From an uncultured virus (IMG/VR IMGVR_UViG_3300027336_000062) (lineage: Duplodnaviria > Heunggongvirae > Uroviricota > Caudoviricetes), in IMG/VR virus record IMGVR_UViG_3300027336_000062: a stretch of 20,000 bases of DNA. The stretch is one strand, 5' to 3'. Positions 1 through 20,000 of the stretch are shown here, one piece after another. The notes under the pieces are model-generated. The model did no database searches and was not told where the DNA came from. It worked only from the letters and a program-made list of their open reading frames with translations. The position numbers and the translations under genes are program-made. Numbering within the stretch: the first letter of the stretch is position 1; every line of letters starts with the position of its first letter.

Positions 1-2706
1 GCTCTGGAGTCTACGACCCGAGCAGCGGCAATCCAGAACGAAGCAGATGCAAGAGCAACGGCTCTTTTGAATGAGGCTTCTGCCAGGTCTTCTGGTTTGT
101 CTGCTTTGCAGACTCAGATCAACACGCTTCAGGCTGCGTCTTCTGGAGACTTTTCAGAGCTGCTGTCTGTGCTGCAGACAGAGCAGACAGCACGTATTGC
201 TGGAGATCTTGCTGAATCGACATCCAGAGAGACTCTGGCTGTTCAGTTGCGTGGCGACTATCTAGGAAACAACCCAGCCGAGTTGTCGACAGGTTTGTTG
301 TTTGCTGAGCGCCAGGCTCGCATCGCGGCAGATGAAGTGGTGGTGAGTTCAATCACTGCGCTGAGTGCCACGGTCAGCACCAACGCTGCTGCACTGACTA
401 CGGAATCGACTACTCGAGCCAACGCTGATACGGCGCTTTCGAACCAGTTCACTACTCTGAGTGCACAGGTCAACAACGCTACGACTGGTCTGCCTGCCAC
501 TCGAGCTACGCTGCTGAACAGCTACTACACCAAAACAGCGACCGACTCTGCGATCTCTGCTGCCACATTGAACTTGGTTTCCAGCACTGGTTTGGCTACG
601 GTTCTGGCCAGCTATCCGACCACAGCTTCGTTGACCCAGAACTACTACACCAAGTCTGCGACCGATGCTGCCATCAGCAGTGCAACGACAACGCTGACAA
701 GCACCTTCAATACAAGCCTTGGTTTGTATGTGCCAACGGCGACACTGACGAACAACTACTACACGAAGACGGCAACGGATCTGGCTATCTCGACAGCCTC
801 GACTACGTTGTCTTCCGCGTTTGATGTGAAGCTTGGGCTGTACACGCCGACGGCAACGCTGACGAACCTGTACTACACCAAGACTCAGGCCGACAGTGCG
901 ATCAGTGCAGCAACCCAGAACCTTGTTTCGACAACTGCTCTGAACACTGCGTTGACGGGCTACACGACAACTGCTGTTCTCAACACCAACTACTACACCA
1001 AGACTGCTGCAAACAGTGCGATCTCTGCAGCTGTTCAGAACTTGGTTTCGACTACGGCGTTGAACACTGCGCTCAGCAGCTATCCAACGACTGCCACGCT
1101 GACCACGAACTACTACACCAAGACGGCTGTAGATTCAGCGATCAGCTCTGCGACTCAGAGCCTGGTCTCGAACGCCGGTTTGGCAACCACGCTGGCTGCG
1201 TACCCTACGACAGCGACGCTGACCAACAGCTACTTCACCCAGGCGCAGACCAACTCTGCGATCAGTCTGGCAACCCAGAACCTGGTGTCGAACACAGGAC
1301 TGGCTACGACTTTGGGCGGGTATGTCACCAACGCCACGTTGACGACGAACCACTACACAAAGACCCAGACCGATTCTGCGATCAGCAGTGCGACAACTAC
1401 CTTGGTGTCGAACGCTGGCTTAAACACAGCCTTGGGTGCGTACACGACAACCTCTGCGCTGCAGACAAACTACTACACCAAGGCCCAAGCCAACACAGCA
1501 ATCAGTGCTGCGATCACGACTTCCCAAACAACGCTGAACGGGAACATCGCTTCGGCTCAGTCCACGCTGCAGACCAACATCAACACGGTCGATGGCAAGG
1601 TCACTTCGATCGGTGCTCGATACACAGCGGTGGTGTCAGCCAACGGTTTGGTTGGTGGCTTCGGGGTCTACAACAACGGCACCGTGATTCAGGCTGGTTT
1701 TGATGTCAATGAGTTCTGGGTAGGCTCAAGCCAATCGAACAAGCGCAAGCCGTTCATCATCAGTGATGGCATCACCTACATCGATGACGCTGCGATCAAC
1801 AAGCTGACCTTCACCAAGCTGCGGGATGAGTCTGGCTCTGTGCTGATCGAGAACGGCAAGATCAAAGCCAACTACTTGCAGGTTACTTCGATCAGCGGAG
1901 GTAACTACACTGGGTACGCTTGGCCTTCCAGCGGCACAGGCTTTCATCTTGGTCCTAGTGGTTTGCTATTGGGCAGGTACTCTGCAACCGATCCGACCAG
2001 CGGGTACTTCCAGTTCGACACCGCCACCAAAGCCATTTACATGAATGGTATGAGTATTGTGAACGGCCAGATTGCTTTCTCTGGCACGGTGATCAATACC
2101 GACAACATCAACAACGAGTCGGTCAACATCTTCAAGTTGGCTCGTGGTGCTGCGCTTCCGGATTACGTACGTACCTACAAAGGAGGCTCAACTCCTGGAG
2201 TGACTGTCAATGGTTGGTTGCCTTTGCAGTTGGATGCAGCAGCTTTGAACAACAAATTAGGTGCGGTTGATTACGACGCCTATCGTATTTTGTTACCTGC
2301 AGGCACTTACTTTTACGAGCTGTCAGTCCCAGTAAAGTGTGATGGTAGTGATACCAATGATGCTGCTTACACTGCCATCCTAGTAAATCCGCCAGGAACA
2401 TCTGCTGGTTCTACGCAAACTGTGTGCGGTGAGGTAAATGTGGGAGGATGGAAAGACCCTCAGTATGTGTACACATGCTGGGAGGAATACACCCCAACAA
2501 ACTTTACTGTCCTCAGTACTGCAGGCGTAAACGTATTAGGTGACTGGCAAACTGGAACTATTTTTGGTGTCGGTCGATTTACAGTCAACGGGTCGACTTA
2601 CATTTCTGCTGCTGTAAAAACTACGGACGGCGGTCCTGCACTTCGAGTTGTGGCTCGAAACGGGTATTCGACTACGATTCTTCGTATCTGGCGTGACGCT
2701 ACATAA
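1..2706 (+). CDS. Tail tip / host-specificity fibre protein (5'-truncated by window); Thr/Ala-rich repeats, DUF1983/J-like domain, divergent C-terminal domain
   Basis: Frame 1 is open from base 1 to TAA at 2706. Coiled-coil 'EQTARIAGD/ERQARIAAD' segments, nine 'NYYTK' repeats, then 'ARYTAVVSANGLVGGFGVYNNG...KPFIISDGITYIDDAAI', typical of DUF1983 tail-tip proteins. A tail assembly chaperone follows. Confidence 0.8.
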   Translation, partial: ALESTTRAAAIQNEADARATALLNEASARSSGLSALQTQINTLQAASSGDFSELLSVLQTEQTARIAGDLAESTSRETLAVQLRGDYLGNNPAELSTGLLFAERQARIAADEVVVSSITALSATVSTNAAALTTESTTRANADTALSNQFTTLSAQVNNATTGLPATRATLLNSYYTKTATDSAISAATLNLVSSTGLATVLASYPTTASLTQNYYTKSATDAAISSATTTLTSTFNTSLGLYVPTATLTNNYYTKTATDLAISTASTTLSSAFDVKLGLYTPTATLTNLYYTKTQADSAISAATQNLVSTTALNTALTGYTTTAVLNTNYYTKTAANSAISAAVQNLVSTTALNTALSSYPTTATLTTNYYTKTAVDSAISSATQSLVSNAGLATTLAAYPTTATLTNSYFTQAQTNSAISLATQNLVSNTGLATTLGGYVTNATLTTNHYTKTQTDSAISSATTTLVSNAGLNTALGAYTTTSALQTNYYTKAQANTAISAAITTSQTTLNGNIASAQSTLQTNINTVDGKVTSIGARYTAVVSANGLVGGFGVYNNGTVIQAGFDVNEFWVGSSQSNKRKPFIISDGITYIDDAAINKLTFTKLRDESGSVLIENGKIKANYLQVTSISGGNYTGYAWPSSGTGFHLGPSGLLLGRYSATDPTSGYFQFDTATKAIYMNGMSIVNGQIAFSGTVINTDNINNESVNIFKLARGAALPDYVRTYKGGSTPGVTVNGWLPLQLDAAALNNKLGAVDYDAYRILLPAGTYFYELSVPVKCDGSDTNDAAYTAILVNPPGTSAGSTQTVCGEVNVGGWKDPQYVYTCWEEYTPTNFTVLSTAGVNVLGDWQTGTIFGVGRFTVNGSTYISAAVKTTDGGPALRVVARNGYSTTILRIWRDAT
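496..1530 (+). repeat. Nine degenerate intragenic tandem repeats of 114-120 nt (38-40 aa)
   Basis: The YYTK-type motif starts at 523, 643, 757, 871, 991, 1111, 1231, 1351 and 1471. Consensus is roughly YPTTATLTxNYYTKTxxDSAISAATxNLVSxTxLxTxLxx. Confidence 0.92.
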
Positions 2707-2715
2707 GGACTTGCA

Positions 2716-3141
2716 ATGTTTTCAATCTACGATTTGTTTACGGGAGAGATCAAAAGGGTCTCTGAAACAGCCAACCCAAGCCACGGAGAAGGCTTTGTTG
2801 AGGGGGAATACAGTTCAGCAACGCACTACGTCAAAAAAGGTGTGGTGCTTGAATTGCCTGCAAAGCTTGCCAATGAGCCTGTCTTTGACTACTTACTAGA
2901 ACGATGGGTAGAGGTTGCAAACTTGGACACCCGCAGATTGTTGATGCAGCGGGGGAAGCTCTTGTCTGATTCCGACTGGACTCAGATGCCAGATGTCAAT
3001 TTGGCAAACAAAGCAGAGTGGGCTGCATACAGGCAAGCCTTGAGAGACATGACGTTGCAGCCTGGCTACCCAGTGAACGTGGTTTGGCCTGTCAAGCCTG
3101 AACCAATAAGGTCTCAGGTCTTTGATGTGGGGAGCATGTAA
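2716..3141 (+). CDS. Phage tail (fibre) assembly chaperone
   Basis: C-terminal motif 'RGKLLSDSDWTQMPD...WAAYRQALRDMTLQPGYPVNVVWPVKP'. AAGGA RBS. Lies directly after the fibre gene. Confidence 0.88.
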   Translation: MFSIYDLFTGEIKRVSETANPSHGEGFVEGEYSSATHYVKKGVVLELPAKLANEPVFDYLLERWVEVANLDTRRLLMQRGKLLSDSDWTQMPDVNLANKAEWAAYRQALRDMTLQPGYPVNVVWPVKPEPIRSQVFDVGSM

Positions 3142-3611
3142 TGTACTCGTTTGAAAAACAAGACCTGAATGGCTTTGTAATACATAAGTCTTACCAGCAG
3201 ATGGGTGACAAACACCACAAGAGGTTTGGGGTTGGTGTAACTCCTTTGAACCAAGGCACCTTGAACGTGTATATCCAAGGACAGTTCAAACTCAAATGTG
3301 CTGGCTTTGAGCAAGTGCTCAATGCTGGCCAGACAAGTTTGGAAGTTGCTTTGGAAACTTATCCTGCAGGTCAGGTGTTTGAAGAAGAGGTGCTGAGTGA
3401 TACTGGCACCCGCTTTTGCATTGGTTGCAAGCAAAAGGGAACTTGGTACAGAGCCAAGATTGATGTGACACCAGAAACCCCTGTGACAGGTCCAGGCTTG
3501 ATGGTGGTTTTGTCTGGGGAAATCGGGGGACAAGGTGTTGGAAGCTGCTTTGTCTTGAATGAAAACGAAGTGGGTATTGGCACTGGCACGGTAATTCGCT
3601 GCTGGGTATAA
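3141..3611 (+). CDS. Hypothetical protein, predicted beta-rich (possibly degenerate cupin-like)
   Basis: 156-aa ORF coupled to the upstream gene by a TAATG overlap. The fold is a guess from the residue pattern. Confidence 0.7.
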   Translation: MYSFEKQDLNGFVIHKSYQQMGDKHHKRFGVGVTPLNQGTLNVYIQGQFKLKCAGFEQVLNAGQTSLEVALETYPAGQVFEEEVLSDTGTRFCIGCKQKGTWYRAKIDVTPETPVTGPGLMVVLSGEIGGQGVGSCFVLNENEVGIGTGTVIRCWV

Positions 3612-3661
3612 CCAAGTTTCCTATGGTCTAATACGGACCTATCAACGGATGTCTGACTGAA

Positions 3662-3719
3662 GCAGGAACTTCCGACACGCAAATCTTGGATGCTATGCAT
3701 CCATAGTCGGAGATCCTGC
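3662..3719 (+). promoter_or_regulatory. Long imperfect stem-loop that sequesters the putative RBS of the gene at 3723
   Basis: Nested pairings: GCAGGA 3662-3667 with TCCTGC 3714-3719; TTCCGAC 3670-3676 with GTCGGAG 3706-3712; TGGATGC 3687-3693 with GCATCCA 3697-3703. GGAG at 3709-3712 lies in the stem. Confidence 0.55.
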
Positions 3720-3722
3720 AAG

Positions 3723-4058
3723 ATGACTGAACGAATCAAGCTGGTTCGAGGCGATACAGCTCCACAAATTCGCCTCACGCTGACTGATGAAGTCAGCACC
3801 ACCCCCATCAATTTAACGGGCGCTACGGTCACTCTGCACTTCCGTGCAGTCGGTGCTGACACCGTGCTGTTCTCCCGTCCGGCATTCATCAACCAGGACA
3901 TTGCTGCCACAGGTGTCTGTGTCATCTCCTGGGAAGAGGATGACTTGGATGTGGAGGCGGGTGATTACGAGGGCGAGATCGAGATCGTCAGGGCTGGTGG
4001 TGGCCGTGAAACGATCTACGACATCCTCAAGTTCCGAGTGCGAGAAGACTTCGCATGA
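3723..4058 (+). CDS. BppU N-terminal-like (baseplate/adaptor) virion protein
   Basis: 'IKLVRGDTAPQIRLTLTD...PINLTGATVTLHFR...AGDYEGEIEI' pattern. ATG 3723 with upstream GGAG is preferred over 3690. Confidence 0.72.
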   Translation: MTERIKLVRGDTAPQIRLTLTDEVSTTPINLTGATVTLHFRAVGADTVLFSRPAFINQDIAATGVCVISWEEDDLDVEAGDYEGEIEIVRAGGGRETIYDILKFRVREDFA

Positions 4059-5188
4059 GCTTTCGAGGGGTAGCCAATGCCGTCCGCGTCGCAGCCGTCA
4101 GGCTGAGCGCGGATGTTTCAGTTCGTCCTCTGAGTACCGTTCTGGTAGCTCGAGACGAACGCATTGCTGCCTCTTACACCGCCAGCAACATCCTGGCTGG
4201 GATTGTCCCGGCACACACCCATGCAGCGATTTCCGTATCGGCCGCTCAGCTGGCCTACGACCTGGGCGTCTGGCTGACTCACCTGAGGTATCAAGACAGC
4301 TTTGGTGCCATGGACAAGGCACTGTTCTCGTTCTTCAAGACCAAGACTGAAAACCTGCAGCTGGCTGAGGATGTCACGGCCCAGTTCTACAAGAACCTCA
4401 GTGAAACCCTTGGCTTGACGGACAAGCAGATCTTCTTGGTCTTCAAGAAGCTGGTTGATGAGGCTGGTGTTGAAGAGCTGTACCAGATGCGTTTTGCACG
4501 CAGCCGCTTTGAGCAGGCTGGTGCCACGGATGCCTATCAGCACATCCTGAACAAACAACCAAAAGAGACTGCCGGTGTACGAGATCTCCAAGGGTTTACC
4601 CTATACAAAGGCTTCAGTGAAGCCGGAGCAGTAGCTGAGAGCTCGCTCAGGGTTTTCACCAAGAACAACAACGACTTTGCAAGATTGCTTGATCAACGAC
4701 AGAAAAGCTTTTCAAAGTCGCTCAAAGACTTTTTGAATGCTACTGATGACGTTGACGGTGCTGCTTCAATCTTAGATGACCAGGAAATTCAGTTCATCAA
4801 ACAGCGTACCGATCTTGGTTCGGTATCTGATTCGTTTGCGTTTGCAATGTCCTACGTCCGTGCCTATGAGGACAGCTACAAAGCTCTGGACAAGATCATC
4901 TTTGGTTTTGGAAAGACGTTGCTCGAGACGAGCAGGTTTTCTGATTCAAAGAGCTTTGTATTCAGCAAGAAGCTGGCTGATTCATTTGGTTCAAGGGATG
5001 TGTTGGCCAAGGCAATGGCTCGACCTATAACCGATAATGCGCGTGCTGTGGATCTGAAGGCATTTGCCCTCAGTAAAGCACGAACGGATGCGGCCACATT
5101 GTCCGACAGTGGTTCGTTGAGAAGTCAAGGTTACTGTGATTTCTCTTACTTCTCAGAAGATTACGTCGGCACCTTCAGAACTTTCTAA
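4055..5188 (+). CDS. Probable virion structural protein with ~19-aa degenerate repeats
   Basis: 377 aa, ATGA overlap with the previous gene. Recurrent 'FxKxLxD/ExxxxxD' units. Located within the tail cluster. Confidence 0.7.
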   Translation: MSFRGVANAVRVAAVRLSADVSVRPLSTVLVARDERIAASYTASNILAGIVPAHTHAAISVSAAQLAYDLGVWLTHLRYQDSFGAMDKALFSFFKTKTENLQLAEDVTAQFYKNLSETLGLTDKQIFLVFKKLVDEAGVEELYQMRFARSRFEQAGATDAYQHILNKQPKETAGVRDLQGFTLYKGFSEAGAVAESSLRVFTKNNNDFARLLDQRQKSFSKSLKDFLNATDDVDGAASILDDQEIQFIKQRTDLGSVSDSFAFAMSYVRAYEDSYKALDKIIFGFGKTLLETSRFSDSKSFVFSKKLADSFGSRDVLAKAMARPITDNARAVDLKAFALSKARTDAATLSDSGSLRSQGYCDFSYFSEDYVGTFRTF

Positions 5189-5200
5189 AAGGAAAACATC

Positions 5201-5659
5201 ATGATCAATGACAACCTCAAACTCTCTGGTGCCTTGAGCATCGTTTTGACTGACAAGGACGGCAACGTCAAGGATTCCCGCGAGGTGAAAAACCTGGTGG
5301 TGAATGCTGGCTTGGCCTACATCATCAGCCGCATGGTTGGTACAGCCAAAGCTGTGGTGAGCCACATGGCTCTTGGTGCTGGTACGAGTGCTGCAGCGGC
5401 TTCTCAGACCGATTTGGTGTCGATGCTGGGCTCCCGTGAGCCATTGGACAGCACCACGATCACAGGCACCAACCTGGAGAAGGTCCAGTACATCTCGACC
5501 TTTGAACCAGGTGATGCCACAGGTGCTGTGACTGAAGCAGGTTTGTTTAACGCTGCTTCGGGTGGCGACATGCTGTGCCGCACGGTGTTCCCTGTCGTGA
5601 ACAAGGCTGCTGACGATCAAATGGCCATCACTTGGACCATCACTCTGAGCGCTATTTAA
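5201..5659 (+). CDS. Virion structural protein (tail collar / fibre attachment-like)
   Basis: 'KNLVVNAGLAYIISRM...HMALGAG...GAVTEAGLFNAASGGDMLCRTVFPVVNK' is a pattern common in phage structural proteins. AAGGA RBS. Confidence 0.75.
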   Translation: MINDNLKLSGALSIVLTDKDGNVKDSREVKNLVVNAGLAYIISRMVGTAKAVVSHMALGAGTSAAAASQTDLVSMLGSREPLDSTTITGTNLEKVQYISTFEPGDATGAVTEAGLFNAASGGDMLCRTVFPVVNKAADDQMAITWTITLSAI

Positions 5660-5671
5660 TAAGGAGCTCAA

Positions 5672-8600
5672 ATGGTGGCGATTACTCTTCGCGCCGACCT
5701 TACTCGTGGTCTGACTAACGAGGAGATCGACGCCAATATGACAAACCTCAAGGCGGCAGCGGAAGCTGCTGCTTTGACGGCTTCTTGGGCAGGTGTCACT
5801 GGCAAGCCAGCAACGCTGGCTGGCTATGGCATTACTGATGCTCAGCCTGTCGATGCTGATCTGACTGCCATTGCAGCCCTTGCTGGTACGTCTGGCTTTT
5901 TGAAGAAGACTGCCGCCAACACTTGGGCTTTGGATACCAGTACCTATTTGACTGGCATCACATCAGGTCAGGTGACTACGGCTCTGGGCTTTACCCCGTA
6001 CAACGCTACGAACCCGAACGGGTACATCACAAGCAGCGCCAGCATCTCCGGCACGTCGGCTGCGGTGAACTACACAGACACTAGAACGATTTCTCCCTCA
6101 TCGCATGGAGCAAACAGGCTCACGTTTGGCTTCACAAGCTGGAGCAACAACAACACTTCGCCTTGGGCTGACTACCTGCATCTGCGCGGCTACACGGACG
6201 CCACGGGTGGAAGTGACAACCTGCTGATGTTCCGCAAGGATGGGCTTGGCATTCGCGTATGGCAGCAATCCTTTGGCTCCGCAACGGCCTACTCCACGTT
6301 TAAAGATGTTGCGTGGACTGATGGCACGAACGCCTCCGGTACGTGGGGTATCAACGTCACCGGCTCGGCGGCCACACTGACCACGGGCCGCACTATCGCT
6401 ATGACTGGCGATGTGACCTACACCAGCGGCAGCTTCAATGGCTCAGCGAACGTCACAGGTACTGCAACGCTGGCAGCATCTGGGGTCACAGCAGGAACCT
6501 ACGGCAGCTCGACAAACATTCCTCAGTTGACTGTTGATGCAAAAGGCCGAGTAACTGCGGTTTCCAACGTCGCAGTCAGCATCCCATCGGGATCGCTGAC
6601 ATTTACTGGAGACGTTACTGGCACGGGCACCACTGGTTCAAGTACAGCCTTGACTCTGGCGAACTCTGGAGTGACCGCAGGAACCTACACCAAGGTGACG
6701 GTCGATGCCAAAGGCCGGGTGACCACTGGTGCTGCTCTTGCGGCTGGCGATGTGCCCACCCTGAACCAGAGCACCACCGGTAATGCAGGGAGCGTTACCA
6801 ACGGTGTTTACACAACTGGTGAACAAACAATTACTGCCCGCAAGATCTTTTCTACGACCAACAGTGCTATTGCAAGTGCAAGTGGAGATCTTTCAACCTT
6901 AGAAGTACGCTCTACCAGCACCGGGGCGGCTTTTATGGCCTTCCATCGCCCCACTCTTTATGCGGCTTACTTTGGCCTCGACAGTGACAACGTGTGGAAG
7001 GTGGGCGGCTGGTCGATGGGGGCCAACTCTTACCCGATTCTCCACTCCAACAACTACAACACCTACGCACCAACGCTGACAGGCACAGGTGCATCTGGTA
7101 CATGGAGCATCAACGTCACCGGAAATGCTGGGTCGGCGACGACTGCTGCGAGAGCAAGCGCAACCACTGTTCCTGCATCAACTGCTTTTACTAAATGGTT
7201 GTTTGCTACCACGAGCACTTCTGGGACTCTGGACTGGAACCACGTATCCAATACAAACCCTGGGGTTGGGGAAACGCTTCTGCTTGGGACGGCTACTAAC
7301 GGACCTGGCGGAAGCAATTATTACCACCCATTCAACATTGAGTATTCAGGAATCAGTGGTGTCGGTAACGTCACTCAGATGGCGGTCGCTTACGGCAACG
7401 TCGGCAATGAGTTGTACATGCGTGGCCGATTTGGCGGCACATGGACGGGGTGGTCTCGGTATCTGAATAGCAGCAACTACAACTCGTACAGCCCAACTCT
7501 TACCGGCACTGGTGCTTCGGGGACTTGGGGTATCTCAGTCAGTGGAAGCGCTGGCTCAGTCTCTGGCGGTGCGGTAAGCGCAAGCTCCGTTTACAACTCG
7601 GGCATGTGGTACACATTCCCGGACGCCAATCGAGACGCCAACAACGCCGTCTGGTCTCCAAGCGCCGTTACTCGTGGCGTGGCTTACTTCTTTGGCACCG
7701 CATCGAGCGTCGGCACAGGTGGCAACTACGCCGGTGTGATGCAGTTCAACCCTTGGATTGGTACAACAGCAAGCACCGGTGATGCTTCATATCAACTGGC
7801 TTTTGGTAGCACAGCGGCCAACGGCGGGGGCGTGCCTCAACTCAGGATTCGCAAGGGTATCGACACCACCTGGAACAGCTGGTACGACCTTCTGACATCG
7901 GCCAACTACAGCACCTACGCACTGCCATTGACTGGCGGCGCTCTCAGTGGGGTGCTTACCATCAACAGCACCAGCGATAATCAGTTGCTGCTCCAGTCTA
8001 CGGACTCGTGGACTGGTATTGGTTTCAATGACTCGGCTGTTTTAAACACAGAATACATCTGGCACAACGGAACTAATGGTACGTTTGCGATTGGTGGAGG
8101 TGGCGCAAACGTCGCTGGTAAGAAGTTGCACGTTCATGGCGGCATGACAGTTGGAGCAGGATACGCCACAACTGGCAATCCGACCAACGGCTTGAACGTC
8201 GAAGGTGCGATTCAGCAAGCTGGCAATCAAGTCCTTCACGCTGGCAACCACACAAGCTACAGCCCATCTCTCACTGGTACTGGTGCAAGCGGGTCTTGGG
8301 GCATAAGCGTCACTGGTTCTGCTGCGACACTGACCACAGCTCGCACGATCAACGGCGTGAGCTTCAACGGCAGTGCCAACATCACAGTCGCCGATTCGAC
8401 CAAGCTGCCTCTTGCTGGTGGAACGCTGACAGGCGCTCTCACGATCCAGTCAGCAGCACCGATCCTGAACTTCTTCGAGAGCGATCAGACTCTCCCCGCT
8501 GGTCGTCGCCGATTTGTGCAGGACGGAAACGCGTTCTCACTGCGCCGGAATACTGCGGCAGGTGGCGATTTTTCCACCGAGGTTTACGACCTCAACGTGG

Positions 8601-8950
8601 ATGCCTCCGGGAACTTCACTGCACTCGGCAACGTCACAGCCTACTCCGATGAGCGCCTGAAGCGGGACTGGGCTCCAGTTGCTTCTGACTTCGTTGCTCG
8701 CCTGGCAACCCTCAAGAGCGGAACCTACACCCGTATTGACAGCGGAGAGCGTCAAGCGGGTTCGTCTGCTCAAGACTGGCAGAAGCTCTTGCCTGAGGTG
8801 GTAGCCAGCAAAGACGAAACAGGCATCCTTGGTTTGGCCTATGGCAACGCAGCCCTTGTCTCAGCCATCGAGCTGGCCAAAGACAATCTCGAGCTGCGTG
8901 CTCGCATCGAGCGCCTCGAAGCTGCACTGAGCAAGCTGATCGGAGACTGA
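5672..8950 (+). CDS. Long modular tail fibre with C-terminal intramolecular chaperone (peptidase S74-like)
   Basis: 1092 aa, Gly/Thr/Ser-rich. Fibre motifs 'GKPATLAGYGITDA', 'VTAGTYTKVTVDAKGRVT' and 'TARTINGVSFNGSANIT'. 'GNVTAYSDERLK' autocleavage motif followed by a terminal coiled coil. AAGGAG RBS. Confidence 0.92.
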   Translation: MVAITLRADLTRGLTNEEIDANMTNLKAAAEAAALTASWAGVTGKPATLAGYGITDAQPVDADLTAIAALAGTSGFLKKTAANTWALDTSTYLTGITSGQVTTALGFTPYNATNPNGYITSSASISGTSAAVNYTDTRTISPSSHGANRLTFGFTSWSNNNTSPWADYLHLRGYTDATGGSDNLLMFRKDGLGIRVWQQSFGSATAYSTFKDVAWTDGTNASGTWGINVTGSAATLTTGRTIAMTGDVTYTSGSFNGSANVTGTATLAASGVTAGTYGSSTNIPQLTVDAKGRVTAVSNVAVSIPSGSLTFTGDVTGTGTTGSSTALTLANSGVTAGTYTKVTVDAKGRVTTGAALAAGDVPTLNQSTTGNAGSVTNGVYTTGEQTITARKIFSTTNSAIASASGDLSTLEVRSTSTGAAFMAFHRPTLYAAYFGLDSDNVWKVGGWSMGANSYPILHSNNYNTYAPTLTGTGASGTWSINVTGNAGSATTAARASATTVPASTAFTKWLFATTSTSGTLDWNHVSNTNPGVGETLLLGTATNGPGGSNYYHPFNIEYSGISGVGNVTQMAVAYGNVGNELYMRGRFGGTWTGWSRYLNSSNYNSYSPTLTGTGASGTWGISVSGSAGSVSGGAVSASSVYNSGMWYTFPDANRDANNAVWSPSAVTRGVAYFFGTASSVGTGGNYAGVMQFNPWIGTTASTGDASYQLAFGSTAANGGGVPQLRIRKGIDTTWNSWYDLLTSANYSTYALPLTGGALSGVLTINSTSDNQLLLQSTDSWTGIGFNDSAVLNTEYIWHNGTNGTFAIGGGGANVAGKKLHVHGGMTVGAGYATTGNPTNGLNVEGAIQQAGNQVLHAGNHTSYSPSLTGTGASGSWGISVTGSAATLTTARTINGVSFNGSANITVADSTKLPLAGGTLTGALTIQSAAPILNFFESDQTLPAGRRRFVQDGNAFSLRRNTAAGGDFSTEVYDLNVDASGNFTALGNVTAYSDERLKRDWAPVASDFVARLATLKSGTYTRIDSGERQAGSSAQDWQKLLPEVVASKDETGILGLAYGNAALVSAIELAKDNLELRARIERLEAALSKLIGD

Positions 8951-8951
8951 G

Positions 8952-9356
8952 ATGGCACTACCAGCAACAGGTGCCATTTCAATGTCTCAGATCAACACTG
9001 AGCTTGGCAGGTCTGCAACTGCAGCTCTGAGCATGAACGACGTTCAGTGCCGAAGCCTTGCAGGCAACGGCACCACGATTGCCTCAGGTGCAAGCTGGAG
9101 CCTTGGAACAATTCGTGGTCGGCAGTGGAAAAGGTACAGCTTGGTTAGCACGATCTTTTACTGGGTTGAGTTTGGCTCAGGAGGCGGTCAAGTTGTATAT
9201 GACGGCGCAACGCGAGGGTCTTTTGTGGGCGCTGCTCCTTCTAGCTTCACCACTGGTGGCTACACATATTACAGGGGGAATTTTATGTATACCGAGACTG
9301 TAACTGTGGGCTACTACAGCGACACCAACTCTTATTATGAAATCTCTCGAGCTTGA
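8952..9356 (+). CDS. Small fibre-tip adhesin-like protein (gp38-analogous)
   Basis: N-terminus 'MALPATGAISMSQINTELGRS...SLGTIRGR' is a pattern seen in genes following chaperone-bearing fibres. The C-terminal half is Gly/Tyr-rich. Confidence 0.6.
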   Translation: MALPATGAISMSQINTELGRSATAALSMNDVQCRSLAGNGTTIASGASWSLGTIRGRQWKRYSLVSTIFYWVEFGSGGGQVVYDGATRGSFVGAAPSSFTTGGYTYYRGNFMYTETVTVGYYSDTNSYYEISRA

Positions 9357-9367
9357 AAGACAAACCA

Positions 9368-9814
9368 ATGATTACAAAGTTCAACATCAAAAGTGTCAAA
9401 GTCTTCGATAAGATCGGGGATGCGATTAACGTAATTGGCATGGTCGAATGGGTTGTTCGTATTTCAAACGAAGAGACTTCGATTCTGGGTATGGGTGAAA
9501 CATTCATCCCAATTGGTGACCTTACAAACTTCACTGCTGTCGAAGATTTAGACGAGCAAACAGTGATGTCGTGGGTCATTGCCGCAGAAGGCGGAGATGA
9601 GTTTGTTCAGCGACTGATTGATGCACACAGGCCAATGCTTGAGCGCAAAGCCATCGAGTCCAGGATGACCGTCTTAAAGGTTCCGTTTGCGGGAGCTGAT
9701 CCAAACAGACAAATCTTCCCAACCGCTTCTTCTGGGACAATCCCGTCGGCAGGTCAAATGGGCTTGCAGGCAATGAACCCAAGCCGACCAGCCAATACTC
9801 TTCAATCAGTTTAA
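9368..9814 (+). CDS. Conserved tail-fibre-associated hypothetical protein (DUF7936-like), paralogue 1
   Basis: 'NVIGMVEW...FTAVEDLDEQTVMSWV' parallels the gene at 10779. Start could alternatively be TTG 9353. Confidence 0.72.
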   Translation: MITKFNIKSVKVFDKIGDAINVIGMVEWVVRISNEETSILGMGETFIPIGDLTNFTAVEDLDEQTVMSWVIAAEGGDEFVQRLIDAHRPMLERKAIESRMTVLKVPFAGADPNRQIFPTASSGTIPSAGQMGLQAMNPSRPANTLQSV

Positions 9815-9822
9815 GGATTGCC

Positions 9823-10179
9823 ATGACCGCACCAATCATCAACGTAGGCCTTGTATCAAACGTCTTTGTTCGGCAAATGCACTTTGCTGCAGTGGGCGAC
9901 TCAGAAGTGGGGCACAAGCATCGCTACGACCACATGACGCTGCTCGCCAAAGGTCAGCTCAGGGTCACCGTCAACGGCCAAGCAACCGACTACACAGCGC
10001 CGATGATGATCTTTATTCGTGCCAACCTGGTGCATGAGCTCGAGTGCCTCTCTGAGAACACGGTGGCTTACTGCATCCACGGACTGCGTGATGCCGACAA
10101 GTCAGACGACATTGTTTCGCCAGACATGGTTCCTCGTGGTGTTGTACTTCGCTCAATGATTGCTCAGGTCATCGAGTAA
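9823..10179 (+). CDS. Cupin-domain protein
   Basis: 'GHKHRYDHMTLLAKGQLRV...IFIRANLVHEL' gives the two His-containing cupin motifs. AAGGA RBS. Confidence 0.8.
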   Translation: MTAPIINVGLVSNVFVRQMHFAAVGDSEVGHKHRYDHMTLLAKGQLRVTVNGQATDYTAPMMIFIRANLVHELECLSENTVAYCIHGLRDADKSDDIVSPDMVPRGVVLRSMIAQVIE

Positions 10180-10761
10180 ATGACTGCGGTTAACCGATTT
10201 CATTCCTCAGAGTTTTTTGGGGGCGCACCCATTCCTGACGAATGGGAAGATGCCCGTGCGTTCATGAATTGGTACATGACGAACGGAATGCCGTGGATGA
10301 TTCCATGGGGAGCGGAAGTGATTTGCTCTGACGATGCAACTGCTATTGCTCTGTTTCGTAAGGGACGTTGGCTTGCTGAACTTTACTTGGTTCATCCGAA
10401 TCTGCCTGTGCCGGTTCATTCGCATCCAGACGTTGAGTCGATCATCGTGTACTTAGGCGGTGGTGAGCAGGAGCAAGAGGATGAATTCGGTATGTCCACC
10501 AAGTGGGGCGTGATTGCTCCTCTCTTAAAGAGCGGCGAAACCCATGGCGGAAGACCTTTTGGTCAGTCTGCAAAAGGGTATGCCATGATCAATTTTCAGC
10601 ACTGGCCCGAAGGCGTTGAAGTAACCTCTGCAGCTGTTCGCTGGCAAGGTGACACAGCCGGCCCAAAACAAGATGCACTGATTGCCAGGTATTTCCCGGC
10701 AGCAGTTCCTGTACCTGGCTTTGCAGATATAACTGCTTGTGCTCCAACTCCAATTCTTTAA
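10180..10761 (+). CDS. Hypothetical protein with cupin-like metal-binding motif
   Basis: 'VPVHSHPDVESIIVYLGG...GETHGG' is HxHxxxE plus a distal His. ATG immediately follows the upstream stop. Confidence 0.68.
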   Translation: MTAVNRFHSSEFFGGAPIPDEWEDARAFMNWYMTNGMPWMIPWGAEVICSDDATAIALFRKGRWLAELYLVHPNLPVPVHSHPDVESIIVYLGGGEQEQEDEFGMSTKWGVIAPLLKSGETHGGRPFGQSAKGYAMINFQHWPEGVEVTSAAVRWQGDTAGPKQDALIARYFPAAVPVPGFADITACAPTPIL

Positions 10762-10778
10762 CCAACCAAGGAACCACC

Positions 10779-11123
10779 ATGTCCGCAACCTTTGAAACCA
10801 AAATCAATGCCATCCGCACCGGTACCGTGGGCGAGCTCACAAACGTCGTCAAGCGCGTCGAATTCACCGTGAAGGGTACTGAGCAAGGCCAGAGCTTTGA
10901 GCTGCCTCAGAACGTCGATTTGGCCGATCCACAGAGCGAGGCCTTCGTGCCCTTGGCTCAAGTGACTGAAGCCAACGTGGTTCAGTGGGTGAACGAGAAC
11001 TTCACCAACATGAGTGCTGTTCAAGAGCATATCCAATACGTGCTGAACCAAGAGGTAGCCAAGGTTGCTCTGGCTGAAGCTCCTCTTCCTTGGGCTCCAG
11101 CTCCTGAGCCTGTTACTCCCTGA
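10779..11123 (+). CDS. Conserved tail-fibre-associated hypothetical protein (DUF7936-like), paralogue 2
   Basis: 'TNVVKRVEFTVKG...FVPLAQVTEANVVQWV...PLPWA'. AAGGA RBS precedes ATG 10779. Confidence 0.78.
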   Translation: MSATFETKINAIRTGTVGELTNVVKRVEFTVKGTEQGQSFELPQNVDLADPQSEAFVPLAQVTEANVVQWVNENFTNMSAVQEHIQYVLNQEVAKVALAEAPLPWAPAPEPVTP

Positions 11124-11142
11124 TCCATAGAAAGCTGTACTC

Positions 11143-11373
11143 ATGGAACAGATGGACGTATCCCACCGGGAGATCTATGACCGCTTGATAGCGGTCGAAG
11201 CAAAGGTCGACAAGATCGACAAGGCCACTACTGATGTGGTGGCTGCATTCGGTGCCGCTCAAGGCGCTTTCGTTGTTCTCGAATGGTTCGGCAAGATTGC
11301 AAAACCAATCCTTTGGGTTGGCGCATCAATCACCGCGATCGGAGTCATATGGCAAAACATCCGCATTAAGTAA
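11143..11373 (+). CDS. Small coiled-coil plus C-terminal TM protein (holin/XhlA-like candidate)
   Basis: 'RLIAVEAKVDKIDK' coiled coil followed by a hydrophobic C-terminus. First gene of the lysis region. Confidence 0.65.
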   Translation: MEQMDVSHREIYDRLIAVEAKVDKIDKATTDVVAAFGAAQGAFVVLEWFGKIAKPILWVGASITAIGVIWQNIRIK

Positions 11374-11387
11374 GAAAGGGGGTTTCT

Positions 11388-11870
11388 ATGGAACCCATCA
11401 CCATGGCCCTGACTGCCATGGCTGCTGTTCAAAAGACAGTATCCATGATCAAGCAGGCATCTAAAACCGCTGATGATGTGAGAAGTCTTGGCCCCTTGTT
11501 GGGCAGGTACTTCGAGCAGAAACATGAAGTCTCCAAGGCGCTGAACCAAGCTAAAAGCAAGGGCGGCTCCAACATGGGCAAGGCGGTCCAGATTGAACTG
11601 GATCTAAAAGCCCAACGTGACTTCGAAGAACAGGTCAAAGGCCTCTTCTTCCCTAACAACATGGATGTCTGGAACTCCATCATGGTCCGAGTGGCTGAGA
11701 TGGACAAGCAGGACAAGATTGATCAGCAGATAGCTCGAGACCGTCAACGTCGAGCCAAGCAGGATCAAGAAGAAATGATAGAGATCCTGATCGTTGTCGG
11801 TGGCGTCATCGTTATTTTTCTCTTGGTTGGCTTCGGTGCCTACCTCGTTATGTTCGAGATGAAGCGATGA
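11388..11870 (+). CDS. Membrane-anchored hypothetical protein
   Basis: 160 aa, helical, with a single C-terminal TM 'ILIVVGGVIVIFLLVGFGAYLVMF'. GGGGG RBS. Confidence 0.8.
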   Translation: MEPITMALTAMAAVQKTVSMIKQASKTADDVRSLGPLLGRYFEQKHEVSKALNQAKSKGGSNMGKAVQIELDLKAQRDFEEQVKGLFFPNNMDVWNSIMVRVAEMDKQDKIDQQIARDRQRRAKQDQEEMIEILIVVGGVIVIFLLVGFGAYLVMFEMKR

Positions 11871-12082
11871 AATATCTGATCTTCCTCTGTTTGGGACTCT
11901 TCACAGGTTGTGAAGAGCAATACCGCTATTACTGTCAGAACCCAGACAACTTCCATGCAGAACGCTGCCAGAAGCCAAAGTGTCAATTCACTCAGACTTG
12001 TCCGGAGTATCTAGTCGCCCCAGTTTTGGAGAAACAAATTGAACAAACAAGACCTGCCTCTGCGCCAACCCCTGTCCGCTGA
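11867..12082 (+). CDS. Small Cys-rich lipoprotein
   Basis: Signal peptide 'MKYLIFLCLGLFTG-C' with four further Cys in the mature part. ATGA overlap with the upstream gene. Confidence 0.78.
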   Translation: MKYLIFLCLGLFTGCEEQYRYYCQNPDNFHAERCQKPKCQFTQTCPEYLVAPVLEKQIEQTRPASAPTPVR

Positions 12083-12572
12083 AGAGGCGGTCATGATCAT
12101 GGAGGTCCGAGTATGGGCCTTCGTTGTTGTGGCTGTGACCATCATCTTGTTTGGCATTGTGGTGGCTCTTCTGTACTCCGTGACTTTCGTAACGCAGCCG
12201 ATCAAGTCAATGGCTCCCATTGACCAGGCCTACACGAAGATGCTGAATGACATCGTGCTGCTGATCGTGGGTGGTATTGGTGGTGTGATTGGTAAGCGTG
12301 CTGTATCGACAGCAGCCAAAGCATTCTCACCACAGCCCCCACAGCAGCCGATGTGCCAACCAATGATGGGTGGCTACAACCAGAACAGTTACGCCCCTCC
12401 ACAGTCTGCGTATGGCTTGCCATCACAGCCGTTTGGTGCAATGTCTGTCTGGAAGAACCCAGAGCTCGATGAGAGCTGGACACCAGGTCCGCCTCCCACG
12501 ACACCGCCTGAATATCAAGAGCCTGACGAAGACCGCGCAGAGATTGCTGCAGCACGGAAGGAAGAAGAATGA
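12039..12572 (+). CDS. Two-TM membrane protein with Pro-rich tail (holin candidate)
   Basis: TM1 'VWAFVVVAVTIILFGIVVALLYSVTFV', TM2 'IVLLIVGGIGGVIG'. Lies upstream of the spanins and endolysin. Start is uncertain (TTG 12039 or ATG 12093). Confidence 0.7.
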   Translation: MNKQDLPLRQPLSAEEAVMIMEVRVWAFVVVAVTIILFGIVVALLYSVTFVTQPIKSMAPIDQAYTKMLNDIVLLIVGGIGGVIGKRAVSTAAKAFSPQPPQQPMCQPMMGGYNQNSYAPPQSAYGLPSQPFGAMSVWKNPELDESWTPGPPPTTPPEYQEPDEDRAEIAAARKEEE

Positions 12573-13072
12573 ATCCGCTAACCCTTTACCCAGCGATTGC
12601 GCTTGTTGCACTCCTTGCCATAGGTGGCTTCTACAAGTACGGCTACAGCAACGGTTGGGATGATCGGGATACCGAGACTCAAATAGAGATTGCTCGCAAG
12701 AACGAAGAAGCTCGAGTCAAAGAGCAAGAGATGGCAGCAGTTGTTTCTGCCAAGGAAGCTGAACTTAGAAAGGCCAACGATGTTGTCAACAAAAAGCAAA
12801 CTGATCTTAATCGCCTCATTGCTACTGGCAGGGTGCGCCTCCCCGCCGCCAGTTGTCCACAAGCCAGCGTCAATCCCGCCACTCCCTCAGGAGATCGGGA
12901 CAAAGCGCCAAGCCAACCTGACCCAGCGACTGACGGACCTTCTGATTCCGAGCGAGAAACCCTCCAGCTTATCGCCCAAATCGCCGCAGACGGAGACCGG
13001 GCAATCAATCAGCTCAACGCCTGCATTGACGCCTACGAAGAAGTAAGGAGAACAGCAAATGCTAACCGCTGA
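12569..13072 (+). CDS. Rz: Rz-like inner-membrane spanin
   Basis: N-terminal TM, coiled-coil periplasmic part, and 'IAADGDRAINQLNACIDAY' Rz-type C-terminus. Contains a nested lipoprotein gene. Confidence 0.85.
   Translation: MNPLTLYPAIALVALLAIGGFYKYGYSNGWDDRDTETQIEIARKNEEARVKEQEMAAVVSAKEAELRKANDVVNKKQTDLNRLIATGRVRLPAASCPQASVNPATPSGDRDKAPSQPDPATDGPSDSERETLQLIAQIAADGDRAINQLNACIDAYEEVRRTANANR
12780..13046 (+). CDS. Rz1: Rz1-like outer-membrane spanin lipoprotein, fully embedded in Rz (+1 frame)
   Basis: AGAAAGG RBS then ATG 12780. 'MLSTKSKLILIASLLLAG-C' is a perfect lipobox followed by a Pro-rich segment (SPPPVVHKPASIPPLP). Confidence 0.85.
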   Translation: MLSTKSKLILIASLLLAGCASPPPVVHKPASIPPLPQEIGTKRQANLTQRLTDLLIPSEKPSSLSPKSPQTETGQSISSTPALTPTKK

Positions 13073-13688
13073 ACAATTACAACGACTGCACATTGCTCCT
13101 CAATGGGCCGATGCACTGAACGCTACCTTTGAGCGGTTCAACATCCTGACGCCTCGTCAGCAAGCAGCCTTCATTGGCCAGTGTGGCCATGAGAGCGGAA
13201 ACTTCCGTGTGCTTGAAGAGAACCTCAACTACCGTGCTGCCACGTTGCTGAAACTCTTTCCAAGAACACCAAAGAGAACTTGGGGATTCACGCCTGAGGA
13301 AGCTGCTGCCTACGAGAAGCAGCCGCGCAAGATCGCCAACCGGATCTACGGCAACCGCATGGGCAATCGGGATGAAGCTTCAGGAGACGGCTACCGGTTC
13401 CGAGGTCGTGGCTGCATTCAGCTCACTGGTTCAGCCAACTACTTCCATGCAGGCCAAGCCCTGGGTGTGGACTTCATCATGGAACCTGATCTGGTTTCCA
13501 CGCCTCAGTACGCTGCGTTGACTGCTGGTTGGTTCTGGAACACCCAGAAGCTCAATGCTCTGGCAGAAGCGAGTAACACGCTTGCACTGACCAAGAAGAT
13601 CAATGGTGGAACGATTGGGTTGGAAGACCGAATCAAACACACCAACATGGCGCTGGCGCTTCTGGGGCAGCAATCACAGATGGCTTAA
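13059..13688 (+). CDS. Endolysin, glycoside hydrolase family 19
   Basis: 'AAFIGQCGHESGNF...EENLNY', 'GDGYRFRGRGCIQLTG' and 'TKKINGGTIGLEDR' are GH19 motifs. GGAG RBS. Confidence 0.93.
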   Translation: MLTAEQLQRLHIAPQWADALNATFERFNILTPRQQAAFIGQCGHESGNFRVLEENLNYRAATLLKLFPRTPKRTWGFTPEEAAAYEKQPRKIANRIYGNRMGNRDEASGDGYRFRGRGCIQLTGSANYFHAGQALGVDFIMEPDLVSTPQYAALTAGWFWNTQKLNALAEASNTLALTKKINGGTIGLEDRIKHTNMALALLGQQSQMA

Positions 13689-13861
13689 ATCTCGGATAGA
13701 GACAAGCGTCGGAACTTTTCGCTCAGCGTCGCCTCTGATTTGGGAATCAGGGTGACAAGGGAGTTTCTAGGAGGCTGGTTTAATACCGGCCTCTTGTACG
13801 TCCGGTCTTGGTGATCGATCTTGACCTGAGGCACGTAGTCTTTGCTGAATGGATTGGTCAT
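13685..13861 (-). CDS. Hypothetical protein, 58 aa (below the ORF-track cutoff)
   Basis: MTNPFSKDYVPQVKIDHQDRTYKRP...RRLSLSEI*. ATGA-coupled to the upstream gene. Its stop shares TTAA with the convergent endolysin stop. Confidence 0.6.
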   Translation of the reverse strand: MTNPFSKDYVPQVKIDHQDRTYKRPVLNQPPRNSLVTLIPKSEATLSEKFRRLSLSEI

Positions 13862-14073
13862 GGGATTTGGTTTCCGTGGTACTTCATGGGTTGAGGGATG
13901 AGCTTGTCGGCCGACACAGTAAAGATGTTGCTGAGCCAGGGGTCAGTGGGACTGAACTCCAGGACACGCACCACTGGGCCTGTAGCAAGCGCCAGGACGT
14001 TCTTTTGGTGGTAGGTGTACCGATGCCCTTGCCGAGCGATTCTGAGGGCTTCTGGGCCGTCTGGTGCGGTCAT
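13858..14073 (-). CDS. Hypothetical protein, 71 aa
   Basis: MTAPDGPEALRIARQGHRYTY...PQPMKYHGNQIP. ATG 14073 is preferred because the longer frame from 14235 crosses a tRNA fragment and a terminator. Confidence 0.65.
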   Translation of the reverse strand: MTAPDGPEALRIARQGHRYTYHQKNVLALATGPVVRVLEFSPTDPWLSNIFTVSADKLIPQPMKYHGNQIP

Positions 14074-14121
14074 GGGAGTGCTTTCAATAGTACAACCCCG
14101 TGCCAATAGCACAGGGCAAAG

Positions 14122-14151
14122 AAAAAAGGCCTGAGTCGTTAGACCCAAGCC
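14122..14151 (-). terminator. Rho-independent terminator downstream of the tRNA fragment
   Basis: Minus strand GGCTTGGGTC-TAAC-GACTCAGGCC-TTTTTT: 10-bp stem with two G-U pairs, then a U6 tract. Confidence 0.75.
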
Positions 14152-14158
14152 CTTGATT
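14146..14158 (-). promoter_or_regulatory. IHF binding site consensus beside the att core
   Basis: Minus strand AATCAAGGGCTTG is an exact match to WATCAANNNNTTR, 13 nt beyond the tRNA CCA end. Confidence 0.6.
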
Positions 14159-14171
14159 TTGCTACACAAAC

Positions 14172-14212
14172 TGGCGCGCCCGGCAGGATTCGAACCCACG
14201 ACCCCTTGGTTC
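14172..14212 (-). tRNA. 3' half only of tRNA-Arg(ACG), 41 nt; attP-like core, not a functional tRNA
   Basis: Minus strand GAACCAAGGGGTCGTGGGTTCGAATCCTGCCGGGCGCGCCA covers the end of the anticodon loop, variable loop, T-arm (GTTCGAATC), acceptor 3' strand and CCA. No D-arm or 5' acceptor strand upstream. The isotype is recalled from betaproteobacterial tRNA-Arg, since the anticodon itself is cut. Confidence 0.85.
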
Positions 14213-14235
14213 TCTTTGCTGCGCTTGCGAGCCAT
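14203..14235 (-). pseudogene. Probable 5' remnant (11 codons) of a tyrosine integrase
   Basis: ATG GCT CGC AAG CGC AGC AAA GAG AAC CAA GGG encodes MARKRSKENQG. It is coupled by TAATG to the DUF4224 C-terminal frame, the position and basic N-terminus expected of the integrase that follows DUF4224 genes. Confidence 0.6.
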
Positions 14236-14256
14236 TACATTGCTTCCCAGTTAGGT

Positions 14257-14457
14257 TCAGCGTGTTTGGTTTGCTTCTTGGTTTCGGTGGTGCCATCGAA
14301 CACCTTGGTTTCCTTGATCACGCAGGATTACGACGCTTCCATCAGGCCGTACTCGGTGTTCGATGCCCATGGCTTTCAAGACCCTGACTTGTGCGGAGTG
14401 CACCTTGCGGTGAGTCAGGGCCTGGATTTCCTCATACGAGAGAAAGGTGTCAGTCAC
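14257..14457 (-). CDS. DUF4224 family putative excisionase; frameshifted C-terminus
   Basis: 'FLSYEEIQALTHRKVHSAQVRVLKAMGIEHRVRPDGSVVILR' is the DUF4224 signature. The expected tail '...TKVFDG...EPNWEAM*' lies in another frame ending at 14235. Confidence 0.85.
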   Translation of the reverse strand: MTDTFLSYEEIQALTHRKVHSAQVRVLKAMGIEHRVRPDGSVVILRDQGNQGVRWHHRNQEANQTR

Positions 14458-14839
14458 AATTTGCGTCTGCGTATTTGTCGATCATGTGATCGGCCCAAGC
14501 ATCGGCCATGATTTGTTCAACCTCATTGGACTTTGCATAGATCTGCTCATCAATGTCGGAGCCTTCGAACAGATCGGTGATCTCGATGCCTTGGTAGAAG
14601 CACTTGGCACCTTCAGCCACGATCCATTCATCGGGAGAGTCGCCACTTTCGACACTGAAGTAAACCGTGAAGTCTTTGCCACCCATGTCGATCTGTAATT
14701 CGAACTGGTGCATGGCACAAGCAGTGTCTTCTTGGTTCAAAGCAGATCGCAGATCGTCTCTGAGTTGAGGAAAGTGATCCTCATCAAGAGCCAGCAGTGA
14801 ACGCTTGGCGACATCGTAGAGTGAGTTGGGAGTTGTCAT
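14450..14839 (-). CDS. Hypothetical acidic protein
   Basis: 129 aa, GGAG RBS, overlaps both neighbours. Confidence 0.72.
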   Translation of the reverse strand: MTTPNSLYDVAKRSLLALDEDHFPQLRDDLRSALNQEDTACAMHQFELQIDMGGKDFTVYFSVESGDSPDEWIVAEGAKCFYQGIEITDLFEGSDIDEQIYAKSNEVEQIMADAWADHMIDKYADANCD

Positions 14840-15024
14840 TTTTTGTCTCCATCAATTTTCCAGCCCCAGTCCATGCGATCCCACGCATAGTCTTTGGCGT
14901 ACTCGTCTTTTTCTTCTTCGGACATTGCGTTCCATTCGTCTTCTTCAATTTCAAACTCAGTCTCGTATGAGGATTGATGGTTTGCGCCGCTGTCCAGCCA
15001 CGTTTTAATGGTGATCATGCTCAT
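14836..15024 (-). CDS. Small acidic hypothetical phage protein
   Basis: MSMITIKTWLDSGAN...EDEWNAMSEEEKDEYAKDYAWDRMDWGW. ATGA overlaps at both ends. Confidence 0.75.
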   Translation of the reverse strand: MSMITIKTWLDSGANHQSSYETEFEIEEDEWNAMSEEEKDEYAKDYAWDRMDWGWKIDGDKK

Positions 15025-15224
15025 GACACCCACTTCTGTCCCAGAGGACACCAAGTCACTTGCTGAGCGTCTTCAATGATGTGGCTTTGAACCACTTCTT
15101 GAAACGGATAGCCCAGTTTGTAGAAGCAATCTTCACGAATGGCAAACAGCTTTTCACCTGGATCAACATCAACAGTGACTCGCAGCTTGCCGCTTTTCAG
15201 GGTTTTGCAAGAGATCTCTTTCAT
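15021..15224 (-). CDS. Hypothetical protein
   Basis: 67 aa with ATGA coupling on both sides. Confidence 0.72.
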   Translation of the reverse strand: MKEISCKTLKSGKLRVTVDVDPGEKLFAIREDCFYKLGYPFQEVVQSHIIEDAQQVTWCPLGQKWVS

Positions 15225-15739
15225 GGTGCAGGCTTTGGCATCTTGGGTTGATTCTTAGGCCAGCCGGCTTTCACGAAGTCGCTCAGCACATTGGCCACTG
15301 CAGGCAGTGAAGCAACGGCTTTGGCTTCATCTGCAGGCAGATACTTTTCAAACTCAGGCAGCAGATCAATCAATGCCTTGCGAGTGGTCACGGCGTCAGC
15401 CGTGGCAGCGAGCTTGGTACGCAAAGCATCGAGACGGGCACGTTCTTCAGCAAACTCAACCAGCAAGGCTTCAACTTTCTCATTGACCTTGGGAGAGCGG
15501 CTGTATTCAGGGTGCATAACACGCACGTTGCTGCAGTGGTAGCCAGAAATATGATGGCTCTCTGTCTTCAAGAAATGCCGCAGAGCTTTGTCTTCAGCAA
15601 TGGCTTTGACTTTGGGAGGCAGCTGGGATATTGCGTCGTCTTGCAACAGCTTGTGAATCTCGGTTTCGTAATCGCGCTTTGGAACATCGTCCATTGCTGC
15701 ACGTACAAAAGCGTCACGGATTACTTTGGTCAGGCGCAT
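15221..15739 (-). CDS. Nmad5-like (nucleotide modification-associated domain 5) protein
   Basis: 'MRLTKVIRDAFVRAAMDDVP...VTTRKALIDLLPEFEKYLP...LPAV' resembles the family pattern as recalled. ATG 15739 lies downstream of the terminator. Confidence 0.65.
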   Translation of the reverse strand: MRLTKVIRDAFVRAAMDDVPKRDYETEIHKLLQDDAISQLPPKVKAIAEDKALRHFLKTESHHISGYHCSNVRVMHPEYSRSPKVNEKVEALLVEFAEERARLDALRTKLAATADAVTTRKALIDLLPEFEKYLPADEAKAVASLPAVANVLSDFVKAGWPKNQPKMPKPAP

Positions 15740-15763
15740 GATTTTCTTTCTTGGTTCAGGAAT

Positions 15764-15786
15764 AAAAAAAGCCCCCGAAGGGGCTT
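15764..15786 (-). terminator. Rho-independent terminator with UUCG tetraloop
   Basis: Minus strand AAGCCCC-TTCG-GGGGCTT-TTTTT. Confidence 0.9.
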
Positions 15787-15804
15787 GATTGAGTGAAGTG
15801 GGAT

Positions 15805-16164
15805 TCAACCCATTCGAAGGATCTCGATACCAGCATCAGTGGTGTTGGTGATGTAGGTGTCCTTGCCCCACTCTTGGGAGAGCGTTGAAGAAATGCCTCC
15901 ACGAATATCTTTTGAAGGGTATTTTCCAGAAGGAACAACTTGCACTGAGCCAATGGGAGCATCGAAATTGATCAACGGTCGGTAGTACGAAGTAAGCTCT
16001 CCGTAGGGATACTTGCGGGGAGCACGCTGGCGCTCTTTTGGCACAGCGACTTCCAAACCGTTGCTGATTGTCTCGCCTTGTTCAGTGACGATGGCGTATT
16101 GACAACCGGAAGCCACAAGCAGTTTGATGGCTTTGTTCAATGCGATAACTTGTACCTCAGTCAT
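15805..16164 (-). CDS. Hypothetical protein
   Basis: 119 aa from ATG 16164, an ATGA overlap with the polymerase stop. Confidence 0.78.
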   Translation of the reverse strand: MTEVQVIALNKAIKLLVASGCQYAIVTEQGETISNGLEVAVPKERQRAPRKYPYGELTSYYRPLINFDAPIGSVQVVPSGKYPSKDIRGGISSTLSQEWGKDTYITNTTDAGIEILRMG

Positions 16165-18821
16165 GGTGAATCTTTCTTGGAGCACAACTCCATAATGATT
16201 TTTTGATCTGCTTTATTGGGCAGGGTGATTGCATGAGCCCAGTCGGGATAAAAAATGTCCAAGGCAGCACCCAGCTTTACAGTCGGGTGTTGGATTTCGG
16301 GCAGCTCTTGCCACTGCATGGACTTGATCAGCTCACGATTGGCAAACTCGACTACCTCCACATCGTTGCGGATGAGGATGTAGATTGCGTCGTGAATCAG
16401 AGCCACTGGCTTGATGTCGTAGCGGTACTTCGATGCCCAAACTTTGCGCATGAAGTCCACTGCAGCACGGTTGTTGAGCAAGCCATAGGATTGACCCAGG
16501 GCATTGCCGGCAGTTCTTCCTTCGGCCGAAGCTTCGTAAGGCATGCCTCTGGTGCCATAGATCACCTGCTTGAGCAGAGGAGTCCTGACACGTAATCCAA
16601 ACGCCACTTCCACGTAGCCGTCGATCGAAGCTTGCTTCAGGCGCTCTTGAACGTAGGCATCCGATACCTGGTAGAGATCGTGGTATCCCTTTTCGATGGC
16701 TTTGGATTTCTCCTCGGACCAACCCAGGTTGCTCATCATCCCGTGGTAAGTACCACCGTAGGTGAGAAGAAAGGTAGGTGCCTTGGAGTCTTGTCTTAGC
16801 TCCGGGTACTTCTTCTTGATCGTGTTGACCGAAGCAGGATCTTCAAGATCGATCTCGGGACACTGATCACGGAAGTAATAGGCCGCACGCAGTGAGTGAC
16901 CGTCAAAGCCTTTCTCATAGACCGCAAGCTTGTTGGGATCCTTGGTGGTTAGTGCAGAGATGTAGTCTTCAAGCGAGTTGAAGTCAGCACCTGCAAAGAG
17001 CCAACCAGGTGGAGCTTGGAAGCATGTCTTGATCACTTTGCCGAAGTCAGATCCAGCAGGCAGGTTCTGCATGTTTGGATCACTCGAGCTCAGTCGGCCG
17101 GAGACCGTGCCACCCAGATTGAAGCTGCCATGCAGGTATCGCATGCCATCATCTTTGAGGATGCCTCGCTCGAATGCAGGGATGAACGTGGACAGGATCT
17201 TCGTGACCTTGCCGTAGCCAATCAACGCAGTGAGCAGCTCTTTGTAGGCAGGCTCCTCGGTGTGGTTGATCAGCTTCTCGATCGTCTCTGCACCGGTTGC
17301 AGGTTGCTTGGTGTCGGTGAGATCGAGCACTGGCAAGCCCATCAGTTCGTAGAGCAAACGCTGCAGCTGAGGACCGGAGTTCGGATTGAACTCCATGGCT
17401 TCGAATGCAGCCTTGTTCTTGGGCATGATCTTCCCAGGATTCTTGGCTTTGGCTTTCCGGTCTTCGTAGTCCTTTTTCCAGGCAGTCTCCTGCAACAGCA
17501 ACTGCAGCATCTTGATGACGCTGCTGTTTTTGATGGCCGTGAGGTGAAGCTGTTGCTCGACAAAAAGATCCATCTTTACGTCAGTGATCTTGCTGTCACT
17601 CATGGGCATGCCACTCAGCTCGATCTGGATGATCAGTTTGAGGCTTGGGAGCATCAAGCCGTTGTACAGATCCAGCTGGTTGTCCTGCACCATGGTTGGC
17701 CAGTACTTGTCCTTTACATAGTTGGTGGACAGGGCATCCACCAGGTTGTACTGGAGCAGCTCATCAAGAGGAATCTTGCGGATGTCCTTGATGTCGTCCT
17801 TGGCCCAGTTGCCTGCAAACTCATGAGCCAGTGACTTCAAGCCCAGCACGTTACCGGCCGTCGAATTGATGGCCAGGTAGGTGATGATCTTGGTGTCGTG
17901 CATGCGCTTGGTGAGCACATCCAGACCCTTGAGCAGACCCTTGGTGTCCAGCAAGTCTTCCATCCACAGTGCGTAGATGAGTGCCTTGATGTCGTAGGAA
18001 GCGCTGTGAAAGGTCAGCTCACCTTGGTAGGTCTCGAAGAACTCTTTGAGCATGATGCGCAGGGGCACATCGGCTGCATAAAAGCCGTAGTGCGATGCCA
18101 TGGATTCCTCAGGGCAGTTGAGATTCATCGTGCCGTTCTCGAAGACGACACGCTGGTAGTCCACCGCAAAGGCAATGCCGTTGTGCTTGTCCCAGGCGAA
18201 TGCAATCGTGGCCACTCCAGCCTCGTCAAAGCGCAAGGAGAAGCCTTCGATGTCACAGGTGAGGCTTGGGTGCTGGTGCAACGATTGAAGGGCTGCACGG
18301 ATCTCCTGCCAGCTTTTGGGGTACTGAGCCGAGTGGATGATGCCGCTACCAATGGCCTGGTAGTTGCCGGCCACACCTGAAGCCAGTGTGAATAGACTCA
18401 GGTCTAGCTTGGCTTGCAGCTGCGGGTTGTAGATCAGCTGCTGGTAGTTCAGACCCAGCACAACGGTCATGTGCTCGTAGCCCTTGATCTTGCAAGGAAG
18501 CACATAGCCGAAGTGAGGGTCTGCCTTACCTTGACCAGCAAGGGTCTTGAAGTAATTGGCGTCTGCAACGTAGAGGTGTTTGACACCCAGACTGTCCAAG
18601 GCAGGCAAAAGGTTGCTCAGGTAATCTTTGATGTGCTGAGCTGGCGCTTTGCCTTCCGAGTTGTAGTCCAGGGTGAAAGCAATCATCTCTTCTTCAGCGA
18701 TGCCACGTTTGATCAGGGGATCAACGTAATTGACTCGGAGCTCGTGTTTGCTGAAAGAGGTGCTTTTCGACAAGACAGCGATGCTGTAGGCGTTGGCTTC
18801 TTTGAAGATGTGGTGACGCAT
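16161..18821 (-). CDS. DNA polymerase family A with 3'-5' exonuclease (N4 gp39-like)
   Basis: Exo motifs 'CDIEG', 'HSASYD' and 'YNLVDA'; 'SGRLSSSDPNMQNLP'; motif A 'GADFNSLE'; motif B 'RQDSKAPTFLLTYGG'; motif C 'IHDAIY'. AAGGA RBS. Confidence 0.96.
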   Translation of the reverse strand: MRHHIFKEANAYSIAVLSKSTSFSKHELRVNYVDPLIKRGIAEEEMIAFTLDYNSEGKAPAQHIKDYLSNLLPALDSLGVKHLYVADANYFKTLAGQGKADPHFGYVLPCKIKGYEHMTVVLGLNYQQLIYNPQLQAKLDLSLFTLASGVAGNYQAIGSGIIHSAQYPKSWQEIRAALQSLHQHPSLTCDIEGFSLRFDEAGVATIAFAWDKHNGIAFAVDYQRVVFENGTMNLNCPEESMASHYGFYAADVPLRIMLKEFFETYQGELTFHSASYDIKALIYALWMEDLLDTKGLLKGLDVLTKRMHDTKIITYLAINSTAGNVLGLKSLAHEFAGNWAKDDIKDIRKIPLDELLQYNLVDALSTNYVKDKYWPTMVQDNQLDLYNGLMLPSLKLIIQIELSGMPMSDSKITDVKMDLFVEQQLHLTAIKNSSVIKMLQLLLQETAWKKDYEDRKAKAKNPGKIMPKNKAAFEAMEFNPNSGPQLQRLLYELMGLPVLDLTDTKQPATGAETIEKLINHTEEPAYKELLTALIGYGKVTKILSTFIPAFERGILKDDGMRYLHGSFNLGGTVSGRLSSSDPNMQNLPAGSDFGKVIKTCFQAPPGWLFAGADFNSLEDYISALTTKDPNKLAVYEKGFDGHSLRAAYYFRDQCPEIDLEDPASVNTIKKKYPELRQDSKAPTFLLTYGGTYHGMMSNLGWSEEKSKAIEKGYHDLYQVSDAYVQERLKQASIDGYVEVAFGLRVRTPLLKQVIYGTRGMPYEASAEGRTAGNALGQSYGLLNNRAAVDFMRKVWASKYRYDIKPVALIHDAIYILIRNDVEVVEFANRELIKSMQWQELPEIQHPTVKLGAALDIFYPDWAHAITLPNKADQKIIMELCSKKDSP

Positions 18822-18829
18822 GTGGTTCC

Positions 18830-19345
18830 TTAAATGAGCAAGTTTGTGACCATCCTTGCTTTCATCATGTTGATCGGTGCCTGATTCTTTTCACGCAGCT
18901 CAACGATTTTCTCATCGGTGAGTTGCTTGGCTTGGCACGGGCAGGTGGCAATCAATTTTTCCAGGGGCTGGTGAATGGACTCGGGGAAGATGTGCAGATA
19001 GTCCTGCAGATCATTCGAGGCATTTAGCACCTGGTTGATGAAGCCAATGACGAATGGCAGCTCTCTCTCATTGAGTTGCTTGAGATCAAAGAGATACTCA
19101 TCCATGGTTGGTTTCAGCTGAACGAGCAGCCGATTCCACTTGCGGGGAGGAGACCCGTTGTCACAGCTGTAGTGCACACCCTTGTAGTTGAACGACTTGT
19201 GGGAGTAGCCTCCCAGCAGGGTGTTGCGAACGATCAGAACTTCCAGACGATTCTTGAACTGGTTCTCTACCGGGCGGTAAAGGTACTCGTAAAGCGTGTC
19301 TTTGATCAGCTGCTTGGTGCGCGGATCATGTTGAAGCTGTTCCAT
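18830..19345 (-). CDS. Conserved hypothetical protein between helicase and polymerase (N4 gp38-like position)
   Basis: 171 aa. Synteny helicase - hypothetical - polA is as in N4-like phages. Confidence 0.75.
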   Translation of the reverse strand: MEQLQHDPRTKQLIKDTLYEYLYRPVENQFKNRLEVLIVRNTLLGGYSHKSFNYKGVHYSCDNGSPPRKWNRLLVQLKPTMDEYLFDLKQLNERELPFVIGFINQVLNASNDLQDYLHIFPESIHQPLEKLIATCPCQAKQLTDEKIVELREKNQAPINMMKARMVTNLLI

Positions 19346-19363
19346 GGTTTTCTCATTGAGGTT

Positions 19364-20000
19364 TTAGACCAGATCTCCGGTGAGGAAGACTTGGGTACGT
19401 GCACGGCTGACGCCGACATAGAGCATTCGAGCAATTTGATCTCCTGAGTTACAGCGACGGATGTCATCGAGATCTACGAACACACGATCGAACGTGGAGC
19501 CTTGTGCCTTGTTGATGGTGCAGGCATAGGCAGCACGAAGATCGATCCACTGGCTTTCCATTTCAGAGACGGCACCGAAGTTGTCTTGGGCACGCATCTT
19601 TTTGATGCCTGCGTTCCACTCTTGAAGACTCTTGGGATGGAACAACCAGATGCCGTCGATGCACATCATGTTGCCGGGCACTTCGTATCGAACTGAAGGG
19701 CTTTCGATAGCGGTGATCTGGACCATCTGATCGGTCTTGATCGAGCTACGGCCGACGGTGACAAACGAGTTGCAAATTGCGTAATCGTCAACCTGGAAGT
19801 CCGGATCTCCCTTCACATGGTTCCGGACGAAGTGGTTGTAGTTGATGACGCATTTGTTGGTCCAGGCCAGGATCTTGGAGTCCTGGTAACGCCAGTCAGG
19901 CCGTGTGAACTCAGCCTTGATGGCTTCGTTGAACGCATCCCGCTGCAGGTACTGAACGTGGTGCCCATCAGGTGTGAAGCTGAAGAACTCACCTGTGTTG
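19364..20000 (-). CDS. SF1B DNA helicase (Dda/RecD-like, N4 gp37-like), C-terminal part; begins outside the window
   Basis: The frame stays open to the window edge (…KILAWTNKCVINYN…). Motifs V/VI 'AYACTINKAQGSTFDRVFVD' and 'LYVGVSRAR'. Confidence 0.92.
   Translation of the reverse strand, partial: NTGEFFSFTPDGHHVQYLQRDAFNEAIKAEFTRPDWRYQDSKILAWTNKCVINYNHFVRNHVKGDPDFQVDDYAICNSFVTVGRSSIKTDQMVQITAIESPSVRYEVPGNMMCIDGIWLFHPKSLQEWNAGIKKMRAQDNFGAVSEMESQWIDLRAAYACTINKAQGSTFDRVFVDLDDIRRCNSGDQIARMLYVGVSRARTQVFLTGDLV

Follow-up and report, generated by a model that had tools for sequence, protein, structure and literature searches.

The window, by which we mean the whole 20,000-nt stretch of viral DNA analysed here, contains two gene blocks that converge. 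Late genes lie on the plus strand and end with the spanin and endolysin genes at 12569-13688, while early and replication genes lie on the minus strand, among them (Pfam assignments) a family A DNA polymerase and, next to it, an Nmad5 (nucleotide modification associated) protein at 15221-15808 and a DUF7167 protein at 14836-15054; the two blocks meet head-on at 13.7-14.5 kb. Reading along the minus strand at this meeting point, a DUF4224 open reading frame is followed by a TAATG motif, by the 11 codons MARKRSKENQG and by the last 41 nt of a tRNA. A megablast search of window positions 13000-15900 against phage records returned no match. The features of the locus, with the evidence for each in brackets, are:

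13059..13688, plus strand: endolysin gene (glycoside hydrolase 19), last gene of the converging late operon and far border of the locus (Pfam PF00182; PHROG 181, E 6e-73)
13858..14073, minus strand: small phage ORF of 71 aa, 3' of attP (ORF list; homologue at 6458..6826 in the relative L132; BLAST)
14074..14171, minus strand: retained P' arm of attP, kept among relatives, with a terminator hairpin at 14154..14125 plus a T run (alignment; terminator scan, 13 pairs)
14172..14212, minus strand: 3' 41 nt of tRNA-Arg(ACG), G36 to A76/CCA, the right part of the attP core (genome matches; tRNA calls; alignment)
14204..14212, minus strand: deletion junction GAACCAAGG, common to integrase codons 8-11 and tRNA positions 36-44 (split BLAST segments; three-way comparison)
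14204..14235, minus strand: remnant of the integrase gene (int), its ATG (14235..14233) and codons 2-11, MARKRSKENQG, with the TAATG at 14237..14233 (31 of 32 nt identical to the start of L132 int)
14235..14309, minus strand: original DUF4224 tail, TKVFDG...PNWEAM*, now in another frame (translation; tails of L132, L133, L134 and L137)
14257..14457, minus strand: DUF4224 (excisionase-like) ORF, 66 aa as now read, domain intact (Pfam PF13986, E 3.9e-15; PHROG excisionase families)
14301..14321, minus strand: 21-nt stretch that also occurs in the integrase C-terminal coding region, peptide VIKETKV (20 of 21 in L132 int DNA)
14310..14312, minus strand: run of three A with one extra base, giving the DUF4224 frameshift (X17 contig without one base at 14310; L132 one base shorter)

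The 11-codon frame does run straight into a tRNA 3' half (14235..14172, minus strand), as the first-pass annotation of this DNA had noticed. We do not take the remnant for a chance reading frame, since its first 32 nt agree with the start of the L132 integrase gene at every position but one, a C in the window for a T in the Asn codon. At 14212..14204 the junction GAACCAAGG can be read in two ways: as codons it consists of the third base of GAG followed by AAC, CAA and GG, and as tRNA it consists of positions 36-44, that is, the last three nucleotides of the anticodon loop, the 3' side of the anticodon stem and one more G, which confirms the double reading, from the last anticodon base (G36) onwards, that had been proposed for it. 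The 40-nt stretch from A37 to CCA (AACCAAGG...GCGCCA) is found exactly in more than 128 betaproteobacterial genome contigs, a lower bound, and in L014 and L005 it falls inside a tRNA-Arg(ACG) called by ARAGORN; the same program calls no whole tRNA in the window. Eleven int codons are left, and the PF00589 catalytic domain is absent from the window. The ATG of the remnant now opens a 125-aa frame (14235..13858, minus strand) that passes through the tRNA part and the terminator and continues in frame into the 71-aa gene; this frame, which joins the int remnant to the small ORF because of the deletion, is probably accidental and not translated as such.

A protein search with DUF4224 yielded 14 viral loci, five of which (L132, L133, L134, L137 and L138) include both flanks of the locus. 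All five have an intact tyrosine integrase of 362-363 aa at the place of the deletion. In each of them the alignment to the window is split: window 14470..14200 corresponds to DUF4224 and the start of int, and 14212..~14070 matches 1.8-2.1 kb further on, the two BLAST segments overlapping at 14212..14204 or 14200. Because the five relatives carry this extra DNA between the flanks, it is the window that has come to be without 1.8-2.1 kb. The N-terminus of the integrase is exactly MARKRSKENQG in L132 and L138 (MARKRSKENQGLPARW), and the others have close variants of it. L132, a 70-kb contig rated 96 % complete, offers the clearest view of the extra DNA, which there comprises a 362-aa integrase gene, ORFs of 108 and 80 aa with no assigned function, and a P arm of ~140 bp; the encoded protein is a PHROG integrase with a PF00589 score of 28.6 bits, above the cut-off and the one match in G003/L132. 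In all nine full-length integrases examined, the gene directly follows DUF4224. The comparison shows the deletion, as reconstructed, to have taken int from codon 12 to its end, the two small ORFs, the P arm of attP and the first four of the seven bases of the loop core.

The attachment site of the relatives shows where in the tRNA this happened. Work by Williams from 2002 is said to make the anticodon loop the crossover segment of such sites and the halves of its stem the inverted core sites. In L132, L134, L137 and L138, the anticodon loop, CTACGAA, marks the start of the block identical to the tRNA (alignment of four attP sites and one host tRNA). Among 16 viral contigs that carry a tRNA half, four hold a whole tRNA, and identity starts at C32 in six, at G30 in three, at T29 in two and at G36 in one. 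The start at G36 belongs to the window lineage alone (the L002 contig), and none of the other 15 contigs has a junction inside the loop; in the 11 that are attP-like (including L132, L134, L137, L138 and L210) identity begins at C32, G30 or T29 and never within the loop. In the window, CTAC, four of the seven loop bases, has been replaced and the whole P arm is gone together with int. Only GAA, the right stem half and the P' arm remain, so the attP core is destroyed, and the site would therefore be unusable even with integrase supplied in trans. The proposals made in the first pass have thus held at this point: an integrase body was removed between codon ~8-11 and attP, as judged from the two-flank relatives, which keep an intact int there; in L132 and L138 an intact int starting MARKRSKENQG, which was suggested as a check, does lie between DUF4224 and the tRNA fragment; and the junction placed at the anticodon loop is found inside an anticodon-loop attP core.

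Two side observations concern the same region. The terminator hairpin in the P' arm has paired substitutions in L137 and L138 by which its stem is preserved, and it resembles the terminator that follows the host tRNA in L014. In L133 a complete tRNA-Arg(ACG) gene (6199-6275), with phage genes on both sides, occupies the attP position, where the others have only the 3' part; it agrees with a Bordetella tRNA at 63 of 77 positions, the anticodon and T stems being different.

Taken together, the best explanation is that the window comes from a phage of ~70 kb that infects betaproteobacteria and whose ancestors were temperate, integrating in the anticodon loop of tRNA-Arg(ACG). The lineage was found in river metagenomes.

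The junction is not an assembly artefact. The same junction is present in L002, a 32.9-kb viral contig with flanks of ~2 kb and ~4 kb, and in the metagenome contig L145, and the sequence around it is identical in all three contigs, which argues for one event. Downstream, the window and L002 diverge at ~13990, where identity falls to 60-76 %, and L145 is unlike both over ~14080-14000 and then follows L002; since the three contigs share the junction and differ downstream, a single, heritable deletion allele is present on three haplotypes. The evidence from sequencing runs consists of assembled contigs aligned to the window, and runs X1-X16, all riverine, may belong to a single campaign and are not independent. 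One contig of run X1, possibly the source sample, agrees with the window at every position between 15500 and 14183, and a second X1 contig spans 13334..14211. That the junction is a chimera assembled at the tRNA-like repeat we consider a negligible prospect. It is true that the Logan contigs have breaks at 14183 and 14211 and that G001, a near-identical record, stops at 13940, but L002 and L145 span the junction, the X1 contig extends 30 letters past it into the tRNA part, one letter short of the length required for bridging, and both flanks are phage DNA collinear with the relatives. Contigs here tend to break at allele branch points, as seen from the sharp mosaic breakpoints at ~13990 and ~14080-14000, from the end of G001 and from the start of L210, 17 nt before G36. 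L210 also bears on the age of the allele: over 2541 nt (window 14212..11672) its identity is 99.96 %, yet it has TGGCTAC before G36, with the core intact, and a near-identical contig with an intact core means that the deletion is recent.

The DUF4224 gene upstream has been altered as well. Its domain match is strong (E 3.9e-15), while its conserved tail is out of frame: the C-terminal tail has been swapped after residue 46, and relatives align to residues 1-46 only. The tails of the relatives have the form ...KVFDG...PNW(E/D)AM*, and the TAA (14237..14235) of the TAATG motif is the end of this conserved tail (TKVFDGTTETKKQTKHAEPNWEAM*), overlapping the ATG of int. The open frame of DUF4224 now ends at a TGA at 14259..14257, so that the stop-start coupling between DUF4224 and int is no longer in use; the TAATG coupling described in the first-pass annotation therefore stands as a motif and falls as a functioning coupling, because the frameshifted DUF4224 frame stops earlier. 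A contig of run X17 (1536 nt) is 94.5 % like the window over 14204..14456 and has DUF4224 in frame; past 14204 it reads LPARWRHTHG (by eye), with 28 of 30 nt as in L132 int. There is thus a close relative in which the 5' region of int is intact and DUF4224 is in frame. With the extra A at 14310-14312 the stretch agrees fully with the integrase copy of the 21-nt repeat, and this base could have originated by slippage in the A run or by a short conversion from the integrase copy.

Loose contig ends at 14301 (run X4) and 14321 (run X17), the two limits of this 21-nt stretch, read integrase C-terminal sequence. The X4 contig, 5455 nt long, equals the window from 15500 to 14301 and then continues for 167 letters, of which the first 30 are integrase sequence following VIKETKV (28 of 30 against L132, by eye). 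It appears to represent a second, different deletion that destroyed int, in which DUF4224 would be fused to the last ~57 integrase codons by way of the 21-nt repeat. A chimera is unlikely in this case because the repeat is shorter than the assembler word, which we take to be 31 letters. Positions 14260-14300 are uncovered among the contigs listed for run X4, and we draw no inference from this. A profile search with the integrase C-terminus gave 26 loci, none closer than 81 %, with patterns unable to match the X4 form. Besides the L002 contig, a 21-nt scan of viral contigs found only two collagen-like repeat genes (GDQGNQG), both unrelated; the occurrences in L146 and L148 are due to chance, both being unrelated viral contigs with long, tail-fibre-like genes of collagen-like G-x-Q-G repeats. 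An apparent third deletion allele, a 'joint' of 14212 and 14301 in runs X17 and X21, was rejected: its short side has 21 letters (<30), the intervening letters are not known, and an intact contig with the 3' repeat of int and attP would look alike.

The PF00589 profile has no match in G001 (52 % complete) or G002 (45 %), the two halves of a near-identical genome that together amount to about the whole genome. With no other integrase found, the P arm and the full core gone and DUF4224 frameshifted, we infer that the window lineage would be unable to lysogenise by integration.

As to how the deletion arose, we give an even chance to recombination that the phage's own integrase promoted, with attP and a pseudo-site within int as the partners, in the manner of the int-dependent deletions of lambda. 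The attP complex would have taken the 5' stretch of int as a secondary, attB-like site, one in which the right half-site, CCAAG, is perfect and the GAA of the overlap lies next to it. With attP and pseudo-site in direct orientation on one molecule, the integrase would have broken and rejoined the DNA, and the intervening DNA would have been cut out as a circle; the product left behind would consist of the left flank of the pseudo-site, the overlap, the right half-site and the P' arm, which is the structure seen. The event would have been accidental, with no regulated switch. The position of the attP-side endpoint is a point in favour: it is the edge of overlap and right half-site, 14212..14204 covering the last three overlap bases and the right half-site, and an end at the overlap edge is expected if the integrase promoted the event and improbable otherwise. 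The pseudo-site itself is a mixed match to attP, with five of five positions of the right half-site plus the G and three of seven in the overlap, and its left flank, GCAGCA, agrees at two of six positions with L210 and at one of six with the tRNA. Tyrosine integrases normally require identity of the overlap, as work on lambda has taught, and a pseudo-site that is poor on the left and has 3/7 of the overlap would count against catalysis by the integrase. No second independent core-ended junction was found in a metagenome scan or among the 16 viral contigs with a tRNA half, and no reciprocal circle was seen among the run contigs.

The same deletion could have occurred without integrase, by replication slippage or another short-homology (illegitimate) joining of two 9-bp copies of GAACCAAGG ~1.9 kb apart, a course of events to which we assign somewhat less than an even chance. 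That one copy lies in the attP core would then be a coincidence, the anticodon stem of tRNA-Arg(ACG) happening to have the same letters as the codons for Glu-Asn-Gln-Gly. The identity at the junction is a perfect 9 bp with exactly one copy kept, as slippage would have it, and 9 bp is among the longest repeats in the module (17-18 pairs of at least 9 bp). The ancestor probably had the repeat in perfect form, since the Asn codon is AAC in eight of the nine closest integrases (23 of 37 overall) and L138 carries AACCAAGG at the int codons (8/8); L132 agrees at 8 of 9, having a T where the window has C. Across the integrase family the ENxG motif is conserved for protein reasons, the left half of the supposed pseudo-site is unlike a core site, and the X4 allele sits in a 21-nt repeat with no end in attP, which suggests that homology-driven deletion is active in this background. 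It is the position of the junction that slippage explains poorly. We counted exact direct-repeat pairs whose deletion removes at least 30 nt of int: among pairs of at least 8 bp, those touching the core were 0 of 74 in L132 and 2 of 49 in L138, and among pairs of at least 9 bp there were none in either (0 of 18 and 0 of 17), so that a random short-homology deletion would seldom end in the core. Reckoned as about 1 in 18 pairs of at least 9 bp, or 0-2 of 49-74 pairs of at least 8 bp, the observed position is improbable under slippage, at roughly 2-6 %. Far less credible, indeed very improbable, is the programmed event put forward in the first-pass annotation, in which the integrase would excise itself at a dedicated cryptic att site in int, a recurring one-way change from the temperate to the lytic way of life. 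The junction in the core and the perfect right half-site of the pseudo-site would suit such a switch, as would the recurrence of AACCAAGG-like words in DUF4224 and at the 5' and 3' ends of int in relatives. Against it, one event only is seen, the three junction contigs being identical around the junction; a metagenome scan that allowed synonymous codons returned one contig, of the same lineage; an in-loop junction occurs in one of the 16 viral contigs with a tRNA half; and AACCAAGG is present at the int codons in 2 of 37 family members, which means that the DNA of the site is not conserved. The X4 deletion has its breakpoints elsewhere, and scattered breakpoints are the result that the annotation had itself named as refuting the programmed version; with one lineage and such breakpoints, a programmed switch is not supported.

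Returning to recombination promoted by the integrase, our account of the lineage as a whole is tentative, and we place it just short of an even chance. The integrase would have destroyed its own gene by using int codons 8-11 as a secondary attB, and int, the two cargo ORFs and the P arm would have been excised as a circle, producing an integration-dead river lineage in one step. It may be that the DUF4224 frameshift came first and that selection then favoured the loss of int: once DUF4224 was frameshifted, integration would have been a dead end, and this would explain why two independent int deletions are found in one background.

The deletion in the window is a natural case of known event types, well resolved and ordinary in kind. 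Its value lies in being a clean, datable natural example of a temperate phage turning non-integrating, for which public data show the scar, an intact sister allele of 99.96 % identity and a second, independent deletion. If the integrase made the cut, secondary-site recombination within a phage's own genome would be a real route to the loss of lysogeny outside the laboratory, and an int gene would be fragile if its codons resembled the att core that its own enzyme uses. For annotation there is a warning here too, in that a tRNA fragment together with a DUF4224 gene is no proof of a temperate phage.

Among known systems, the int-dependent deletions of lambda come closest to the reading that we prefer. 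Int-dependent deletions that generate att sites are on record for lambda (Hoess and Landy 1978, PNAS 75:5437, cited in PMC5831537). Hoess and Landy reportedly described such deletions ending in the att core, with Int-mediated intramolecular recombination between attP and a secondary site, and a 1971 study by Parkinson and Huskey is cited as well. Like these, the deletion in the window left the phage viable, reaches from the attP core to another site in the same phage and leaves a single-armed hybrid att. Unlike the lambda deletions, it is a natural allele from river metagenomes and not the outcome of laboratory selection, its attP is of the tRNA anticodon-loop type, and the role of Int is here proposed from the sequence. 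The secondary site, moreover, lies inside int itself, so that the enzyme's own gene was lost, which again sets it apart from lambda.

An anticodon-centred class of attP sites used by tyrosine integrases in tRNA genes (Islander class A) is described in PMC4383910. The relatives resemble this class in having DUF4224, int and a block of identity from the anticodon loop to the CCA of tRNA-Arg(ACG), whereas the window keeps G36 onward only, with no P arm and no integrase, and is a remnant rather than a working site. Phages and bacteria also undergo short-homology (slipped-mispairing) deletions, in which the direct repeats are 5-20 bp long. The window's deletion is like them in that the inferred ancestor had the same 9 bp at either end and one copy was retained; it is unlike them in that one of the repeats is at the same time the site where the recombinase itself cuts, something that slipped mispairing does not predict. 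It is common knowledge that temperate phages lose the lysogeny module. Virulent or non-lysogenising derivatives of temperate phages that arose by decay of this module include those of the lactococcal P335 phages (PMC3757294). As in those derivatives, integration functions have been lost in the window lineage while close relatives are temperate; unlike them, the present case has an exact scar, sister alleles and an order of decay that are readable from the sequence.
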